From: an uncultured Clostridia bacterium
GTDB lineage: Bacteria > Bacillota > Clostridia > UBA1381
Assembly: GCA_934476675.1 (NCBI GenBank)
Contig: CAKSOE010000007.1
Span: forward strand, 1 to 64,000
Direction of reading: 5' to 3'
DNA: 64,000 nucleotides
Positions 1 through 64,000 of the stretch are shown piece by piece (position 1 is the stretch's first letter; every line of letters begins with the position of its first letter). The translations under genes were made by a program, and so were the position numbers. The notes under the pieces were generated by a model. That model made no database searches. It saw nothing but the letters and a program-made list of their open reading frames with translations, and was not told the DNA's origin.

Positions 1-845
1 ATCGTAGCCCTGTATGCCGCTTCGCTTGTGTTTTCGTGCGACGGATAATCGTACCACAGCCAAACAAGTCCTCTTACGCCGCTTGAATGAAGGTCTGCGT
101 CGGCTTCGTTTTTCAGCATTTCCGTGATAGGCGCAACCACCCTGTCATCACCGAGGTGACCGGCATACTCATATGCCGCTTTCCGAACCTCGTTATCCGA
201 ATCCTTCATCAGCTCGATTTCTGCGTCCACTGCACCGTCAAGAGTTTTGTTCCATGTGCTTCCGAGAGCAACCGCCGCCTGTCTTCTTACAGCTGCGTTT
301 TCACTCTTCGCCGCCGAAAGCAGGAATTTGCCGATTTCTGCATCCTTGCCGCCTTCGTTGCCAAGAACCTTTACCGCACATTTAATAACGTACGGCTCTT
401 TTTCTGTTTTCAGATTTTCCTTTGCCGCAGCAATATGCGAACTGCTTGCACCCAAAAGCGACGCCATATTAGAAAACGCATAGCCCCTTACCTGCGGCGA
501 ATCACTTTTTAAAAGTGGTTCAACAAACTCCTTTGCCGCAGGGAGCGCCGCTTTATTATCCTTGAGTTTTTTAATTGCTTTATCCGTTATGTTTTCATCA
601 AGCTCAAGCTTATCGTTGATTGTTGCATACGAATATGTGGAAGCAAGGTTTATAAATTCGTCCAAGGTTATGTTCTGCTCATCTTTAATAAACGCTTTTA
701 TCAAATCATCCTCCGTCATATTTGCGTAGTCAATCTTTTTAGCTCCGCCGTTTTGTTTTCCGCCGTCTCCTGTCTTGTCCCCTCCGCACGATGCGAGTGT
801 GAATATCATTCCTATTGTCAAAATCAATGCTAATAACTTTTTCAT
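1..845 (-). CDS. lipoprotein with HEAT-like alpha-helical repeats (N-terminal part; C-terminus lies beyond window start)
   Basis: Minus-strand ATG at ~845 with GGAGGA RBS ~8 nt upstream; N-terminus MKKLLALILTIGMIFTLASCGG = signal peptide + lipobox Cys; body contains repeated helical units (..AVRRQAAVALG.., ..EVRKAAYEYAGHLGDD..) typical of HEAT/PBS-lyase repeats; ORF is open to position 1 so it is absent from the ORF track. Confidence 0.5.
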   Translation of the reverse strand, partial: MKKLLALILTIGMIFTLASCGGDKTGDGGKQNGGAKKIDYANMTEDDLIKAFIKDEQNITLDEFINLASTYSYATINDKLELDENITDKAIKKLKDNKAALPAAKEFVEPLLKSDSPQVRGYAFSNMASLLGASSSHIAAAKENLKTEKEPYVIKCAVKVLGNEGGKDAEIGKFLLSAAKSENAAVRRQAAVALGSTWNKTLDGAVDAEIELMKDSDNEVRKAAYEYAGHLGDDRVVAPITEMLKNEADADLHSSGVRGLVWLWYDYPSHENTSEAAYRAT

Positions 846-866
846 AATCTTTGAATCCTCCGCTTT

Positions 867-2189
867 TTATTGTTTATCATTATCATCAAATATGTCGCCG
901 CATTCCGGACAGAATTTCGGCGGATTTTGCGGATCCTGAGGCTCCCAGCCACATTTGTCGCATTTATACAGCGGAGCGCCCGCTGGCTTTGGACTTCCAC
1001 AGTTCTGGCAGAATTTCCCCTTATTTGTTGTGCCGCACGAACAAGTCCAGCCGTCTGCCGGCGCCTGAGGCTTTCCGCAATTCATGCAGAATTTTCCTGT
1101 ATTGTCCGTCTGACCGCATTCACAGCTCCAGCCTGCCGCTTGCGGCTGCTGTGCCTGCTGTTGAGGCTGTTGCTGCTGACCCATTGCAAAAAGATTGCCT
1201 GCATTCATACCTCCTGCATTCTGTGCCATATTCATTCCGAAAAATCCACCCATGGCTCCCATTCCGCCTTCGTTTGCCGCAGCCGTTCTCATAGCGTCTG
1301 TCTGACCGCCGACAATACGAGCCGCCGCAATGTTCGGATTGGTTGTCATGATGTTTTCCTCCCACTCGGTAATCTTCTTTCTCTGATCCTCAGGGATAGA
1401 TACGCCGTTAATGCTTACGGTAAAAAGCTCAATTCCGCGTTTTTCCTTCCACTCAGCTTTAAGCTCCTCCGAAAGAGCCTTTGTAACCTCCTTTGTATGC
1501 GCCGGTATTTCGGAATACATTATTTTCATTGCCGAAATTTGTGCAAATGCGGGTCTGAGGGCATCCAACAGTTCACTCTTTAACATTTCGTCGATTTCCG
1601 AACGGCTGTATATATATTCCACATTACCGCTTACATTGGTATAAAACATAACGGGGTTGGCTATTTTATAGGAATACACGCCGTTGCACCTTAAATCCAC
1701 CGACAACTTATAATTCATAGACTCATCCAGTGTCACCCTGAAAGGCACCGGTGAAGAAGTCCCGAATTTATTTCCGGTTATTTCCTTTGTATTAAAATAA
1801 TAAACCCTCTGATCCTTGCCCGGTTCGCCGCCGAAAGTAAAACGCTTGCCTACCTGCTGAAAGCTTTGCTTAACCGTTTCTCCCAGGCTGCCGCAGAAAA
1901 TGCTCGGCTCTGTTGAAGTATCATAGACAAACTCTCCCGCCTCGGCGCAAAATTCAACAATTTTGCCCGACTCCACGATAATCATGCTCTGACCTTCATT
2001 TATCGAAATGATTGAGCCGTTTGATATAATGTTGTCATCTCCTTTTTTGTTGGAGCTTCTTTTTCCGACCCGTTTTTCGCCTTTTGCCACAAGTGTGTCG
2101 GCATCTAAACTTTCGCAGTAGAAAAATTCTCTCCACTGATCAGCCAGAACGCCGCCGAGAGCGCCTGCTCCCGCTTTTAAAAGTCCCAT
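867..2189 (-). CDS. SPFH/band-7 family protein with C-terminal triple zinc-ribbon (COG4260 'putative virion core protein' type; B. subtilis YdjI-like)
   Basis: 440-aa ORF, ATG start with GAGGAG RBS; N-terminal MGLLKAGAGALGGVLADQWREFF... and central SPFH-like region; Gln/Gly/Met-rich linker; C-terminus has three CxxC...CxxC zinc-ribbon units (CECG..CMNCG, CSCG..CQNCG, CDKCG..CPECG). Confidence 0.75.
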   Translation of the reverse strand: MGLLKAGAGALGGVLADQWREFFYCESLDADTLVAKGEKRVGKRSSNKKGDDNIISNGSIISINEGQSMIIVESGKIVEFCAEAGEFVYDTSTEPSIFCGSLGETVKQSFQQVGKRFTFGGEPGKDQRVYYFNTKEITGNKFGTSSPVPFRVTLDESMNYKLSVDLRCNGVYSYKIANPVMFYTNVSGNVEYIYSRSEIDEMLKSELLDALRPAFAQISAMKIMYSEIPAHTKEVTKALSEELKAEWKEKRGIELFTVSINGVSIPEDQRKKITEWEENIMTTNPNIAAARIVGGQTDAMRTAAANEGGMGAMGGFFGMNMAQNAGGMNAGNLFAMGQQQQPQQQAQQPQAAGWSCECGQTDNTGKFCMNCGKPQAPADGWTCSCGTTNKGKFCQNCGSPKPAGAPLYKCDKCGWEPQDPQNPPKFCPECGDIFDDNDKQ

Positions 2190-2213
2190 AATTCTGTTCT
2201 CCTCTCAATTGTT

Positions 2214-2744
2214 TTATTCTTTATACTCTGTTATATCCCATATATCAGGCGTACATATCAGCCTGCCGTTTTCATCCGTATCAAGCGTGATTTTATGCCC
2301 GCCGCGAATGTAGATATGAATTTCCACATTACTGCCGCAGTTTATAGTATATGGTGTGCCATCGTATACTTTTTGTAAATTTTTTTCATCTCCGCTTTTA
2401 ATGAGCTCGTTTTCATCTCCGTACCGTGGAATAACAAGATACCATTTTTCACCGCCGTAATCATAATGACTGATCGCCCGGCGTTTTTCCGGGGAAAGCT
2501 CCGAAAAAAGTTTTTCTATATATTCCTTCGCTGCATTTTTGCCGTTTTCTCCGTTTCCGAGATATACGACAGCCCAATAGGAAGTATCATCAATTTCATC
2601 AAACGGGAGAGTGTTTGCGTATTCTGTACGATGTTCTCTGTCAACATACACCATGCCCGGTCCGTCCAGCATAAAAGGCTTTTCTCCGGGCGCCCTGCAT
2701 CCTAAAAGACCGGCAATAACCGTAAATATCGCAAATACTTTCAT
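2214..2744 (-). CDS. hypothetical lipoprotein
   Basis: Track ORF starts at GTG 2753; preferred ATG at 2744 (AGGTGAG RBS) gives MKVFAIFTVIAGLLGCRAPGEK = signal peptide + lipobox; no recognisable catalytic motifs. Confidence 0.5.
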   Translation of the reverse strand: MKVFAIFTVIAGLLGCRAPGEKPFMLDGPGMVYVDREHRTEYANTLPFDEIDDTSYWAVVYLGNGENGKNAAKEYIEKLFSELSPEKRRAISHYDYGGEKWYLVIPRYGDENELIKSGDEKNLQKVYDGTPYTINCGSNVEIHIYIRGGHKITLDTDENGRLICTPDIWDITEYKE

Positions 2745-2757
2745 AAGTCTCACCTAA

Positions 2758-3942
2758 TCACCCTTTCGGCAATTCAACCCTCATATCATAGCAAAGGATT
2801 CTCGAAATCAAAGCTGCGGCTTCGCTCCGTTTAACCTGCGAATCGGGATAGTATGCCATAAATTCATCACTTCCCACCGCAATTCCTTTATTGTAAAGGT
2901 CTAAAATTTCATAGGCAAACGGCGTTGTATCATAAACATCGGGAATATCGGTTATCGGAACATCATTTATGAAATACGGATTGATGTCGCACCGCGAAAA
3001 CAGATATGCCATTTGTGCACGCGTTGCGTTTTTGTCCCAATCGAAGATAATATAATCTTCAATTATTCCGTTATCATAGCAATAGTCCACATAAACATCA
3101 TACCAGTTTTCACCGGTCATTTGGAATTCAACTTCCTCTCTTTCGTATTGGCTTTTATTGTGAATTACCGCGGCAATTTTGGCTGCCTCCGCGCAGGTAA
3201 GCCCTGCATTCGGGTCAAATTCCCTTTTGTTTTTCCCGTTTATGATGCCGAAGCTGTACGCCGTCTGCACATAAGAATAGTACCATGCGTCCGGCGATAT
3301 GTCCGCAAACGGCAGAGAGGTATCCTCCAGATATTTGCTTCCTTTAAAGCCGCAGTCCTCGCAGTATATCATGTTTTCACCGAAAATATCCTTTTCCGTC
3401 ATACTCTCAACAAGCGCAGTGTGCATAAGTGAAAAACTAAAATTCCCGTCACCCTTTGCATCGGATATTTTTTCGTACATCACATGCTCATCTGCCGTGC
3501 ACGGGATATAAAACTGTATAAATCCGGTTCCGACAAACACATCAAAATCAAACGTTATTTCCTCTGAATTCAATGTAACCTCATTAAGATTTGCGCAGTT
3601 GGCAAAAGCGCGCTCACCGATATTTTTCACACTTGACGGAATATATGCACTTTCGGCATTGCAGCCTTCAAATGCATTTGTGTTTATCAATTCAATTCCT
3701 TCGGCAACGGATATGTATTCAATTCCTAAGTCAAAACAAGCCATAACGCCGATTTCATTGATTTTTGTTCCGTCTATTTCTGCCGGGAAAAAGGCAAATT
3801 CATCACCGTAATAAGCGGTAATTACTCCATCCTTTGTGTATTCATACATACCGTCTGCCGATTTGAATGTTTCCCGTTCCGCACAGACAACAGTGCTGCT
3901 TAAAATCAGCATCGCTGTAAGCAATAGCAATAGTTTTTTCAC
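2758..3942 (-). CDS. cell-surface protein: signal peptide + BspA-type leucine-rich repeats + three SLH (S-layer homology) domains
   Basis: GTG start with GGGAGGT RBS; MKKLLLLLTAMLILSSTVVCA signal peptide; LRR_5-like units (IPSSVKNIGERAFANCANLNEVTL...); three C-terminal segments matching SLH pattern (FADISPDAWYYSYVQTAYSFGIINGK..FDPNAGLTCAEAAKI; ..NGIIEDY..ATRAQMAYLFSR; ..KGIAVGSDEF..VKRSEAAALISR). Confidence 0.6.
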   Translation of the reverse strand: MKKLLLLLTAMLILSSTVVCAERETFKSADGMYEYTKDGVITAYYGDEFAFFPAEIDGTKINEIGVMACFDLGIEYISVAEGIELINTNAFEGCNAESAYIPSSVKNIGERAFANCANLNEVTLNSEEITFDFDVFVGTGFIQFYIPCTADEHVMYEKISDAKGDGNFSFSLMHTALVESMTEKDIFGENMIYCEDCGFKGSKYLEDTSLPFADISPDAWYYSYVQTAYSFGIINGKNKREFDPNAGLTCAEAAKIAAVIHNKSQYEREEVEFQMTGENWYDVYVDYCYDNGIIEDYIIFDWDKNATRAQMAYLFSRCDINPYFINDVPITDIPDVYDTTPFAYEILDLYNKGIAVGSDEFMAYYPDSQVKRSEAAALISRILCYDMRVELPKG

Positions 3943-3957
3943 GTTTCGTACCTCCCG

Positions 3958-4836
3958 TTACTTTATTTTGGCTTCCGCATCGTCCGCGCGTCTTGTGTAA
4001 ACCGCCATGCCGCCTGTTGCAGCATCGTTTACCGCATTCATGCCTTCCTTGAGTCTTTCCTTTTCCTCGGCAGTTATGGATTCCTCTCCCTTTGTTGCCG
4101 CCTTAAACGCCGTACCGAAGGCAGCCGCCATTCCGATTGCTGCCGCATCCTCTCTTTTTTCCGCCTTGCTCCTGCCAAAACCGAACAAACCTCTTTCGTC
4201 ATCGTTAACACCGAAAATATAATCAAAATGGCGCTTTGCATTAAGTACATACTGCATATCCGATCGATTGTTTTTGCTAAAGCAGACTTTAATTTCCCGC
4301 TTAATATACGGATGAGGACGAAGTCCTTTTTTATTATCTGTATTCACCCTGTTCATATTTCCGCCCAAAAGCTTGATTTTTAATCCGCATTCCTTAAATT
4401 CGGGATTTTTTCCCTGTTCGGTTGCGGGTGTTTCCTCTATGTATTCCTCATAGCTCGCCACCTGATCATAGCGGAAAAGTTCTTTCATTTTGCCTCTGCC
4501 CGTATCGCTTCTGTATACAATCCGGAACATTCCCAAGTCGTCACAGAACTCAATTCCCATTTCTTTAAGAGTTGACGGGCAGACGCTTTTTTTACCCTCT
4601 TTTGAGTAAACTTCCTCGTAAAGCCTGTTCTGCCGTTTCATATACTCTATATGCCCTTTGATTTCATCTAATGTGAGTTCACTCAATCGAATATATTTTG
4701 AACATAAATTTCCGCAATCAGAACAAATAAATTCTTTGTTCTTGATCTTTGAGCGGTGCATCATGCCGCATTCCTTCCCGCATAACGCACAATTTTTCTT
4801 GCCGAAAATGTTCTTAAAAAAATCACCGAATCCCAT
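3958..4836 (-). CDS. hypothetical protein with N-terminal zinc ribbon
   Basis: 292-aa ORF, ATG with AAGGAGG RBS; N-terminal CALCGKEC...CSDCGNLC zinc-ribbon; Ala/Gly/Glu-rich C-terminus; no enzymatic motifs recognised. Confidence 0.5.
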   Translation of the reverse strand: MGFGDFFKNIFGKKNCALCGKECGMMHRSKIKNKEFICSDCGNLCSKYIRLSELTLDEIKGHIEYMKRQNRLYEEVYSKEGKKSVCPSTLKEMGIEFCDDLGMFRIVYRSDTGRGKMKELFRYDQVASYEEYIEETPATEQGKNPEFKECGLKIKLLGGNMNRVNTDNKKGLRPHPYIKREIKVCFSKNNRSDMQYVLNAKRHFDYIFGVNDDERGLFGFGRSKAEKREDAAAIGMAAAFGTAFKAATKGEESITAEEKERLKEGMNAVNDAATGGMAVYTRRADDAEAKIK

Positions 4837-4862
4837 AATTTTTTCCTCCTTAAAATCTGTTT

Positions 4863-5639
4863 TTAAAAGCTTCCGCCCCTTCCGCCGTGGCTTCTGCCCG
4901 AAGACGACGTATGGCTGCCGGAATCCGATTTCGGTTTTTCCGTTTTTGTTACGGCGCTGTAGAGGAATATATCCCTTGAAAAATCAAGATTCATACTATC
5001 CGGCTTCATATAATTTCCGGCATTGTCCTCTTTGACCGCTGTTTTCATTGCGCAGAGTTTTTTATTCATCATAAAATATGCAAGAATAAGCGGAAGAAGA
5101 AGCGTCCCCGCAACCACACACAGGATATACTTCGTGCTGTGCTGTCTTTTGTTAAAGGGTTTACCCTCTGCCGCCATCTCCAAAAGCTCTTCGGTATGTT
5201 CTGCGTAGGATTTGACCGCAGCATAATAATTGTCTTTCTTCAGATACGGAACAATCTTTTTTTCAAGATAGGCAAGACCGTTTTCGTTAAATATCGTTTC
5301 ACCGCTGCCACAGGTGGAAAAATGATATTTTCTTTCGGAATCCGCTATATAAAACAGAATACCGTCATAACTTTCGCCGTATCCGTAGCCGTTATAATCG
5401 TAAATATCGTCAGCCGCCGCTTGTGCGTCGTAAGCGGACATACTTTTCTCCGAAACAAACGCAACGTCAAAGCAGTATTCTTCACGAATTTTATTAAGTC
5501 TTTCCGTCAGTTCCGCATTTTGCTCATCTGTCAGATATCCTGCTGCATCCGAAACGGAAGGCTGCTCAAATTTCGCATAGACGGGAAGCGCAGACAAAAA
5601 GCAAAGAACGGATATCATCAGGATCATAATTCTTTTCAT
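4863..5639 (-). CDS. TPM-domain protein (YgcG / B. subtilis YdjH-like)
   Basis: Track start 5648 is GTG; ATG at 5639 with AAGGGGG RBS gives MKRIMILMISVLCFLSALPVYA signal peptide; TPM-domain hallmarks (YLTDEQNAELTERLNKIREEY..DVAFVS...GILFYIADSERKYHFSTCG); C-terminal TM helix and Gly/Ser/Arg-rich tail (SGSHTSSSGRSHGGRGGSF) as in YgcG family. Confidence 0.75.
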   Translation of the reverse strand: MKRIMILMISVLCFLSALPVYAKFEQPSVSDAAGYLTDEQNAELTERLNKIREEYCFDVAFVSEKSMSAYDAQAAADDIYDYNGYGYGESYDGILFYIADSERKYHFSTCGSGETIFNENGLAYLEKKIVPYLKKDNYYAAVKSYAEHTEELLEMAAEGKPFNKRQHSTKYILCVVAGTLLLPLILAYFMMNKKLCAMKTAVKEDNAGNYMKPDSMNLDFSRDIFLYSAVTKTEKPKSDSGSHTSSSGRSHGGRGGSF

Positions 5640-5652
5640 TATACGCACCCCC

Positions 5653-6732
5653 TTAACGCAGCAGAAAATATGCTATGACTGCAGCCGCAGCATAAAAAAT
5701 CCCCGCAAGTTTTCCGAAATACAGCCATTTTTTTCGTTTATCAACCGGATATTCTCCAACAACCTTGCCTGTCTGTCCGTTGATAGCGAACCGATATATA
5801 TTGTTCATATATTTGATATTAAGCATCCATACCGGAAGCAGAGAATATCGTATTTTGCCGCCGGAAAAGCTGATTTTTATACTTTCGGGAATCACCGCAG
5901 CATAACCGTTTGCTGTTTCCCTGAATACGGAAACGGTGGAATTTTTCACGCGCTCGTTTGCACGTTCTATACTTTCCTCCGCTGAAACATCATATTTATC
6001 TGCCATATACCCCGAAAGATATGCGCCGTTAAATTCAACGGCATCGTCATAGTGAAAAGGTTCTACCGCCTCCATATATGCGTCATCCGCTTTTTTCGAG
6101 CCGTCAACCGGAATATTGGCAAACCCCACACTACCGCTTCTAAAAAGTCTGTAATAGTCTGTTTTGGTATAATTGTAATTGGAATCACTCCAGCTTGTAA
6201 CCCTTTGTGCACCGTAAGTTATTGCCGCGTTGCAGTCACAGTCGAACATCCAGAACGGTACATAAACGCCTGCCATTTCTTCTGTTTTCTTCTTATTCTT
6301 AAATTCGTCCGGCAAAAACGGCGCATTTTTGAAATCAGCCTCAAACGCCGCCATTGCCGCCTTTTTTTCTATTTTAAACGGAATAATATAATCAGGACGG
6401 AGAGTTCCCTCAAACTGTCCCTTGATCACTGCCGCATCGCCGCAGTAGGGGCATACAACTGACCCCATCGTTTCGTCACCGGTTATCTCTGCGCCGCAAG
6501 ATGGGCAGGTATAGCCTGCGAGTTCAACCTCTCCGTCTGTTTCATAGTTTCTCGGTTCGTAGTGTTCCCAGTCATATTTTGACTCTCCCCGCATTTGCGT
6601 TCCGGCATCATCAATTTGCCGCATCGCGTCAAGCTGAAAATCATTACCGCAAGAATCACAGTGCAGCGACTCGTTCTGAAAAATCAGCGAAGCGCCGCAG
6701 CAAGGGCACTTATAGCTTTGTACCGCATCCAT
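5653..6732 (-). CDS. double zinc-ribbon protein with C-terminal transmembrane anchor (B. subtilis YdjG-like)
   Basis: Track start 6771 is TTG; ATG at 6732 with AGAGGAAG RBS gives MDAVQSYKCPCCGASL...CDSCGNDF and a second ribbon CPSCGAEI..CPYCGDAAV; ~200-aa central domain; C-terminal hydrophobic helix LYFGKLAGIFYAAAAVIAYFLL; stop 5 nt upstream of TPM gene start. Confidence 0.55.
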   Translation of the reverse strand: MDAVQSYKCPCCGASLIFQNESLHCDSCGNDFQLDAMRQIDDAGTQMRGESKYDWEHYEPRNYETDGEVELAGYTCPSCGAEITGDETMGSVVCPYCGDAAVIKGQFEGTLRPDYIIPFKIEKKAAMAAFEADFKNAPFLPDEFKNKKKTEEMAGVYVPFWMFDCDCNAAITYGAQRVTSWSDSNYNYTKTDYYRLFRSGSVGFANIPVDGSKKADDAYMEAVEPFHYDDAVEFNGAYLSGYMADKYDVSAEESIERANERVKNSTVSVFRETANGYAAVIPESIKISFSGGKIRYSLLPVWMLNIKYMNNIYRFAINGQTGKVVGEYPVDKRKKWLYFGKLAGIFYAAAAVIAYFLLR

Positions 6733-6804
6733 TGTTTCACTTCCTCTTTGCCCGGCCGCTCCCGCCGCCAAAACCCCTGCGGCGGGAATATCCGGATATT
6801 TTAC

Positions 6805-7200
6805 TTATGCTGTCTCTTTATTCTTTGCCGCACCAATTATGTACAGAACCGGAATAATCAGTCCGGTAGCATAGCTAAAAATATTAAAATCGCTGCCAAG
6901 CACATTTGAGGTAACATTGCCGGCTATACTTAAGATTGCCACAATGATACCCATAACCAGGCAGGTTTGTGCCTTTTCGGGTTTATCGCAGTTTTTCACA
7001 CCCATAATTCCGGCAATCAGCTGAAATATTGCGCTTGCCAGAATCAGCGCGCTTGCCAGCATAAGTCCGCCGGCGCTTGTTTCAAGAACCGCCGCCAAAG
7101 CGCCTGATCCGATCAGTGCAATAATCCCTCCGATGATACCAAATACTGCGCCGATAATCATCAGAATCCCTGTGACCTTCAAAAACTTTCTTCCTTTCAT
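6805..7200 (-). CDS. small polytopic membrane protein
   Basis: Perfect RBS AAGGAGG 6 nt upstream of ATG at 7200 (track start 7236 lacks RBS); MKGRKFLKVTGILMIIGAVFGIIGGIIALIGSGALAAVLE... 3-4 predicted TM helices rich in Gly/Ala/Ile. Confidence 0.5.
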   Translation of the reverse strand: MKGRKFLKVTGILMIIGAVFGIIGGIIALIGSGALAAVLETSAGGLMLASALILASAIFQLIAGIMGVKNCDKPEKAQTCLVMGIIVAILSIAGNVTSNVLGSDFNIFSYATGLIIPVLYIIGAAKNKETA

Positions 7201-7390
7201 AATGAACCTCCTTAAAAAATTTTTATTTATATCCACATTTTTAAAATGGATATGTCAAACTGTTATTCCCATACGCAAGGAAATGTTGCGTATCGTCCGT
7301 TTCGCAAAAATGTTATTGCTATAACAAAAGCAAGGCAACATGATATTGTTTGTTTTATATTCTATATCTGTTTCCTCCTTATAATATGTG

Positions 7391-10300
7391 TTATGTGCCG
7401 GCTATTTTCAGCCGTGACGCCGGCAATAGCGGTTTTATTGTTTTATTATAGTGGAGCATAAAAGCCCGAATCTCATCCGCACCCGAAATATTCAGCCCCA
7501 AATCGCTGACGGAAATGTCGAGGACCGGCGTATCTATTTTGCGGATAACTTCTCTTTTTACGTCAATCATCCGTCCGTTTTTATAGCTTGCTGCCCAAAC
7601 CCATGCAGAAAGCCCGCCGTTGGAAGCGTGAATGTGATATTCACCTTTTTTGTCGGACAGCTGCAAAACAGGTTCTTCGGTAAGCTTCGGAATCGTTACC
7701 GTCTCTTCGTAAAGGCATACGTCGCAGACGTGACGGCCGATTCCGTCCTCAGTCAGAGTGGGTTTTTTAGGAAATACCATCTGATTGTAGCGATGCGGTA
7801 TCACGCGGAGCTTTTCGGAACAGTCCGGGCTCTCGCATTCCAGCCAATGACTTGTTTCGTCGTGCACATATGAGCTGTTGACAAAGGAGCAGACATGCGT
7901 CAGCGGCGCTATCGGTGCGGTTTGTTCATTCCAGCAGCCGGCTTGCGAGCAGATGCGTTTCTTCAAACCCGGCGCAGATGTTGTCGGCGCTATAACAGTT
8001 ACCCAATCGCCGTAGGTATGGCGAATATAGGAATTGTCGGAGCGTCCGCAAGCTTCGTCGGAGCAGGTATTCCAGTGCGCAATGCCGTCATGCGCCACCA
8101 CAGTGAAGTTATGTGTATGCGGTGCGGTAAGCTTGGGAATGCTCTGCTTTTGCCTTGTTAAACCGCAGTCGGCGCAGTAATAGGTCTGCTCGCCCTCGGC
8201 GTCAGCCGTAGGCTCCTTGGTGGTTTTCCAATAACCCGGTGTGTGCGACTGCAAATAAAATTCCTCGTGACAGTTTTTGCACAGTACCATATGTCTGTCT
8301 GTCCGACTGCCTGTATATGCCACACTATTTCTGTACTCATAAGACGAGGTGTCGTGCTGCGGAGTAATGCAAATCGGCTTGGACTGCACCGTGCCGCCGT
8401 CGCCGGTAACAACGCAGGCAAACATAAATTCATCCTCATATTGCAAAACCTCGCCGCACATTGCGTCATACAGTCCAACGGTCAGCGTATCGGTTTTTGT
8501 GCCCGCATGGCCGTTTACGGGGTCTTCCGTTATGTCACGGATATTAGATAACTTAACATTTCCGTTGGAATCGTAATAAGCGCGGTACCACTGATAAGTA
8601 AGATTATTGCCTCGTGCCTTGACCGAGAGCTTAACGAAGTTTTCGTCATCACGTCCGTGACGGTAAGTCGGCTTCGGGTCTGTTGTCTGCCATGTGATGC
8701 GCACGGGACGGATTCTTCCGCAGGAAACGCAGGCATCGCCGTGACGCCAGTCGTGTGCGCCGATATTCACGCGCTTGCCGCCATCGGGGCAATTCGAGTT
8801 TGAGCAGATCTTCCAGTGCTGAGTTTCGTTCATCTGCCATTCAGCTGTTTCGTGCGGCAGGTTGATAAAGAACCACACGTTGCTGTTGTAATATGCCTCA
8901 TAATTTCCAAGCTCGTTGTGCGCACGCAGGATAAACTCGTATCTGCCGCACTGACCGTACAAGTGCTTGAACAGCCGCTGGCACTCCGGCTCCTGTAAAT
9001 CCAAAATAACGCTGTCTTTTGTATAGGTTACCAGCTGCTGGGCATACATATTCCAATACGGCGTGCTCTGCTGCGGATTTATCTTCATGCCCGTTTCGGG
9101 GTCGATAATCGACATTTTTACATTTTCTCCGCATAACAGTGTATACGGAATTACCAGCTTTTCGCCGAACACTGCCGTAAATTCGTCCGCAGCGTAATAT
9201 TTTTCTTTGCCGTTGACATAAGTAAGGTAGTCCCATTCAAGATCTTTTCCGCCGACCGTATCGATTCCCGGTGCGGCAATTTTCTTATAATAACAGTTCA
9301 AAGCGCCGCAGGCATAGGGGTTCTTCGAGAAATCGTGCGTTGTTTTTGTTCCGGCTTTTACATCGCCGCAAAGGCTGCATTGCCTCCAGTGATGCGTTGC
9401 GTCATAAATCAGCACTTCACTGCCTTCGCACGTTCCGTTTACGCAGGCGGACGAAACGCTGTTTGTTTTTCTCAAAAAGTATCCGCAGTCAAGGCAGTTG
9501 GAATGTACGATTGCGATAGGTTTCCCGAAAACTTCGGAAAAGTTTTCACGAACCCATTCTCCGAATCTGTGTCTGTTTCGGTTCATCGCCATACCGCAAT
9601 AGGTGCAGGTCTGATAATGCCTGTTGGCGTCCTCCTCTATATAGGTGTTTCCCGCCGTATGCGTGTGTGCGCCGTGATCGCATTTCGAGAAACAGGTTTC
9701 GTGCGATGTGCAATAGTGGTCAATCCATTTCGGGTCGCTCGGACACATATCTTCACCGCAGGAGCAGGGCGTCGCCGCCTTGCAGCAGGCAAGGCACTTG
9801 CCGCAGTAGTGGCACATTTCGCCGGGCGCAAAGCAATTATTGCACGTTTGGCAAAAATGCTTGCTCCATCCCGAGGAGCCCGGGCAAACGTGCGTGTGCG
9901 TACAATTCTCCTGCGCGCGCATTTTATCGCAGCAGCCGGCACAGCCGCCGCAGACGTCACACAAAACCTCCACGCAGCCGTCGTGCAGGTCGCAGAAATG
10001 GTTTCTCCACTCGTCGCTCTCAACGCAGACACCGTGGTTGCATCCGGCAAAGTCGGCATTATTCAGACAACAGTCCAGACAATAGCCGCAGTCGGGACAG
10101 AATTCGTTTTCTTCAAAGCAGTCGCCGCAGCCGCTGCAGCGGTGACCCTCCGCATCCCAGTCTGCGCTTTCCGTGCATATGCCGTGTTCACAGCCGTTCC
10201 CATGACTTTCAATAAGGCAGCACCCCGTGCAAAGACCGCAGTCGTCGCACATCTCATCTTCCTCAAAGCAGTTTTCGCAGGATTGACAGCGGTGAGAATA

Positions 10301-11329
10301 ATCGTCCCAGTCACTGCTTTCCACGCATATACCGTGGTAGCAGCCGTTTTCTTCGCTGGTGTTGCGGCAGCATTCCTCGCATTTCTCACATTCATAGCAG
10401 AAAATTTCACACGAGCTGCAGTAATCTCCGCAATCCGAACACAGTATGTTGCCTTCGTAGTTGCACTGATTACAGTTTTCACAAATCCACTCCCAGCAAA
10501 GATTACAGTGATCCCCGTCCTCGCAGCGTCTGTCGTATTCTTCGGGGCAGGCGTCGCAGTTGGGGCAAATATCGCTCGGCTCCCAGTCGCTGCAAAAACC
10601 GCAGCTGGCGCAGTTTGCACAGAGTCTATCGTCTTTTTCGACGCAATTGTCGCACAGTTCGCAGGTACTGTGGTATTCATATGTACAGCTGTTACATTCC
10701 GTACAGTGTTCTGACGACCAGCAGTCCTTACACCTGCCGCATTCCAGGCAGATGACGCCGTCCGGAATACAGTTGATGCACCTTTCGCAGTCGAGGCAGA
10801 ATTCGTCGTCGGATTTACATTGGTTGCAGGAGGACAGACATCCCTGGCAAACGATTTCCAGACAGCACGCGAGAGTTGCACGGCAGGTCTTGCACATATC
10901 CTCCTCCTCAAGATCTCCCTCGCCGTAAAGGCAAGTCAGACAGGCGTCGCAGTATGGGCAAATAGCGCCGTTCGTCTGCCGGCAGTCTTCGCATATATGA
11001 CAGTCGCTGCAGATATCCCTGCCGCACTCTCCGCAATATTTGCAGTGTTCGTTTTCGCCGCAGGATATACAATTCCAGCACTCAGTGCAGTATTCGTTTT
11101 CGCTCATTTCTGAAAAACATTCTCCGCAGCTGTGGCAATGAGTGATTTCAAAACAGTCGCTTCTGCAGTCCTCCGTACAGCGGCCGCAGCTGCCGCAGCA
11201 ATAGCTGTCCCAATGGTAGTGACCGCAGCTGCCGCAGTTCTGACCGTCGGCATAGTCCGCAATCGCCGTAAGCGGCAAAAGCGTCATCAACATAATAAAT
11301 ACCATACACAGTGACAAAAATTTCTTCAT
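7391..11329 (-). CDS. giant secreted cysteine-rich tandem-repeat protein (1312 aa), function unknown
   Basis: Largest ORF in window; ATG at 11329 (track start 11335 is in-frame TTG) 2 nt after stop of upstream gene; MKKFLSLCMVFIMLMTLLPLTAIA signal peptide; residues ~30-560 are near-continuous CxxC/CxC arrays (on the order of 190 Cys) including four tandem ~48-aa modules C.HG.C.ES..W....HRC..C..CFEE.E.C.DCG.C..CC; C-terminal ~750 aa less Cys-dense with recurring HxW..C..C, HxH and AHDW motifs; no known enzymatic motif. Confidence 0.7.
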   Translation of the reverse strand: MKKFLSLCMVFIMLMTLLPLTAIADYADGQNCGSCGHYHWDSYCCGSCGRCTEDCRSDCFEITHCHSCGECFSEMSENEYCTECWNCISCGENEHCKYCGECGRDICSDCHICEDCRQTNGAICPYCDACLTCLYGEGDLEEEDMCKTCRATLACCLEIVCQGCLSSCNQCKSDDEFCLDCERCINCIPDGVICLECGRCKDCWSSEHCTECNSCTYEYHSTCELCDNCVEKDDRLCANCASCGFCSDWEPSDICPNCDACPEEYDRRCEDGDHCNLCWEWICENCNQCNYEGNILCSDCGDYCSSCEIFCYECEKCEECCRNTSEENGCYHGICVESSDWDDYSHRCQSCENCFEEDEMCDDCGLCTGCCLIESHGNGCEHGICTESADWDAEGHRCSGCGDCFEENEFCPDCGYCLDCCLNNADFAGCNHGVCVESDEWRNHFCDLHDGCVEVLCDVCGGCAGCCDKMRAQENCTHTHVCPGSSGWSKHFCQTCNNCFAPGEMCHYCGKCLACCKAATPCSCGEDMCPSDPKWIDHYCTSHETCFSKCDHGAHTHTAGNTYIEEDANRHYQTCTYCGMAMNRNRHRFGEWVRENFSEVFGKPIAIVHSNCLDCGYFLRKTNSVSSACVNGTCEGSEVLIYDATHHWRQCSLCGDVKAGTKTTHDFSKNPYACGALNCYYKKIAAPGIDTVGGKDLEWDYLTYVNGKEKYYAADEFTAVFGEKLVIPYTLLCGENVKMSIIDPETGMKINPQQSTPYWNMYAQQLVTYTKDSVILDLQEPECQRLFKHLYGQCGRYEFILRAHNELGNYEAYYNSNVWFFINLPHETAEWQMNETQHWKICSNSNCPDGGKRVNIGAHDWRHGDACVSCGRIRPVRITWQTTDPKPTYRHGRDDENFVKLSVKARGNNLTYQWYRAYYDSNGNVKLSNIRDITEDPVNGHAGTKTDTLTVGLYDAMCGEVLQYEDEFMFACVVTGDGGTVQSKPICITPQHDTSSYEYRNSVAYTGSRTDRHMVLCKNCHEEFYLQSHTPGYWKTTKEPTADAEGEQTYYCADCGLTRQKQSIPKLTAPHTHNFTVVAHDGIAHWNTCSDEACGRSDNSYIRHTYGDWVTVIAPTTSAPGLKKRICSQAGCWNEQTAPIAPLTHVCSFVNSSYVHDETSHWLECESPDCSEKLRVIPHRYNQMVFPKKPTLTEDGIGRHVCDVCLYEETVTIPKLTEEPVLQLSDKKGEYHIHASNGGLSAWVWAASYKNGRMIDVKREVIRKIDTPVLDISVSDLGLNISGADEIRAFMLHYNKTIKPLLPASRLKIAGT
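9775..10345 (-). repeat. tandem coding repeats (~140-nt DNA period, ~48-aa Cys/His module x4) inside giant Cys-rich gene
   Basis: Protein-level repeats NGCYHGICVESSDWDDYSHRCQSCENCFEEDEMCDDCGLCTGCC / NGCEHGICTESADWDAEGHRCSGCGDCFEENEFCPDCGYCLDCC / CNHGVCVESDEWRNHFCDLHDG..CDVCGGCAGCC / CTHTHVCPGSSGWSKHFCQTCNNCFAPGEMCHYCGKCLACC; DNA copies ~80% identical (e.g. ...ttcaaagcagt..gcag..gacagcggtga...cccagtc.gc.ttcc..gcatat.ccgtg...cagccgtt...). Confidence 0.6.
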
Positions 11330-11331
11330 AA

Positions 11332-11619
11332 TCAAATCGCCTCTCTTTCATTATTTTGTTTCGCTCCGCACATGGGGCAATACTCCGCATCATTAGGGAG
11401 AACATTTTCGCATTTGGTGCAGCAACGATGCTTTGCTTTGTAAATATCAAAAACTGTTTCCTCCGGCAGTTTTGTCTGACAAACTTTGCAAAACTTGTTT
11501 TTTGCAGCCTGCGCATTTCCGCAGCACGGGCAGATTTTAAACCTTTTCATATTTTTGGTGCCAAAACCGAAATGCTCCAAAACATCTTTTCTTAACGGTC
11601 TATATCTCGTCACTCTCAT
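11332..11619 (-). CDS. small zinc-ribbon protein (~95 aa)
   Basis: Strong RBS GGAGGAG 5 nt upstream of ATG at ~11619 (MRVTRYRPL...); start overlaps last ~20 nt of upstream paralog; two CxxC pairs (CPCCGN..CKVCQ; CTKCEN..CPMCGAKQ); stop 2 nt before giant gene ATG. Confidence 0.5.
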   Translation of the reverse strand: MRVTRYRPLRKDVLEHFGFGTKNMKRFKICPCCGNAQAAKNKFCKVCQTKLPEETVFDIYKAKHRCCTKCENVLPNDAEYCPMCGAKQNNEREAI

Positions 11620-11983
11620 CAGCTCCTCCATATAATAGTTTTTTGCCGCATACAAAGCAAATTATATCTCCGTTTTTTGCTTTTGCGCCGCAGTGCTTGC
11701 AATACTTTGCTCCTTCCTCAAGAGGAGCACAATTCACGCACATAAGCATATCCGGATTATATACAATCGAATCGACCCATCTGCCGCACAAGTGGCATAA
11801 ATTAAAATTTTTCTTGCCCTCCGCTTCCCATGCCGCCGAAAGCTCTGCCTCGAAATCGTCTGCATAATACGTTCCTGTGGTACAGACAAGCATTCCCGAC
11901 AATTCGCAGAAAAAGCTGTAACGGTTTCCGCCCTGTGACGGAATAATTTTGTATGCAGCCGTTTTATGCTTCTCATTTATCAT
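11600..11983 (-). CDS. small zinc-ribbon protein (~127 aa), paralog of downstream gene
   Basis: Track start 12073 is TTG; ATG at 11983 with GAGGAGG RBS 8 nt upstream (MINEKHKTAAYK...); C-terminal CHLCGR...CVNCAP...CKHCGAKAKNGDIICFVCGK double zinc ribbon sharing the YC..CGAK motif with the next gene. Confidence 0.5.
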   Translation of the reverse strand: MINEKHKTAAYKIIPSQGGNRYSFFCELSGMLVCTTGTYYADDFEAELSAAWEAEGKKNFNLCHLCGRWVDSIVYNPDMLMCVNCAPLEEGAKYCKHCGAKAKNGDIICFVCGKKLLYGGADESDEI

Positions 11984-12058
11984 ACGCCTCGCCTCCTCTC
12001 TGAAAAACTTATAAACCCGTTTCTTTTGCACAAACCTACGCAAATTATCCGCAAGCCG

Positions 12059-12087
12059 TTGACTAATTGCCAAAAATGTGATATACT
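12059..12087 (+). promoter_or_regulatory. sigma-70-like promoter (TTGACT-17-TATACT)
   Basis: ttgact aattgccaaaaatgtga tatact read directly; lies ~350 nt upstream of solute-binding protein gene. Confidence 0.4.
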
Positions 12088-12273
12088 CGTGTTGGATATG
12101 TCTGCTAAAAAGGAACCCGTCTTTTTATTTAAGAAACTGCGATTACTTTATAATAGGTTGAAACACATACGTAAAAGAACGCCCCTTTATCTTTTTTTGC
12201 AGATAATTCTTTCCGGTGCTGCAAATTGTTGTTTTTACATATTTTCATTATACATAGAAATATCTTTTTGTCC

Positions 12274-12354
12274 CCATACTTTTTGCCAAAAGTATAGGAT
12301 GAATTTCAAAAGAATTTAAGTTTTTTTGAAAAAGTAGGGGAAAAAGTATAGGAT
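12274..12354. promoter_or_regulatory. repeated AAAAGTATAGG(AT) motif array (one palindromic pair + one direct copy) in 5' leader
   Basis: CCATACTTTT tgcc AAAAGTATAGGAT (inverted pair, 12274-12300) and second AAAAGTATAGGAT at 12342-12354; candidate operator sites. Confidence 0.35.
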
Positions 12355-12437
12355 TGATTACATCTGTTGGCAACTTACCGGCATAAAACAGGAGAAACGG
12401 AAAAAATCATCAAATCATATCACGGAGGAATCTAAAT

Positions 12438-13760
12438 ATGAAATCAGCAAGAAAATTGTTTTTGCTTTTACTCATTTTCAGCATATCAATATGCTGCCTT
12501 TCCGGCTGCAAAAAATCGGAACTTGATAAAAACAAACCCGTTACGCTTACAATGTGGCACGTTTACGGAGAACAAGCGGATTCGCCGATGAATCGGCTTA
12601 TTGACGAATTTAACGAGACAGTTGGCATGGAAAAAGGCATTATTATCAATGTCACGGCAATGTCGAATGCCTCCAAAATAGGCGAAAAACTGCTTGACGC
12701 ACATAATAAGATTCCCGGTTCCGCCGAAATGCCCGACCTTTTCTTTGCACACAAAAGCAATGCGCTGGAGCTTGGAACGGATTGTTTACTTGACTGGAAC
12801 GAATATTTTTCCGAAAAAGAGCTTTCGGCATACGTTCCGGGGTTTTTGGAGGACGGCACGGCAGACGGAAAGCTGTCCGTGTTCCCGGTGTCCAAATCCA
12901 CCCATCTTTTGTTTATCGCCGGCGGTCAGTTTGAACGCTTTTCAGCCGATACGGGCGTTACATATGAAGCACTGTCCACATGGGATGGGTTTTTCGATGC
13001 TGCCGCGAAATATTATGACTGGTCGGGCGGAAAACCGTTCTGCGCTCTTGATTATCCGCTGCGCGCCATTGAGCTTGCGGCTACGGAAAGCGGCGCAGGA
13101 AATATTTTTGCCGACAACGGATTCTATGACCCGTCAAACGTGATTTTTAAGCAAACCTTCATGAAATTTGCGGATTCGTTTGCAAAAGGGCATATTATGC
13201 TTTCAAATCTCTATTCAAACACACAGGTTATGACAGGCGAGGTTGTAGCAGGCATAGGCTCGTCCGCCGCAATTCTTTACTATAACGATACCGTAACATA
13301 TGAGGACGGAACGAGTGAGCCGATGGATCTGGAGATACTGCCGCTGCCCGTAGAAAACAAAAAAAAGCCGTATATTACGCAAGCCGGAGTCGGTCTTTGC
13401 GCATATAAGTCGTCAAGTCAAAAAGCAGAGGCGGCAGTGATTTTTGCCAAATGGCTTACCGAACCGGAGAGAAATCTTGAGTTCGTATGCCAAACCGGTT
13501 ATATGCCGGTTACAAACGGTTCGTTTGATAAAATAGATAACTATAGCTTTAAAAATTCCGATTACAAAAACCTCTATTCGATACTGAAAAAAGTGAAGGA
13601 CAGCTCGGAGGTTTTATCGGAACAGCAAAGTCCCGAATATTACAGCAGAGTTTACGCATTTTATGATTATTTGAGAAACGAACAGAAACGTTTTATGTTA
13701 AGCAACGCACCAACCGAAACGCTTTCTGACGGACTTTGGCAAAAGCTCTTTGAAAAGTAG
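12438..13760 (+). CDS. extracellular solute-binding lipoprotein (ABC-type SBP family 1, sugar-type)
   Basis: ATG with ACGGAGG RBS; MKSARKLFLLLLIFSISICCLSGC lipoprotein signal; family-1 SBP features (TLTMWHVYGEQ..., ...AFYDY...); no permease/ATPase genes adjacent. Confidence 0.8.
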   Translation: MKSARKLFLLLLIFSISICCLSGCKKSELDKNKPVTLTMWHVYGEQADSPMNRLIDEFNETVGMEKGIIINVTAMSNASKIGEKLLDAHNKIPGSAEMPDLFFAHKSNALELGTDCLLDWNEYFSEKELSAYVPGFLEDGTADGKLSVFPVSKSTHLLFIAGGQFERFSADTGVTYEALSTWDGFFDAAAKYYDWSGGKPFCALDYPLRAIELAATESGAGNIFADNGFYDPSNVIFKQTFMKFADSFAKGHIMLSNLYSNTQVMTGEVVAGIGSSAAILYYNDTVTYEDGTSEPMDLEILPLPVENKKKPYITQAGVGLCAYKSSSQKAEAAVIFAKWLTEPERNLEFVCQTGYMPVTNGSFDKIDNYSFKNSDYKNLYSILKKVKDSSEVLSEQQSPEYYSRVYAFYDYLRNEQKRFMLSNAPTETLSDGLWQKLFEK

Positions 13761-13773
13761 ACAGGGGATTGTT

Positions 13774-15387
13774 ATGCAAATATCGTTAATTAAGAAAAAA
13801 CAATCTATGCAAAAAAAACTGTTTGGATATATGTTTATCCTGGCAATTATTTTATTGCTTATGTTTGCATCTTTTCTTTTTCTGTTCGGACGCTTTTCGA
13901 CAACTGAAGATAAAATGTCGGATATATTAAGCCTTCAGATTGAGTTTTTCAACCGGGAAATGACATCTTACTACAACGATATTACCTTGCGCGGCGCACA
14001 GCTTTCCGAAAAAGCCGCACAGCTTACGGAGAAGTATCTTAATGCGGAAAGGATAGATTTTCGCAGCGTTCAAAATTCTTCTTTGCATATTAACTCTCTG
14101 GAGGAAGGTTATATTGATTTGTTGAAAGAGGAGCTTTTAAAGGCAAACTGCTCCGGTGCGTTTATTCTGCTTAATGCGTCTCAAACAGGCACAAACGGTT
14201 CAAAAGCAGGTGTGTATCTTAATCAGGATTTGTTCGGAACAACGGACAAAGATACAATGCTCCTTTACAGAGGAAATGTTAAGGCTGCAATAAACAAAGG
14301 TATTATGCCTCACAGAAAATGGCATTTGGAATTTAACTCTGCGGGATTTCCGAATTTTGAGGAAATTCTTTCGAATACCGCTGAGCCGCTTGAAAAAGCC
14401 TCTCACATCTGCAATATTATAACCCTTCCGGGGACGTCAGAGCGTGTTATGCTCGTTGCGCTTCCGATCAGAGGTACTGAAGGCAGCGTTTACGGAATAT
14501 GTGGATTTGAAGTAAACGAAAGTGTTTTTAAGTATTTACACGCACAGCCGTCCACGCTTCAGCACATAACCTGTATCTTCTCGCGCTCGGACGATACAGA
14601 AATCAACATCAGAGAGAGTCTGAGCTGCGGAGCGAAAAGCGGATATTTCCTTTCCCCGAGGGATTCACTTAAAATTAAGCCTTTGAAAAAGGGTCTTGTC
14701 GCCCTGAAAAACGAATACGGGGCATATATTGGCATGACAAGAAACACTGTTCTCTATTCCGAGAATACGCCCTATTCGGTTACGGTTATGATGCCGTATG
14801 CAGATTATTCCAGGCTGGAAACGAAAAATACCGTGCAGCTGATACTCATAATTCTTATTTCGGGATTTGCAGTTTTAAGCCTGAGCTTGTATTTTTCAAA
14901 AAGATTTATCTTTCCGATAAAAGAATCGCTTGACAAAATTAAACAATCCGGAAAATTGCAGGCCGAAGAAAGCCAAAGCGGTCTTTTTGAAATAGACGAT
15001 TTGTTTGCTTTTCTTTCTCAAAAAGACATCGAACACCAAAAATCGATAGACGATCTTTCCGAAAAAAACGAGCAGTCACAAAGTGAGATTGAGTGTATTA
15101 GAAACGAAAATAAGCGCCTGATAAAAGAGCATAAAAATATCATTGTACAGGACGATTACGATCATTTCTGCTCAGGTATACGCAGCCTTACTCCCAAGGA
15201 GCGGGAAATATTTGATCTGTATCTGGCCGGGAAAACCGTTCCTGAAATTATACAGATTATAGAAGTCAAGGAAAGCACGCTAAAATACCACAACGGCAAT
15301 ATTTACAGTAAACTTGGCGTTTCCTCAAAAAAGCAGCTTCTTAATTTTGCGGCAATTTATATGAAAAAGACACACGACAGCACGTAA
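13774..15387 (+). CDS. membrane-anchored LuxR-family transcriptional regulator with large extracytoplasmic sensor domain
   Basis: Track start 13750 is TTG; ATG at 13774 with AGGGGA RBS; TM1 (FGYMFILAIILLLMFASFLFLF), ~300-aa extracytoplasmic region, TM2 (LILIILISGFAVLSLSLYF), coiled-coil, C-terminal LuxR HTH (LTPKEREIFDLYLAGKTVPEIIQIIEVKESTLKYHNGNIYSKLGV). Confidence 0.7.
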   Translation: MQISLIKKKQSMQKKLFGYMFILAIILLLMFASFLFLFGRFSTTEDKMSDILSLQIEFFNREMTSYYNDITLRGAQLSEKAAQLTEKYLNAERIDFRSVQNSSLHINSLEEGYIDLLKEELLKANCSGAFILLNASQTGTNGSKAGVYLNQDLFGTTDKDTMLLYRGNVKAAINKGIMPHRKWHLEFNSAGFPNFEEILSNTAEPLEKASHICNIITLPGTSERVMLVALPIRGTEGSVYGICGFEVNESVFKYLHAQPSTLQHITCIFSRSDDTEINIRESLSCGAKSGYFLSPRDSLKIKPLKKGLVALKNEYGAYIGMTRNTVLYSENTPYSVTVMMPYADYSRLETKNTVQLILIILISGFAVLSLSLYFSKRFIFPIKESLDKIKQSGKLQAEESQSGLFEIDDLFAFLSQKDIEHQKSIDDLSEKNEQSQSEIECIRNENKRLIKEHKNIIVQDDYDHFCSGIRSLTPKEREIFDLYLAGKTVPEIIQIIEVKESTLKYHNGNIYSKLGVSSKKQLLNFAAIYMKKTHDST

Positions 15388-15617
15388 TAGGTATGAAACT
15401 TTCTACATTTGATGGATTGCGCAAACTATACAACGTTTCGCCCAATTATCTCATAAGGTAGATTATACAAAATATGAGCTGTTTCGCTATATTGAAGAAT
15501 TTTTAAATAAATTATACGAGAAAACATTTATAAAGTGTCAAAAAAGCAATAATTCTTAAATAGCATTATATCGCATTATTTAATATTATCGCTATTATAA
15601 GGAAAATTATAAAGAAA

Positions 15618-15659
15618 CAACAAAAAGCAAGGGACTTTCAATTACTTGAAAATCCCTTG
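15618..15659 (-). terminator. rho-independent terminator downstream of tRNA-fMet
   Basis: hairpin caaggga-ctttcaattacttgaaaa-tcccttg followed on minus strand by CTTTTTGTTG. Confidence 0.5.
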
Positions 15660-15666
15660 TTTGCTT

Positions 15667-15743
<77 letters not shown>

Positions 15744-15840
15744 ATATATTGAATTTACACTCTATCTCTAAGCGCTTATCTATTATAACACTATTTAGCA
15801 TATATGTCAAGTGTTTTTTGATATTTTTATTAAATTTTTT

Positions 15841-15886
15841 ATCTGTCGGGAAATTGTCACTTTAAAAGCATAATTTCCCGACAGAT
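15841..15886. terminator. perfect 15-bp inverted repeat hairpin (terminator of GH88 gene / insulator between tRNA and GH88)
   Basis: atctgtcgggaaatt gtcactttaaaagcat aatttcccgacagat; 20 nt downstream of GH88 stop. Confidence 0.5.
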
Positions 15887-15907
15887 AAATCTTGTTTTAA
15901 ACGGCTA

Positions 15908-17014
15908 TTAATTATACCACAGAATATCAGTGTTGCCCATAAGGCGGCTGACTGCTTCCATATAGAAAAAGTCGCCGTAAATTAAACCGACATTGACGTT
16001 CTGATTAGCAGGACAATGTCCCGTTCCTCCGTTTAGCATACACTCTTTTGCATTATCTAAATTAGAATAATTATCGGTCAGAGATTTTATGGTTTTATAC
16101 GCAGAATCGGTATAGAACGCTTTTTCACAGTCCGGAACGTGCTGTGCTATTTCAAGCAGACCGCACGCTGCACAAGCGGCAGCTGAGGTATCTCGCGGTG
16201 TTTCGGGAGTTTTTTGAACTCTGAAATCCCAGTGTGCAACATGATCCTCCGGCAGATTTGCAATGAAAAATCCGGCGGCTCTTTTGGCAGCGTTAAGGTA
16301 TTCTTCGTTGCCTGTAAAGCGATAGACAAGTGCAAGACCGTAAATTGCCCAGGATGCGCCGCGCGACCATGCTGAGACAGGACTTGCCGCCTGTCCGCTT
16401 ATTGATTCGATAAAATCGCCTGTTTCCGGGTCAAATGACAAAACGTGATTTACCGAGCCGTCGGGACGGACAAAATATTTTACAACCGTATCGGCATGAG
16501 CGCAGGCTATATGCTTGAAAATCGGATTACCGGACAATTTACTCGCCCAGAAAAGCAAAGCAAGGTTCATTGTACAATCAACAATCGCCCAGCCGTTTTG
16601 ACCGTTCCACGCCTGAATAAAATTACCCTTTATATTGAAACGCGAAGCTAAAAACGCTGCCGCTTTCATGCAGCGGCGACAGGATTCTTTATTTCCTGTG
16701 ATACGATAGTCCGCACCGGCGGAAAGCAGCCACAAAAATCCTGCGTCATGATCCACCCTATAATATTCATCAAGCACGTGTGACATTTTTTCTTCTGTTT
16801 CGGTGGCAATTTCGGCGAATTTTTCGTCTTTTGTCTGCTGATATGCCATCCACAGAATACCCGGCCAAAATCCGTTTGTCCACCACGGCGCTTCTTCGTT
16901 GTTATATTCATTTTCTTTGCACACATGAGGAAAGCGCGCTCCGATTTCGGAAGCTGTGGTATCAAGCTTTTTTAATATTCTCTGCATTGTTTCTTCTGCC
17001 CATAGTTTATACAT
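15908..17014 (-). CDS. glycoside hydrolase family 88 unsaturated glucuronyl hydrolase
   Basis: 368 aa; strong similarity by eye to Bacillus GL1 UGL (WWTNGFWPGILWMAYQ, IQAWNG..GWAIVDCTMNLALLFWAS, SFDPETG, WSRGASWAIYGLALVYRFTGN, HWDF, CGLLEIA, YGDFFYMEA). Confidence 0.8.
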   Translation of the reverse strand: MYKLWAEETMQRILKKLDTTASEIGARFPHVCKENEYNNEEAPWWTNGFWPGILWMAYQQTKDEKFAEIATETEEKMSHVLDEYYRVDHDAGFLWLLSAGADYRITGNKESCRRCMKAAAFLASRFNIKGNFIQAWNGQNGWAIVDCTMNLALLFWASKLSGNPIFKHIACAHADTVVKYFVRPDGSVNHVLSFDPETGDFIESISGQAASPVSAWSRGASWAIYGLALVYRFTGNEEYLNAAKRAAGFFIANLPEDHVAHWDFRVQKTPETPRDTSAAACAACGLLEIAQHVPDCEKAFYTDSAYKTIKSLTDNYSNLDNAKECMLNGGTGHCPANQNVNVGLIYGDFFYMEAVSRLMGNTDILWYN

Positions 17015-17127
17015 TATTATTATCTCCTTACATTATAAATTTGCCGTAAAATCATATTTTTACGAATAAATTATAATATAGCTTTACTTTTGAGTCAATG
17101 TAGTATATAATTAATTTATAATATCTT

Positions 17128-17979
17128 ATGATAAAATACGAGGTGGATTATTTGCTTGTAACGGGAGAACAGATTCAGGATTTATATATAAAGCTGATGT
17201 TTGTCTGCAAAAGGGAGACTACTCCCGAATGGGGATTTGACGAAAAACAAATCGGCTATCATAATATAATATACATATATGAGGGAAAAGGATATTTTAG
17301 CTGTAACAGCAGCGGTAGATGCGTAAAAAAGGGAGACCTTGTATTTATGCCGCGCGGATGTGACAGACGGCTAAAAACCGACCCGCAAAATCTTTTGAAA
17401 TTATACACGGCTAATTTTCGCGCGGTACTGCCGCAGGAAAAAGACGGTGAATGGTCGGCAGAGCAGGCTGAATTTTTATTTGAATTTGTAAAAACGATAG
17501 AAGATGAGGCGGTGCGTGCAAGATTTGAGGCGCTGTTTGAGCGGCTGTGCATTTTATATACAGCCGGAAAGGACGTGCAGAAGATAAAACAACGTGCCGC
17601 TCTTGCCGAAATTTTGGAATTGTCGGAGCTCTGCCGTAAAAATCAAAGCGTAAGTTACAGTAACCGCAAGATTGTCAATGAATCGGCAAAGTTTATGGCA
17701 ATGAATTATGCCCGAAAGCTGACGCTTGGTGATTTGGCAGGAGAAGTGGGGTTGAGTACGTCGTATTATTCGGCGATTTTTCGTGCTTCAACCGGAAAAT
17801 CACCGATTGAATATCTGATACAACTGCGCATATTTAAAGCAAAGCAGCTGCTGAAAGACGGATTTTCGGTGACGCACACAGCGGAAGCGGTAGGGTTTTC
17901 GGATATTTATTATTTCAGCAATATGTTTAAAAAGACGGAGGGAATTTCACCGACCGAATATGTAAAAAAAGGAATATAA
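17128..17979 (+). CDS. AraC-family transcriptional regulator (cupin sensor + HTH)
   Basis: Divergent from GH88 gene; C-terminal AraC HTH signature (ARKLTLGDLAGEVGLSTSYYSAIFRASTGKSPIEYLIQLRIFKAKQLL...FSDIYYFSNMFKK); exact start uncertain (no clear RBS at 17128; alternative TTG after GAGGTGG). Confidence 0.75.
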   Translation: MIKYEVDYLLVTGEQIQDLYIKLMFVCKRETTPEWGFDEKQIGYHNIIYIYEGKGYFSCNSSGRCVKKGDLVFMPRGCDRRLKTDPQNLLKLYTANFRAVLPQEKDGEWSAEQAEFLFEFVKTIEDEAVRARFEALFERLCILYTAGKDVQKIKQRAALAEILELSELCRKNQSVSYSNRKIVNESAKFMAMNYARKLTLGDLAGEVGLSTSYYSAIFRASTGKSPIEYLIQLRIFKAKQLLKDGFSVTHTAEAVGFSDIYYFSNMFKKTEGISPTEYVKKGI

Positions 17980-18031
17980 AAACAATAAAAACGCACACGG
18001 CGTATGACTTTGCCGTGTGCGTTATATTTAA

Positions 18032-20131
18032 TTATACTCTGTACAATAAATCCGTATATGTCGGGAACGGCCAGTAGTCCGTGGCAACCATTGTTTCAAG
18101 AGTATCCGCAACAGCTCTTAATTCGCTCATTGCCGGAATAACCGTGTCACGGTAGTAGTTACCTATTTCAAACACATCGTCCGTATCAGGAACGGCATCA
18201 GCCGCAGCGGCAAGAACATCAATCTTGTCCATAAGGTTTTCGGTAAGCGATGTAAGAGTTTTTGCTTTTTCAAGCTCTTTCGGAACGCTCAGACCCAAAG
18301 CCGTCTTTGACGAAATATCGTCTGTGATGAACTTTGTGTATTTAAGCGCTGCCGGAAGAATTTCCTGTTTTGCCATTTCAAGCATTGTAAGCATTTCAAT
18401 ATGCAGTGTCTTATCATATTCCTCCATCATGATGTCGCATCTTGTGGTTGTTTCAACCTCGGTGAATACACCGTGCTTTGCAAACAAATCAATCGATTTC
18501 TGCGATTTGAAATGCGGGAGTGCATCCGGAGTCGTTTTGAGGTTCGGCAAGCCTCTCTTTTCTGCCTCCTCAACCCACTCGTCGCTGTAACCGTTTCCGT
18601 TGAATATAATTCTGTCATGCTTCTTGAATGCGTCGATTGCGATTTCAAGCGCTTTATCATGTACTTCCTGTTCTGTTTTGCAGCCTTCAAGTTTTTCTGC
18701 AAACTGGCTCAGTGATTCGGCAACAATTGTATTGATAACAATATTGATTCCCGAAATCGACTGTGAAGAACCGGGCATTCTGAACTCAAATCTGTTTCCC
18801 GTAAAGGCAAACGGTGATGTTCTGTTTCTGTCTGTGCTGTCCTTTTTGATAACCGGAAGCGCTTCAACGCCTGTTTCAAGGAAAGCGGCAGCGGCAGTAC
18901 CACTGCTGATTTTACCCGTCTTTAATTCTTCAAGTACCGAATTAAGCTGATCGCCGAGGTAAATTGAAACAATTGCCGGCGGAGCTTCGTTAGCGCCGAG
19001 TCTGTGGTCATTTCCGGCGGTTGCAACGCTGACACGCAGAATATCGCTGTATTCGTCAACAGCCTTTATTACGGCTGCGAGAAACAACAGGAACTGTACA
19101 TTCTCAACAGGCTTTTTACCGGGTTTTAAGAGGTTTTCGCCGTCTGATGTACCCAATGACCAGTTATTGTGTTTACCCGAACCGTTAATTCCGTCATAGG
19201 GCTTTTCATGCAGCAGGCAGTACAAGCCGTGGCGGTCGGCAACCTTTTTGAGGATTTCCATTGTAAGCTGGTTGTGGTCGGTTGCAAGGTTGGTGGTTGA
19301 GAAAATCGGTGCAATTTCGTGCTGTGCCGGGGCAACCTCGTTATGCTTTGTTTTTGCGAGAACACCGAGTCTCCATAATTCCTCGTCAACCTCTTTCATG
19401 AACGCCGATACTCTTTCCTTAATCTGACCGAAGTAATGGTCGTCCATTTCCTGACCCTTTGCCGGCATTGCGCCAAACAGTGTTCTGCCCGAAAGCATAA
19501 GGTCTTTTCTCTTATCTCTGAGTTTCTTGTCTACGAGGAAATACTCCTGTTCCGGTCCTACGAACGATACAACTCTTGACGGAGTTTTTCCGAAATATTT
19601 AAGTACTTTTTTTGCTTCTCTGTTAACAGCGTCCATGGAACGGAGGAGAGGAGTCTTTTTATCGAGAACTTCGCCCGTGTACGATACGAATGATGTCGGA
19701 ATACACAGCGAATTGTCTTTAATGAATGCGTATGAAGTAGGATCCCATGCAGTATATCCGCGTGCTTCAAATGTAGCTCTCAGACCGCCTGAGGGAAATG
19801 ATGAAGCGTCAGGTTCGCCTACAACAAGCTCCTTGCCCGAAAATTCCATAATTACGTTGCCGTCGTCGGTCGGCTGTATAAACGAATCGTGCTTTTCGGC
19901 AGTAAATCCTGTCATCGGCTGGAACCAGTGCGTATAATGTGTGCAGCCGTTTTCAACAGCCCAGTCCTTCATTGCATTTGCAACTACCTCTGCGACGGAT
20001 ATATCAAGCTTAGAACCGTCGTTAATAGTCTTTAACAATGATTTGTAAGTTTCCTTAGGCAGCCGTGCCTTCATTGTTTCAAGGTTAAACACCTTGCTTC
20101 CAAAGATTTCAGCAACATTTCCGTTTTTCAT
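18032..20131 (-). CDS. glnN: glutamine synthetase type III
   Basis: 699 aa; N-terminus [36 protein letters not shown]... and length characteristic of GSIII (GlnN); ATG start. Confidence 0.85.
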
Positions 20132-20202
20132 AGTATTACCTCCCTAAATTTAAGCTTAAAGCATATGCGTTAAGCGTATTAACATATTTGATATATAACT
20201 GA

Positions 20203-20244
20203 AACAAGGGCATTTTATAATAGTCATTATAAAACGCCCTTGTT
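20203..20244 (-). terminator. hairpin terminator after aspS operon
   Basis: aacaagggc attttataatagtcattataaaac gcccttgtt with T-rich flank; ~120 nt downstream of aspS stop. Confidence 0.45.
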
Positions 20245-20363
20245 TTAATGTTCACTTAATATCATCTATACTGATATTATACCACTAATATTTTATTTGT
20301 CAATATACAAATTATAAAATAAGTTGTGTAAATAACCGCACTTTATTTATACATTTTGTCGTA

Positions 20364-21674
20364 TTACGGGTCAAGATGGTGCAAATCGCGCGGGAACAAG
20401 CTTGCCTGGCGAATGTTTTCGAGTCCCAAAAGCTTCATTACCAGTCTTTCAAGACCGATTCCCAAACCGCCGTGAGGCGGCATACCGTATTTATGAATAT
20501 CAAGATATGCACCCAATTCTTCCGGCTTTATGTTGTAGCGTTCAAGTTTTTTGACCTGTTCTTCATAGTCGTGTATACGCTGACCGCCCGTGGTTATTTC
20601 CAGACCTCTGAAAAGCAAGTCAAAGCTTTCGGCAAGCTTTTCGTCCTCGGGTGAGTTCTTTGCGTAGAACGGACGTTTAAGCGCAGGGAACTTTGTTATA
20701 AATATAAAGTCGCTGTTGTATTCGCGCTTTGCATATTCGCAAAGACGTATTTCGTCCGTCGGATCAAGGTCAAACTGGTTATGCTCCTTTTGGCATATGT
20801 CCAGAGCCTCAAAAAAGGTTACGGACGGAATATCCTCTATTACAGGTATTTCAGCGCCGAGCAGCGCAATCTCATGCGAGTAATTTTTGCGCAGATAATC
20901 GGTAACGTATCTGAGCATTGCCGTTTCGGTCTGCATGATATCCGCCATGCTTTTGATATAAGCCATTTCAAAGTCCAGTCCGATGTACTCGTTCAGATGC
21001 CTTGTGGAGTTGTGCTTTTCCGCACGGTATACCGGTGCAATCTCAAACACTCTGTCAAAGAACGCCACACAGGTCTGCTTGTAAAACTGCGGACTCTGTG
21101 CCAAAGTCGCATCCTGACCGAAATATTTAAGCTTAAAAATGTTTGCGCCGCCCTCAGCGCCCATTTTTGTGATTTTCGGGGTGTGAATTTCGGTAAAGCC
21201 CTGCGAAAGCATAAATTCACGGAAGCCGCTTACAACGCCCTCGCTTACTTTAAATACCGCGCGCGTATCCGGATGACGGAGCGCAACGCTTCTGTATTCC
21301 ATGTTTGTTTCGAGCGTACAGCCGAGATGCTTGTCGGATACGTGCAGGGGGTATTCGTGAGCCGGAACTGAAAGTATTTCAAATGAAGAAAGTGTTATTT
21401 CATATCCGTATAATGCTCTTTTTTCCTCTCTTACCGTACCGGAAACAGTTACATATGCTCCCTCACACAGCTTTTCAAAATCGCCGCTGCATGAATCAGC
21501 TGAATAAGTAGACTGTATCAAATATCTTCCCGTGCGCAGAATTATAAATGAGAATCCGCCCATATCACGGATTTTATGAACACAGGCGCTGAATGTGATT
21601 TCACTGCCGCATTTTTCTTGCAGCTCGTCTAACGTGAATGTGCCGATTAAATCTTTTCCGCTTATCGTTTGCAT
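20364..21674 (-). CDS. aspS: aspartate--tRNA ligase, archaeal/type-2 form (likely non-discriminating, Asp-tRNA(Asp/Asn))
   Basis: 436 aa class-II aaRS with N-terminal OB anticodon-binding fold and C-terminal ...GGLGIGLERLVMKLLGLENIRQASLFPRDLHHLDP; last gene of gatC-gatA-gatB operon (18-nt gap to gatB). Confidence 0.75.
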   Translation of the reverse strand: MQTISGKDLIGTFTLDELQEKCGSEITFSACVHKIRDMGGFSFIILRTGRYLIQSTYSADSCSGDFEKLCEGAYVTVSGTVREEKRALYGYEITLSSFEILSVPAHEYPLHVSDKHLGCTLETNMEYRSVALRHPDTRAVFKVSEGVVSGFREFMLSQGFTEIHTPKITKMGAEGGANIFKLKYFGQDATLAQSPQFYKQTCVAFFDRVFEIAPVYRAEKHNSTRHLNEYIGLDFEMAYIKSMADIMQTETAMLRYVTDYLRKNYSHEIALLGAEIPVIEDIPSVTFFEALDICQKEHNQFDLDPTDEIRLCEYAKREYNSDFIFITKFPALKRPFYAKNSPEDEKLAESFDLLFRGLEITTGGQRIHDYEEQVKKLERYNIKPEELGAYLDIHKYGMPPHGGLGIGLERLVMKLLGLENIRQASLFPRDLHHLDP

Positions 21675-21692
21675 AGTTCAATCTTCCTTTCG

Positions 21693-23111
21693 TTATTTAA
21701 GCTTTTCGGTCAATACGTCCTTTATAAGCTTTGGGTTTGCGCTTTTTCCGGCAAGACGCATTATCTGTCCCATAAAGAATCCGAACAGCTTATCGTTTCC
21801 TGCTTTGTATTTGGCAACGCTGTCGGCATTTTCGGCAAGGAATTTATCGGCAATTTCCTCAATGGCGCTGCTGTCACTGCTCATTATAAAGCCGCGTTCC
21901 TCCGCAATCTTTTCGGGTTTACCGCCGCGCTCGAACATAAGCTGTACAATCTGCTTTGCGCTGCCTAAGTTTATTTTGCCTTCCGAAACCATTTTAACCG
22001 TTTCGGCAATGCCGGCGGGTGTAAACGGTACGTCGGAGATTGACATTTCACTTGTGTTCAGCATATGACTTACTTCTCCGACCATCATGTTTGCAATCTG
22101 CTTGTAATCCGGATTTATTTTCACGGCGTCATCGTAAAAATCGGAAAATTCTCTTGCAGCAGTCAGAAGAACTGCATCCTCATAGGGAAGTCCGTAGCTT
22201 TTTGTATAGCGTTCGATACGCTCCTTAGGCATTTCGGGCATCGACTGCTTTATTTTCAAAAGCTCCTCATCGGTGAATATAACCGGAGGAATATCCGGTT
22301 CCGGGAAGTAGCGGTAGTCGTGCGCTTCCTCCTTTGAACGCAGAGCCTTTGTATCATCGTGGTTTTCGTTATAACGGCGTGTTTCCTGTTTTACAGCGCC
22401 GCCCTTGTCAAGAATTTCGCTCTGACGCTGTATTTCGTATTCAATCGCTCTGCCGATGGATTTGATTGAGTTAATATTTTTCAGCTCGGCTCTTGTTCCG
22501 AAAGTATCAGAGCCGTACGGCATAAGTGAAATATTTACATCAACTCTCAAAGAACCCTGATCCATACGTGCATCACACACGCCGGCATATTTTAAGCGCA
22601 GTGCGATTTTTTGCACAAAATCCTGAACCTGTTCAACAGTACGGAAATCCGGTTCGGTTACAATTTCGATAAGCGGAACTCCGCATCTGTTGTAATCTGC
22701 CATGGAAATGCCCTCATAATCGTCATGAACAAGCTTTCCGGCATCTTCTTCTATGTGTATACGGTTTATGCGTATATCTGTTCCGTCAGATACGGTTATA
22801 TGACCGTCCGTGCATATCGGGTCAAAAAACTGTGTTATCTGATAGGCTTTCGGCAAATCGGGGTAAAAATAATTCTTTCTGTCAAACGCACTGTATTTAT
22901 GAACCGTACAGTCTGTTGCAAAGCCTGCCTTTGCGGCAAGCATTACAGCGCCTTGGTTGAGAACGGGAAGTGTTCCGGGCATTCCCGAGCATCTCGGACA
23001 TGCACGCGTATTTTCGCCGCCGCCGAATTCGTTTGCGCATGAGCAGAATACCTTTGAATCGGTAAGAAGCTCACAGTGTATTTCAAGTCCTATAACCGGC
23101 TGATACCTCAT
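21693..23111 (-). CDS. gatB: Asp/Glu-tRNA amidotransferase subunit B
   Basis: 472 aa; MRYQPVIGLEIHCELLTDSKVFCSCANEFGG... canonical GatB N-terminus; overlaps gatA stop by 4 nt. Confidence 0.9.
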   Translation of the reverse strand: MRYQPVIGLEIHCELLTDSKVFCSCANEFGGGENTRACPRCSGMPGTLPVLNQGAVMLAAKAGFATDCTVHKYSAFDRKNYFYPDLPKAYQITQFFDPICTDGHITVSDGTDIRINRIHIEEDAGKLVHDDYEGISMADYNRCGVPLIEIVTEPDFRTVEQVQDFVQKIALRLKYAGVCDARMDQGSLRVDVNISLMPYGSDTFGTRAELKNINSIKSIGRAIEYEIQRQSEILDKGGAVKQETRRYNENHDDTKALRSKEEAHDYRYFPEPDIPPVIFTDEELLKIKQSMPEMPKERIERYTKSYGLPYEDAVLLTAAREFSDFYDDAVKINPDYKQIANMMVGEVSHMLNTSEMSISDVPFTPAGIAETVKMVSEGKINLGSAKQIVQLMFERGGKPEKIAEERGFIMSSDSSAIEEIADKFLAENADSVAKYKAGNDKLFGFFMGQIMRLAGKSANPKLIKDVLTEKLK

Positions 23112-24550
23112 AATACCGCCTCCTTACGTTTGAAATCTTTTTCAAATCGGTCGCAGACCGCAATAATTGTTTTTTCGTCAAAAGCTTTTCCGGTAAGGCT
23201 CATGCCTATCGGCATTCCGTCAGTGCCGTAGCCGCATACGGTGGAAATAGCCGGAAGCCCGGCAATGTTTACCGTTACGGTGCAGATGTCGGAAAGATAC
23301 ATTTTAACAGGATCTGCCTCCTGTTCGCCTATTTTGTATGCCGTTGTCGGCGCGGTAGGCGTAAGTATTACATCGCAGGTCTTGAATATTTCAGCATATT
23401 CACTGCGGATTTGTGTGCGTATTTTTCTTGCGGTATTGTAGTAAGCGTCATAATAGCCCGAACAAAGCGCATAGTTTCCGAGCATTATTCTGCGCTTGAC
23501 CTCATCGCCGAAGCCTTCGCTTCTCGATTGCGAAATAAGCTCCGAATAATCCTCCCCCAGACCGCTTCTGTGTCCGTATTTTATGCCGTCAAAGCGTGAA
23601 AGGTTTGACGCAGCCTCTGCCGAAGATATAAGATAGTAAGCCGAAACAGCATATTCAAGCGAGGGAAGAGAGCAGTCGGTGATTTCACAGCCGAGTGATT
23701 TATAATAATCTGCCGCCTTTAATACCGCTTTCTTTACCTCATCGGTTACGCCGTCCAGAAATTCTCGCGGAACACCTATGCGCAGCTTTGAAATATCGCT
23801 GCCTATAAGCGCTGTGCTGCCGCCGACGGCTTTTTGCGATGATGTTGCATCGTTTGCGTCACAGCCGCAGATTGAATCAAATACCAAGCCGGTGTCAGCT
23901 GCGCTCTTTGCAACAACGCCTATCTGGTCGAGAGACGATGCAAAAGCTATAAGACCCCACCTTGATACCGAGCCGTAAGTAGGTTTAAGTCCCGTAACAC
24001 CGCAGAATGCGCTCGGCTGACGAACCGAACCGCCGGTGTCGCTGCCGAGAGCCGCAGCGCAAAGCTCTGCCGCAACCGACGCTGCCGCTCCGCCCGATGA
24101 ACCTCCGGGAACTCTTGATGTATCATACGGATTTTTAACTCCGCCAAAATATGATGTCTGTGAAGAACCACCCATGGCAAATTCGTCCATGTTGGTTTTG
24201 CCGAGAATCACCGCGTGCTGTGATTTTAATTTAAGAACCGCCGTAGCATCGTATGACGGAATAAAATCCTCAAGCATTTTTGACGCACAGGTGGTTTTCA
24301 AAGAGTATGTGCAGATATTATCCTTTACCGACATCGGAATACCGGTAAGGGGCGCCGATTTGTTTTCATCAATCAGCTTTTGTGCCGCTTCCGCATCTTT
24401 TAAGGCGCTTTCGGCACATACGGTAATATAACTGTTTATTTTTGAGTCTGTCTTTTCTATTCTGTCGAGATAGTGTTTTGTAAGCTCCGCAGCGCTTATT
24501 TTCTTTTCGTCAAGAGCGCCGCGCATCTGTGTTAAATCCACAAAAATCAA
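23108..24550 (-). CDS. gatA: Asp/Glu-tRNA amidotransferase subunit A (amidase family)
   Basis: Amidase signature (GGSSGGAAASVAA, KDNI...); track start is TTG; alternative GTG ~24535 / ATG 24526 (MRGALDEKKISAAELTK...) equally plausible. Confidence 0.9.
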   Translation of the reverse strand: MIFVDLTQMRGALDEKKISAAELTKHYLDRIEKTDSKINSYITVCAESALKDAEAAQKLIDENKSAPLTGIPMSVKDNICTYSLKTTCASKMLEDFIPSYDATAVLKLKSQHAVILGKTNMDEFAMGGSSQTSYFGGVKNPYDTSRVPGGSSGGAAASVAAELCAAALGSDTGGSVRQPSAFCGVTGLKPTYGSVSRWGLIAFASSLDQIGVVAKSAADTGLVFDSICGCDANDATSSQKAVGGSTALIGSDISKLRIGVPREFLDGVTDEVKKAVLKAADYYKSLGCEITDCSLPSLEYAVSAYYLISSAEAASNLSRFDGIKYGHRSGLGEDYSELISQSRSEGFGDEVKRRIMLGNYALCSGYYDAYYNTARKIRTQIRSEYAEIFKTCDVILTPTAPTTAYKIGEQEADPVKMYLSDICTVTVNIAGLPAISTVCGYGTDGMPIGMSLTGKAFDEKTIIAVCDRFEKDFKRKEAVL

Positions 24551-24566
24551 TCCTTTCTAAATCTAT

Positions 24567-24845
24567 TTATACAACCTTTGGAACAACAAAGCTGTTATTC
24601 TTGACGTTCTTTGCATTGCCTGTAATTTCCTCGGGCGAAGACGATGAGGAGTGAACGTCATTTCTGAGGTTATTGTAATCCACCGCATCTGCGGTGTACG
24701 GATTGACGGGATTATTAAATTCGCGTACCTTGTCCATCAAGGCAACAATATCGGTCATAGCGGCTGTCATTTTGTCAAGTTCGCCGTCTGTAAAATTGAT
24801 TTTAGAAAGCTGTGCAAGATGCTTTGTAAGCTCTGAATCAAACAT
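24567..24845 (-). CDS. gatC: Asp/Glu-tRNA amidotransferase subunit C
   Basis: 92 aa; MFDSELTKHLAQLSKINFTDGELDKMTAAMTDIVALMDKVREF typical GatC; ATG start. Confidence 0.85.
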   Translation of the reverse strand: MFDSELTKHLAQLSKINFTDGELDKMTAAMTDIVALMDKVREFNNPVNPYTADAVDYNNLRNDVHSSSSSPEEITGNAKNVKNNSFVVPKVV

Positions 24846-25039
24846 AATTCCTCATACCTTTCTTATTTTTTTAAAGAAAAAACGGCATTGCATACAAATA
24901 AAGTATGCAACACCGTTGTCGCTTATGGTAATATAATAGCACATATATTCCGTATTTGCAAGTAAAATTTATATTTTTGTTAAATTTTCACACACAGATA
25001 CAGTCAATTTAACTGCCGACTATAGAAATCGGTAATATT

Positions 25040-25225
25040 TTAGTGCATCATATCCATTGCCGTGTCGATAACGCCGCCGATGCTTTTAAAAACACCCTCA
25101 GTCTTTTTTGCAATCTTTTTTCTCTGCCTGTCCGAAACAGGGTCTGTCATCATCGTTACGGCAGCGCCCACAACCATTCCGGTTGCAACGCCCTTGAAAA
25201 ATCCGGGGCTTGTAAAAGTGTTCAT
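25040..25225 (-). CDS. small Gly/Ala/Met-rich protein (~61 aa), unknown function
   Basis: GAGGAGG RBS 9 nt upstream of internal ATG (MNTFTSPGFFKGVATGMVVGAAVTMMTD...); glycine-zipper-like hydrophobic stretch. Confidence 0.35.
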   Translation of the reverse strand: MNTFTSPGFFKGVATGMVVGAAVTMMTDPVSDRQRKKIAKKTEGVFKSIGGVIDTAMDMMH

Positions 25226-25335
25226 GTGTCCTGCCTCCTCTTTGAACATTAAGGCATCCGCATTTTTTATGATAACGAATGTCTTTTCTTATTATTCGGC
25301 AAAAAAAGAACAAATAACCGTAGAAATTTATAGTA

Positions 25336-26874
25336 TTAAATAAGCGGAGCGACGGGGCGCAAAATTCTTCCGATAAATTTCGTATACATCGGATAGCGTT
25401 TATATGTATCCGTTGTAACAGGCGTACAGACTTCGAGCGTATTTTGGTAATCGCTTTCTATTTCAAGTATTTCGGGAACTTCATACATATATGCGGCACA
25501 TTCATAATGAAGATACATACTTCTGAAATCAAAATTGACCGTTCCCACTGCTGCGCGGAGGTCATCGCTTACCAATAGCTTGGCATGATTAAAGCCCGGT
25601 GTGTATTCGTATATTTTTATACCTGCCTTTATAAGTTCGGGATAGTACGAATGTGCAAGCCAGAAAGCTGTTTTTTTGTCGGGAGTATGTGGCATGATGA
25701 TTTTTACGTCCACGCCGCGCTGTGCCGCAAATTTTAACGCTTCAAACATTTCGTTGTCTATTGCAAGATACGGAGTCATAATATGACAGTATCTTGCCGC
25801 CGAATTTATTATATAAATATATACCTGTTTGCCGACGTATTCGCTGTCGAGCGGACTGTCACCGTACGGAATAACTATTCCGTCCGACTGCATAGGATTT
25901 TTTGACGCTTCACATATATATTTTCCGGGGTCGTAATCCATAGTGTCGGAGCTCATATTCCACATTTCAAGGAACATTGCCGTAAATCCGGCAGCAGCAT
26001 CACCCGTAACCTTTACGCCGACATCTTTCCAGTGCCCGAAACGTTCAATGTAATTTGCATATTCGTCGGCAAGGTTGATGCCGCCGGTAAAAGCTGTTTT
26101 TCCGTCTATAACCATTATTTTCCTGTGGTCGCGGTTGTTCTGATAAGTCGACAAAAGCGGCTGAATGGGGGAAAATATCCAGCTTTTTATGCCAAAGCTT
26201 CTCAATTCGCTTACATAGCCCTTTGGCAGAGTTGTAAGACAGCCCATTCCGTCAAACAAAACTCTTACCTCTACGCCCTCGTTTACCTTTTTTTTGAGTA
26301 TGCTGAGAATTTCCGGCCATACCCTGCCGGAACGGTTAATAATGAAAAATTCTATAAAAATAAACTGTTTTGCGGTTTTCAGTTCCTCAATCATTGCCGG
26401 AATCATCGTATCGCCGAGGGAATAATATTTTACCGATGTGTTCTTGTATGCCGGAGAACCGCCGTATGCGGAAAGATAATTGATAAGTCCGGCTTCGGCA
26501 GGGCTGCTGCTTTTAACTGAATCAAGTATATCCTTATCCTGCTTCATGTACGGAGCCGTTATTTTGCGGATTGCCTTTTGAGCGGTGGCAAGTCCGGAGG
26601 TCATAATATCGGTGTGAAGATAAATATACAAAAGTGCGCCGAACACCGGAATTATCGCAATAAGAAGCGTCCACGTCAGCTTAAATGTCGGTTCGTCGCC
26701 GCGGTTTATCTCGACAATAATAAGAATTGCGCTCAACAAAGAAGTCGCACCGAACAGATATACATTATACTCGCTAAGCCATATTGCACCGAGAGACAGA
26801 ACAAACAGCTGAAAAATCAGCATTAAAAATGCAAAAAACTTATTTGAATATATAAGTCTTGCAAGTCTTTTCAT
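25336..26874 (-). CDS. cls: cardiolipin synthase
   Basis: 512 aa; two N-terminal TM helices; two PLD HKD motifs (..HRKIMVIDGKTAFTGGINLADEY.. and ..HAKLLVSDD..). Confidence 0.85.
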   Translation of the reverse strand: MKRLARLIYSNKFFAFLMLIFQLFVLSLGAIWLSEYNVYLFGATSLLSAILIIVEINRGDEPTFKLTWTLLIAIIPVFGALLYIYLHTDIMTSGLATAQKAIRKITAPYMKQDKDILDSVKSSSPAEAGLINYLSAYGGSPAYKNTSVKYYSLGDTMIPAMIEELKTAKQFIFIEFFIINRSGRVWPEILSILKKKVNEGVEVRVLFDGMGCLTTLPKGYVSELRSFGIKSWIFSPIQPLLSTYQNNRDHRKIMVIDGKTAFTGGINLADEYANYIERFGHWKDVGVKVTGDAAAGFTAMFLEMWNMSSDTMDYDPGKYICEASKNPMQSDGIVIPYGDSPLDSEYVGKQVYIYIINSAARYCHIMTPYLAIDNEMFEALKFAAQRGVDVKIIMPHTPDKKTAFWLAHSYYPELIKAGIKIYEYTPGFNHAKLLVSDDLRAAVGTVNFDFRSMYLHYECAAYMYEVPEILEIESDYQNTLEVCTPVTTDTYKRYPMYTKFIGRILRPVAPLI

Positions 26875-26877
26875 GGA

Positions 26878-27408
26878 TTAATAATCTCCTTTCACGTTTC
26901 TTATGTGTTTAAAGGTTTTATCTTCGCCGTATTGACTGAGCATTTCGCACCAGCTTTCGAGCAATGCGGCAGTTTCGGGGTGCATGATGTTTTTTGCGTT
27001 GCCGTTACGAAAATAGTCTATCGGATTGTTGTCCGTATAGTTTACACCCAGATATATTTTTCCTGCGGCAACTCTGTCACAAAACATTTCTTTTACGTAT
27101 TTCAATGGCATTTTAACAGCCTCGATACGCTTGGTGCGCGGATTGTAATCTGTCCAGTATTCAAAATGATGCTTATTTCTGCCTTTGTGATGCATCCATG
27201 CGTTTGAATAGCCGCATTCGGCACGCGCAGCCTCTGCCGGACTGCGATAACCCTGATAGTATTTTGCGCCTTCGATAAATTCGGCAAGACTGTATTTGGA
27301 TAAATCATGCCGCAGTCCCTGCAGCGGAATTCCGGCTTTAAAGCAGTGTTCTATAACCCTGTGCCTGTGTTTTGTTATAGTTTGAAAGTGTTTTATAATA
27401 TGCAGCAT
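26878..27408 (-). CDS. conserved hypothetical protein (His-rich, 176 aa)
   Basis: ATG start; MLHIIKHFQTITKHRHRVIEHCF...WMHHKGRNKHHFEYW; no clear catalytic signature; 4 nt from cls start (operon-like). Confidence 0.5.
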   Translation of the reverse strand: MLHIIKHFQTITKHRHRVIEHCFKAGIPLQGLRHDLSKYSLAEFIEGAKYYQGYRSPAEAARAECGYSNAWMHHKGRNKHHFEYWTDYNPRTKRIEAVKMPLKYVKEMFCDRVAAGKIYLGVNYTDNNPIDYFRNGNAKNIMHPETAALLESWCEMLSQYGEDKTFKHIRNVKGDY

Positions 27409-27502
27409 ATTTAATATCTTCCTTACTTTGTATATCGTATTATTATATCACGTTTTGCCGAAAAAAACAATACATCATTTGTTAATTTTGAAAAAAATAA
27501 GG

Positions 27503-27534
27503 CACCCCGAAACGTTTTATGCGTTTGGGGTGTC
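27503..27534 (-). terminator. rho-independent terminator after fprA
   Basis: ggcaccccgaaacg-ttttatg-cgtttggggtgtc hairpin followed on minus strand by T-run (cctTATTTTTTTc). Confidence 0.5.
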
Positions 27535-27539
27535 TGAAA

Positions 27540-28691
27540 TCAGCACATTTCTGCGGCAAGTGCATCAAGCTGACCGATATTGTCTGCATTGACAGCCGAC
27601 ATAATGCGGACATTGGTATCTGCAAATGTAATATCCTTACAGCCTTCAAGCATTTTCTGCATGGTTTTTGATGCAGTCGGCGCCCAGCTTCCGTTTTCGA
27701 TAAATCCGACTTTTCTGTTCCGGAAATTACGTTCCGTAAGGTGATTTATAAATTCTTTCATAAACGGGAAAATATCGGCGTTGTAGGTAGTTGTGGCAAG
27801 AACGAGTTTTCCGTAACGGAATGCGTCCTCAACCGCCTCTGCCATATCACAGCGTGCAAGATCGTTTACCGCAACCTTCGGACAGCCTTTTTCACGCAGT
27901 TTTTCGGCAAGCAGTTCGGCGGCTTTTTTTGTGTTGCCGTAAACTGAGGTGTATGCAATCATTACACCGTCTGTTTCCACACCGTATGATGACCAGGTAT
28001 CGTAAAGACCAAGGTAGTAGCCGAGGTTTTCGCAAAGAACAGGGCCGTGCAGAGGACAGATTATCTGAATATCCAATGCCGAAGCCTTTTTCAGCAGAGT
28101 CTGCACCTGCGCACCGTATTTTCCGACAATACCGAAGTAATATCGGCGTGCCTCACACGCCCAGTCCTCGTCAGCGTCAAGTGCGCCGAATTTTCCGAAT
28201 CCGTCGGCAGAAAAAAGAACTTTGTCAATATTGTCGTATGTTACGATAACCTCGGGCCAGTGCACCATGGGAGCGGTGATAAAAGTGAGCGTATGTTTAC
28301 CGAGATTCAAAGTATCTCTTTCGCCTACAACAATGCGCCTGTCCGAAAAATCAGTACCGAAGAAATTCATCATCATGGTAAAGGCCTTTGCGGAGGCAAC
28401 AATTTTTGCATCTTTGTAAATTTCGGCAAATTCCGCAATGTTGGCAGAGTGATCCGGTTCCATGTGCTGTACAATCAGATAATCCGGTGTACGTCCGTCA
28501 AGCGCCGATTCAAGGTTTTTAAGCCATTCTTCTTTAAAATTTGCGTCTACTGTGTCCATAACGGCAATTTTTTCATCAATAACGGCGTATGAATTGTAAG
28601 CCATGCCGTTTTCGACAATATATTGTCCTTCAAATAAATCAATATCGCGGTCGTTTACTCCGATGTATTTAATATCTTTTGTAATTTCCAT
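27540..28691 (-). CDS. fprA: FprA-family flavodiiron protein (metallo-beta-lactamase-like diiron domain + flavodoxin domain)
   Basis: 383 aa; diiron ligand motif HMEPDHSAN (H-x-E-x-D-H); C-terminal flavodoxin-like region; ATG start. Confidence 0.85.
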   Translation of the reverse strand: MEITKDIKYIGVNDRDIDLFEGQYIVENGMAYNSYAVIDEKIAVMDTVDANFKEEWLKNLESALDGRTPDYLIVQHMEPDHSANIAEFAEIYKDAKIVASAKAFTMMMNFFGTDFSDRRIVVGERDTLNLGKHTLTFITAPMVHWPEVIVTYDNIDKVLFSADGFGKFGALDADEDWACEARRYYFGIVGKYGAQVQTLLKKASALDIQIICPLHGPVLCENLGYYLGLYDTWSSYGVETDGVMIAYTSVYGNTKKAAELLAEKLREKGCPKVAVNDLARCDMAEAVEDAFRYGKLVLATTTYNADIFPFMKEFINHLTERNFRNRKVGFIENGSWAPTASKTMQKMLEGCKDITFADTNVRIMSAVNADNIGQLDALAAEMC

Positions 28692-28742
28692 TTTGTTTAT
28701 CTCCTTTATTTATGGTTTGATTATATTCTACACCATTTTCGA

Positions 28743-29435
28743 TTAATTATCAAGTATTTTTCCGTCGGTGGATATAATTACTACATTCCACGGCAGAAAT
28801 TTTCCGCTTGCCTGCAATGCGTTTTTCACTGCGGCTTCAATACCTCCGCAGCAAGGAACCTCCATTCTTACAACGGTAACGCTCTTTATATCGTTATTGG
28901 CTATAATTTGTGTAAGCTTTTCGGCATAGTCTGTGTTGTCGAGCTTTGGGCAGCCGATTAATGTTATTCTGCCGCGGATAAAATCGTTGTGCATATTTCC
29001 GTATGCGTATGCGGTACAATCGGCGGCAATGAGAAGCTTTGCACCGTCATAGTACGGGGCGTTTACGGGCGCAAGCTTAATTTGTACCGGCCATTGCTGT
29101 AATTGGCTTGATATTGCGGCTGTCGGAACGGCAGTATCCCTTTTGATTGATTTTGAATTAGTTCCCGGGCAACCGCAGGGAAGAGGATTTACTTGGTTTT
29201 TGAGCTTGTTTTTTAAAACGGCTGCTTCGTCATAAGCCGGGGCCTCGCGTTCTTCAAATGAAATCGCATTTGTAGGACAGGCAGGCAGACAATCCCCCAA
29301 GCCGTCGCAGTAGTCCTCACGACCGAGTTTTGCTTTACCGTTAACCATAATAATGGCGTTTTCGTGGCAGGCGCTTGCACAAGCGCCGCAGCCGTTGCAT
29401 TTTTCTTCATCGATTTTTATAATTCTTCTTATCAT
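28743..29435 (-). CDS. 4Fe-4S dicluster ferredoxin-domain protein with C-terminal domain of unknown function
   Basis: GGAAGGAG RBS then ATG ~29435 (MIRRIIKIDEEKCNGCGACASACHENAI...CDGLGDCLPACP); track ORF extends further upstream without RBS. Confidence 0.6.
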   Translation of the reverse strand: MIRRIIKIDEEKCNGCGACASACHENAIIMVNGKAKLGREDYCDGLGDCLPACPTNAISFEEREAPAYDEAAVLKNKLKNQVNPLPCGCPGTNSKSIKRDTAVPTAAISSQLQQWPVQIKLAPVNAPYYDGAKLLIAADCTAYAYGNMHNDFIRGRITLIGCPKLDNTDYAEKLTQIIANNDIKSVTVVRMEVPCCGGIEAAVKNALQASGKFLPWNVVIISTDGKILDN

Positions 29436-29489
29436 ATATAAAACTCCTTCCCTAAATTTAGTTACTTTATCAAAAAATACAGTATATTC

Positions 29490-29518
29490 TTGACTTTTCA
29501 CAGCCATTATACTATACT
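29490..29518 (+). promoter_or_regulatory. sigma-70-like promoter of crp/fnr-family gene (TTGACT-17-TATACT)
   Basis: ttgact tttcacagccattatac tatact read directly, 40 nt upstream of RBS/ATG. Confidence 0.5.
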
Positions 29519-29560
29519 GTAACATAAAAGTATGTTGGAAATCCAACAAGGAGATTAATT

Positions 29561-30220
29561 ATGAAAGAATATATTGGTTTTATAGAGAAATGTCCGTTGT
29601 TTTCGGGAATTGCAGAAGACGATTTGCTGAAAATGTTAGATTGTATGGAGGCGGTTGTAAAAGGTTACAAAAGAAATGAATTTATTTTTCGGGCAGGAGA
29701 AAAAGCAGGCAGGATAGGGGTAGCGCTCAGCGGTACAATACAGATTATACGCGAGGACTATAACGGTAATTGCAGTATTAATTCCGTAATAGCGGCGCCC
29801 GGGATTTTTGCGGAGGCTTTTGCCTGTACGGGCAAAAAGAAATTCCCCGTAAGTGCGGTGGCGCGTGAGAAATGTACGGTTTTGTTTTTGGATTACGGCA
29901 AAATGGAAAAGGTGTGTACTGATGGGAGTTCATTTAAAGTTATAAGCAATCTTTTGAATATTGTGGCAAACAAAAATGTAACGCTTGATAAAAAAATCGA
30001 AGTGCTGTCAAAACGTACAACGCGCGAAAAAATCATGACATATTTATTTTCTGAAGCGAGCAGTCATGGGAGCAGCAGTTTTACGATACCGTACAATCGG
30101 CAGGAGTTGGCGGATTTTCTATGTGTTGAGAGAAGTGCAATGTCGGCGGAGATAAGTAAATTGTGTCGCGAAAAGGTGATTGAAACGAAAAAAAGCAGCT
30201 TTCGGCTCCTCGAAAAATAA
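29561..30220 (+). CDS. Crp/Fnr-family transcriptional regulator
   Basis: 219 aa; N-terminal cNMP-binding-like beta-roll, C-terminal HTH (RQELADFLCVERSAMSAEISKLCREKVI); divergent from ferredoxin/fprA genes. Confidence 0.8.
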   Translation: MKEYIGFIEKCPLFSGIAEDDLLKMLDCMEAVVKGYKRNEFIFRAGEKAGRIGVALSGTIQIIREDYNGNCSINSVIAAPGIFAEAFACTGKKKFPVSAVAREKCTVLFLDYGKMEKVCTDGSSFKVISNLLNIVANKNVTLDKKIEVLSKRTTREKIMTYLFSEASSHGSSSFTIPYNRQELADFLCVERSAMSAEISKLCREKVIETKKSSFRLLEK

Positions 30221-30258
30221 TTTTTCGAAAAAAAAATCATTTTTTTCGAAAAAAACTA

Positions 30259-30287
30259 TTGACAAACATATAAAATTGTGGTATTAT
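30259..30287 (+). promoter_or_regulatory. promoter of tRNA-Lys (TTGACA-17-TATTAT with TGn extension)
   Basis: ttgaca aacatataaaattgtgg tattat; ~30 nt upstream of tRNA 5' end; preceded by duplicated tttttcgaaaaaaa palindromes. Confidence 0.55.
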
Positions 30288-30316
30288 ATTTCTTGTGTTC
30301 AGCGCAAGAGATAAAT

Positions 30317-30392
30317 GCGCTATTAGCTCAGTTGGTAGAGCACCTGACTCTTAATCAGGGTGTCCGGGGTTCGAGCCCCCGATGGCGTACCA
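30317..30392 (+). tRNA. tRNA-Lys (anticodon CTT)
   Basis: GCGCTATTAGCTCAGTTGGTAGAGCACCTGACTCTTAATCAGGGTGTCCGGGGTTCGAGCCCCCGATGGCGTACCA: D-arm and T-arm as B. subtilis tRNA-Lys, anticodon loop CTCTTAA, encoded CCA; acceptor stem has two G-U wobbles. Confidence 0.8.
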
Positions 30393-30408
30393 TAACAATA
30401 TTAAACAA

Positions 30409-30444
30409 AACCTCCGAGTGTTTTATTACCTCGGGGGTTTTGCT
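30409..30444 (+). terminator. rho-independent terminator after tRNA-Lys
   Basis: cctccgag tgttttattac ctcggggg tttTgcttTg. Confidence 0.6.
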
Positions 30445-30544
30445 TTGTCTGCATTTTTATTACAAAGGTATTAATTATTTTAGCAATTCAAACATTAAAG
30501 CGAGCAGTTTGTGTATCACGTACACGCTGCCCGCTTATTTATTC

Positions 30545-30574
30545 GTCACAATATATCCCTCTATATATTGTGAC
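30545..30574. repeat. perfect 12-bp inverted repeat (GTCACAATATAT-ccctct-ATATATTGTGAC) near left end of element
   Basis: read directly; candidate recombinase/regulator site or hairpin. Confidence 0.4.
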
Positions 30575-30604
30575 AGCAATAATATATTTTAACACATAAT
30601 CGAC

Positions 30605-31546
30605 CTATTCATCATCGGAACGAATTTCTTTATTATGCCTGTTTTTGGGGTGTCTTTTTAAATAATCACGAAAATCATTTATTTCTTCGATGTTTTCCCT
30701 TTTAGAATATGCTGGATTATAGCCATAATCTAATAACCTTCTAATATATCTATCCTTTAATTTTAGCATTTGATTGTATTCGTACTCTAAACTGCCACTA
30801 TATTTGCAAGTGTACGCATTGTTTTCTGTCTCATTGTCTTTGATAGGCTCTTCTTTTGAAGTTTCTTCTCCCTTTAATATTCTAATCCTTTTTTTTGCTT
30901 TTTTTATACTTTGTTTTAAATGGTTAATGTGGTCATTTTGTTGATTAATGTAATCATTTTGTTGGCTAATGCGGTCATTCTGTTGACGGATTGTTTTGTT
31001 TAACTCATAAATTTTGTCATCACGCTGTTCAAGCAAATTATTTTGTTGCTCGACATATTCATGAAGTCCGCATATTTTTTTATCTTGTGTAAGTAGTTTG
31101 GTTTCACTTTCCTCTTTATTATGCACATACTTATTTTCTTTGAGTTTATGTTTAACACATGCAAAATTAGAACAAATCAGAAAAACTTCATATCTGCCTA
31201 TTTCAGTTATCCATGAATATTTTTCAAAATTATCAAATATAGGCAATAAGGCTTCCCATATTCCGCAACTGCGCCATCTATTAAACTTTCGGCGTAAAGA
31301 ATTAATATTAACTTTATTACATTCAGTAAAATCTTCTGAGTTATTCAGAATATAGATATTCTTTATTCCGTCATTTTCAAGCTTTCGCCAATGCAGCTGT
31401 GAATGATATGCTTGTTTCTCATGCAATAAATATAAAACTGCATTTATTAGCAATAGTTTTTCTTCGGTTTTGTTATTGTTATCTTCTGGCAACACTCTTG
31501 TGATTTGTTCCCATATTTCATCTTCAAAATTTACGTATTTGTACAT
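30605..31546 (-). CDS. hypothetical protein: transposase-type N-terminal HTH (DUF4096-like) + coiled-coil with heptad/7-aa QQND repeats
   Basis: Promoter TTGACT-17-TATACT at 31568-31596 and GAGGTGA RBS favour ATG at ~31546 (MYKYVNFEDEIW...); segment NINSLRRKFNRWRSCGIWEALL resembles the FRKW...G.WE motif of IS4/IS5 DUF4096 HTH; no DDE domain; C-terminal Lys/Glu-rich coiled coil. Confidence 0.5.
   Translation of the reverse strand: MYKYVNFEDEIWEQITRVLPEDNNNKTEEKLLLINAVLYLLHEKQAYHSQLHWRKLENDGIKNIYILNNSEDFTECNKVNINSLRRKFNRWRSCGIWEALLPIFDNFEKYSWITEIGRYEVFLICSNFACVKHKLKENKYVHNKEESETKLLTQDKKICGLHEYVEQQNNLLEQRDDKIYELNKTIRQQNDRISQQNDYINQQNDHINHLKQSIKKAKKRIRILKGEETSKEEPIKDNETENNAYTCKYSGSLEYEYNQMLKLKDRYIRRLLDYGYNPAYSKRENIEEINDFRDYLKRHPKNRHNKEIRSDDE
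30924..30986 (-). repeat. 3 x 21-nt tandem repeat inside CDS (encodes IxQQND(R/Y/H) units)
   Basis: ttaatgtggtcattttgttga / ttaatgtaatcattttgttgg / ctaatgcggtcattctgttga. Confidence 0.55.
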
Positions 31547-31567
31547 TGACTTTATCACCTCAATGCA

Positions 31568-31596
31568 AGTATACCTCATATATAATCAAAAGTCAA
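31568..31596 (-). promoter_or_regulatory. promoter (TTGACT-17-TATACT) for DUF4096-like gene
   Basis: minus-strand cttgact tttgattatatatgagg tatact read directly. Confidence 0.45.
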
Positions 31597-31847
31597 GACG
31601 TGTCCTATTTCAAATTCAATTTTTAAAAAAACCAATCCACCTAAAAAACATTTAGATATTACCTCTGGGAGTTAAAAACTCACCAATGTAAATACACGTG
31701 ATTTTCTCTCCCTAAAAAATAATTAACCCAAGGAGGTAGTACAAATGTGTACAGAGGTAATTTTAAGTACCGCGCAAGCAAAACAAATAGCTTATGATTG
31801 GTACGACATCATTGTAAAAACTATAACAGAAGAAGGAGAGATTGAAA

Positions 31848-32489
31848 ATGAAAAAACAGAAGCAAGTATTTTATAAGAGGAGTTTAGTACAAATGGCAAG
31901 AAAAATGAACGCCAAAAGGAAATGCGAAATTGAGGAGCAGTTAAAAGAGTTACAACAAATTCCGTTACAGCGCCGTTCAAACGGTGAATACATACCATTT
32001 AACTGCGATGACTTCGAGTTAAGAGAATGGTGCGGTAAATTCAACCGCAAACTTCGTAGGTGCAAGGAAGTTATAGAACACCCTATAAACCCGATAATAC
32101 AAACGCATTTGTCGCAATACTATCCGTATAGCAAATCGGACAAGTTATTGTGCGAGTGGTGCAGAAATAAAAATAAAGAAGTTCGTGCTAAAAGCTGTTC
32201 AGAGCCTGCACTCAAGCCGATACTTATATCAGACGGTAAGTATAGGTCAACTGATGAAAACGACGCATTGCTTGTAAAGTGGTGTAATAAATATAACGAC
32301 AAATTGCAAAAAAGCAAGAGCTTTGTTGTAATGCACACAGGCAGTAATGCCCGTCAGCCCCTTTGGTGTAGTAACGGTTATTTCAGTTGTGACGTCAAAG
32401 AAAGCCTGTTATGGAAGTGGTGTATAAAGCGCAACGCTGAAATAAATAAATTATTAGCAGAAAGGAGTGCTTTAAATGACAGAACGTAA
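31848..32489 (+). CDS. hypothetical protein with four W-C-x-K-x-N helical repeats, overlapping Rep start
   Basis: GAAGGAGAG RBS then ATG 31848 (track start is TTG); repeats ELREWCGKFNRKLRR / LLCEWCRNKNKEVR / LLVKWCNKYNDKLQK / LLWKWCIKRNAEINK; 14-nt overlap with Rep ORF; a 43-aa upstream ORF (31745-31876, strong AGGAGG RBS) overlaps its start. Confidence 0.5.
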   Translation: MKKQKQVFYKRSLVQMARKMNAKRKCEIEEQLKELQQIPLQRRSNGEYIPFNCDDFELREWCGKFNRKLRRCKEVIEHPINPIIQTHLSQYYPYSKSDKLLCEWCRNKNKEVRAKSCSEPALKPILISDGKYRSTDENDALLVKWCNKYNDKLQKSKSFVVMHTGSNARQPLWCSNGYFSCDVKESLLWKWCIKRNAEINKLLAERSALNDRT

Positions 32490-33342
32490 GTTGGAATTTT
32501 CAAGCGGTGAGTATTCGCCGCTTGATACAGACAGCAATTCAAAAATTATATTTTTGCCAGACAGCGCAGAAGTCGTAACAGCAAAAAATTCGGGCGGTTC
32601 AACAGCATTATCGGGTATCAAGCGTATTTCAAAGAACGAGTATGTAAAAGTCGAAACAGGCGAAGTATTCAAGTATAATACGAATGCTAACAAGACGGAT
32701 AATACTGTATCAATTAAGAAATCCTTGAACAATCTGCGTAAGCTGATACTGAATAATTTTGTAGAGTTTGAAAGCATTTTTATAACGCTTACCTACAAAG
32801 ATGAAATGTTTGACTTTACCCAAGCGGTTCAGGATTATACAAAGTTTTTTGAAAGCCTGAAAAAGCATTACAATCATTATAATCTTAAATATTTAAGAAT
32901 TATAGAGCCGACCGACAAAGGCAACTGGCATATTCATATGCTGCTAAAACCCGCTGAAAAGGCAGATAAATTTTATATCAGCCAAGAGACAGTTCAAAAC
33001 ATTTGGAAACATGGCTCTGTTAAGGTAGAGCAGATACATAATATAAAGGGATTGGCAAATTACTTTTGTACATACAGTAATGATGATAAAGCTTTACCCG
33101 AAAAGGCAAAGCCCAAGCACGTTAAAAAACAAGAGCGTTGGAAATACTACCCTTATCGTGCGAGGATTTTTGCAAAGTCAAATGATATAGTATATCCCAA
33201 AACGGTAAAAGCTAAGAGAGGACAGGTGGACGAGCTTCTAAAAGACTATAAAAGGGTTTCGGCAAGTACGCTGACTGTTAAGGACAGCGAAACAGGCAGA
33301 GTTGTGAATAAGGTAAATTATGAGCATTACAAAAAGCGGTAA
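32476..33342 (+). CDS. rep: rolling-circle replication initiator (HUH endonuclease Rep)
   Basis: AAAGGAG RBS + ATG; motif 1 FITLTY, motif 2 HUH = NWHIHMLL, motif 3 two-tyrosine YFCTY (YxxxY); 288 aa. Confidence 0.7.
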   Translation: MTERKLEFSSGEYSPLDTDSNSKIIFLPDSAEVVTAKNSGGSTALSGIKRISKNEYVKVETGEVFKYNTNANKTDNTVSIKKSLNNLRKLILNNFVEFESIFITLTYKDEMFDFTQAVQDYTKFFESLKKHYNHYNLKYLRIIEPTDKGNWHIHMLLKPAEKADKFYISQETVQNIWKHGSVKVEQIHNIKGLANYFCTYSNDDKALPEKAKPKHVKKQERWKYYPYRARIFAKSNDIVYPKTVKAKRGQVDELLKDYKRVSASTLTVKDSETGRVVNKVNYEHYKKR

Positions 33343-33588
33343 GCCATTCTATTTAATATATTATTATATAACTCAGTCATTTTACTAACCCCCCCTGCTG
33401 CATACCACAGCTGAATATGAGAGCGAACAAGCAAAAAATAAACTGGCGTATTCGTATGTCAGTTTATTTTTATATACGCATAATGCGCCGTTATTTTAGG
33501 TTATACGCAAGCTTAAAAGCAAAACGGTATTGCAATACTGTAACAACGCAAAGCAAGTGATAAAACAAAAGCTATTGGGTATTACGGC

Positions 33589-33900
33589 TTAGTTGCTTTC
33601 AAGACCCAACAATATATTTACAGCGTGTTGTAAATCAGTATGCTCATGATATGCTTGTATAAGCCTTTTATCATCAGCGCTTAATTCGTTATTATCAAGG
33701 TGAGTGTCAAGAAGCTCACTGGGTGATACGTTTAGGGCATTGCAAATATTAGAAAGCAAATCAACATCGGGTCGGTTTAGACCTTGCTCCCAGTTTGATA
33801 CACGTGAATTAGATACGCCGATTTTATGAGCAAGCTCTTTTTGTGACATATTGTTTTGCTTGCGAAATTTACTTATGCGCTTACCAATCTCATAACTCAT
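33589..33900 (-). CDS. XRE-family HTH repressor (cI-like)
   Basis: HTH_XRE signature MSQKELAHKIGVSNSRVSNWEQGLNRPDVDLLSNICNALNVSPSELL; AGGGAG RBS before ATG ~33900; divergent from cro-like gene. Confidence 0.75.
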   Translation of the reverse strand: MSYEIGKRISKFRKQNNMSQKELAHKIGVSNSRVSNWEQGLNRPDVDLLSNICNALNVSPSELLDTHLDNNELSADDKRLIQAYHEHTDLQHAVNILLGLESN

Positions 33901-33978
33901 TAACATCACTCCCTGCTTATATTATAGCAGAAAAACTTTAAAACGTCAATAAAAATTCAGAAAATATTGAAAAAAGTC

Positions 33979-34030
33979 TTGACATTACAGTTAAACTGAT
34001 ATATAATATTTATAAATACAGTTATGCTGT
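33979..34030 (+). promoter_or_regulatory. consensus promoter TTGACA-17-TATAAT with palindromic operators (ACAGTT half-sites) for cro-like gene
   Basis: cttgaca ttacagttaaactgata tataat; palindromes CAGTTaAACTG inside spacer and ACAGttatgCTGT at 34018-34030 just before RBS AAAGGAG. Confidence 0.55.
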
Positions 34031-34053
34031 AATTTAGAAAGGAGTGATACAGA

Positions 34054-34263
34054 ATGCACGTATATGAAAAGGTACGGGAATACATAACAAGTCATGGTAT
34101 AAAGCAAACGGTTATAGCAAGAAAATGCGGAATATCAACAGCGACATTCAATGCAATTTTAAACGGCAAGCGAACTATGTACGCTGACGATTTGAGAGCA
34201 ATATGCTTTGCGCTTGACGTTAGCCCTGAATTGTTTATTGAATTTCAAAAATTAAGCGCATGA
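34054..34263 (+). CDS. XRE-family HTH regulator (Cro-like)
   Basis: 69 aa; IKQTVIARKCGISTATFNAILNGKRTMYADDLRAICFALDVSPELF; RBS AAAGGAG. Confidence 0.7.
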   Translation: MHVYEKVREYITSHGIKQTVIARKCGISTATFNAILNGKRTMYADDLRAICFALDVSPELFIEFQKLSA

Positions 34264-34284
34264 TTATAAAGGAGTTTTTAGAAA

Positions 34285-34449
34285 ATGAAAGAATTTAAAG
34301 TAACATTTATGGTTGACGGCAAAAGAACCGAAGAATATGTAACGGCTAACGGGGGAAGCGACGCACGTAAAATTATAGAGAAGCGATTTGGTAATTGTAA
34401 AGTAGTGATTATCAATGTACAAGATATAACTAATGGTTTTTATTGCTGA
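34285..34449 (+). CDS. small hypothetical protein (54 aa)
   Basis: AAAGGAG RBS 8 nt upstream; MKEFKVTFMVDGKRTEEYVTANGGSDARKIIEKRFGNCKVVIINVQDITNGFYC; below ORF-track size cut-off. Confidence 0.4.
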   Translation: MKEFKVTFMVDGKRTEEYVTANGGSDARKIIEKRFGNCKVVIINVQDITNGFYC

Positions 34450-34527
34450 TAACTACGGTGCAAGATTAATATTACTAACCACTATGTTTTGAGTTTAGTT
34501 GGTACGTTATTAAAAAGATGAATATAA
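34443..34527 (+). repeat. direct repeat copy A (~85 nt; conserved core TTGCTGATA..TACGGTG..A.ATTAATATTAC ... TTGGT..GT.TTATTAAAAGA)
   Basis: aligned by eye to copy B at 35628-35712; core ~35 nt ~85% identical plus weaker 3' extension. Confidence 0.5.
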
Positions 34528-34555
34528 ATATAGAAAAGTAAGGGGAATTGAAATA

Positions 34556-35563
34556 ATGGATAATTATTGTACTAAATGCGGCAACAAGTTAGAACCAGGT
34601 CAAAAGGTTTGTGCCCGTTGCGGTAATCGAGTTAACGGAACTGTTTTAAATGATTTTGCTGATAAGATAAAAGCTTATGATTATAAAGGCAAAGCAGAGG
34701 AATTAAAAGTCAAAGCCAACGAGACCATGGATAAGGTCAAAAGTTATGATTATAAGGAAAAGACCGACAAAATTGCTGAAACAGTTAAAAATTATGCCGA
34801 TAAAGCAAAAGATGTTTCAGATACGATTATGACCTATGACTATAAGACAGAAAGTGAAAATATAAAGAAAGGCGGCATAAAGTATTTTTGGAATAGGCAT
34901 AAAAAATTGTCGGTATGTGTAGTGTGTTTTATTGCAGTAATTGGCATATTTACATGTGTTAACCACAAAAAAATTACTGTATCAGACAATGAACCAAAAC
35001 AAGAATATAATAGTAATGCGGTTGATGATAATAATAGTATCGTACAAAATAATCGCTTTACTTGTACGAGAACTGAATTTATAAAAAAATATGATGAATT
35101 ACATAACAAATTAGACGATAATCCATATTTAACGGATACTCTTGCTGATTGTAAATATTATACTAGTGAGCCTAATGCAAGTACTTTGGAAATGCAACCT
35201 AACGCATATAAAGAATATATATATGACACAACGTTATATTCATCAGATGATACAAGAGCAAAAAGCAGCGTGAATATTGCTGTCGATAAAAATGATAATG
35301 TGGTTCTTGTTTCGATTTTTAGATTCGGGCATGCGATACAAACAAAAGAAGCAAAACAACATTACATGTATGCAGATTGTACAGCAGCATATATGGCTGT
35401 AACAGGTACGACAAGTATTGATGCAGCCAAGGACGAATTATATGATGTATATTGCTCATCAAAAATAAGAAAAAGAGACAAATATGAGTATGGTTACAAT
35501 GAAAGAGATGATAAAAATGGTAGTTATGACACAGGTTTTTATATAAAAATTATAAATCAGTAA
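34556..35563 (+). CDS. hypothetical membrane protein: N-terminal zinc ribbon, YDYK amphipathic repeats, one TM, ~190-aa extracytoplasmic domain
   Basis: AAGGGGA RBS; YCTKCGNKLEPGQKVCARCGN zinc ribbon; KAYDYKGK / KSYDYKEK / MTYDYKTE repeats; TM LSVCVVCFIAVIGIFTCV; flanked by direct repeats A and B. Confidence 0.55.
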   Translation: MDNYCTKCGNKLEPGQKVCARCGNRVNGTVLNDFADKIKAYDYKGKAEELKVKANETMDKVKSYDYKEKTDKIAETVKNYADKAKDVSDTIMTYDYKTESENIKKGGIKYFWNRHKKLSVCVVCFIAVIGIFTCVNHKKITVSDNEPKQEYNSNAVDDNNSIVQNNRFTCTRTEFIKKYDELHNKLDDNPYLTDTLADCKYYTSEPNASTLEMQPNAYKEYIYDTTLYSSDDTRAKSSVNIAVDKNDNVVLVSIFRFGHAIQTKEAKQHYMYADCTAAYMAVTGTTSIDAAKDELYDVYCSSKIRKRDKYEYGYNERDDKNGSYDTGFYIKIINQ

Positions 35564-35627
35564 GTTAATTTAAAAACATGCTGGCTTAATTACGCTATGA
35601 AACATTTATTAGAAGATTTATAATTGC

Positions 35628-35712
35628 TGATATTAATTACGGTGTAGAATTAATATTACAAGAGGTATTATATCCAAGTTTAATTGGTGTGTATTATTAA
35701 AAGACAAAGATA
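35628..35712 (+). repeat. direct repeat copy B
   Basis: taattgctgatattaattacggtgtagaattaatattacaagaggtattatatccaagtttaattggtgtgtattattaaaagac; matches copy A. Confidence 0.5.
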
Positions 35713-35753
35713 CTATATACATTGTAAAACGCAGATTAATACAATAAATTAAG

Positions 35754-35782
35754 AAGTACCTTTTACATAAGAGGTACTTTTT
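35754..35782 (+). terminator. rho-independent terminator
   Basis: aagtacct-ttacataag-aggtactt + TTTT. Confidence 0.45.
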
Positions 35783-35810
35783 AATTCAGGAAAAAGCGAG
35801 GTGAGGGACA

Positions 35811-36023
35811 ATGAAAATATTATTTAACGAAAGCGGAGAAAGCAAAACTATAATGTCATATAGTGAGCAGGTAGAAGAAATGCTTAATACTTTGGAAACA
35901 GGCATAGCGGATATGAAACAGTCAAACGGTTTGTACGATTCAAGTATTTTTGTTTGTAAGTTAATCAATTTTAGAAACGGTATAGACGATTTAATTGATG
36001 ATTTAGCTTTTAATTGTATATGA
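35811..36023 (+). CDS. small acidic hypothetical protein (70 aa)
   Basis: GGTGAGGGA RBS; followed by clean terminator; MKILFNESGESKTIMSYSEQVEEMLNTLETGIADMKQSNGLYDSSIFVCKLINFRNGIDDLIDDLAFNCI. Confidence 0.45.
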   Translation: MKILFNESGESKTIMSYSEQVEEMLNTLETGIADMKQSNGLYDSSIFVCKLINFRNGIDDLIDDLAFNCI

Positions 36024-36037
36024 TAATCCTCCCCAAG

Positions 36038-36067
36038 ACAGCCGCCCGACAAGCGGCTGTTTTTTTG
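36038..36067 (+). terminator. rho-independent terminator
   Basis: acagccgc-ccgacaa-gcggctgt + TTTTTTTG. Confidence 0.65.
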
Positions 36068-36174
36068 CGTTTGTTTAAGTGTACTTTTATAAATACTGCA
36101 ATCGGCGGTGATTTTTAAAGATATTTGCGTTTTTAAAGATATATAAATAATTTATAAATATTTTTTAAAACAGG

Positions 36175-36203
36175 TTGACTTTTACAAAGAAATATCATAT
36201 AAT
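36175..36203 (+). promoter_or_regulatory. consensus promoter TTGACT-17-TATAAT upstream of recombinase genes
   Basis: ttgact tttacaaagaaatatca tataat read directly. Confidence 0.55.
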
Positions 36204-36240
36204 ATACGTGTAAGAAAAAAATAAAGGGAGCGTATGCAAT

Positions 36241-36867
36241 ATGAAAAATTTAATATTCGGATATGTTCGTGTTTCTAGTGCAGACCAAAACGAAGAACGG
36301 CAACTGCAAGACTTGAAAAATGCAGGAGTTGAAGAAAGAAACATTTTTATAGATAAAGCAAGCGGCAAAACCTTTGAGCGTGATAGCTATAAAGCTATGA
36401 TTAGCAGATTAAGAGAGGGCGATTTGGTTGTTATTGCTTCATTGGATAGACTGGGAAGAAGTTATATAGAAATTCAAAAGCAATGGAGCTATATTACGCA
36501 GACAATAAAAGCAGATATTAAAATTTTAGATATGCCGCTGCTTGATACAAGCACAGCTACTGAAAATATAGACAGACGATTTATAGCTGATTTGGTTTTA
36601 CAGATATTATGTTACACAGCAGAGAAAGAAAGAGAGAACATTCGCAAGCGACAGCGGCAAGGAATTGATGTAATGCCGATTGTTGACGGTCAAAGGGTAT
36701 CGACAAAAACAGGCAGACCGACAGGACGACCGAGAGCAGTTAAGCCCGACAACTGGAACGAAATATATACACGCTGGCAAAACAAAGAAATAACAGCCGT
36801 AAAGGCTATGGAGATTTTGAATTTAAAGCCGAATACTTTTTATAAATTTGCGGCAAGTGAGAAATAA
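36241..36867 (+). CDS. small serine recombinase (resolvase/invertase family, 208 aa)
   Basis: N-terminal resolvase catalytic domain (IFGYVRVSSADQNEERQ..; ..GDLVVIASLDRLGRS) + C-terminal HTH; ATG start. Confidence 0.8.
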   Translation: MKNLIFGYVRVSSADQNEERQLQDLKNAGVEERNIFIDKASGKTFERDSYKAMISRLREGDLVVIASLDRLGRSYIEIQKQWSYITQTIKADIKILDMPLLDTSTATENIDRRFIADLVLQILCYTAEKERENIRKRQRQGIDVMPIVDGQRVSTKTGRPTGRPRAVKPDNWNEIYTRWQNKEITAVKAMEILNLKPNTFYKFAASEK

Positions 36868-36895
36868 AAACTATGATATGTAAGGAGTAACAACT

Positions 36896-38422
36896 ATGTA
36901 TGCAGTAATATACGCACGATACAGCAGTGATAAACAACGTGAAGAATCTATTGAGGGGCAATTGGAAGTATGCCGTAAATATGCCGAAAGCAACGGTTAT
37001 GAAATTATTGATACATATATAGACCGTGCCAAAAGTGCAAAGACAGATGACCGCCCATATTTTTTAAAGATGATTAAGGACAGTGAAGAAAAACATTTTC
37101 AAGCTATAATTGTATATCAGCTTGATAGATTTTCACGCAACAGATATGATAGCGCAAAATATAAAACTATTTTAAAGAGAAATGGGGTTACGGTTTATTC
37201 GGCAAATGAAAATATTGCCGATAATGCAAGCGGAGTATTGCTTGAAAGCCTTATAGAAGGACTATCAGAATATTACAGTGCCGAATTAGCCGAGAAAGTT
37301 AATCGGGGTATGAATGTTAATGCTAAAAAATGTCTTTCAAACGGCGGCACTACCCCTCTTGGTTACAAGATAGAAAATCATAAATATGTTATAGATAAGC
37401 AAATGGCACCCGTTATAAAAGAAATATTTGAAAAATATGCCGACGGTGTAACAATAAAAGAAATTTGCGCCGATTTGAACGCCAGAGGTATTAAAAAGCC
37501 AAACGGAACTACATTTAATAAAAATTCATTTAGCGCTATATTAAAAAACAGAAAGTATTTAGGGATATACATATTTAGGGATATAGAAAAACCCGGTGGT
37601 ATGCCGCAAATAATTGATGAAGATTTATTCAATAAGGTTGCAGAAAGAATGAAAGCAAACAAATTAGCTCCCGCCCGAACAAGAGCAAAAGCCGAATATT
37701 TGCTTACGGGCAAGCTGTTTTGCGGCTACTGCAAAGAAATGATGATAGGACACAGTTCAAATAAAACGAGTAAGAATGGTATAATATATAATTATTATAA
37801 ATGCAAAAACAGTGGCAGAAGTAAATCGTGTCATAAGAAAATGGTGATGAAAGATTATATAGAGGACGCTGTCATTGATGAATGCCGTAAAATTCTTACA
37901 CCCTCAAATATAAAGAAAATAGCAAAGGAAGTATCGAAAATATCAAAAAATTATGATGATACCACTGAATTGAAAAGACTGGATATGTGTGTAAAAGCAA
38001 AAGAAGCTGAAATAGAAAATCAAATGAAGTCGCTTCGACTTTGTAGTGTTGATTCGGTACGTAACATGATTTTCAGCGATTTAGAAATTCTATCAAAAGA
38101 ATTGGAAAATTTAAAATTACAGCTTACCAAAGAGCAAAGTCGCCATAAAATTATAACTCCCGAACAGGTCGAAGCGTTTTTAACTGCCTTATCAAATGGA
38201 AATATAAATGATATAGTATATTGCAGAACGCTTATTAAAGTATTGGTAAATAAAATCTACTTGTATGATGATAAAGTCACGATAACATTTAATTCGGGCG
38301 ATGAAGAAGTGACAATCACCGACAAACTGCTCTCAAAAATAGAAACAGGATTAAATAGTGATTCAGTTTGTTTATTAAACCATGAGGTGTACCACGAAAC
38401 ACCGCATAAACACTACGTTTAA
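36896..38422 (+). CDS. large serine recombinase (508 aa)
   Basis: TAAGGAG RBS; MYAVIYARYSSDKQREESIEGQLE catalytic Ser motif, recombinase domain, Cys-rich zinc-ribbon region (CGYCKEMMIGHSS..YYKCKNSGRSKSCHKK), C-terminal coiled coil. Confidence 0.85.
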   Translation: MYAVIYARYSSDKQREESIEGQLEVCRKYAESNGYEIIDTYIDRAKSAKTDDRPYFLKMIKDSEEKHFQAIIVYQLDRFSRNRYDSAKYKTILKRNGVTVYSANENIADNASGVLLESLIEGLSEYYSAELAEKVNRGMNVNAKKCLSNGGTTPLGYKIENHKYVIDKQMAPVIKEIFEKYADGVTIKEICADLNARGIKKPNGTTFNKNSFSAILKNRKYLGIYIFRDIEKPGGMPQIIDEDLFNKVAERMKANKLAPARTRAKAEYLLTGKLFCGYCKEMMIGHSSNKTSKNGIIYNYYKCKNSGRSKSCHKKMVMKDYIEDAVIDECRKILTPSNIKKIAKEVSKISKNYDDTTELKRLDMCVKAKEAEIENQMKSLRLCSVDSVRNMIFSDLEILSKELENLKLQLTKEQSRHKIITPEQVEAFLTALSNGNINDIVYCRTLIKVLVNKIYLYDDKVTITFNSGDEEVTITDKLLSKIETGLNSDSVCLLNHEVYHETPHKHYV

Positions 38423-38462
38423 GCGGTGTTTTTATTTTTGTAAAAATCCTAAAATTTCACTT

Positions 38463-38510
38463 CTGACTATATTTTGACTATCAGAGCAAAAATTTTTGAC
38501 TATATTTTTG
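38463..38510. repeat. three direct TGACTATAT(T)TT repeats downstream of large serine recombinase gene
   Basis: ctgactatattttgactatcagagcaaaaatttttgactatatttttg. Confidence 0.4.
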
Positions 38511-38568
38511 CCATTAAAAATGCCTGTCGGAACGATGAATAAAAGATGAATATATTGCATAATAAACC

Positions 38569-38594
38569 GAGGGTGTAATTTGTGTTACACCCTC
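38569..38594. repeat. perfect 10-bp inverted repeat GAGGGTGTAA-tttgtg-TTACACCCTC near right end of element
   Basis: read directly; followed by T-rich tract (possible terminator or att-associated site). Confidence 0.4.
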
Positions 38595-38699
38595 AGCGTA
38601 TCATTTACTTTTTTGTGGCAGCAGGTTTTTTATATTTTTTAGGATAATACTTTTTAATTATTTCCTCTTTGGCATAATCCCCTGCATCTTTATTACTTA

Positions 38700-38945
38700 C
38701 TATGTGCGGATTACTTCAAGAAATTTTATGTAATCCTCCGCCGTTGATACGCAGCCGTCTTCGCCGCTTTCATACTTTGTACCTATTCTGAATACATTGT
38801 CCTTTGTACATTCCTCAACCTTATCGGTTTCGAGATTATATTTATGGTGATTAACAAGCTTATTTGTTTCATCAATCAGAAAAACTGAATTTTCCATTCC
38901 GCACACGTCAAAAATGTTCTTTTTTGACAACTGCAGAAACTGCAT
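38700..38945 (-). CDS. orphan 81-aa ORF, possibly a gene fragment at element/chromosome junction
   Basis: ATG but no RBS; no recognisable domain; sits where AT-rich island ends; low confidence. Confidence 0.2.
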   Translation of the reverse strand: MQFLQLSKKNIFDVCGMENSVFLIDETNKLVNHHKYNLETDKVEECTKDNVFRIGTKYESGEDGCVSTAEDYIKFLEVIRT

Positions 38946-38957
38946 ATAATCCGATAC

Positions 38958-38986
38958 TTGACAACTGCGCTGAAATATAATATAAT
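38958..38986 (+). promoter_or_regulatory. consensus promoter TTGACA-17-TATAAT
   Basis: ttgaca actgcgctgaaatataa tataat; ~45 nt upstream of GGAGGT RBS of 39034 gene. Confidence 0.55.
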
Positions 38987-39033
38987 AATATAAATTATGC
39001 CGTTGTATAAGCGGTATTTCGGAGGTATATCAT

Positions 39034-39516
39034 ATGCAGGAATGTCGGACAGGCGGCATGAGGGAATTTATTTTTTCCGTCATATGGTCGGTATTGATTT
39101 TGTTTTTCGGAAGATACATCATTTTTATGCTTCCTGCGTACAAAATAGCCGGCGCGATTTTTACCGTCATACTTTTCTGCATACTCGGCTTTTTCGTACT
39201 CACAAGGTATGCCGCCGTTTTTACATACACGCTTAAAGGCTATAATCTCAGAATCAACCGCAGAATAGGCGGCAGAAACAAGGAGCTTGAAATAAAACTG
39301 TCCGAGGCTGAAAGCATTTACAAACACAAGCCGCACGTGCATTTAAAGCGGCGCTGTATATATATGATGTGCTCGAGTGTTTTTTTGTGCAAAAAACGCA
39401 GATATATCGTGTACCGACACGGCAGTATACACGGAATGATAGTATTTGAACCATCCGGGGAAATGTTTCGTAAAATCAATGAGCTTATGCAGGGGGCACA
39501 AACAGATAAGGAGTAA
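39034..39516 (+). CDS. membrane protein (two N-terminal TM helices + small cytoplasmic domain; YcxB-like architecture)
   Basis: GGAGGT RBS; FIFSVIWSVLILFFGRYIIFML and IAGAIFTVILFCILGFFVL helices; 7 nt upstream of ricT. Confidence 0.5.
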   Translation: MQECRTGGMREFIFSVIWSVLILFFGRYIIFMLPAYKIAGAIFTVILFCILGFFVLTRYAAVFTYTLKGYNLRINRRIGGRNKELEIKLSEAESIYKHKPHVHLKRRCIYMMCSSVFLCKKRRYIVYRHGSIHGMIVFEPSGEMFRKINELMQGAQTDKE

Positions 39517-39522
39517 ACCGTA

Positions 39523-40374
39523 ATGGTAGATATAATCGGAGTAAAATTTAAGCAGTCGGGTAAAATGTACTATTTTGACCCGATGGGATTTGAAATACAC
39601 GAGGGCGACCACGTAATCGTGGAAACAAGCCGCGGCGTGGAATACGGCAACGTGGTTTCCGGCAGAAAGCAGATTGATGCCAATGTGCTGTCAAAGCCGT
39701 TAAAAGGCGTGTTGCGCATTGCTACGAAAGAGGACGAGCAGCGCCGTTTGGAGGTTAAGCAAAAGGAAAAAGATGCTTTTTCAGTGTGTCTTGAAAAAAT
39801 CAGAGAACACAAACTGGAAATGAAGCTGATTGACGCAGAATACACTTTTGATTGCAGTAAACTGCTTTTCTACTTCACCGCCGACGGAAGAATAGACTTC
39901 CGCGAACTGGTAAAAGACCTTGCAACAGTATTCAGAACAAGAATCGAACTGCGTCAGATAGGCGTCAGAGACGAATCCAAGGCAATCGGCAGTATAGGCG
40001 CGTGCGGCAGAAATCTGTGTTGTTCACAGTTTCTTGACGAATTTGTTCCCGTATCGATTAAAATGGCAAAAGAACAGGGGTTATCCCTTAATCCCACAAA
40101 AATTTCCGGTGCGTGCGGCAGACTGATGTGCTGTCTTAAATACGAACAGGATATGTATGAGGAACTGTCTGATGAGGCTCCCAAGCAGGGCGATACGGTG
40201 GATACGGAATACGGCGAAGGTGTTGTTGAGTCAATATCGCTGCTCCGAAGGATTGCAAAGGTTAAGTTTGAAACAGAAGCTGAAAAAACCATTCGCGACA
40301 TAACTTTTGACGACATAAAACCCGTCAAAGCGCGAAAAAAACACAAGCAATCCCACAAAGAAAAGAAAGATTAA
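39523..40374 (+). CDS. ricT: PSP1-domain 'stage 0 sporulation' protein RicT/YaaT
   Basis: MVDIIGVKFKQSGKMYYFD...; paired Cys motifs GACGRNLCCSQFL and GACGRLMCCLKYEQD characteristic of YaaT Fe-S ligands. Confidence 0.85.
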   Translation: MVDIIGVKFKQSGKMYYFDPMGFEIHEGDHVIVETSRGVEYGNVVSGRKQIDANVLSKPLKGVLRIATKEDEQRRLEVKQKEKDAFSVCLEKIREHKLEMKLIDAEYTFDCSKLLFYFTADGRIDFRELVKDLATVFRTRIELRQIGVRDESKAIGSIGACGRNLCCSQFLDEFVPVSIKMAKEQGLSLNPTKISGACGRLMCCLKYEQDMYEELSDEAPKQGDTVDTEYGEGVVESISLLRRIAKVKFETEAEKTIRDITFDDIKPVKARKKHKQSHKEKKD

Positions 40375-40509
40375 TAATCTTATACAAAATATTACGGTTC
40401 TTATTGCATAATATTCCACAATAAAACTATTGAAGTATTTAAAAAAATGTGGTACAATCACTGTATAGAACCGTGCTATAATACGGCAGATTAAGGAGGT
40501 GTATCTGTA

Positions 40510-40683
40510 ATGGCATACGTTATTGATTCAGATGCTTGCATCAGCTGCGGCGCTTGCGCGGGTGAATGTCCCGTAAGCGCAATCAGCGAAGGCGACAGCG
40601 CATATATAATCGATGCTGATACTTGCATCGAGTGCGGCGCTTGCGCAGGTGTTTGTCCCGTAGGCGCTCCCTCACAGGACTAA
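40510..40683 (+). CDS. fdx: 2[4Fe-4S] clostridial-type ferredoxin (57 aa)
   Basis: TAAGGAGG RBS; MAYVIDSDACISCGACAGECPVSAI...IDADTCIECGACAGVCPVGA two CxxCxxCxxxCP motifs; below track size cut-off. Confidence 0.8.
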   Translation: MAYVIDSDACISCGACAGECPVSAISEGDSAYIIDADTCIECGACAGVCPVGAPSQD

Positions 40684-40744
40684 TTAAGCTTAACCGGCGC
40701 TGTACCGGTTACAAAAGCCGTTAACGGCTTTTACAAAAAAAATT

Positions 40745-40793
40745 AAAGCGCTGCTTAGTTTTTCTTACTTATTTTGCAGCGCTTTATTTTTGT
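40745..40793 (+). terminator. rho-independent terminator after ferredoxin
   Basis: aaagcgctgc-ttagtttttcttacttattt-gcagcgcttt + ATTTTTGTTATTT. Confidence 0.6.
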
Positions 40794-40817
40794 TATTTGA
40801 GAAAACGGAGAAGATTT

Positions 40818-42713
40818 ATGAAAAAAATTACGGTTGGGGTAATTTCTGTGCTTAGCGCCCTGCTTTTATGCGGCTGCGACAAAGCGCTTGTTACGGAGGA
40901 TTTCAAAGCTCCTCTGCCCTCAAACAGCATTACCCATACAATTTATATATATATGAGCGGCGGCGACGCAGAGTCCGATTACGGCAGTGCGACCGAGGCT
41001 CTGCGCGAAATGACAAAGGCTGAATACACCGAAAACGTTAGGGTTATCGTTGAAACCGGCGGCAGCAATATGTGGCATGACGATAATATTTCGGCTGATA
41101 AGCTGGAAAGATTTGAAGTTCACGAAGGCGGCTTACATAAAATCGAAAGTATTGACGATGATAATATGGGAACGTCAAAAACGCTTATCGATTTTCTCAA
41201 ATGGGGAAATGAAAACTATCCCTCAAAGGACAGAACGCTTATAATATGGGGTCAGGGTGGCGGCTGTACAGGCGGTGCGGCATACGATGCGCGCCATAAT
41301 TACGACAGTCTTACTCCCGGTGAGATAGGCTATGCCCTGAGCCGCAGCGGCGTTAATTACAGCATGGTCGGATTTGACGCGTGCATGATGTCCTCCGTCG
41401 AAACGGCGGCGGCAATTGCCCCCTACGCTTCATATATGACTGCCAGCGAAGAATATCAGCCGTGCGGCTGGGATTATGAATCAATTTTCAAATACATTGT
41501 TCAAAATCCGACAGCTCCGACACGCGATATCGGAAAAATAATATGCGATTCCTACTATAATAAATGTGTTGACATGAAACAGGAGGATTCCGTTTCGATA
41601 GCCGTTACGGACTTATCGAAAATATCTGCGCTTACACAGGCATTTGACGGACTTTCTAACAGTTTGAGAACTGTTTTTGACAGCCTTGAACGCTGCCGTG
41701 ACTATGCGCTCGCATTCAAAAATGTGCATTATGTGGGCGGAAAATCGGAGGATGAAGGGTACTCCAATATGCTTGACCTTTCAGATTTTTCAAAACAGGT
41801 TTCCGCTGTATGCGGCTACACTCCCGAACGCATTGAAGAAACGCTCAATGAAGCGGTTGTTCATCATGTCAGCGGCACTCTTACCAATTACACACGCGGC
41901 TTGGGAATATTTTATCCTATAAGACAAAATGCTGATGAACTGAAAAAATATTTTGAAATCACGCCCTCGGACAATTATTCGGATTTTCTGCGCCGCGCGT
42001 GTGCAAAAACGGAGCTTAACGACGGCGGATTAAAATATGATTCCACCGCCGCATGGAAAGCTTACTCAAACGAAACGGCATATTTTCAATATGCTTCAAA
42101 AATCGAAAACAACTGCTATGAGCTTAACATAACCGGAAATATGGATATTGTTGATGAGGTCGGACTCGGAATATACCGTTACGACGACACAACCGGAAAA
42201 TATATGTACATCGGCAGCGACAGCGGTCTTACCATTGACCGCGCCGCAGGGATTTACAAGGACGACGACAATATGCATTGTCTGACGCTCAATAATCACC
42301 CCGTTGCCGCTTATGTTATAGACAAAGGCGAAAACTATCTGCTTTATTCTATACCTGCGTATGTTGACGGTGTTTCCGGCAATATACGCGCCGCATACAT
42401 CACAAGGAACAACAGAAGCAGGTTTAAGGTTTACGGATTCTGGCGCGGCATCAACGCCGCTTATGGCATATCTGATAAAAATACCGTAAAATTAAAGCCG
42501 TACCAAAGTATTGAGCCGTTCAGCCGTTCGTACGACAGCGGCGAATACTACAAAATGAAAAAAATGACTGCATTGTTCACTTCGATTAAAAATCGTCCGC
42601 TGCCGGACGGCGAATACAAAATAGATTACATTCTTAAAGATATATACGGCAAAATCATCAAAGCTGACCCGTCCGTGATGAAGGTAAACGGCGGCAAGCA
42701 TGAAAAATCCTGA
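40818..42713 (+). CDS. clostripain-family (C11) cysteine peptidase lipoprotein
   Basis: GGAGAAG RBS + ATG 40818 (track start is TTG); MKKITVGVISVLSALLLCGC lipobox; C11 hallmarks IYIYMSGGD..., His in IIWGQGGG region and catalytic Cys in GFDACMMSSVE. Confidence 0.8.
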   Translation: MKKITVGVISVLSALLLCGCDKALVTEDFKAPLPSNSITHTIYIYMSGGDAESDYGSATEALREMTKAEYTENVRVIVETGGSNMWHDDNISADKLERFEVHEGGLHKIESIDDDNMGTSKTLIDFLKWGNENYPSKDRTLIIWGQGGGCTGGAAYDARHNYDSLTPGEIGYALSRSGVNYSMVGFDACMMSSVETAAAIAPYASYMTASEEYQPCGWDYESIFKYIVQNPTAPTRDIGKIICDSYYNKCVDMKQEDSVSIAVTDLSKISALTQAFDGLSNSLRTVFDSLERCRDYALAFKNVHYVGGKSEDEGYSNMLDLSDFSKQVSAVCGYTPERIEETLNEAVVHHVSGTLTNYTRGLGIFYPIRQNADELKKYFEITPSDNYSDFLRRACAKTELNDGGLKYDSTAAWKAYSNETAYFQYASKIENNCYELNITGNMDIVDEVGLGIYRYDDTTGKYMYIGSDSGLTIDRAAGIYKDDDNMHCLTLNNHPVAAYVIDKGENYLLYSIPAYVDGVSGNIRAAYITRNNRSRFKVYGFWRGINAAYGISDKNTVKLKPYQSIEPFSRSYDSGEYYKMKKMTALFTSIKNRPLPDGEYKIDYILKDIYGKIIKADPSVMKVNGGKHEKS

Positions 42714-42723
42714 GGAGGATAAA

Positions 42724-44022
42724 ATGCATACAGATGAAACAAAAAAGCTTATAGCTTTTCTCGAAAAAAGTCCCGACTGTTTCAGTGCAGCGGCAAACAT
42801 TGCTAAAACTCTTGAAAATAACGGTTTTACCCGCCTTTACGAAAGCGAAAAATGGGATATACAACCCGGCGGAAAATATTTTGTTATGCGGAATATGTCG
42901 TCAATAACAGCGTTTAAAATCCCCGTTTCCGTTCCGCCGTGCATAATTGCAGCAGCAGCTCACAGTGATTCGCCGTCATTTAAAATAAAACCGTCGCCGG
43001 AGATGGAGTCGGAGGGTTATGTCAGACTCAATACGGAGGGGTACGGCGGAATGATTGATTCGTCATGGCTTGACAGACCGCTTTCCGTTTCGGGCAGAAT
43101 ATCCGTTAAAGCAGAAAACGGTATAGAAACAAAAGCAGTGAATATAAACCGAGATTTGGTTCTGATACCCAATCTGTGCATACATATGAACAGAAATATC
43201 AACAAAGGCTATGAATATAATCATCAGCGCGATTTGATACCGCTTTTCGGCTCGGAAAAGGGATTTATGCGGATTGTTGCCGAAATCGCCGGCGTTGATG
43301 AGGATAAAATATGCGGTCACGACTTATTTTTGTACAACCGCACACCGGGAACAATCTGGGGCGGAAACAATGAATATTTTTCCTGTGGCAGAATTGATGA
43401 TTTGCAGTGTGCGTATGCGCTGTGCGAGGGATTTTTACGTGCCGGCATGACGGACGCATTACAGATTATAGCCGTTTTTGACAACGAAGAAACGGGCAGC
43501 AGTACCAGGCAGGGCGCAAAATCGGATTTTCTCCGCGGTACGCTTGAAAGAATTTTTTCGCTTTTCCCCAAGGATTCATACAGACGCGCGATAGCAAACG
43601 GATTTATGGTTTCGGCAGATAACGGTCATGCCGTTCACCCAAACCATTCCGATAAATCTGATCCGGCTAACCGTGTTTATATGAACAAGGGCATTGTAAT
43701 CAAGTACAATGCCGAGGGCAGCTACACTACGGACAGCATTTCCGAGGCGATTATGAAGCTTATATGCGAGAAAGCCGATGTTCCGTATCAGACCTTTACA
43801 AACCGCAGCGATATGCGCGGTGGCTCAACCCTCGGCAATCTTTCGGGCAATCAGGTATCAATTAATACCGTTGATATAGGTCTTGCACAACTTGCCATGC
43901 ACTCTGCATACGAAACGGCAGGCACTATGGATACGGAATACTTAATCCGTGCAATGACGGAGCTTTTTAATACCGTCATAGAAATCAAAGAGGACAAGCT
44001 GATTAATTTCAGGAGGTGTTAA
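42724..44022 (+). CDS. M18-family aminopeptidase
   Basis: GGAGG RBS immediately after C11 stop; MHTDETKKLIAFLEKSP...; HSDSPSFKIKP and VFDNEETGS metal-ligand motifs. Confidence 0.8.
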   Translation: MHTDETKKLIAFLEKSPDCFSAAANIAKTLENNGFTRLYESEKWDIQPGGKYFVMRNMSSITAFKIPVSVPPCIIAAAAHSDSPSFKIKPSPEMESEGYVRLNTEGYGGMIDSSWLDRPLSVSGRISVKAENGIETKAVNINRDLVLIPNLCIHMNRNINKGYEYNHQRDLIPLFGSEKGFMRIVAEIAGVDEDKICGHDLFLYNRTPGTIWGGNNEYFSCGRIDDLQCAYALCEGFLRAGMTDALQIIAVFDNEETGSSTRQGAKSDFLRGTLERIFSLFPKDSYRRAIANGFMVSADNGHAVHPNHSDKSDPANRVYMNKGIVIKYNAEGSYTTDSISEAIMKLICEKADVPYQTFTNRSDMRGGSTLGNLSGNQVSINTVDIGLAQLAMHSAYETAGTMDTEYLIRAMTELFNTVIEIKEDKLINFRRC

Positions 44023-44023
44023 T

Positions 44024-44989
44024 ATGACTTTATATAATTGTGTGTGGATTGTACTTATATACGGTTTTTTAGGCTGGTGTACGGAGGTTGTTTTTGCGGC
44101 GGTCAATTCGGGAAAATTTATAAACCGCGGCTTTATGAACGGTCCGATATGCCCGATATACGGCTTTGGTATGCTTATTATCGGCACTCTGCTCTCCCCT
44201 GTCTCCGATAACGCACTGCTGCTTTTCGTTTGCTCGGTGATACTTACCTCTGCGCTTGAATTTATAACGGGCTGGATTTTGGAAAAGCTGTTCCACGATA
44301 AGTGGTGGGATTATTCGGATATGCCGTTTAATATAAAAGGGTATATCTGCCTTAAATTTTCGCTTTTGTGGGGGCTTGCCTGTCTGCTTGTTATGAAAAC
44401 TCTGTATCCGTTTACAAATTCGGTTATAGAGCATTTTCCGCGCATAGCAGGTATTATTATTCTTATTGTGCTCGTTGCGGTATTCATCACCGATTTTCTG
44501 ATTACGCTTATTGCCAGTCTTAAATTTGCACAGCACATGGATAAGCTTAAAGAGGTTGAACGCGCTTTAAACGCTGTTTCGGAGGAAATCGGCGAGGGAC
44601 TGTTTGACGGTGTACAGGCTATTAGAGAAACCTCGGAGAAAAGCGCTGCGGAGTTCAGAGAAAAGAGCAGACAGATTGCCGAAAAGAATGCTGCCGATAT
44701 TGCCGAACTTAAAGAAAAAAGCAGGCAATTTGCAGAGAAAAACGCTTTGGAGCTTGCCGAGCTTAAAGAAAAAGGAAAACAGCTTGCTGAAAAGAACGCT
44801 GCCGATATTGCCGAACTTAAAGAAAAAAGGAAACAGCTTATTGAGAAGTATTCGGCGCTGCTTAAGCACAACAGGCGCATTAACAGACGTCTTGTACGTG
44901 CGTTCCCAAATTTAAGGAATAACCGTTACAAGGAATGGCTTGAAAATCTTAAAAAGCTAAGAGAGCTAAAAGAACATAACAAGGATTAA
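44024..44989 (+). CDS. polytopic membrane protein (DUF1113 'putative ABC-transporter type IV'-like N-domain; tentative) with repetitive C-terminal coiled coil
   Basis: AGGAGG RBS overlapping upstream stop; GFLGWCTEVVF...NGPICPIYGFGMLIIG motifs; C-terminal EKSRQIAEKNAADIAELKEK x3.5 repeats. Confidence 0.55.
   Translation: MTLYNCVWIVLIYGFLGWCTEVVFAAVNSGKFINRGFMNGPICPIYGFGMLIIGTLLSPVSDNALLLFVCSVILTSALEFITGWILEKLFHDKWWDYSDMPFNIKGYICLKFSLLWGLACLLVMKTLYPFTNSVIEHFPRIAGIIILIVLVAVFITDFLITLIASLKFAQHMDKLKEVERALNAVSEEIGEGLFDGVQAIRETSEKSAAEFREKSRQIAEKNAADIAELKEKSRQFAEKNALELAELKEKGKQLAEKNAADIAELKEKRKQLIEKYSALLKHNRRINRRLVRAFPNLRNNRYKEWLENLKKLRELKEHNKD
44650..44850 (+). repeat. ~57-60-nt tandem repeat x3.5 (coding; 19-20-aa coiled-coil units)
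   Basis: gagaaaagagcagacagattgccgaaaagaatgctgccgatattgccgaacttaaa and two near-copies. Confidence 0.6.
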
Positions 44990-45010
44990 ATTCATATAAT
45001 AGAATATGTA

Positions 45011-45058
45011 CGGCTGCTGCCTTTTTTGAACATTAACCGAAAGTGCAGCAGCTTTTTA
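45011..45058 (+). terminator. rho-independent terminator
   Basis: cggctgctgc-cttttttgaacattaaccgaaagt-gcagcagc + TTTTTAT. Confidence 0.55.
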
Positions 45059-45095
45059 TATGTGACGTTTTTGGCGTAGAAACGGGGGATTTTAT

Positions 45096-45248
45096 ATGGA
45101 AGCCTGCCCGAATGTTGTCGCGATAGCTGCACTCAGCTGTCAGCTTGCGCAATGCCTTACCGATGAGGAGCTTGAAATGCTTGCCGCCGATTTGACTGTG
45201 CTGGCAGACTCTCTCGCCGCAATTGCGGTACGCCGAGCTGCCAAATAG
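45096..45248 (+). CDS. small GC-rich ORF (50 aa), hypothetical
   Basis: GGGGGA RBS; MEACPNVVAIAALSCQLAQCLTDEELEMLAADLTVLADSLAAIAVRRAAK; GC-rich island in AT-rich spacer; speculative. Confidence 0.3.
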   Translation: MEACPNVVAIAALSCQLAQCLTDEELEMLAADLTVLADSLAAIAVRRAAK

Positions 45249-45310
45249 TTTTTTTGTAAATTCATGTCGAATTATTGCATACGATTTTTTTTATTTTTTC
45301 TTGTAATATC

Positions 45311-45339
45311 TTGACACAAAAACAGTTTTATTGTAAAAT
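45311..45339 (+). promoter_or_regulatory. promoter TTGACA-17-TAAAAT
   Basis: ttgaca caaaaacagttttattg taaaat. Confidence 0.45.
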
Positions 45340-45425
45340 AAACGTACAGAAACGAACATTTAAATGAAATGTTACAATTTTGGAATATACATATAACAAA
45401 AATGAATGGTTGGAGGAAAAATTTC

Positions 45426-45557
45426 ATGCTCATCGATGAATTAACAAAAGAATTTAATGAACTCCTTAAGGAAAAAAACTTTAATTATTCAAATCCCGAT
45501 GTGGTTGAAAAGGGACTTGAATTAGAAAAGGAAATGTTTAAAAATTTCCAAAATTAA
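45426..45557 (+). CDS. small acidic protein (43 aa), hypothetical
   Basis: GGAGG RBS + ATG (track's longer 62-aa version lacks RBS); MLIDELTKEFNELLKEKNFNYSNPDVVEKGLELEKEMFKNFQN; own promoter and terminator. Confidence 0.35.
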   Translation: MLIDELTKEFNELLKEKNFNYSNPDVVEKGLELEKEMFKNFQN

Positions 45558-45573
45558 CACACATTTACAACTA

Positions 45574-45610
45574 AAAAGGATATTGCGGATTAAATCGCAA
45601 TATCCTTTTT
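45574..45610. terminator. bidirectional hairpin terminator between small ORF (+) and galM (-)
   Basis: aaaaaggatattgcg-gattaaat-cgcaatatccttttt. Confidence 0.6.
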
Positions 45611-45619
45611 CAATGTGCT

Positions 45620-46663
45620 TTATTTAACGCTGAATCTGTATTCCGTGGTATGGTCGTAGACAGCATTCTTTTTAAGTACCGGAGACGGGAAGTGCGTAAA
45701 TTTCGCCGCATTCGGGAAAGCCTGTGTCTCTAAGCAGAAGCCGTGGTGATTTGCATATTTTGCTCCGTTTTTGCCTGTATTCTCATTGTCTATATTAGTG
45801 GTATAAAGCTGTACTCCCGGCTGATTTGTATATGTTTCCATAACGATTCCGTTTGCCGGATTTTCCGCAACTGCGCAAAGTCTGTAACCCTCGCCCGCAA
45901 CGGCAAAATTATGGTCATAGCCGCCGAACATCTCAGTCTGCTCAAAATCAGCATCAATATCGTCGCCTATCTGCTTTGCCTCCCTAAAATCAAACGGTGT
46001 TCCGTCAACTTTAAGCACTTCGCCGTTCGGTATACATTCGTCCGTATTCGGCGTATAAAACTGCGAATTTAATTTAAGCAGCTGATTTGTCATCTTAGCT
46101 CCGTCATGACCGTTAAGATTGAAATAGCTGTGGTTTGTCATGTTGCATATTGTATCTTCGTCGCATTTTGCCTTATAATTAATCATAAGAGCATTTTTTG
46201 AGGTAAGCGTATATGTAACCGTAACATCAATAGTTCCCGGAAAACCCTCCTCGCCGTCCGGTGAGGTTAAGGATAGTACCAGAGACGGTTCTGCACCGTC
46301 CTCTGCAATTACATCCCACACTCTCTTACTGAAACCGCCCTCACCTCCGTGAAGATTGTTTCTGCCGTCATTCGGCTCAAGCTTATACGTTTTTCCGTTA
46401 AGCACAAATTCCGAGTTCGCTATTCTGTTGGAATTTCTTCCCACCAGCGCGCCGTAATAGCCTCTTTTGTTTTCATATTCTTCCAGGGTATCGTAACCCA
46501 TAACCACATCAACTGTCTTGCCGTTTCTATCCTTTACGCACAGTGTCCTTACCACACCGCCATAGCTTAGAATTTCTGCACTTATTTCGCCGTTTTCAAG
46601 CTTATAAGCAAAAACCTTTTCGCCGCTTTTTGCCGTTCCGAATTCTCTCTTTATAATTGACAT
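45620..46663 (-). CDS. galM: aldose 1-epimerase (galactose mutarotase)
   Basis: GGAGG RBS + ATG at ~46663 (MSIIKREFGTAKSGEKV...); mutarotase motifs (..HGG..GF..., GYDHNF, HHGFCLETQ); track start 46738 is an upstream in-frame extension. Confidence 0.85.
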   Translation of the reverse strand: MSIIKREFGTAKSGEKVFAYKLENGEISAEILSYGGVVRTLCVKDRNGKTVDVVMGYDTLEEYENKRGYYGALVGRNSNRIANSEFVLNGKTYKLEPNDGRNNLHGGEGGFSKRVWDVIAEDGAEPSLVLSLTSPDGEEGFPGTIDVTVTYTLTSKNALMINYKAKCDEDTICNMTNHSYFNLNGHDGAKMTNQLLKLNSQFYTPNTDECIPNGEVLKVDGTPFDFREAKQIGDDIDADFEQTEMFGGYDHNFAVAGEGYRLCAVAENPANGIVMETYTNQPGVQLYTTNIDNENTGKNGAKYANHHGFCLETQAFPNAAKFTHFPSPVLKKNAVYDHTTEYRFSVK

Positions 46664-46889
46664 TGTTTTTCCTCCAGATTTTTGTGATACAGCCGTCATC
46701 AAACGTGCTGTTATAAATCTCATTTCACTGCAAGGCATAGTCCGTAAATGTGTATTTCAGAAAACACATTATTAATACAGTACGTATTTGCAAAAAACAT
46801 ATGCCATAGCACATTTCCTACGTTAAATGCGCAAAACTCACCCGACGGCGTACGCTTAGTACTCCGAGCAGTGAGTTTCGCTTTAAATC

Positions 46890-46918
46890 CAAAGGCGCAT
46901 TAAGCCGCCGCGCCTTTG
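46890..46918 (-). terminator. hairpin downstream of surface-protein gene
   Basis: caaaggcgc-attaagccgcc-gcgcctttg; weak T-run. Confidence 0.35.
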
Positions 46919-46955
46919 AATAATCTGTACAAAATCCGTACAGTCTCTTTATTCA

Positions 46956-48308
46956 CTATTTAATTTCGCTGAACCCCGTCAATGCAACTGTGGCTATATT
47001 AGCTTTGTCAACATTTGCATTCTCCAAAGCTGCAATTGCATTTTCCTGTGCCGAAACAGTTTTTACAACCGTAATTACAATATTTACATCTGCACCCATT
47101 ATTGCAAATGTAAATTCTCCCTTAGAATCTACCGTTTGCTCTACACCGTTAACCATTATCTTAGCTTCGTAGCCATTCTCCGGTGTTACTTTAACTGTTA
47201 CAGATGTTCCGTTTATCAATGCCGAATGATCTTCCGGCGTTACAGTAACCGTACAATGTTCAACTTCATTTACAGTTACCTTATATGTTTCTGCTGCCGG
47301 AGCACCCAACTCCTTAAAATCTGACCACAGAACTGTCTTTATATTTTCTTCTTTAACTCCGTTTTCTCCCGCTTTAAGCGCTTCGACAGCCTTTTCAACA
47401 GCTGTTTTTTCAACAACCTTTGTCTTAAATGTTACTTTTACAGTTACATCATTTGCCGGCATTGTGAATGTATATTTTCCGTCTGTCAAAGGTACTACAT
47501 TATCTCTTTCCATTACGGTATCAACTTCATAGCCCTCATTCGGATTCGGTGTTATGGTTACAATCGTTCCCTCTTTAACATCCGAAGACGGATTTACCGT
47601 TACCGTACCGTTTTCAGTCGGTGCTGTCGTTACGGAATAGGTCTTTTCTTCCGGTTCTCCGATTGCCTTGAAATCCGACCATTTTACAACATTGATGTCG
47701 CTGTCTTTTAATCCTGCCGCTTTAAGAGCCTTTGTTGCTTTTTCAACAGCTGTCTCCTGTGTAACTACCGCTTTAAAGCTTACCGTTACGGTTACGTTAT
47801 TTGCCGGCATTGTGAACGTATATTTTCCGCCTGCTGCCGTCAATACGGTGTCGCCGAGCTTTACAGCGTCAACCTCAAAGCCCTCATTAGGAGCAACCGT
47901 AAGTTCAATCTTTTCACCCTCTGCCGCTATTGCTTTGCTTGGGGTACATGTTCCGTTTGAATCGGCATTTACCGTTACCGTGTATGTATTAACCTTTGTG
48001 TCTGACGTTATAACGTCATTCTTTCCGACAGGAGTAATCTTATTGCCCTTAACGGCAATAACCTTTGTCGAAGCAGCGTCCGTTACCGAAACAGCTGTTC
48101 CGTTCCACTTCGTAAAGCCTGTCATTCTTCCGCTTACATCGTATTTTACGATGTAAACAAAATCCGCACCGTCCGGCTTCTTGATGTCCTTGATTGCGGT
48201 AACCTTATACGAGCTGTCATAATCGTACTTTGTGACGATGTTTTCTGCAAACGCAGCGCCGTTGTAAAGCAATGCCGCAGCCATAATTGTAGAAATAATC
48301 TTCTTCAT
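46956..48308 (-). CDS. secreted cell-surface protein with three Listeria-Bacteroides/InlB-B-type beta repeat domains
   Basis: MKKIISTIMAAALLYNGAAFA signal peptide; three ~70-aa units (..GTCTPSKAIAAEGEKIELTVAPNEGFEVDAVKLGDTVL..YTFTMPANNVTVTVSF) separated by conserved helical linkers (ETAVEKA.KALKAAG...WSDFK). Confidence 0.6.
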   Translation of the reverse strand: MKKIISTIMAAALLYNGAAFAENIVTKYDYDSSYKVTAIKDIKKPDGADFVYIVKYDVSGRMTGFTKWNGTAVSVTDAASTKVIAVKGNKITPVGKNDVITSDTKVNTYTVTVNADSNGTCTPSKAIAAEGEKIELTVAPNEGFEVDAVKLGDTVLTAAGGKYTFTMPANNVTVTVSFKAVVTQETAVEKATKALKAAGLKDSDINVVKWSDFKAIGEPEEKTYSVTTAPTENGTVTVNPSSDVKEGTIVTITPNPNEGYEVDTVMERDNVVPLTDGKYTFTMPANDVTVKVTFKTKVVEKTAVEKAVEALKAGENGVKEENIKTVLWSDFKELGAPAAETYKVTVNEVEHCTVTVTPEDHSALINGTSVTVKVTPENGYEAKIMVNGVEQTVDSKGEFTFAIMGADVNIVITVVKTVSAQENAIAALENANVDKANIATVALTGFSEIK

Positions 48309-48327
48309 AACCTTTTGTCCTTTCTTG

Positions 48328-49257
48328 TTATAAATTATAAATTTTTTTTACTTTTTCGTATGCCTCATGCAGTACGTCTCCGTCCGCATCGAGCCAAATT
48401 ATACGTTTGTCACGCCGAAACCATGTCAGCTGACGCTTTGCGTAACGCCGCGAGCTTTGCTTAATAAGCTCCACAGCCTCGTCAAGACTTGTCCCGCCGC
48501 TAAAATATGCAATAAGCTCTTTATAGCCGATTGCTTTCATTGAATTTAATGCAGTTGTGTAACCCCTTTCCATAAGACCTTTTACCTCGTCAAGGAGTCC
48601 CTCCTCAAGCATTATATCAACTCTTTTGTTTATTCTGTCGTACAAAATCCGTCTGTCGTAATCTATACAAAACATAATCGGGTCATAGCGTCCCTCATGT
48701 TGTTTTGTCATCTCCTGGTGCGCTGAAATGGTCGTTCCCGTAAGTCTGTAAAATTCAATCGCGCGTATTATCCGCCGCAGATTATTCGGATGCAGCCTTG
48801 CCGCGCTTATCGGGTCAATCTCCTTTAACATTTCAAGCACCGCTTCGTTGCCGTGCGTTTTTGCATAATCCGCCAATTCCTCACGAAGCGCATAATCCGT
48901 TTCGGTTTCACCGAACGTCACATCATCAACCACTGAATTTATATAAAGTCCCGTTCCGCCGCACATAACGGGGAACTTATGCCGTGACAGAATATCACGG
49001 ATTACCTCATGCGCCGCCTCGGTATAATCGGCAACGCTGAACTCCTCGTCCGGCTCAACGAAATCTATAAGATGATGCTTTACCTGTTTTCTTTCGTGCT
49101 CTGTCGGCTTTGCCGAGCCGATGTCCATGTATTTGTAAATCTGCATACTGTCAGCCGAAACTATCTCTCCGCCCACAAGCTTTGCCAAGCCGATTGCAAG
49201 CGATGTTTTTCCGGAGGCGGTAGGTCCCGCCACAACTATCAGGGGCAGCTTATTCAT
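48328..49257 (-). CDS. miaA: tRNA dimethylallyltransferase
   Basis: MNKLPLIVVAGPTASGKTSLAIGLAKLVGGEIVSADSMQIYKYMDIGSAKPT; 4-nt overlap with mutL stop. Confidence 0.9.
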   Translation of the reverse strand: MNKLPLIVVAGPTASGKTSLAIGLAKLVGGEIVSADSMQIYKYMDIGSAKPTEHERKQVKHHLIDFVEPDEEFSVADYTEAAHEVIRDILSRHKFPVMCGGTGLYINSVVDDVTFGETETDYALREELADYAKTHGNEAVLEMLKEIDPISAARLHPNNLRRIIRAIEFYRLTGTTISAHQEMTKQHEGRYDPIMFCIDYDRRILYDRINKRVDIMLEEGLLDEVKGLMERGYTTALNSMKAIGYKELIAYFSGGTSLDEAVELIKQSSRRYAKRQLTWFRRDKRIIWLDADGDVLHEAYEKVKKIYNL

Positions 49258-51248
49258 ACTATTCGCTTAAATTCCTTTTCGAGTTCTTTCTTGCTCATTG
49301 TAACAATTATAGGCCGTCCGTGCGGACAGGTATTTATATTATGAAGTCTCAGAACATTGCGCACAAGAGTCTTCATTTCCTCCGTACTGAGCTTTCGGTT
49401 TGCTTTTATCGCAGTTTTACATGCTACACTATACATTATACACTCTTTTTTCTCAGATATCAACTCTTTTTTTAAATTTTTTGCCTGAAAAATTAATTCT
49501 TTTAGCAAAAGTTCGGTTTCACCGTACTCAACGTCCTGCGGAACAGCCCTTACAATGATAGAATCGTCGCCGAATTCCTCACATTCAAAGCCCATTTCGG
49601 TAAATGTTTCCTCATTGTCAAGATATGCCGAAAATTCTTCGCCGCTGAGATTTACCACAACAGGCTCAATCAGTATCTGCGAAACGGCAGATTTTGATTC
49701 AACCTCACGCTTTAATTCTTCATATTTAAGGCGTTCATGTGCGGCGTGCTGATCTATTATCATCATTTCATCGCCTTTTTCCGCTATTATATACGTATCG
49801 AATACCTGACCGACTATCTCAAAATATTCATCCGCAAACACCGTTGTTTCCTCCGGAGCCGGCGGCGCTGCCGGCTCCGGCTGTGTTATCGGTTCTGCCG
49901 CAGTCATTTCCGTCACTTCCGTTTTGACAGCCATATTTTTGCGTTCTTCTTTCGGCACGGAATCCGAAAGCTTTACGGACGACATATCGGTATTTAAAAA
50001 GTCTCTGTATTTTTCTTCAAGCGGTGATTCTTTTTTAACATCTTCTTTTATAAACGGATTTTTCTCCGGATTATAGAGAGGTGTTTCGGGGCGTTTTGTC
50101 ATATTTTTCGGAATATATGCCTCACGCTCGTCATTTTTCAAGCTTTTGGGAAGATTTTTTGCCAAATCCGACAGCGTCAGCTGCTCTTTATTCTCCTCCG
50201 GCTTAAATGCGCTTTCCGTTCTCTCAATCTTAGGTACGTTCGGCAGTGCATAAAGTGCATCCTTTACGCCGTAGTATACTATCTTATATATTTCCTGCTC
50301 GTCCGAAAATTTCACTTCCAGCTTTGTCGGGTGAACGTTTATATCTATTTTTCCCGGCTCGATTTCAAGATTTAAAACAGCAAACGGGAATTTTCCTATC
50401 ATTATCTGATTTTTATACGCTTCCTCCAACGCACGTGTCATGAGCGGACTTTTGATGCAGCGATGGTTTACAAAAAAGCACTGATGCGTTCTTTTCGCAG
50501 TCGAAACCGTTCCCTTGCCGACAAGTCCCGTAAGCTTTATTGCGCCGCTTATAAATTCCACCGGAATCGTTCCCTTTGCGTAATCCTTGCCGTAAACGGT
50601 ATACACCGCATTTTGCAGATTACTGTCTCCCGATGAAAACAGCTTTTCCTTGCCGTTTACAATAAGCCTGAACGAAATTTCCGGATGCGCAAATATAAGA
50701 CGCGTTATAACGTCCGTTATGTAGCCTGTTTCGGCAGCGTCTTTTTTCAGAAATTTCAAACGCGCCGGAGTGTTGTAAAAAAGATTTTCCACAACAATCG
50801 TTGTACCGTCGGGAGTTCCTGCGTCTGCGGAGGAAACAATTTCGCCGCCGCTGCAATTAACGCACACGCCCGTTTCGTCCTCGGCTCTTTTGGTATAAAG
50901 GCTCACCTGTGCAACTGCGCCTATACTTGAAAGAGCCTCGCCGCGAAAGCCTAACGTGTAAATCGCTTCAAGGTCGCTTCCGGTGCTGATTTTGCTTGTT
51001 GCATGGCGCAGAAAGCATATCTGCGCGTCCTCCGCGCTCATTCCGCTGCCGTTGTCGGTAACGCGCATATATGATGCGCCGCCGTTCTTTATCTCTACCG
51101 TAACCGCAGTTGCGCCTGCATCAATACTGTTTTCAGCCAGCTCCTTTATTACGCTCGCAGGACGTTCAACAACTTCGCCCGCCGCAATTTTGTTTGAAGT
51201 TTCCGTATCAAGTACATGAATTTTCCCCATATGCGTGTTTCCTTTCAT
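49254..51248 (-). CDS. mutL: DNA mismatch repair protein MutL
   Basis: GHKL ATPase N-terminus (IHVLDTETSNKIAAGEVVERPASVIKELAENSIDAGA); ATG overlaps mutS stop (TAATG). Confidence 0.9.
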   Translation of the reverse strand: MKGNTHMGKIHVLDTETSNKIAAGEVVERPASVIKELAENSIDAGATAVTVEIKNGGASYMRVTDNGSGMSAEDAQICFLRHATSKISTGSDLEAIYTLGFRGEALSSIGAVAQVSLYTKRAEDETGVCVNCSGGEIVSSADAGTPDGTTIVVENLFYNTPARLKFLKKDAAETGYITDVITRLIFAHPEISFRLIVNGKEKLFSSGDSNLQNAVYTVYGKDYAKGTIPVEFISGAIKLTGLVGKGTVSTAKRTHQCFFVNHRCIKSPLMTRALEEAYKNQIMIGKFPFAVLNLEIEPGKIDINVHPTKLEVKFSDEQEIYKIVYYGVKDALYALPNVPKIERTESAFKPEENKEQLTLSDLAKNLPKSLKNDEREAYIPKNMTKRPETPLYNPEKNPFIKEDVKKESPLEEKYRDFLNTDMSSVKLSDSVPKEERKNMAVKTEVTEMTAAEPITQPEPAAPPAPEETTVFADEYFEIVGQVFDTYIIAEKGDEMMIIDQHAAHERLKYEELKREVESKSAVSQILIEPVVVNLSGEEFSAYLDNEETFTEMGFECEEFGDDSIIVRAVPQDVEYGETELLLKELIFQAKNLKKELISEKKECIMYSVACKTAIKANRKLSTEEMKTLVRNVLRLHNINTCPHGRPIIVTMSKKELEKEFKRIV

Positions 51249-53848
51249 TACTCCAAATTTGCTTTCCGAACCAGCGTATACAGCGTATTCATCGCCTCAA
51301 TCGGCGTAAGCGTGGTTACGTCTATATCCTTCAAATATGCAGTGATTTCAAGTGCAGTGGTGTCTGCAAAGCCTATCTGGTCGGTTTGCTCGTCCGCTTT
51401 TTTATCGGTTTTGAATGCCGTATCTATTTCATCGTTCTCGATTTTCTTTAAAATCTCTTTTGCACGCGATATAACCTCCGACGGCAAACCTGCAAGTGCG
51501 GCAACCTCTATACCGTAACTGTCGTCCGTTCCGCCGCGGACAATTTTTCTTAAAAATGTTATTTCATCGCCGTGCTTTTTAACCGCCACGCGGTAATTTT
51601 TCACGCCGTCAAGCTTTTCTTCAAGCTCCGTAAGCTCATGATAGTGCGTTGCAAACAGCGTCTTTGCGCCGATTTTGCGCTTGTTTCTGATGTATTCCGC
51701 CACAGACCACGCAATCGAAAGTCCGTCAAAAGTGCTCGTTCCTCTGCCGATTTCGTCAAGAATTATAAGGCTGTTTTTCGTTGCGTTTTTAAGAATCGAG
51801 CTTACCTCATTCATTTCAAGCATAAACGTACTCTGTCCCGACGCTATATCGTCAGATGCGCCTACTCTCGTAAAAATCCTGTCAACCACACCTATTCTGG
51901 CGCTTTTTGCCGGAACAAAGCTGCCTATCTGCGCCATAAGCGTTATGACCGCAACCTGGCGCATATACGTCGATTTTCCTGCCATATTCGGTCCGGTAAT
52001 AATCATCATGCGGTTGTCATTGCAATCCAACAGCGTGTCGTTAGGCACAAACATTGAATTTTTCGACATTTTTTCAACCACAGGGTGCCTGCCGTCTTTT
52101 ATCTCTATAACTCCGCTGTCTGATATTTCGGGCATTGCAAAGTGGTTTTTAAACGCCGTTTCCGCAAGCGAACACAAAACGTCCGACACCGCTATTATAT
52201 TTGCAGTATGCTTCAAGCGTTCTATCTCTCCGGCTATGGCGCTCCTCACCTGCTCGAACACATACGCCTCGATATTTACTATTTTTTCGGCAGCGCCGAG
52301 GATTGTGTTTTCAAGCTCTTTCAGTTCCTGGGTTATGTAACGCTCGCAGTTCGCAAGCGTCTGTTTTCTTATATATTCCTCCGGTACCTGCTCCTTAAAC
52401 GAATTTGTGACCTCTATATAGTATCCGAATACCTTGTTATAGCCTATTTTGAGTTTAGGAATACCTGTTTTTTCGCGCTCCTTTTTCTCAACCTCCATAA
52501 GCCATTCCTTGCCGTTGTCACGTGCCTTGCGCAGACTGTCGATTTCTTCGTTAAAGCCCTCGCGTATCACATCTCCGTCTTTAAGGCTGACGGGGGGATT
52601 GTCCTTTATTGCACGCTTTAACAGGTCGCACACATCTTCAAGCAAATCGAAATTCTTTGACATTCCGCTCAGCAACGGTGATTTTGTGCTTTTAAGCGTA
52701 TATTCCAGCGACGGCAGCTTTATCAGTGTTTCACGCAGCGATACCATATCGCGAGGAGTTGCACTCGAAAGCGACAGACGGCTGATAATCCTCGAAATAT
52801 CGTATGTTCCCGACAGAACCTCGCAAAGCTCATCACGCAGCATCATGTTATCCGTAAGCTCGCGCACCGAATACAGGCGTTTGTTTATTTCAATCGGATT
52901 TATGAGCGGTTTTTCCACCCATTGCTTTAAAAGACGCGCACCCATGGCGGTATTTGTTCTGTCAAGTACCCATAAAAGAGAACCTTTTTTCGTCTTGTCA
53001 CGCATTGTTTCCGTGATTTCAAGGTTGCGCCGCGTTGCCGCATCAAGCTCCATATACTGCGCCGCAGTGTAAACATTGAGCGAATTTATATACGCAATAC
53101 TCGCCTTTTGGGCATATTCAAGATAGTTCAGCATTGCGCTCACCGCATTCACCGCATACGGCTTATCCGAAAGCTGCAATTCGTCAAGGCTGTTTTTGCC
53201 GAATTGTTCAAGCGTTTTTTTTGCTGTATCACCGCCGAAAAATTCATCTCCGCGTTCATCGGCGCTTATATGCAGTCGCATTTCTATATCTGCCGAAATG
53301 TTTTTTGCCGCCTCCGCATTGACGATTATTTCTTTCGGAGAATACCTTGCAAGCTCGTTTAAAACCTCGTCCTTACCGATAACCTCGGTGGTGTAAATTT
53401 CACCCGTGGAAACGTCCGACACCGAAATTCCGGCTGTATTTCCCGCCATATATATAACCGCAAGATAGTTGTTTGTTTTATCGTCCAGAAATTCCTCGTC
53501 TACAAGTGTTCCGGGCGTTACGACACGTATAACATCGCGCTTTACCATACCTTTGGCGGTTTTCGGATCCTCTGTCTGCTCGCATATCGCAACCTTATAT
53601 CCCTTGCTTATAAGCCTTGAAATATACAGTGCCGCCGCATGGTACGGTACGCCGCACATCGGCGCGCGTTCCTCCAAACCGCAGTCCTTTCCTGTCAGGG
53701 TAAGCTCCAGCTCCCTTGAAACCGTCAGCGCATCATCAAAAAACATTTCGTAAAAATCGCCTAACCGATAGAAAAGAATACTGTCGGGGTATTCCTCCTT
53801 TGTACTGATATAGTGCCGCATCATAGGCGATACTTGCTGCTTGTCCAT
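51248..53848 (-). CDS. mutS: DNA mismatch repair protein MutS
   Basis: 866 aa; N-terminal mismatch-binding motif (TPMMRHYISTKEEYPDSILFYRLGDFYEMFFDDA), Walker A GPNMAGKST. Confidence 0.9.
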   Translation of the reverse strand: MDKQQVSPMMRHYISTKEEYPDSILFYRLGDFYEMFFDDALTVSRELELTLTGKDCGLEERAPMCGVPYHAAALYISRLISKGYKVAICEQTEDPKTAKGMVKRDVIRVVTPGTLVDEEFLDDKTNNYLAVIYMAGNTAGISVSDVSTGEIYTTEVIGKDEVLNELARYSPKEIIVNAEAAKNISADIEMRLHISADERGDEFFGGDTAKKTLEQFGKNSLDELQLSDKPYAVNAVSAMLNYLEYAQKASIAYINSLNVYTAAQYMELDAATRRNLEITETMRDKTKKGSLLWVLDRTNTAMGARLLKQWVEKPLINPIEINKRLYSVRELTDNMMLRDELCEVLSGTYDISRIISRLSLSSATPRDMVSLRETLIKLPSLEYTLKSTKSPLLSGMSKNFDLLEDVCDLLKRAIKDNPPVSLKDGDVIREGFNEEIDSLRKARDNGKEWLMEVEKKEREKTGIPKLKIGYNKVFGYYIEVTNSFKEQVPEEYIRKQTLANCERYITQELKELENTILGAAEKIVNIEAYVFEQVRSAIAGEIERLKHTANIIAVSDVLCSLAETAFKNHFAMPEISDSGVIEIKDGRHPVVEKMSKNSMFVPNDTLLDCNDNRMMIITGPNMAGKSTYMRQVAVITLMAQIGSFVPAKSARIGVVDRIFTRVGASDDIASGQSTFMLEMNEVSSILKNATKNSLIILDEIGRGTSTFDGLSIAWSVAEYIRNKRKIGAKTLFATHYHELTELEEKLDGVKNYRVAVKKHGDEITFLRKIVRGGTDDSYGIEVAALAGLPSEVISRAKEILKKIENDEIDTAFKTDKKADEQTDQIGFADTTALEITAYLKDIDVTTLTPIEAMNTLYTLVRKANLE

Positions 53849-53887
53849 TTAAACGGGATTCTCCTTTGTCTGTAATTTATTCTTTCA

Positions 53888-54265
53888 TCAGTGACAGCCT
53901 CCGCAGGAGCTGCAATCATGAGTGCAGCTCGGATCTGCGCCTGTAATATAGTAATTCAGTATCTGGTTTACCTGCTGTACCATTGCGTCAAACTCCTGCT
54001 TTGCCCGAACGTATTCTTTGATAATCGGTGATTTTTCGCACATATCATTGAAAGCGTCCGTATTCTTTTTTATTGCGTCCTCACGCGAAATTTTGCCGTT
54101 TTGCATATCACGGGCAAGATTTATTCTGTTAAGGTTAAATTCTTTCATCAGCGCTGACGCTTCTTCGTCCTCGTTCTGCTTTGCTTCAAGCTCCTTTGCA
54201 GCTTTCATAAGCTCCGATTCCTGTATCATTTCTCCGAGTTCTCTTGTTTTTTCAAAAATATCCAT
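53888..54265 (-). CDS. ricA: YlbF/YmcA-family regulator (RicA-like by synteny) with C-terminal Cys/His cluster
   Basis: AAAGGAA RBS + ATG at ~54265 (MDIFEKTRELGEMIQESELMKAAKELE...); C-terminal CTHDCSSCGGCH; position between miaB and mutS as ymcA in B. subtilis; track start is TTG extension. Confidence 0.7.
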   Translation of the reverse strand: MDIFEKTRELGEMIQESELMKAAKELEAKQNEDEEASALMKEFNLNRINLARDMQNGKISREDAIKKNTDAFNDMCEKSPIIKEYVRAKQEFDAMVQQVNQILNYYITGADPSCTHDCSSCGGCH

Positions 54266-54334
54266 TTTATTGTTCCTTTCCGTGCCTTTGCACACAAAAT
54301 AAGTTAATTTTTTAATCCGCAAAAATTTTATAGG

Positions 54335-54470
54335 CTGTGGTGAGTACCGTACTCAATACGGCAGTATTGCGATTTATTCGTGTTCCTCACCCTCCGCTTG
54401 TCTTGGGGAAAATCTGCAAGAAATTTTCGTAGGTTGGGCGTTTGACGAGCGAGTGCCGTACTCAATGTAC
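54335..54470. repeat. two similar stem-loop elements (GTGAG/GAGTG ... CCGTACTCAAT ... CTCAC) in miaB-ricA intergenic region
   Basis: ggtgagtaccgtactcaatacggcagta...cctcacc and gagtgccgtactcaatgtactgcctcactc ~110 nt apart. Confidence 0.35.
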
Positions 54471-54503
54471 TGCCTCACTCAAAAACGTGCAAGATACGGA
54501 AAT

Positions 54504-55931
54504 TTATTCAGATTTTCGGTTTAGTACGCCATTTAAACTCCATGTATGTGCTTCTGTTATCCTTACATCAACATATTTTCCAATCATGGAGGGGTCGCCT
54601 TTGAAATTTACGATTTTTGAGCTTTCACATCTGCCGGAAAGCATATCGCTGTTATTCTTGCTTACTCCGTCCACAAGAACCCTTTCGATTCTGCCGACGT
54701 ACGCGTCATTTTTACGCTTTGAAATCTCATTCTGCACCGCAAGCAGCTTGTTGAAATTCTCATGTATCTGTTCATCGCTCAGGACAAAATCCAGCTTTGC
54801 CGCCGGAGTTCCCTCGCGGCGCGAATAAATAAACGAAAAAATATTATCAAACTCAACCTTTCGCAAAACGTCAAGCGTTTCCTCGAAATCCTCGCAGGTT
54901 TCGGTAGGAAAACCCACGATTACATCAGTCGATAACGAAATATCCGGAATTTCATGCTTTACCTTTTCGATTTTTTCCAGATACTGTGCTTTCGTATACT
55001 TTCTGTTCATCTGCTTTAAAATTTTATCCGAGCCTGCCTGAAACGGCAAATGCAGCTGTTTGCACACTTTATCACAGTCACGTATTGTTTCGATGAGTTT
55101 ATCGCTCAAATCCTTCGGGTGCGAGGTCATAAAGCGTATACGCTCCACGCCGTCAATATCGTTCACCATACGCATAAGATCCGAAAAATCAACATCAATA
55201 TCCAAATCCTTGCCATAGGAATTTACATTCTGCCCCAAAAGCGAAATTTCCGTACAGCCGCTCTTTACCAGCTCGCGCACCTCGTTTAAAACTGCTTCCG
55301 GCTGTCTGCTGCGCTCACGGCCGCGAACATACGGCACAATACAATACGAACAGAAATTATTACAGCCGTACATTACGCTTACCCATGCTTTTTCGTTTGT
55401 ATCGCGCAAAATCGGCACATCCTCCGCGATGGCGCCGTCGCTGTTTTCTATATCCACAACCGTCTTTTTTTGGTGCATGGCCTTATACAAAAGCTCCGGC
55501 ATTTTATACAGTGCATGAGTTCCGAACACAAGATCCACCTGCTCATGCGTTTTTTTTATTTTTTCGGTGATATGCTCCTGCTGAACCATACAGCCGCATA
55601 CAGCAATTATCATATCCCGTCTTTCTTCTTTTATGTGTTTTAAAATACCGAGTCTGCCGAAAACACGCTGTTCCGCATTCTCGCGCACAGCACAGGTATT
55701 GTAAATCACAACGTCCGCCTTATGCGGATCGTCCGTAAATTCAAATCCCGCTTCGCTGAGCATACCGCGTATGCGCTCGGTATCGTTTTCATTCTGCTGA
55801 CAGCCGTATGTTTCCGTCAGCGCCAGACGTACCCTGCCATTTTTTGACGCAAAATTACCGTTGTCCTCACGAAGCTTCATAATATAGCCTTTTTGCTCCT
55901 TAATCTGCTCCTCTGTTATTGAAACTGCCAT
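54504..55931 (-). CDS. miaB: tRNA-i6A37 methylthiotransferase (radical SAM)
   Basis: LTETYGCQQNENDTERIRGMLSEAGF MTTase N-domain; radical-SAM CNNFCSYC (CxxxCxxC); TRAM C-terminus. Confidence 0.9.
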   Translation of the reverse strand: MAVSITEEQIKEQKGYIMKLREDNGNFASKNGRVRLALTETYGCQQNENDTERIRGMLSEAGFEFTDDPHKADVVIYNTCAVRENAEQRVFGRLGILKHIKEERRDMIIAVCGCMVQQEHITEKIKKTHEQVDLVFGTHALYKMPELLYKAMHQKKTVVDIENSDGAIAEDVPILRDTNEKAWVSVMYGCNNFCSYCIVPYVRGRERSRQPEAVLNEVRELVKSGCTEISLLGQNVNSYGKDLDIDVDFSDLMRMVNDIDGVERIRFMTSHPKDLSDKLIETIRDCDKVCKQLHLPFQAGSDKILKQMNRKYTKAQYLEKIEKVKHEIPDISLSTDVIVGFPTETCEDFEETLDVLRKVEFDNIFSFIYSRREGTPAAKLDFVLSDEQIHENFNKLLAVQNEISKRKNDAYVGRIERVLVDGVSKNNSDMLSGRCESSKIVNFKGDPSMIGKYVDVRITEAHTWSLNGVLNRKSE

Positions 55932-55939
55932 GATTTACC

Positions 55940-56248
55940 TCAAAATTCGTAGTCTATTACTCTGCGCTCACACACATTCGGTCTTACGTAATTTTTGCCG
56001 ACCGCAACGTGCGCAGGATGTTCCTGATACGCGTTAAGATCCTCTTTGGAATCAAATACCGTTTCAAGCACAATATCCGAAGCCGCATCTGTTTCGTTGA
56101 AATTTATTCCGACGCGTATTTCTCTCAAAAAGTCAATCTCGTTTTTCAGTGCTTCGAGCTTTTCTTTTATGAGCGCCGCTGTTTTTTCCTTGTCCGCACT
56201 ATCGTTTATTCTCCATGCGACAATATGCTTTATCATATAAAAAGACAT
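55940..56248 (-). CDS. Dabb-family stress-responsive alpha/beta-barrel protein
   Basis: 102 aa; MIKHIVAWRINDSADKEKTAALIKEKLEALKNEIDFLREIRVG.. typical Dabb. Confidence 0.7.
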   Translation of the reverse strand: MSFYMIKHIVAWRINDSADKEKTAALIKEKLEALKNEIDFLREIRVGINFNETDAASDIVLETVFDSKEDLNAYQEHPAHVAVGKNYVRPNVCERRVIDYEF

Positions 56249-56316
56249 TCCTTTCCTATTTTAAATTTATCATATTTTATATTATATCACCTTTTTTTAT
56301 TTTTTTCAATCATTAA

Positions 56317-56345
56317 TTGTTTTTATTTTTAAAATGTGGTATAAT
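56317..56345 (+). promoter_or_regulatory. promoter with extended -10 (TTGTTT-17-TGgTATAAT)
   Basis: ttgttt ttatttttaaaatgtgg tataat read directly upstream of phosphoesterase gene. Confidence 0.45.
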
Positions 56346-56379
56346 ATCCGTATACAAAACAGTAAAGGAACGTAAAATC

Positions 56380-57225
56380 ATGAAAAAGGCTATAAAAACA
56401 CTTGCACTGACTGGCGGAATACTTTGCGCCGTAAAGGGGCTTGACAACCGCCTTGAAATTACGCATTATATACTCGAATCACCTAAAATTCCGAAAAACT
56501 TTGACGGCTTTACCATTGCCCATGTATCGGACTATCATTCCGACACCGTCCCCGGAATTATCGGCGAGATTCGCTGCGAAGCGCCGGATATTATAGTTTC
56601 GACGGGCGATCTTGTACATGATCGGGGCAGTTATGTGCCCGGCGTGCGCTTATGCGAACGGCTGCTTAACATTGCGCCTGTTTTTGCGGTATCCGGCAAT
56701 CATGACGTATGGCGCGGCGATTACGACGAATTTGAAAGTGAGCTGGCAAAAGCCGGTGTAAAATGCCTGCACAACGAGCGTGTGACGCTTTGCCGCGGCA
56801 ATGATAAAATAGGACTTTGCGGCGCTGACGATCCGTTTTCAATAGACAATTCAAATATTGTATCAAATCTGAAAAAGGAGCTTTCGGAAATTCCGCCGTA
56901 TGACGGATATGACATTCTGCTTTTTCACCGCGCAAACCTATTTGACATCGTAAAGGGGCGCGGCTTTGATTTGATACTTTCGGGACATATGCACGGCGGA
57001 CAGTTTCGTCTGCCCGACGGGCGCGGCGTTGTTGCGCCGAAATCCGGCTGGGGCGCAAAAGGGCCGATGTTTTTCCCAAAATATTTCGGCGGTCATTACA
57101 GATACAAAAACACCGAGATGATTGTCAGCCGCGGCATAGGAAATCCGATGATTATTCCGCGTCTGTTTAACCGTCCGGAAATAGTTATCGTAACATTAAA
57201 GCACGGTGACGCCTATGGTGAGTGA
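56380..57225 (+). CDS. calcineurin-like metallophosphoesterase (membrane-anchored)
   Basis: AAAGGAAC RBS + ATG 56380 (track start is TTG); MKKAIKTLALTGGILCAV anchor; motifs AHVSDYHSD, STGDLVHD, VSGNHD, GHMHGG. Confidence 0.75.
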   Translation: MKKAIKTLALTGGILCAVKGLDNRLEITHYILESPKIPKNFDGFTIAHVSDYHSDTVPGIIGEIRCEAPDIIVSTGDLVHDRGSYVPGVRLCERLLNIAPVFAVSGNHDVWRGDYDEFESELAKAGVKCLHNERVTLCRGNDKIGLCGADDPFSIDNSNIVSNLKKELSEIPPYDGYDILLFHRANLFDIVKGRGFDLILSGHMHGGQFRLPDGRGVVAPKSGWGAKGPMFFPKYFGGHYRYKNTEMIVSRGIGNPMIIPRLFNRPEIVIVTLKHGDAYGE

Positions 57226-57922
57226 AAGTGAGCTTTATGCGCCCGTAAAAACGCTTTTTGAGAACATGGGGTATCAGGTAAACGCCGAGGTCAAGGACTG
57301 CGATGTGACGGCTGTAAACGGTGATGAGCTTATAATTGTCGAGCTGAAAAAGAATCTTTCCGTGACGCTTTTGGCGCAGGGACTTAAACGTCAGAAGTCG
57401 GGCGCAGTGACATATGTCGCAATACCCAAACCCAAGCGGTATTCGCCGAAAACCTTCCGCGACACACTGTATGTGATTAAAAAGCTTGAATTGGGTTTGA
57501 TTTTTGTGACGCTTATAGGCGCTCATTCATATGCGGAGATAATTTATGAGCCGCAGCCGTTTAAGCCTGTAAAGCAAAACAAGGTTATGATGCGCAAAAT
57601 TATGAACGAAATAGACGGCAGAAGCATAGACACCAACACAGGCGGCATAACGGGCAGAAAAATTGCCACCGCATACACGGAAAAGTGTATAAATATCGCC
57701 TGCATACTGGATATGTACGGAGAGCTTTCGCCGAAAGAGGTGCGAGGCTACGGCGGTGACGAAAAATGCGGAATGATTATGCGTATGAACGTATACGGCT
57801 GGTTTGACCATGTAAAAAAGGGCGTTTACGCCATAAACAAAGCCGGAAGAAAGGCTCTGCTCGAATACCCAGAGTTGGAACAATATTATACCGAAATCTT
57901 AATCCGAAACAAAAATACATAA
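57206..57922 (+). CDS. conserved hypothetical protein, DUF2161-like (putative PD-(D/E)xK fold + winged helix)
   Basis: 238 aa; ...KDCDVTAVNGDELIIVELKKNL resembles D...E-x-K nuclease core; overlaps upstream gene end; domain assignment by motif only. Confidence 0.5.
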   Translation: MTPMVSESELYAPVKTLFENMGYQVNAEVKDCDVTAVNGDELIIVELKKNLSVTLLAQGLKRQKSGAVTYVAIPKPKRYSPKTFRDTLYVIKKLELGLIFVTLIGAHSYAEIIYEPQPFKPVKQNKVMMRKIMNEIDGRSIDTNTGGITGRKIATAYTEKCINIACILDMYGELSPKEVRGYGGDEKCGMIMRMNVYGWFDHVKKGVYAINKAGRKALLEYPELEQYYTEILIRNKNT

Positions 57923-57989
57923 AAAAACGCCGTCAGATGACCGAATGGATATTATTTATTCTCCACCTCATCCGACGGCTAACGCCGCC

Positions 57990-58016
57990 GCCTTCCCCTC
58001 AAAGGGGAAGGCTTTT
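57990..58016 (+). terminator. rho-independent terminator
   Basis: gccttcccc-tcaaa-ggggaaggc + TTTT. Confidence 0.6.
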
Positions 58017-58034
58017 AAAGCGCAAATTTTTCAA

Positions 58035-60056
58035 TCATTCAGCGTCTTCTTCGCCCTCAACTTCGATTGTTTCGTCAACCTCAACATCGGGGTCTGTTGA
58101 ATATACAAGAGTTTCACCCTCATTTACGGGTTCTTCCTCTTCTTCAACCTCGGGAGCTGCTTCTTCAGCTGCCGGAGCAATCAGCGCTCTGATGCTCAGG
58201 CTGATTTTCTTAGCTTCCCAATCGGTTTCGGTAACCTTTACCTCAACCTCTTCGCCTATTGTAAGAACATCCTCGGGCTTGCCGATTCTTCTGTCGGCAA
58301 TCTGCGAAATGTGGATAAGACCGTCAACGTTGGGAAGAATTTCCGCAAATGCACCGAACGGCATCATACGTACAATCTTAACCTTGATAACGTCTCCGAC
58401 ATGAATCTTATTCTGTGCGATTACCCACGGATCGTCCTCTGTCTTTTTATATCCCAAAGAAATCTTCTGAGTTTCGGGGTTCATATCCTTGATGTAAACC
58501 TCCAGAACATCGCCCACATTAACGATTTCCGACGGATGCTTAATCTTATTCCATGACAATTCGCTTATGTGAACAAGTCCGTCCACGCCGCCGATGTCAA
58601 CAAATGCACCGAACGATGTAAGCGACTTAACAGTACCTGTGTACTTCTTGCCTACTTCCGCTTCTGCCCAGAATTTTTCTTCTCTTTCTTTTCTTGCCGC
58701 TTCAAGAAGAACTCTTACCGAACCGATAACTCTTTTTCTTCTTTCGTCAATTTCAATAATCTTGAAATTAACCGTTTCGCCTACAAGGCTCTGGAGATCC
58801 TGTATAAATCTTTCCGATGCCTGACGTGCGGGAATAAATACCTGCGAACCGTCTGCCAATGCGATTACTCCTCCTTTTACAGCCTTGATAATTTTGCCTT
58901 CAAGAACCTCTCCGGATTCATAAGCCGCTTTGATTTTGTTCCAGCTTTCCATAGCTACCAATTTTTTTCTTGATAAAACTACTTTTCCCTCACCATCGTT
59001 TACGCCTACGACATAAACCTTGATCGTATCGCCTTCTTTTACAACATCAGACGGCTTAAGTGACGGATCGTCTGTCAGCTGATCAGCCGCAAGCTGTCCG
59101 TTATATTTAAAGCCGCCCAAATCAACGATGACTTCATTATTACGAACCTCTACAACCGTTCCTTCAACAACGTCTCCGTTATTAAGAGTCTTTGACGAAT
59201 ACTGCTCAAACAGCTCCGCAAAATTCTCTTCCTTCTGTAAGTTTTCACTCATAGCCTTTACTACCTCCTCGATAATACGGTGCGGCGTCGACGCCCCTGC
59301 CGTAATACCTATTTTATTATAACTTTTTTGAGGAATCTCCTCATATGTCTCGATATGATAAGCTTCGCCGCAGCGCTCTTTCGCAATCTCGAAAAGCTTT
59401 CTCGTGTTGGAGCTTTCGCGTCCGCCTATTACAATCATGCAATCCGATTCCTCCGAAAGCGCAGCTGTTTCCGTCTGCCTATCCTTCGTCGCACTACATA
59501 TTGTATCAAATATTAGGGTACTTTTGCAAGTTTTTTTTACATTTTGTACGATTTGACTAAAAATTTCTCGTTTTATTGTGGTTTGTGCCACAACACATAC
59601 GGGTTTTTTAGAAAATTTTTCGTCAATTTGCTCGTTTATGTCATAAATAACCAATGCACTGTTGCCGCACCACCCGTTTATGCCTTTAACCTCGGGGTGG
59701 TTTTTGTCGCCGACAATGACAATACCATACCCTTTATTATGATACTCAGACACAATTTTATGTATCTTTTCCACAAAAGGACAAGTGAGGTCAATATGCG
59801 GTCTGTTTCTGATTTTATCATACGTCTCTTTTCCGATCCCATGCGCACGGATTACTATTGTGTAACCGTCTGGAATATCGTCGGGATTGTCATATGCTAT
59901 GACGCCTTTTTCAGCCAAATCGCCGATTACCTGCGGATTATGGATAAGTGCGCCGAGTGTTGCAAGCTTTGTGCCGTTTTTGATTTCATCATAAACGCTG
60001 TTTACCGCACGTTTTACTCCGTAGCAGAAGCCTGCCGTTTTTGCCACCTTTATCAT
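58035..60056 (-). CDS. ispH: bifunctional 4-hydroxy-3-methylbut-2-enyl diphosphate reductase / 30S ribosomal protein S1 fusion
   Basis: N-terminal IspH/LytB (MIKVAKTAGFCYGVKRAV...), C-terminal four S1 RNA-binding repeats and acidic tail; fusion typical of Clostridia. Confidence 0.85.
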   Translation of the reverse strand: MIKVAKTAGFCYGVKRAVNSVYDEIKNGTKLATLGALIHNPQVIGDLAEKGVIAYDNPDDIPDGYTIVIRAHGIGKETYDKIRNRPHIDLTCPFVEKIHKIVSEYHNKGYGIVIVGDKNHPEVKGINGWCGNSALVIYDINEQIDEKFSKKPVCVVAQTTIKREIFSQIVQNVKKTCKSTLIFDTICSATKDRQTETAALSEESDCMIVIGGRESSNTRKLFEIAKERCGEAYHIETYEEIPQKSYNKIGITAGASTPHRIIEEVVKAMSENLQKEENFAELFEQYSSKTLNNGDVVEGTVVEVRNNEVIVDLGGFKYNGQLAADQLTDDPSLKPSDVVKEGDTIKVYVVGVNDGEGKVVLSRKKLVAMESWNKIKAAYESGEVLEGKIIKAVKGGVIALADGSQVFIPARQASERFIQDLQSLVGETVNFKIIEIDERRKRVIGSVRVLLEAARKEREEKFWAEAEVGKKYTGTVKSLTSFGAFVDIGGVDGLVHISELSWNKIKHPSEIVNVGDVLEVYIKDMNPETQKISLGYKKTEDDPWVIAQNKIHVGDVIKVKIVRMMPFGAFAEILPNVDGLIHISQIADRRIGKPEDVLTIGEEVEVKVTETDWEAKKISLSIRALIAPAAEEAAPEVEEEEEPVNEGETLVYSTDPDVEVDETIEVEGEEDAE

Positions 60057-60071
60057 CAGAAGCTTCCTTTC

Positions 60072-60650
60072 TTATTCTGCCGCAAGTTTTTTTATTTCCG
60101 AGAGAATGTTATCCGCAATCTGCTGCGTTTCTTCGCCCGTAAGCTTTTGTCCGGCATATTCTTCAAGGGTTATGGGCTTTCCGTAGGAAACCGTTATTTT
60201 ATGCAGCCATTTATAATCACCGCTTATACACACCGGAACGACCGGAGCGGAGGTTCTGTGAGCAATCATTGCCACGCCGGGCTGTGCCTTTGAAGTCTTG
60301 CCGTTTCTGACCCTTGTTCCCTCCGGAAATATCAGCATGGCTTTTCCGTCCTTTAATATCGAAAACGCACACTTTATCGCGCTTATATCGCCCTTCCCCC
60401 TATGTATCGGAAATGCGCCGACGGTTTTTAAAAACCAGCCGAAAACCGGATTTTTAAACAGCTCCGCCTTTGCCATAAATGTCAGACGTCTGGGGCAGGT
60501 CATCGCCGCAATAACGGGATCGAAATTCGAACGGTGATTTACCGCAAAAATCACCCCGCCCTCCAACGGAACGTTATCCTTGCCCTCCGTTTTTACACGA
60601 AACACAAAAAACATTAAAAACCGCACAATCGCCGTAATTACATTATACAT
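60072..60650 (-). CDS. plsC: 1-acyl-sn-glycerol-3-phosphate acyltransferase
   Basis: HX4D motif (NHRSNFDP), FPEGTR motif; 192 aa. Confidence 0.8.
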   Translation of the reverse strand: MYNVITAIVRFLMFFVFRVKTEGKDNVPLEGGVIFAVNHRSNFDPVIAAMTCPRRLTFMAKAELFKNPVFGWFLKTVGAFPIHRGKGDISAIKCAFSILKDGKAMLIFPEGTRVRNGKTSKAQPGVAMIAHRTSAPVVPVCISGDYKWLHKITVSYGKPITLEEYAGQKLTGEETQQIADNILSEIKKLAAE

Positions 60651-61319
60651 TCAGTTCACCGCCTTTGATACAAGCTCTTTTATTTTCTCAACCGCCTCCT
60701 CAAAGGTCATATCGGAGGTATCGACTCTCACCGCGTCCGGAGCCTGCCTTAATGGCGCGGTTTTGCGTTCGCTGTCGTTTTTGTCGCGGTATTCTATGTC
60801 TTTTTTTATTGTTTCAAAATCACAGCCTATGCCTTTTTCGCACATTTCCTTATACCGCCTTTCCGCACGCGCTTCAGCCGACGCCGTAAGAAAAATTTTC
60901 ACCTGCGCATTCGGCAGCACATACGAGCATATATCTCTGCCGTCCATGATTACATTATTGCTTTTCGCCATTTCGCGCTGCATTTCCACAAGTTTTTTTC
61001 TGACCTCGGGAATCACCGCAACATCCGACGCTCCCAAAGAAACCTCGTCTGTTCTGATTTTTTCGGAGACATCCTCGCCGTTTAAGAAAATATGCTGTCC
61101 GCCGTCAAAATGCTTTATCTCAAGCTTTATATCATCAAGCCTTTCAATCAGCTTTTCGCTTTTACAGTCTATGCCGTTTCTTATCGCATACAGCGCAACG
61201 CTTCTGTACATTGCGCCCGTATCGATATACACAAATCCCAGATCCTGTGCCGCCGCCTTTGAAACAGTGCTTTTGCCTGCGCCTGCCGGCCCGTCTACCG
61301 CCACCGCTGTGTAGTTCAT
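60651..61319 (-). CDS. cmk: cytidylate kinase
   Basis: AVDGPAGAGKSTVSKAAAQDLGFVYIDTGAMYR P-loop/NMP-binding signature. Confidence 0.9.
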   Translation of the reverse strand: MNYTAVAVDGPAGAGKSTVSKAAAQDLGFVYIDTGAMYRSVALYAIRNGIDCKSEKLIERLDDIKLEIKHFDGGQHIFLNGEDVSEKIRTDEVSLGASDVAVIPEVRKKLVEMQREMAKSNNVIMDGRDICSYVLPNAQVKIFLTASAEARAERRYKEMCEKGIGCDFETIKKDIEYRDKNDSERKTAPLRQAPDAVRVDTSDMTFEEAVEKIKELVSKAVN

Positions 61320-61699
61320 TTTGTTTCTCCCCTCTGCTTTGCAATTATATCGGGCCTTAAAGCCTTTGCGCCCCTTAGATATACCGGATATATATCATCA
61401 TTCGTTTTATCGGTATTAAACCGCACTATCACACGTATACACTTTTCAAGCGCACCCTCTATATCGGGCGCCGCCATATCCAGAAGCGGAACATTTGTTA
61501 TACCCATTCTGCGCACCGATGCCGCCGGAAATACCTTTGTCAGATCTTTTGTCACGGTGAATGTAACATCCACCATATCGGCGGTATCAATATCGTTTTT
61601 TTCGATTATTTCCCTTAACATTTCCTGCGATGCCGCAATAATTTCGTCTTTATCATTCTTCGGTACGGTTGTCGCACCCCTTACAGCTCTTATAGCCAT
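61316..61699 (-). CDS. aroH: chorismate mutase, AroH class
   Basis: 127 aa; MAIRAVRGATTV...CIRVIV...LRPD aligns by eye with B. subtilis AroH (IRGIRGATTV...CIRVMM...LRPD). Confidence 0.8.
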   Translation of the reverse strand: MAIRAVRGATTVPKNDKDEIIAASQEMLREIIEKNDIDTADMVDVTFTVTKDLTKVFPAASVRRMGITNVPLLDMAAPDIEGALEKCIRVIVRFNTDKTNDDIYPVYLRGAKALRPDIIAKQRGETK

Positions 61700-61723
61700 T
61701 TAACATCACCTCCGTTTGTTTAT

Positions 61724-62131
61724 TCAGACCGCTCTGTGTCCCATTCCGATAGTAACATCGTTAAGATTGAGCAAGCCTATCGCAAAGAACAGACACACGC
61801 TTATATGCCCCTCACTGCGTGCAATGCCTATTTTGCCGCCGAGATTAAGTCCCACGCATTTATCCACAATCATTTGCAGAGCTTCATGTGCCGCTCCGGC
61901 GACTGCACCCTCCTCGGCATGACTTTCGCCTATGAGATTTTCGCGTTTTGCCGCCACTACGGCACGTTCGAGAATTTTCGGCACTGCATTTGCAAAATCA
62001 CTGCCGAAATCAATCGCCACGGTTTTTATTCCGTTTTTTAGATAGTTAGCTTTAAGCTCGTTTTCCTCGTCACGTCCGCTTGTGAGCGCCATTTTTGCCG
62101 CCGCTCTGCTTGTTTCCTTACTTCCGTTCAT
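61724..62131 (-). CDS. HutP-family protein (RNA-binding antiterminator fold), orphan
   Basis: GGGAGGT RBS + ATG ~62131 (track start is TTG); ..GESHAEEGAVAGAAHEALQ.. and C-terminal ..GMGHRAV resemble HutP motifs; no hut genes nearby. Confidence 0.5.
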   Translation of the reverse strand: MNGSKETSRAAAKMALTSGRDEENELKANYLKNGIKTVAIDFGSDFANAVPKILERAVVAAKRENLIGESHAEEGAVAGAAHEALQMIVDKCVGLNLGGKIGIARSEGHISVCLFFAIGLLNLNDVTIGMGHRAV

Positions 62132-62154
62132 GTAAACCTCCCGTTTTATATCAC

Positions 62155-63396
62155 TCAATGAGTGTAATTCTCTGTTTGCGCAGCGCTCATACCTGCAAGA
62201 TACCCCGTTGAAAACGCCGCCTGCAAATTAAATCCTCCGGTATAACCGTCCACATCTATGACCTCTCCGGCAAAATAAAGCCCCTTTACCTTTTTAGATT
62301 CCATGGTTGAAGGATTTATCTCCGACACCTTAACTCCGCCCGATGTAACAATTGCCTCCGCAACAGGGCGGAATTTTACAAGCGTAAGAGTAAGCCGCTT
62401 TATTTTTTCTGCCAACACCGCACGCTCCGCACGGGTGATTTCACACACCGTCTTATGCGGCTCTATCCCCGACATCTCCACGATTACCGGTATAAGCGCT
62501 TTCGGGAGCAAATCGTCAAGAGCATTTATCAGATGCTTTTTGCGGTATTTTTCAAAATCGCGCAGAATACGGATGTCAAGCTGTTCTTCACTCAATGCCG
62601 GTTTTAAATCTATTTCAAGACGGTAATGCTCTTTTCCTATATTTTTCAGATGTGCCGACATAGACAGCACAACGGGTCCCGACACTCCGAAATGCGTAAA
62701 AAGCATTTCACCGAAATCCTCGTACACCCTTCTGCCCTTTTGGTCAAACACACTCACCGCCGCATTTTTAAGCGACAGTCCCATAACGTCCTTTACCCAT
62801 TTTTCCTCCGTCACTATCGGAACAAGCGACGGCTTTATTTCCGTAACCGTATGCCCCGCCGATTTTGCAAAATCGTATCCGTCGCCCTCAGAGCCCGTCT
62901 GAGGGTACGAAACCCCACCGGTACATACAATCACTCTGTCGGCGTAAATGTTTTTCCCTGCCAGCTTTACGCCCCTCACAGCGCCATTCTCAACTGTTAT
63001 ATTCTTTACGCGTGCCGTAATAACGGAAACATTATCTTTTAAGGCATATTTTCTCAAGGCCTTTACAACGTCCTCCGCCTTGTCGCTTACGGGAAAAATT
63101 CTTCCGCCGCGCTCCATTTTTGTCTTAACTCCGTACTGTTCCAAAAGCCTTACAATATCGTCGTTTGTAAAGGTATACAGCGCACTGTACAGAAATTTCG
63201 GGTTTGTGGGATACATATTAATCATATCCTCTATGTCCGCCGAATTGGTTATGTTGCATCTGCCTTTTCCGGTAATGCGCAGTTTTTTGCCGAAAAAACC
63301 GTTTCTTTCGATAAGTATAACCTTTTCGGCGTCCTCTGCCGCGCGTCCGGCGGCAATCATTCCTGCCGCTCCCGCGCCTATAACTATTATTTTCAT
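62155..63396 (-). CDS. HI0933/BaiN-family NAD(P)/FAD-dependent oxidoreductase
   Basis: MKIIVIGAGAAGMIAAGRAAE dinucleotide-binding motif; ...GKGRCNITN...; 413 aa. Confidence 0.8.
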   Translation of the reverse strand: MKIIVIGAGAAGMIAAGRAAEDAEKVILIERNGFFGKKLRITGKGRCNITNSADIEDMINMYPTNPKFLYSALYTFTNDDIVRLLEQYGVKTKMERGGRIFPVSDKAEDVVKALRKYALKDNVSVITARVKNITVENGAVRGVKLAGKNIYADRVIVCTGGVSYPQTGSEGDGYDFAKSAGHTVTEIKPSLVPIVTEEKWVKDVMGLSLKNAAVSVFDQKGRRVYEDFGEMLFTHFGVSGPVVLSMSAHLKNIGKEHYRLEIDLKPALSEEQLDIRILRDFEKYRKKHLINALDDLLPKALIPVIVEMSGIEPHKTVCEITRAERAVLAEKIKRLTLTLVKFRPVAEAIVTSGGVKVSEINPSTMESKKVKGLYFAGEVIDVDGYTGGFNLQAAFSTGYLAGMSAAQTENYTH

Positions 63397-64000
63397 TCCT
63401 TAACGCTCCACATATTTGATACTCTGTAACAGCCGCTCACGGACGGCGAAACTCCGCTTTTCAGCTTATTTGAGCATAAAACGCTCTCCTTTTTGTAGCA
63501 TATCGGCACAAACGGCATATCCTCCGCAAGCTTTTTCCCAAGCTGCTGTGCTATTTCTCTGATTGCGTTCTCGTCCGTAGTCATTCCCATCTGCGAAATA
63601 AGCAGCTCCGCCTCGCTGCTGTCATAGGAAAAGCTGTTTTCGCCGTTCTTTATAAGCTTTTCCAAGTCCTGGTTTATGCCCGAATCGTATTCGCCGACAA
63701 ACATATCGAAATCATGACGGCTTATTTTCTGCAAATATGCCGCGTTTTTCTGCTCGTCAAGCGTTACTCTTATTCCACACTTTTCCAAGTCGCTTTTTAT
63801 CATTTTTGCCGCTGTCAAAAGCATTTCATTTTCCGAATCCGCAAGCAGAACAACCGAAAGCTTTTCCTTGCCCCTGCGCACCATATATCCGCTGCTGTCA
63901 AGCCCCCAGCCGGCATTGCCCAAATGCTCCATAGCCTTTTCCCTGCTGCTTTTCAGCTCATTTCCACCGCCATAAAGCCATGATGACGGGTTTATCATTG
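63393..64000 (-). CDS. ABC transporter substrate-binding protein (family 5, peptide/nickel type), C-terminal part; N-terminus beyond window end
   Basis: ORF open at window edge; C-terminal region typical of OppA/DppA-like SBPs (..LTAAKMIKSDLEKCGIRVTLDEQ..YLQKISRHDFDMF..). Confidence 0.55.
   Translation of the reverse strand, partial: MINPSSWLYGGGNELKSSREKAMEHLGNAGWGLDSSGYMVRRGKEKLSVVLLADSENEMLLTAAKMIKSDLEKCGIRVTLDEQKNAAYLQKISRHDFDMFVGEYDSGINQDLEKLIKNGENSFSYDSSEAELLISQMGMTTDENAIREIAQQLGKKLAEDMPFVPICYKKESVLCSNKLKSGVSPSVSGCYRVSNMWSVKE

Follow-up and report, generated by a model that had tools for sequence, protein, structure and literature searches.

A small integrative element with a plasmid-type rolling-circle initiator and a large serine recombinase at a tRNA-Lys gene in uncultured gut Clostridia

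In Firmicutes, IMEs in which a rolling-circle initiator is the only 'relaxase', together with plasmids carrying only a Rep that are mobilised by ICEBs1, provide a precedent for a replication protein serving in transfer (Coluzzi et al. 2017, PMC5357655; Guedon et al. 2017, PMC5704250). Tn4451 and Tn4453 are counted among the IMEs that use a serine integrase (PMC5704250). Large serine integrases located at tRNA genes, 14 of 297 in one study, were termed previously unreported (PMC7192596). The main interest of the element described here is its site, since tRNA genes are hardly ever used by serine integrases. The element lies in the window, i.e. the whole 64,000 bp stretch of contig CAKSOE010000007.1 that was analysed, and its features are listed in Table 1. 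We take it, with a probability of roughly 0.7, to be a non-autonomous integrative rolling-circle plasmid, IME-like in Firmicutes terms. A preliminary description had proposed a minimal integrative rolling-circle replicon, and this is the best reading of a plasmid-type Rep, a switch, serine recombinases and no phage or ICE modules. The family is small, rare (35 Rep clusters, all in uncultured gut Clostridia) and previously undescribed, and its backbone is fixed; the kind of element is familiar.

The limits of the element, 8,002 bp at 30393-38394, were set by two metagenome contigs with an empty site (L002 and L003). Their flanks match the window at 99.99 % identity on the left and 99.8 % on the right, and the difference in length is exactly 8,002 bp. 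Identity to L002 stops exactly at 30392 and picks up again at 38389, and the 6 bp core GTACCA is found on both sides of the element, at the 3' end of tRNA-Lys(CTT). A further contig, L001, includes a copy that is 100 % identical, and occupied and empty alleles coexist in one population. The G+C content is 33.4 %; outside the element, the window has 44 %. The empty-site comparison suggested in the preliminary description therefore bears out its discrete integrative element at tRNA-Lys and fixes both ends, but the limits given there, 30440-38700, missed the left end by 47 bp and the right end by about 306 bp. The hairpin preceding the drop in G+C, which had been taken for the tRNA-Lys terminator, belongs to the element, and the native terminator is at 38397-38439. 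The recovery in G+C near 38.7 kb does not mark the right limit, as 38395-38700 is AT-rich intergenic DNA of the host. No larger element lies just outside, and in the empty-site contigs the flanks are contiguous housekeeping genes.

Table 1. Features of the element and its attachment site (positions are those of the window)
Feature	Position	Strand	Basis or remarks
Host tRNA-Lys(CTT)	30317-30392	+	ARAGORN and Rfam
attL core GTACCA, last 6 nt of tRNA-Lys(CTT) (tRNA positions 71-76)	30387-30392	+	Comparison with L002
Element left end, attP-derived arm and terminator hairpin	30393-30441	+	Missing from empty site
attP-derived left arm, ATATTAAACAAAAC	30398-30411	+	Left end conserved in L013, L016, L020
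Element-borne terminator hairpin, strong	30407-30441	+	Missing from empty site; conserved in L013, L016, L020
Two further strong hairpins near left end	30500-30534, 30545-30574	.	Not conserved in relatives
orfA, 313 aa (324 aa if start 31579)	30605-31546	-	Backbone
orf43, conserved 39-43 aa peptide gene	31745-31876	+	
orfB, backbone gene, 3' end overlapping rep start	31848-32489	+	
HUH rolling-circle replication initiator (Rep)	32476-33342	+	PF23343 (REP_ORF2-G2P), E=1.5e-18; phrog_3419
Candidate double-strand origin/Rep nick region, conserved 27-mer TCTATTTAATATATTATTATATAACTC	33348-33374	+	5 nt past rep stop
XRE-family repressor, 106 aa, no peptidase domain	33589-33909	-	HTH_3, 2.8e-18
Switch region	33910-34053	.	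Architecture and half-sites conserved in six relatives
Leftward promoter of switch	33949-33921	-	11/12 consensus positions
Rightward promoter of switch	33979-34007	+	Perfect TTGACA-17-TATAAT
Putative operator TACAG-N5-CTG(T/A), in promoter spacer	33986-34000		Inferred from conservation
Putative operator TACAG-N5-CTG(T/A), over transcription start	34017-34031		Inferred from conservation
Cro-like HTH protein, 69 aa, first gene of rightward operon	34054-34263	+	HTH_26, 8.4e-11
Variable cargo slot, interchangeable predicted envelope-protein genes	34264-35746	+	
orf54, in cargo slot	34285-34449	+	
orf335, in cargo slot	34556-35563	+	
Conserved terminator hairpin closing cargo slot, right limit of cassette exchange	35747-35786	+	
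orf70, backbone gene	35811-36023	+	Orthologues in L013, L016, L017
Conserved control region of recombinase operon	36070-36203	+	Alignment of four family members
Conserved block GTTTAAGTGTACTTT in control region	36073-36087	+	
Recombinase promoter TTGACT-17-TATAAT	36175-36203	+	
Small serine recombinase, 208 aa, Sin/Tn552-Bin3-like resolvase, HTH_7	36241-36867	+	PF00239, 2.9e-25
Large serine recombinase (LSR), putative integrase	36896-38422	+	Resolvase, Recombinase and Zn_ribbon_recom domains; phrog_95, 1.4e-110
attR	38366-38394	+	Comparison with empty site
attR, attP-derived arm GTTTGTTTATTAAAC	38366-38380	+	
attR core GTACCA	38389-38394	+	

Upon integration, the element-borne hairpin takes over from the tRNA gene's own terminator; in the circle, it would serve as terminator of the integrase gene. 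The two other strong hairpins near the left end are a possible orfA terminator or single-strand origin; folded as ssDNA, 30393-30604 gives z=-6.9.

Both tandem serine recombinases noted earlier are present; their treatment as a pair was mistaken, in that the small one is kept in a relative (L017) where a tyrosine integrase replaces the large one. Within the LSR gene, element DNA ends at 38394; the last nine codons and the stop codon come from the host. attP lies inside the gene's own 3' end. In a sister lineage (L013 and L016), the LSR is 71 % identical and retargeted to tRNA-Lys(TTT), and the attP core, TCACCA, matches that tRNA. In L017, the site is tRNA-Met and the small recombinase is still 83 % identical. 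The LSR appears to be the integrase acting at the tRNA-Lys 3' end, given that the 3' end of its gene overlaps attP, that core sequence and LSR lineage change together, and that the site shifts to tRNA-Met where a tyrosine integrase has taken its place. The LSR would recombine an attP of approximately 48 bp, spanning its own 3' end and mimicking tRNA-Lys positions 68-76, with the tRNA end, and crossover would occur inside GTACCA. This would leave the tRNA intact and supplied with the element-borne terminator, and would give the integrase a C-terminal tail of host-encoded residues. At least nine different host-encoded tails are present in the 90 % identity cluster of the integrase, and at least nine different host flanks point to recent mobility. 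In one relative, L018, a backbone with 98 % identity follows another tRNA-Lys(CTT), and the flanks are unrelated. Searches for the attP junction of the excised circle in JGI metagenomes, and for the predicted circle-form integrases (525-526 aa) in a collection of 15 billion proteins, returned none.

That the small, resolvase-type recombinase is the tRNA-site integrase, with the LSR doing something else, is highly improbable. The idea draws on the small serine recombinases of phiRSM phages, which target the 3' end of tRNA-Ser (PMC4471427), on the rarity of tRNA use by large serine integrases cited above, and on the small enzyme being the most conserved backbone protein (82-86 % identical in L013, L016 and L017). 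However, the target follows the terminal integrase, as set out above, and the small enzyme is nearest to plasmid resolvases. Its best PDB relatives are Sin and Bin3 (5e-24), and it is 50-53 % identical to 'res' genes of Bacillus-group plasmids. The control region ahead of it contains covarying 8-9-mers, TTT[T/G/A]TAAA, and is a candidate res or autoregulatory site for this enzyme. The small recombinase would be expected to resolve multimers of the excised replicon, acting at a site in front of its gene.

Rep contains the motifs FITLTY, HIH (HIHMLL) and YFCTY reported earlier, with Y196 as the tyrosine, and these are invariant. In the 1.5-2.7 kb Firmicutes plasmids pBAW301, pYA01-2 and pLF23/2, a related rep is the only gene for replication. 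The 27-mer adjacent to rep occurs once in the window (0 expected by chance), and 23-27 of its 27 positions are kept in L013, L017, L020 and L021, where Rep is 44-54 % identical; on this conservation it is the candidate double-strand origin. Once excised, the element probably replicates like a tiny plasmid, Rep nicking the 27-mer beside its gene and copying the circle by rolling-circle replication. The rep-proximal region, considered as a single-strand origin, folds no better than shuffled sequence (z=-0.99 and +1.3).

Rep also bears on whether this might be what is left, degraded or cryptic, of an integrated ssDNA phage (inovirus, plectrovirus or microvirus lineage) after loss of the morphogenesis genes. 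The Pfam family it matches is named for plectrovirus and inovirus initiators, it weakly matches Microviridae VP4-like proteins (28-30 %), and in phiRSM a Rep of this type occurs together with a small serine recombinase and integration at a tRNA 3' end (PMC4471427). Against this, there is no Zot/pI-type ATPase, P-loop or capsid gene, nor a small TM coat protein, the sole TM protein being the 335 aa cargo. The gene-poor backbone is constant at 44-54 % Rep identity and recently mobile, and decay would look otherwise. We regard a phage remnant as very unlikely.

The divergent XRE repressor/Cro pair, described earlier together with its promoter and operators, is present and appears to form a lambda-like switch, the architecture and half-sites of which are conserved in six relatives; the repressor is 67-98 % identical across the family. 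Of the several perfect TTGACA-17-TATAAT promoters claimed for the element, just the rightward switch promoter is perfect. The promoter shared by both recombinases exists and is conserved, but, like the leftward switch promoter, matches the consensus at 11/12 positions. These three promoters are conserved in relatives in which Rep is only 44-54 % identical; promoter-like sites overall are in modest excess (58 versus 40.3 +/- 6.5 in shuffles). The repressor would keep the Cro-type rightward operon, including the variable envelope-protein cassette, off. Excision would follow derepression, probably with a small directionality factor, for which orf43 is the best candidate. It is conserved in the LSR-bearing L013 and L016, and is replaced by an HTH_17/Tn916-Xis-type protein in L021 and in the tyrosine integrase-bearing L017.

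Among the remaining backbone genes, orfA has only two clusters of homologues, with orthologues at the same position in L013, L016, L018 and L020, and searches of phages and plasmids found no match. The N-terminus of its product weakly matches a DUF4096-type HTH, under the curated Pfam threshold (3.8e-05), and a coiled coil with QQND-I heptads comes next; the protein is suspected to be a DNA-binding regulator. The orfB product, with four beta-hairpin plus helix repeats bearing a W-C-x-K-x-N motif, is presumed to be accessory to Rep. A transfer function could be concealed in orfA and orfB. orf70 is followed by a terminator (36035-36063); one holder of an orf70 orthologue, L017, is the relative with a tyrosine integrase.

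Of four genes previously listed as cargo, only orf335 (within 34285-35563) is cargo; orfA, orfB and orf70 are conserved backbone. On either side of the slot, the backbone is approximately 98 % identical to L011, L018 and L022, and the slot content is replaced. The relatives encode Zn-ribbon/TM, SLH or GLUG-like proteins there, and these are mutually unrelated across near-identical backbones. The orf335 product is predicted to have a cytoplasmic Zn ribbon, YDYK repeats, one TM helix and an extracytoplasmic domain of approximately 175 aa, whose family is lipoprotein- or TM-anchored, and has no fold match. The element thus appears to carry a swappable cell-surface gene; the defence role suggested earlier finds no match among defence models. 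The slot is cotranscribed with cro, which is unusual if cargo should benefit the host during quiescence. In every case the slot product is a membrane, lipoprotein or SLH-anchored protein, encoded in this Cro-linked operon, and no other transfer function is visible. This could suggest that the element spreads by itself as a vesicle-borne or pleomorphic plasmid-virus-like entity, with the anchored protein as attachment or fusion factor. We give this almost no credence: unrelated cargo on near-identical backbones is more in keeping with accessory or exclusion genes than with essential transfer, fusion and spike proteins gave no fold match, and the hosts are presumed to be walled Clostridia.

Structural, terminase, conjugation, relaxase and defence genes were searched for with Pfam, PHROGs, NCBIfam and PADLOC and none was found, consistent with the preliminary description for the first four; a scan of every ORF of >=25 aa in all frames gave no Walker A motif. 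As it has no NTPase, transfer or packaging gene, the element must spread by hitch-hiking. The likeliest route would be mobilisation of the circle by a co-resident conjugative element, with Rep as relaxase; transduction of rolling-circle concatemers is the second candidate.

A phage satellite, the alternative raised earlier, would be released when a helper lifts XRE repression, excise, and travel as concatemers in helper capsids while the envelope cargo blocks superinfection. In PICIs and the minimal marine satellites, a terminal integrase is combined with a replication module and divergent repressor and Cro genes. The element shares this layout and, at 8 kb, is of fitting size; its repressor has no autocleavage domain and would need an external inducer, the closest named relatives of the LSR are integrases of gut Firmicutes phages (e.g. 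Roseburia phage Shimadzu, 40 %), and the variable surface-protein cassettes look like superinfection-exclusion loci. However, terS, capsid-remodelling genes, pac/cos and PHROG structural or packaging matches are absent, IMG/VR contains neither relatives of Rep nor the 27-mer, the relatives of Rep are plasmid rather than phage genes, and no helper was identified. With no packaging or hijack genes to support it, a satellite is doubtful, and an integrative rolling-circle plasmid remains our reading.

The plasmids pBAW301 (Ruminococcus flavefaciens), pYA01-2 (Caldicellulosiruptor) and pLF23/2 (S. epidermidis) share the Rep family (27-34 % identity over 70-85 %), but are free cryptic replicons without integrase, switch, cargo or the 27-mer. 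SaPI/PICI and PICMI elements are small and helper-dependent, and, like the element, combine a divergent repressor pair with an integrase and a replication module. Unlike them, it has no packaging or capsid-redirection genes, and its initiator is plasmid-type. Tn4451 and Tn4453 of Clostridium are likewise small, non-conjugative and integrative, with the LSR TnpX, the resolvase-like TnpY, a circular intermediate and cargo. However, Tn4451 encodes a Mob/Pre relaxase (TnpZ), lacks both Rep and switch, and uses many GA-containing sites, whereas the element uses one tRNA. AICEs use a tyrosine integrase with Xis, and FtsK-like Tra for self-transfer, neither of which is found in the element. Like it, AICEs of the pSAM2 type, which are 9-17 kb (PMC2440964), are integrated in tRNA genes; they excise, replicate by a rolling-circle Rep and re-integrate. 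The phiRSM phages also have a G2P-type Rep, a serine-family recombinase, a repressor, a tRNA-end site and a genome of approximately 9 kb; however, they carry full inovirus morphogenesis and coat genes and integrate by a small recombinase, whereas the element has no virion genes and a large one (PMC4471427). The Firmicutes IMEs introduced at the outset resemble it in being small and integrated, with an outward-facing terminal integrase, a protein of an RCR-initiator family, no T4SS and variable cargo, and some of them are also without a coupling protein (PMC5357655, PMC5704250). The Rep family, PF23343, may correspond to the PHA00330 class of the Firmicutes IME surveys. In these surveys, IMEs with a serine integrase lie within protein genes, which they disrupt (PMC5357655, PMC5704250), whereas the LSR of the element uses a tRNA 3' end without disruption. 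The element also differs from the Firmicutes IMEs in that its backbone includes a lambda-type switch and a Sin-like resolvase.

Public assemblies were searched with the exact sequence of the Crp-like protein encoded in the flank. The element is present in two of the contigs compared (L001 and L004) and absent from two (L002 and L003), with the DNA otherwise 99.8-100 % identical, and the copy in L001 is 100 % identical. L002 and the window differ only by a clean 8,002-bp gap, with identities of 99.99 % across 10.8 kb to its left and 99.8 % across 9.1 kb to its right. The match to the empty site ends at 30392, the final base of the tRNA CCA, and restarts at 38389, and GTACCA, which is single copy in attB, is found at both junctions (30387-30392 and 38389-38394). 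The element therefore occupies 30393-38394. It is a discrete insertion known in both filled and empty forms with a common core at its junctions, as expected for a site-specific integrative element, and the gene for its predicted integrase, a large serine recombinase (LSR), lies beside the att site and spans attR.

The G+C content of the element is 33.4 %, against 44 % in the rest of the window, which bears out the drop in composition noted in the preliminary description. However, the limits proposed there (30440-38700) are superseded by the comparison with empty-site contigs that it had itself suggested, which defines the att junctions exactly. Two small ORFs without a recorded Pfam family, 38700-38945 (-) and 39034-39516 (+), are found directly to the right of the element. 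The earlier right limit implied that ORFs of the 38700 region belong to the island, but both are present in the empty-site contigs and are host genes. Similarly, the hairpin at 30407-30441, previously assigned as the tRNA terminator, is within the element and is therefore element-borne, with the native terminator displaced to the right of the insertion. The flanks are ordinary chromosomal genes that are contiguous in the empty allele, and the element does not belong to a larger phage or ICE, a possibility that had been raised. A second short G+C dip (0.31) was seen at 45000-45750, ~7 kb to the right.

Features of the element and its junctions, with positions in the window
Feature	Position	Strand	Details
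tRNA-Lys(CTT)	30317-30392		
Rep	32476-33342		Pfam PF23343 REP_ORF2-G2P, E=1.5e-18; FITLTY, HIH, YFCTY
27-mer, candidate nick region	33348-33374		five bases past rep stop codon
XRE repressor	33589-33909	-	divergent from Cro-like gene
Perfect TTGACA-17-TATAAT promoter	33979-34007		
Cro-like HTH	34054-34263		
Cargo slot	~34264-35746		left boundary: cro stop codon and shared RBS
Cargo slot, right boundary	35747-35786		conserved terminator hairpin
Putative protein-binding region	36073-36171		
Recombinase operon promoter	36175-36203		conserved
Small recombinase	36241-36867		resolvase-type
LSR	36896-38422	+	domains Resolvase, Recombinase, Zn_ribbon_recom
Host intergenic AT-rich stretch	38395-38700		
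Native tRNA terminator	38397-38439		
attP junction of excised form			…CATGAGGTGTACCATAACAATATTAAAC… (predicted)

In large serine integrase systems, the core is 2-12 bp, attP and attB are otherwise dissimilar, and the attP arms form an imperfect dyad. The core is 6 bp here and 9 bp in L018, a second locus carrying the element. Joining the left part of attR to the right part of attL gave a reconstructed attP containing …GTTTGTTTATTAAACCATGAGGTGTACCATAACAATATTAAACAAAAC…, whose arms, GTTTGTTTATTAAAC and the reverse complement of GTTTTGTTTAATAT, are imperfectly inverted and extend over ~48 bp end to end, though a simple gapless dyad score gave no clear answer. The centre of attP resembles the tRNA 3' end (GGTGTACCA vs GGCGTACCA). 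No match to the attP junction was found in JGI metagenomes.

The attP lies inside the LSR reading frame. Once integrated, the gene takes its last nine codons and its stop codon from host DNA. In the LSR 90 %-identity cluster, at least nine distinct host-encoded tails follow …CLLNHEVY, which means at least nine different right flanks. In L018, a backbone 98 % identical to that in the window is found behind another tRNA-Lys(CTT), and its flanks are unrelated to those here. The element has therefore been recently and repeatedly mobile, and has spread horizontally. In a sister lineage (L013 and L016; LSR 71 % and Rep 53 % identical), the element is located behind tRNA-Lys(TTT), and its attP core, TCACCA, agrees with this tRNA (GGCTCACCA). 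In another relative, L017, a tyrosine integrase replaces the LSR and the site is a tRNA-Met gene, while the small recombinase is still 83 % identical. Target choice therefore tracks the terminal integrase, and this comparison of sequences identifies the LSR as the probable integrase. The small serine recombinase of the phiRSM filamentous phages integrates at a tRNA (PMC4471427), and the same role could be proposed for the small recombinase of this element, but such a role conflicts with the covariation of target and terminal integrase. The assignment matters because of the phiRSM case and because use of tRNA genes by LSRs is rare. A survey of 2,168 genomes found tRNA use in 14 of 297 serine-integrase islands, and termed it previously unreported and in need of proof (PMC7192596). 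The serine integrases of streptococcal IMEs insert within genes, disrupting them (PMC5357655).

The database proteins most similar to the LSR, at 42-45 % identity, are encoded on unannotated 4-13-kb 'Bacteriophage sp.' scaffolds (MT837820.1, MT837257.1 and others) from a Mexican human faecal virome. These scaffolds were rejected as kin of the element, as they share no gene with it besides the LSR relative. Excision by serine integrases needs a separate recombination directionality factor, and the sequence offers three candidates, orf43 (the short peptide gene), orf54 (in the cargo slot) and orf70 (in the backbone). Only the orf43 position turns into an Xis-type HTH gene in company with a tyrosine integrase, in one clear case; a Tn916-Xis/HTH_17 gene replaces the peptide gene in L017 and L021.

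All of the modules named in the preliminary description, namely an HUH Rep, a divergent XRE/Cro pair and two serine recombinases, were found using Pfam and PHROGs. Its statement that phage structural, terminase, conjugation and relaxase genes are absent also stands, as searches with Pfam, PHROGs, NCBIfam and PADLOC found no virion, packaging, conjugation, relaxase or defence genes. Only one transmembrane (TM) protein is encoded. The Rep motifs FITLTY, H152-I-H154 and Y196 do not vary among 10 sequences. The relatives of Rep found by tblastn serve as replication genes in tiny Firmicutes plasmids with little other content, such as pBAW301 from Ruminococcus flavefaciens (1,768 bp), pYA01-2 from Caldicellulosiruptor (1,547 bp) and pLF23/2 from S. 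epidermidis (2,091 bp), and others are on rumen plasmidome circles. Rep resembles Microviridae VP4-like proteins only weakly, and there was no match among PDB sequences. Rep is thus evidently a plasmid-type initiator that would be sufficient for autonomous replication. The 27-mer TCTATTTAATATATTATTATATAACTC retains 23-27 of 27 positions in relatives with Rep proteins 44-54 % identical, is unique in the window, and is not similar to the origins of distant plasmid relatives. We infer that it is a candidate Rep nick region. Folding revealed no convincing single-strand origin, and one near rep was not supported, with 33343-33588 folding no better than shuffles. As single-stranded DNA, 30393-30604 (212 nt) has z=-6.9, but only the terminator is conserved in relatives. 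Between this left-end terminator and the orfA stop codon, two strong hairpins (30500-30574) are absent from relatives, and one is a perfect 12-bp inverted repeat, GTCACAATATAT…ATATATTGTGAC.

In the XRE/Cro intergenic region, back-to-back promoters are accompanied by two putative operators, TACAG-N5-CTG(T/A), one in the spacer of the rightward promoter and the other over the transcription start, and this layout is kept in six relatives. Because the repressor lacks a peptidase domain, induction would need an anti-repressor or other signal. Several perfect TTGACA-17-TATAAT promoters had been reported, but only one is perfect and two others match at 11 of 12 positions. The small recombinase is closest to Sin/Tn552-Bin3 resolvases and is 50-53 % identical to the products of 'res' genes of Bacillus-group plasmids. 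Upstream of the recombinase operon promoter are an invariant block, GTTTAAGTGTACTTT, and 8-9-mer repeats, TTT[T/G/A]TAAA, whose variable base changes in step in both copies between lineages, which suggests a co-evolving protein-binding site. The simplest role for the small recombinase would be multimer resolution of the excised replicon. AT-rich inverted repeats (I1 and I13) flank orf70. However, the orientation of orf70 does not vary between loci and no second, inverted copy of the upstream block that might hint at an invertase was found beyond chance, and the idea of an invertible segment was therefore rejected.

The gene order is conserved in the family: orfA(-), a gene for a 39-43-aa peptide, orfB, Rep, XRE(-), Cro, a variable slot, orf70, small recombinase and integrase. 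The preliminary description listed four cargo genes. One lies in the variable slot and can be retained as cargo, whereas conserved order makes the other three, orfA, orfB and orf70, part of the backbone. The orfA product has a weak DUF4096-type HTH and a coiled coil, and three 21-bp tandem repeats (30918-30988) encode QQND-I heptads of the latter. Only two homologue clusters were found for orfA, and tblastn detected no match in phages and plasmids. orfB overlaps the start of rep, and its predicted fold, four beta-hairpin-plus-helix repeats (pLDDT 86.7), has no structural relative in PDB or BFVD. The proteins without an assigned function gave nothing in PADLOC or NCBIfam.

At the slot, L011, L018 and L022 are ~98 % identical on both sides and contain unrelated genes within. 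In the family members compared, the slot always contains genes for envelope proteins. Here it is a Zn-ribbon/TM protein, whose C-terminal domain is found elsewhere behind lipoprotein signals or TM anchors; in relatives, it is other Zn-ribbon/TM proteins, SLH-domain proteins, a GLUG-like protein or a lipoprotein. Slot proteins matched no defence models or known folds, and the only PADLOC match in the element was a chance-level one of Rep to BrxA (0.0027), which does not identify an anti-phage defence island. The slot gene orf335 is flanked by 26-bp direct repeats (34450-34475 and 35634-35659; 85 % identical). These are restricted to loci with the same type of cargo (L001 and L012) and are not found at the cassette boundaries of other members, which are the conserved RBS and terminator. 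A site-specific cassette mechanism was therefore rejected, and homologous exchange is the simpler explanation.

The family is rare. Among 5.8 billion proteins there are only 35 clusters of Rep homologues. In a set of 185,579 species-representative genomes, four loci were found. They belong without exception to MAGs of uncultured Clostridia from Hadza gut samples. JGI metagenomes yielded three loci. The whole element had no megablast match in phage and plasmid collections. The MAG containing L018 also carries a second Rep and XRE module with Rep 85 % identical (L014/L019; CAKSFT010000002.1, 1144-20881), in a composite island at tRNA-Lys(TTT). A tyrosine-integrase element, a BlaR1-like gene and a DUF4368-type LSR are also located there, an arrangement suggestive of tandem accretion. 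A distant member (L021, 7630-14285; Rep 44 % identical) is beside tRNA-Leu/tRNA-Met genes. It has the Tn916-Xis-type gene, and its cargo consists of SLH and lipoprotein genes, but the orf70-resolvase-integrase end is missing, and in place of this end there is a DUF4368-type LSR in the opposite orientation.

The best-supported reading is that the element is an IME-like, non-autonomous integrative rolling-circle plasmid, in agreement with the minimal integrative rolling-circle replicon first proposed, given the plasmid-type Rep, the integrase and the lack of phage and ICE modules. An IME has an oriT and/or a relaxase for use of a helper's conjugation machinery. A mating-pore (T4SS/VirB4) module is missing, as a six-frame scan of ORFs of at least 25 aa detected no Walker A motif and there were no T4SS matches. 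There is no canonical Mob in the element, but Rep is of the RCR-initiator type, which the literature treats as a putative relaxase, and there are precedents both for Firmicutes IMEs with an RCR initiator as the only mobilisation protein and for mobilisation of Rep-only plasmids by ICEBs1 (PMC5357655, PMC5704250). The LSR would integrate and excise the element at the tRNA-Lys end, the XRE/Cro switch would control activation, Rep would replicate the excised circle, the resolvase would clean up multimers, and spread would be by hitch-hiking.

The alternative offered earlier, a helper-phage satellite, would suit the architecture of the element, but packaging and hijack genes are absent (no terS, cpm/ppi-like or pac/cos matches) and there is no virome signal, as neither Rep relatives nor the 27-mer were found in IMG/VR. 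A decayed ssDNA prophage is contradicted by the conservation of the gene-poor backbone and by recent mobility; PHROGs matches are limited to replication, regulator and integrase families, and neither small TM coat candidates nor a P-loop ATPase were found in the element. That the element has its own transfer route, aided by the envelope protein, is speculative.

The element is real, sharply delimited and recently mobile. Its modules and logic are known, so it is not categorically new. However, the family is undescribed, and it has one unusual and well-documented feature, an LSR lineage at tRNA 3' ends with attP in its own gene. It also carries envelope genes in a tidy cassette system. It appears to be a clean natural case of an LSR using a tRNA gene, for which exact attB, attP, attL and attR are available together with both empty and filled alleles. 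Independent insertions are many, and in a sister lineage the target has moved to another isoacceptor and attP has changed to match. With a conserved, non-disruptive target, the LSR and ~48-bp attP could provide an integration tool for poorly tractable gut Clostridia. The element also defines a minimal chassis for integration, excision and replication in uncultured gut bacteria, with modular integrase exchange, serine to tyrosine, on a fixed backbone. The chassis shuttles interchangeable envelope genes between species, which bears on the spread of gut surface variation.

Because attP is within the integrase gene, two LSR isoforms are expected. The predicted circle form is 525-526 aa with a conserved tail, NNI(K/R)QNLRV(F/C)YYLGGFA…, and is constant in length and almost so in sequence across the window, L018, L016 and L013, whereas the last 1-~60 residues of integrated copies are arbitrary host sequence. 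In L016 (15131-16831), the integrated ORF runs ~60 codons into the host, giving 566 aa vs 525 aa predicted for the circle; in the window, the integrated form has 508 aa and the predicted circle form 526 aa. Exact circle-form sequences were not found in a collection of 15 billion proteins. The conserved tail overlaps an attP arm and terminator, and its conservation may therefore be due to constraint on the DNA; judged by eye, the changes between lineages have no clear synonymous bias. We consider it improbable that the native tail modulates activity, stability or directionality, such that physical state sets integration versus excision. If it did, an integration-dependent switch for a serine integrase would be joined to a rare and well-supported case of an LSR lineage at tRNA 3' ends, with a change of target between tRNA-Lys isoacceptors, and the integration-dependent immunity of mycobacteriophages would be its analogue.

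Follow-up and report, generated by a model that had tools for sequence, protein, structure and literature searches.

The gene for a 335-aa zinc-ribbon membrane protein in the window (the whole 64-kb stretch of DNA that was analysed) lies between two imperfect direct copies of a sequence of ~90 nt. The upstream copy is part of the leader of the gene, and the downstream copy is on balance likely to be a relic, left by duplication of that leader or by import of an allele into a recombination-prone cargo slot of a small mobile element. The two are probably not a pair of recombination sites. The repeat is genuine, its downstream copy accompanies one allele of the gene only, all variants of the region meet at a common right junction and the repeat is independent of the Rep, integrase and resolvase modules of the elements that carry it.

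The element and its zinc-ribbon protein gene

The gene belongs to an integrated, low-GC element of ~8 kb that occupies about 30.4-38.5 kb of the window and adjoins tRNA-Lys; the ends are approximate, at about 30.39 and 38.43-38.5 kb. Its genes encode a rolling-circle Rep (PF23343/REP_ORF2-G2P, E=1.5e-18; phrog ‘rolling circle DNA replication initiation’), a divergent XRE/Cro pair, a 54-aa protein, the Zn-ribbon protein, a 70-aa protein, a Sin-like recombinase and a 508-aa serine integrase with the domains of the large serine recombinases (PF00239, PF07508 and PF13408). Judged by these integration/excision and rolling-circle-replication (RCR) initiator modules within a small integrated element, it is a putative integrative mobilizable element (IME). 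The IMEs of Firmicutes form a class that combines a relaxase or Rep related to rolling-circle initiators with a serine or tyrosine integrase (PMC5704250). The present element resembles them in size, in its position next to a tRNA gene, in a GC content below that of its flanks, in its RCR-type Rep and passenger genes and in its modular evolution, in which relatives have exchanged one integrase module for another (serine, 508 aa, versus tyrosine, 401 aa). It differs in having an extra Sin-like small recombinase as a constant core gene and a passenger slot that holds an unannotated family of YDYK-repeat Zn-ribbon membrane proteins. Neither L008 nor L009, two contigs of element length, shows the overlap between its ends that a circular form would leave.

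The 208-aa small serine recombinase (36241..36867, plus strand) is of the Sin/Bin type, as the original prediction had recognized in calling it a resolvase: it carries PF00239 plus HTH_7, and among solved structures it is most similar to Sin/Bin3 (E=5e-24). The gene has its own promoter (36175-36203), with the motif TTTTTAAAGATAT present twice upstream (36112-36142). In the relatives L034 and L045 the stretch upstream of the gene is replaced along with the recombinase allele.

The Zn-ribbon protein gene (34556..35563, plus strand) encodes an N-terminal Zn ribbon, where the earlier call holds (PF13240, E=6.7e-6), YDYK-type repeats, the conserved motif ENIKKGGIKYFWNRHKKLS, one transmembrane helix and a hypervariable C-terminal domain, as read from Pfam and a family alignment. 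The gene is no free-standing cassette: its neighbourhood shows it to be a conserved member of a module that comprises an XRE regulator, a small protein, the YDYK-repeat membrane protein and a protein of ~60-70 aa. Only the C-terminal half of the membrane protein is hypervariable within this module, a pattern that suggests a role in surface interaction or exclusion under diversifying selection. The AF2 model gives this C-terminal domain a pLDDT of about 80-94; a Foldseek search of the model against the PDB found no match with E<=0.001, and PADLOC found no match to a defence system. Protein-seeded searches of IMG/VR with the Zn-ribbon protein, Rep and the 70-aa and 54-aa proteins found nothing, and blastn of 33900-36100 against plasmid and phage collections found no match. 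A metagenome scan with the family alignment returned only two distant loci (L019 and L020), which are uninformative.

The repeat pair and its setting

Smith-Waterman alignment of 34442-34532 (copy 1) with 35623-35719 (copy 2) gives 71 identical columns of 100, with 12 gap columns, and MAFFT gives an identity of 70%. The alignment score of 46 compares with 22.3 ± 3.0, and a maximum of 36, in 500 dinucleotide-preserving shuffles, ~7.9 sd above their mean. When copy 1 was compared with all 300-nt tiles of the window, copy 2 scored 44-46, the best unrelated tile scored 32 and nothing like the repeat appeared upstream of the resolvase gene. The 64-kb window has exactly two occurrences of the 22-nt core TACGGTGNANNATTAATATTAC, against an expectation of 0.03. 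An exact scan of IMG/VR and 185,579 species genomes gave only two and three hits, respectively (giant-virus MAG contigs, Colwelliaceae and Bacteroidia), and these matches outside the window, limited to 22-27 nt, are judged to be chance. Two AT-rich intergenic stretches might be thought alike by accident, given a local GC content of ~0.28-0.33 and the many short AT-rich repeats of the region; because no shuffle among the 500 reached the score, and because of the core count, chance similarity is effectively refuted and its probability is close to nil.

The direct repeats that the original prediction placed around the gene are real, with an identity well away from the figure near 50% and a core far from the many sites that it had named as grounds for abandoning the claim. 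Several of its details need amendment. Copy 2 starts at 35623/35624 (TTGCTGATA) and not at 35628. The blocks described as a well-conserved core show no more clustering than is expected of random decay to 71% identity (column-shuffle p = 0.08, 0.47 and 0.49), and the longest identical run between the copies is 11 nt. The gene and its RBS do lie between the repeats, but the terminator does not; the strong hairpin with a T-run, at 35747-35786, lies downstream of copy 2. The recombinase gene does start 529 nt past copy 2 (and 1.7 kb from copy 1), but the 70-aa gene and two terminators intervene.

Copy 1, delimited by local alignment, is the left part of a 106-nt spacer, or leader, on the plus strand between the 54-aa ORF directly upstream (34285..34449, plus strand) and the Zn-ribbon gene. 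The stop codon of that ORF falls within TTGCTGA, the bases with which copy 1 begins. The RBS as read from the sequence, AAGGGG (34540..34545, plus strand), stands 10 nt before the ATG and outside the repeated part. Four natural variants of copy 1 are found, one of them with an 11-nt insertion after ATTAATATTAC, and L049 has a fifth; leaders of different elements differ by ~5% or less, leaving aside one 11-nt indel. The 54-aa gene is lineage-restricted, with a single homologous cluster among 5.8 billion proteins. The leader would be a young sequence and not a conserved site, because the 54-aa gene is without homologues outside the lineage and because the distant relative L048 has an unrelated leader of 58 nt. 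A promoter scan finds a consensus promoter, TTGACA-17-TATAAT, with a 12/12 match at 33979..34007 (plus strand), and there is no terminator-like site between it and 35747. It is the likely source of a transcript running through cro, the 54-aa gene, the leader, the Zn-ribbon gene and copy 2 to the terminator.

The 3' untranslated tail of the Zn-ribbon gene contains copy 2 (35623..35719, plus strand), a paralogue that has diverged from the leader. Copy 2 follows an AT-rich spacer of 59 nt (35564..35622, plus strand) that is specific to the 335/334-aa allele and absent from L013, L015, L046 and L048, and the terminator scan lists no site between the stop codon (35563) and copy 2. Perfect 9-nt inverted arms at 35630-35638 and 35648-35656 enclose an odd-length spacer of 9 nt; copy 1 has no left arm, owing to a 3-nt gap. 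Neither copy is folded more stably than shuffles on either strand (fold z-scores of +1.4, -1.4 and +2.2; for the plus strand, +1.44 for copy 1 and -1.36 for copy 2, and for the minus strand, -0.23 and -0.93), and the folds differ between the copies. Beyond copy 2, the right junction AATACAATAAATTAAG is followed by the intrinsic-terminator hairpin and T-run (35738..35792, plus strand; arms 35747-35765 and 35768-35786), with the stretch 35700-35830 folding at -27.8 kcal/mol (z -6.0). L048 keeps this hairpin through changes on both arms. The 70-aa gene (35811..36023, plus strand), of unassigned function, is the conserved downstream partner in every variant.

Module exchange and the origin of the second copy

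Elements that are 96-100% identical to the window in both flanks carry different cargo. L013 and L036 have a 328-aa allele, L015, L032 and L034 have a 295-aa allele and L046 has an SLH protein with a 224-aa protein, and all of them are without copy 2. DNA identity to these allelic elements is 96-100% up to about 34740-35136, inside the gene, where it drops to 36-84%, and the divergent segment extends to about 35715-35737, copy 2 included. Copy 2 is identical in all contigs with the 335/334-aa allele and absent from every other variant. L013, with an identical resolvase, has only copy 1; L046 has neither copy, and nor does L048. All variants, L048 included, rejoin at AATACAATA(A/T)ATTA and the terminator hairpin. 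Identity between L015 and the window resumes at TATACATTG (35716), and it is there, at 35719, that the homology between the two copies ends.

The block 33900-35777 moves between backbones. The window and L008 are 100% identical over it, though the elements differ at 111 positions elsewhere, and L045 has the same block with identical copies on a tyrosine-integrase backbone, with an 81%-identical resolvase (39/208 substitutions) and a replaced region upstream of that gene. Such sharing is modular exchange by homologous recombination, as read from the pattern of identity. Swaps of Rep (30% identity), of the integrase type (serine or tyrosine) or of the resolvase allele (81%) leave the repeat as it is.

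In the reading that we favour, the stretch from cro to the conserved terminator would be a cargo slot whose content relatives exchange through homologous recombination in the conserved flanks. Copy 1 is the native intergenic spacer ahead of the Zn-ribbon gene, and copy 2 is a diverged paralogue of it that travels with the variable 3' half of the 335/334-aa allele. We infer that two leader-gene units were once arranged in tandem, whether in the present lineage or in the allele's donor, and that either the second gene was then lost or a crossover occurred at the TATA/TATACATTG point, fusing a remnant of a leader to the shared terminator region. Copy 2 would not be a recent self-duplication, because it has diverged by 29% from copy 1, where leaders differ by ~5% or less, and because it fits the long-form leader of L013/L015 (TATTATA.CCA segment; score 51) slightly better than the window's own copy 1 (score 46). 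It may be transcribed within the cro-operon mRNA and yet have no role of its own, and with 71% identity and identical runs of at most 11 nt it would be a poor substrate for homologous deletion. The suggestion in the original prediction that the repeats are footprints of cassette acquisition survives in this modified form: copy 2 is part of the variable segment that sets the 335/334-aa allele apart from the 328-aa, 295-aa and SLH-cargo variants.

Mosaicism of mobile elements such as prophages and integrative and conjugative elements (ICEs) is well established, and the relics of tandem duplication or allele replacement found in them share with the present case a variable segment between highly conserved flanks, nested junctions in different relatives and a diverged extra intergenic copy that is dispensable in sister elements. 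Nothing essential differs, although the tandem intermediate or donor was not found here: none of the relatives examined had a leader of the copy-2 type or two leader-gene units in tandem. Other observations also weigh against a relic. Copy 2 is invariant across its contigs, so there is no population variation by which constraint could be gauged; the 9-nt inverted repeat in copy 2, and TAATATTAC and CTGATA in both copies, could in principle be protein sites; and the repeat length of ~90 nt resembles the 86-bp res site of Sin (PMC2428073). The compared relatives are close kin, and a functional copy 2 may have been lost in some of them.

Alternative roles and wider meaning

That the copies form a res-type or cassette-type site pair, at which the Sin-like 208-aa recombinase would precisely excise or exchange the 1.18-kb segment, was the first proposal of the original prediction and is highly improbable. 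The copies are like the res sites of Sin and the beta recombinase in length, in direct orientation and in having a Sin-like recombinase 0.5 kb away, but the 86-bp res of Sin has an inverted site I, an HU/IHF spacer and a head-to-tail site II, and further copies of the binding motif lie inside each site of ~86-114 bp (PMC2428073). Neither copy here shows the four-motif architecture: internal direct or inverted pairs of 10-mers (at least 8/10 matches) number 18 in copy 1 against 18.6±7.7 and 32 in copy 2 against 30.2±9.3, which is the chance level, and none is common to the two copies at homologous positions, so that no accessory subsites emerge. The crossover subsite of a res site consists of two inverted recombinase-binding motifs of ~12-13 bp around a central 2-bp overlap and is present in both partners, which are normally near-identical. 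The inverted arms of copy 2 and the CTGATA in block A, which presumably resembles a gamma-delta half-site, favour such a site; the palindrome is nevertheless restricted to one copy, with a 9-nt spacer, and the copies are only 71% identical. Nor does the repeat co-vary with the recombinase, being unchanged beside the 81%-identical resolvase of L045 and single beside the identical one of L013, while other relatives have no copy at all. The deletion form that the original prediction had proposed to look for, with the 54-aa gene joined straight to the terminator and the 70-aa gene, was seen in none of the assembled contigs examined in two context look-ups, and no other recombination product was seen among them. 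Integron attC cassettes offer a further parallel, namely a single, promoter-less-looking gene between imperfect repeats near a gene for a site-specific recombinase, but the enzymes here are serine recombinases and not the tyrosine enzyme IntI, no attC-type hairpin forms (fold z about 0 to +2, whichever strand is folded), what is repeated, in direct orientation, is a 5' leader, and relatives exchange sequence inside the coding region instead of at the repeats. An invertible segment between the inverted repeats 35714-35736 and 36123-36145 was discarded, as no context examined shows the inverted orientation and the left arm is missing in L013 with its identical recombinase. A DGR-like TR/VR pair was also ruled out, there being no reverse transcriptase and both copies being non-coding.

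The other proposal, that the copies are duplicated promoter/operator modules serving the Zn-ribbon gene (copy 1) and the 70-aa gene (copy 2), is unlikely. Each copy does precede a gene start, copy 1 holds TTGCTG-18-TAATAT and TTGGTA-18-TATAAA, weak promoter-like matches abut copy 2 (35597-35624 and 35716-35745) and the 9-nt palindrome is operator-like. A sigma-70 promoter has its -35 and -10 hexamers 16-18 nt apart, however, and by eye the same pairs are 21 (TTGCTG/TAATAT) and 24 nt (TTGGTR/TATAWA) apart in copy 2; the scan lists no promoter inside either copy, and the natural leaders of L013 and L049 turn TTGGTA into CTGGTG and TATAAA into AATAAA. A terminator separates copy 2 from the 70-aa gene, which in L013, L015, L046 and L048 follows the preceding gene at a distance of 63-129 nt and is not accompanied by copy 2 (nor, in L046 and L048, by copy 1), and the consensus cro promoter, with no intervening terminator, would suffice for expression. 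Action of the copies on RNA, as a binding site for a protein, an sRNA target or a processing site in the 5' leader and 3' tail of one mRNA, fits their probable presence on the cro-operon transcript (promoter 33979, first terminator 35747-35786). It is quite improbable all the same: the folds are no better than shuffles, the whole window has only two tRNAs as Rfam matches at the gathering threshold, no riboswitch or attenuator leader with a shared stable fold appears, copy 2 is dispensable in sister alleles and L046 and L048 lack the sequence altogether. Nick or origin sites (dso/oriT) for the HUH rolling-circle Rep, with replication starting at one copy and terminating at the other to free the gene as a single-stranded circle, were considered and rejected as barely credible. 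Both copies contain TAATATTAC, which we take to be the nonanucleotide at which Reps of the geminivirus type cut, together with CTGATA(TTAAT), a presumed likeness of the phiX174/pC194 nick region (phiX-like CTGATATTAAT), and the element does encode a REP_ORF2-G2P Rep. Against this, the leader does not track the Rep type: it is about 98% identical in L034 and L015, where Rep is only 30% identical, and L046, whose Rep is the same (98% over its last 92 residues), does not carry it. The motifs are absent from L025/L026 and L048, lie outside any stable hairpin loop and are AT-rich 9-mers in a region of ~30% GC. There is a very slim chance that the copies are weak functional cis sites, either for the Sin-like recombinase as an atypical res or for the HUH Rep (nick at TAATATTAC or CTG/ATA), that the gene is an excisable or exchangeable single-gene cassette in the IME and that the copy-less relatives are products of exchange. 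This would make it a new system of single-gene cassettes, with a serine resolvase or an HUH Rep as the driving enzyme.

With copy 2 taken as a relic of the leader, module shuffling in small integrative elements would leave behind diverged duplicate spacers that mimic a pair of recombination sites beside a recombinase gene, a caution for scans made from sequence only. Copy 2 itself would be ordinary, and its surroundings more interesting than the repeat. They point to an unannotated family of ~8-kb elements of gut Clostridia in which Rep, integrase and cargo modules appear to recombine freely, and to an uncharacterised family of membrane proteins, with a Zn ribbon, YDYK repeats and one transmembrane helix, whose predicted outward-facing C-terminal domain is hypervariable.

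The repeat and its surroundings

Two direct copies of TTGCTGATA..TACGGTG.A..ATTAATATTAC, starting at 34443 and 35624, can be read around the gene for a 335-aa zinc-ribbon membrane protein (34556-35563). The original prediction gave them as ~85 nt long and placed the start of the second at 35628, which does not hold. Local alignment extends copy 1 to 34442-34532 and copy 2 to 35623-35719 (71 of 100 columns identical, 12 gap columns). The alignment scores 46, against 22.3±3.0 and a maximum of 36 for 500 dinucleotide-preserving shuffles; the identity by MAFFT is 70%. Exactly two occurrences of the 22-nt core are present in the 64 kb, against an expectation of 0.03, and elsewhere in the window the 300-nt tiles reach 32 at most when scanned with copy 1. 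The repeat is therefore real, and is neither an artefact of AT-richness nor a generic motif. Perfect blocks alternate with a poorly matching middle; though striking by eye, this pattern can be accounted for by random decay (p = 0.08, 0.47 and 0.49 on shuffling the columns).

Upstream lies a divergent pair of XRE genes, at 33589-33909 on the minus strand and, on the cro side, at 34054-34263 on the plus strand. Among the consensus promoters between them is TTGACA-17-TATAAT (33979-34007). A 54-aa ORF follows (34285-34449), its stop codon within the first block of copy 1, and then a 106-nt spacer, the leader, holding copy 1 and the RBS. A further 59-nt spacer separates the 335-aa gene from copy 2. 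A scan found no terminator-like site between the stop codon of that gene and copy 2; the terminator, a strong hairpin with a T-run, has its arms at 35747-35765 and 35768-35786 (35700-35830 folds at -27.8 kcal/mol, z -6.0). The repeats thus bracket the gene and its RBS, as had been proposed, but not its terminator, which is downstream of copy 2. Most simply, the cro operon gives a single transcript, with copy 2 within its 3' untranslated tail. A 70-aa gene (35811-36023) starts only ~25 nt past this terminator (35738-35792 region), so it must be expressed through terminator read-through or from an unrecognised promoter. Next come a second terminator (36035-36063) and, at 36175-36203, a promoter of their own for the two recombinase genes, of which the first (36241-36867) encodes the 208-aa enzyme and the second (36896-38422) the 508-aa large serine recombinase.

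A rolling-circle Rep gene of REP_ORF2-G2P type (32476-33342), an adjoining tRNA-Lys(ctt) gene (30317-30392), a GC content of 0.28-0.39 at 30.5-38.5 kb versus 0.40-0.47 outside, and a chromosomal PSP1 gene starting beyond, at 39523, identify ~30390-38500 as an ~8-kb low-GC integrated element of the integrative-mobilizable type, with approximate boundaries. Its make-up agrees with the reviewed class of integrative mobilizable elements encoding RCR-type initiators or relaxases (PMC5704250). Two contigs from metagenomes, 8080 and 8144 nt long, comprise nothing but the element; no terminal overlap was found in them. A 324-aa ORF on the minus strand (30605-31579; 313 aa as annotated in related contigs) contains a coiled-coil-like repeat rich in QQND, NDRISQQNDYINQQNDHIN, and matches DUF4096, the N-terminus of IS4/5 transposases, below threshold. 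A 246-nt non-coding stretch (33343-33588) that separates rep from the XRE repressor gene has a 17-nt hairpin (33434-33450/33455-33471) and is a plausible site for the element's real origin of replication or transfer. Its counterpart in the related contig L034 is unrelated, as is the L034 Rep.

The cargo slot and its alleles

The exact proteins of the locus are found on many gut-metagenome contigs, and both intergenic regions were taken from all of these, giving four leader variants and seven downstream variants. Copy 2 is identical in every contig with the 335-aa allele or its 334-aa stop-codon variant, and is absent from elements otherwise 96-100% identical to the window on both flanks. The slot is occupied instead by a 328-aa allele (77% protein identity; L013 and L036), by a 295-aa allele (41%; L015, L032 and L034) or, in L046, by genes for an SLH-domain protein and a 224-aa protein replacing the 54-aa gene, the leader and the zinc-ribbon gene. 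In all of these, the last cargo gene directly abuts AATACAATAAATTAAG, behind which come the terminator hairpin and the 70-aa gene. The more distant L048, also without copy 2, encodes a membrane peptide of 52 aa and a 197-aa allele, and its 58-nt leader is unrelated. All variants converge at AATACAATA(A/T)ATTA and the hairpin (window 35738-35792), including L048, which has the same right junction and a stem preserved by changes on both arms (L048 1273-1322). By identity profile, the divergent segment runs from within the coding sequence (about 34740-35136) to about 35715-35737, and identity of L015 to the window resumes at TATACATTG (35716), at most 3 bases from the end of the homology between the copies (35719). 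Copy 2 therefore forms the right end of a variable segment that belongs to the allele, and is no conserved feature of the module.

Relatives exchange other modules too: Rep (288 versus 331 aa, 30% identity), integrase (serine, 508/517 aa, versus tyrosine, 401 aa) and resolvase (alleles of 81% identity), while the cro-to-terminator block stays near-identical. The window and L008 differ at 111 positions, yet none of these falls within 33900-35777 (100% identity), so the cro-to-copy-2 block travels between backbones as a unit, as is expected of homologous recombination among mosaic elements.

The 335-aa product belongs to an unannotated family of 31 clusters, with loci in the window (34556-35563) and in L013, L015, L016, L021, L024, L025, L027 and L048. 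Its members have an optional N-terminal zinc ribbon, two to five KxYDYKxKAEE repeats, the invariant motif ENIKKGGIKYFW and one transmembrane helix. Genes that recur beside them are a divergently oriented XRE gene and those for SLH-domain proteins and a 58-72-aa protein, with a sigma factor gene at times. The C-terminal domains differ entirely among members, a pattern that suggests an exposed and diversifying domain. AlphaFold (AF2) models it confidently as alpha/beta (pLDDT about 80-94); Foldseek found no PDB match to this model at E<=0.001, and neither PHROG nor PADLOC holds a family matching the product. Around a homologous gene (P0005) at an unrelated chromosomal locus, L016 has a short direct repeat, GCCCGAATTATTGCA[A/G]ATT (5922-5940 and 6809-6827), of which the upstream copy doubles as the left arm of a terminator hairpin; cargo insertion beside a member of the family may have left a further footprint here.

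Candidate functions of the copies

Of the three readings originally offered, a pair of resolvase sites for the adjacent recombinase has its attractions. The nearest solved structures to the 208-aa protein are Sin and Bin3, and at ~90 nt the copies are close in length to Sin res, an 86-bp arrangement of inverted site I, HU/IHF spacer and head-to-tail site II (PMC2428073). The internal motifs speak against it, direct and inverted 10-mer pairs being at shuffle level (18 versus 18.6±7.7 and 32 versus 30.2±9.3). The sole good palindrome, ATATTAATT-N9-AATTAATAT (35630-35656), with a spacer of odd length, is confined to copy 2, where its 9-nt arms are perfect; copy 1 lacks the left arm owing to a 3-nt gap. 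Nor is a deletion form, with the 54-aa gene joined directly to the terminator region, present among the contigs read. The repeat itself follows none of the element's enzymes. L045 has both copies, copy 2 identical to the window's and copy 1 differing at three leader positions, with a tyrosine integrase and a resolvase differing at 39 of 208 residues; L013 has a resolvase identical to the window's and copy 1 only. Leaders of L034 and L015 are about 98% identical to the window's with a Rep only 30% identical, and L046, whose Rep is of the window's type (98% over the last 92 residues), has neither copy. Like the resolvase-site reading, that of duplicated promoters fails the tests applied to it. 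The promoter scan finds no site within either copy, the hexamer pairs that the eye picks out are spaced by 18 nt in copy 1 and by 21 or 24 nt in copy 2, and the hexamers are altered in natural variants (CTGGTG in L013, AATAAA in L049).

Two other functions were considered. Both copies contain TAATATTAC (34467-34475 and 35651-35659), which matches the geminivirus-type Rep nonanucleotide, and CTGATA, which resembles the phiX174/pC194-type nick motif; CTGATATTAATTAC in copy 2 resembles the phiX174 origin core. A Rep nick site is disfavoured because the sequence does not co-vary with Rep type and the motifs are absent from L025, L026 and L048. The copies have no Rfam match as an RNA element; their fold z-scores are +1.4, -1.4 and +2.2 for the plus strand, -0.2 and -0.9 for the minus strand.

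As a binding or res site of the recombinase itself, a stronger candidate than the two copies is TTTTTAAAGATAT, present twice (36112-36124 and 36130-36142, 18 nt apart) just upstream of the recombinase promoter, since in L034 and L045 this stretch is replaced jointly with the resolvase allele. A 23-nt inverted repeat, 78% complementary (35714-35736/36123-36145), lies beside the invertase-like recombinase gene and encloses the 70-aa gene along with the terminators on either side of it. It is probably due to chance, as no contig has the segment inverted and L013 lacks the left arm.

Origin of copy 2

What survives of the original proposals, in modified form, is a footprint of acquisition. Copy 2 diverges from copy 1 by 29%, versus about 5% or less among sister-element leaders, bar one 11-nt indel. 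It scores 51 against the long-form leader of L013 and L015 and 46 against the window's own shortened copy 1, the difference being due to a shared TATTATA.CCA segment. Copy 2 is therefore no recent self-duplication but a leader paralogue that is either old or imported. The simplest account would place two leader-gene units in tandem, either in the window's lineage or in the donor of the 3' half of the 335-aa allele. The second gene would then have been lost, or a crossover would have occurred at the TATA/TATACATTG point, so that what remained of the leader became joined to the shared terminator region. The tandem step is inferred, the intermediate not having been found among the relatives. As homologues of the 54-aa gene are confined to its own lineage, the whole leader sequence is evolutionarily young.

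RecA-dependent deletion requires a minimal length of homology. Since the longest identical run between the copies is 11 nt at most, they should be poor substrates on these general grounds, which fits the lack of deletion forms. Were the copies genuine enzyme sites they would be interesting, but we consider this very improbable. The repeat is an ordinary product of recombination between modules, and the element that carries it is a new member of a class already known.
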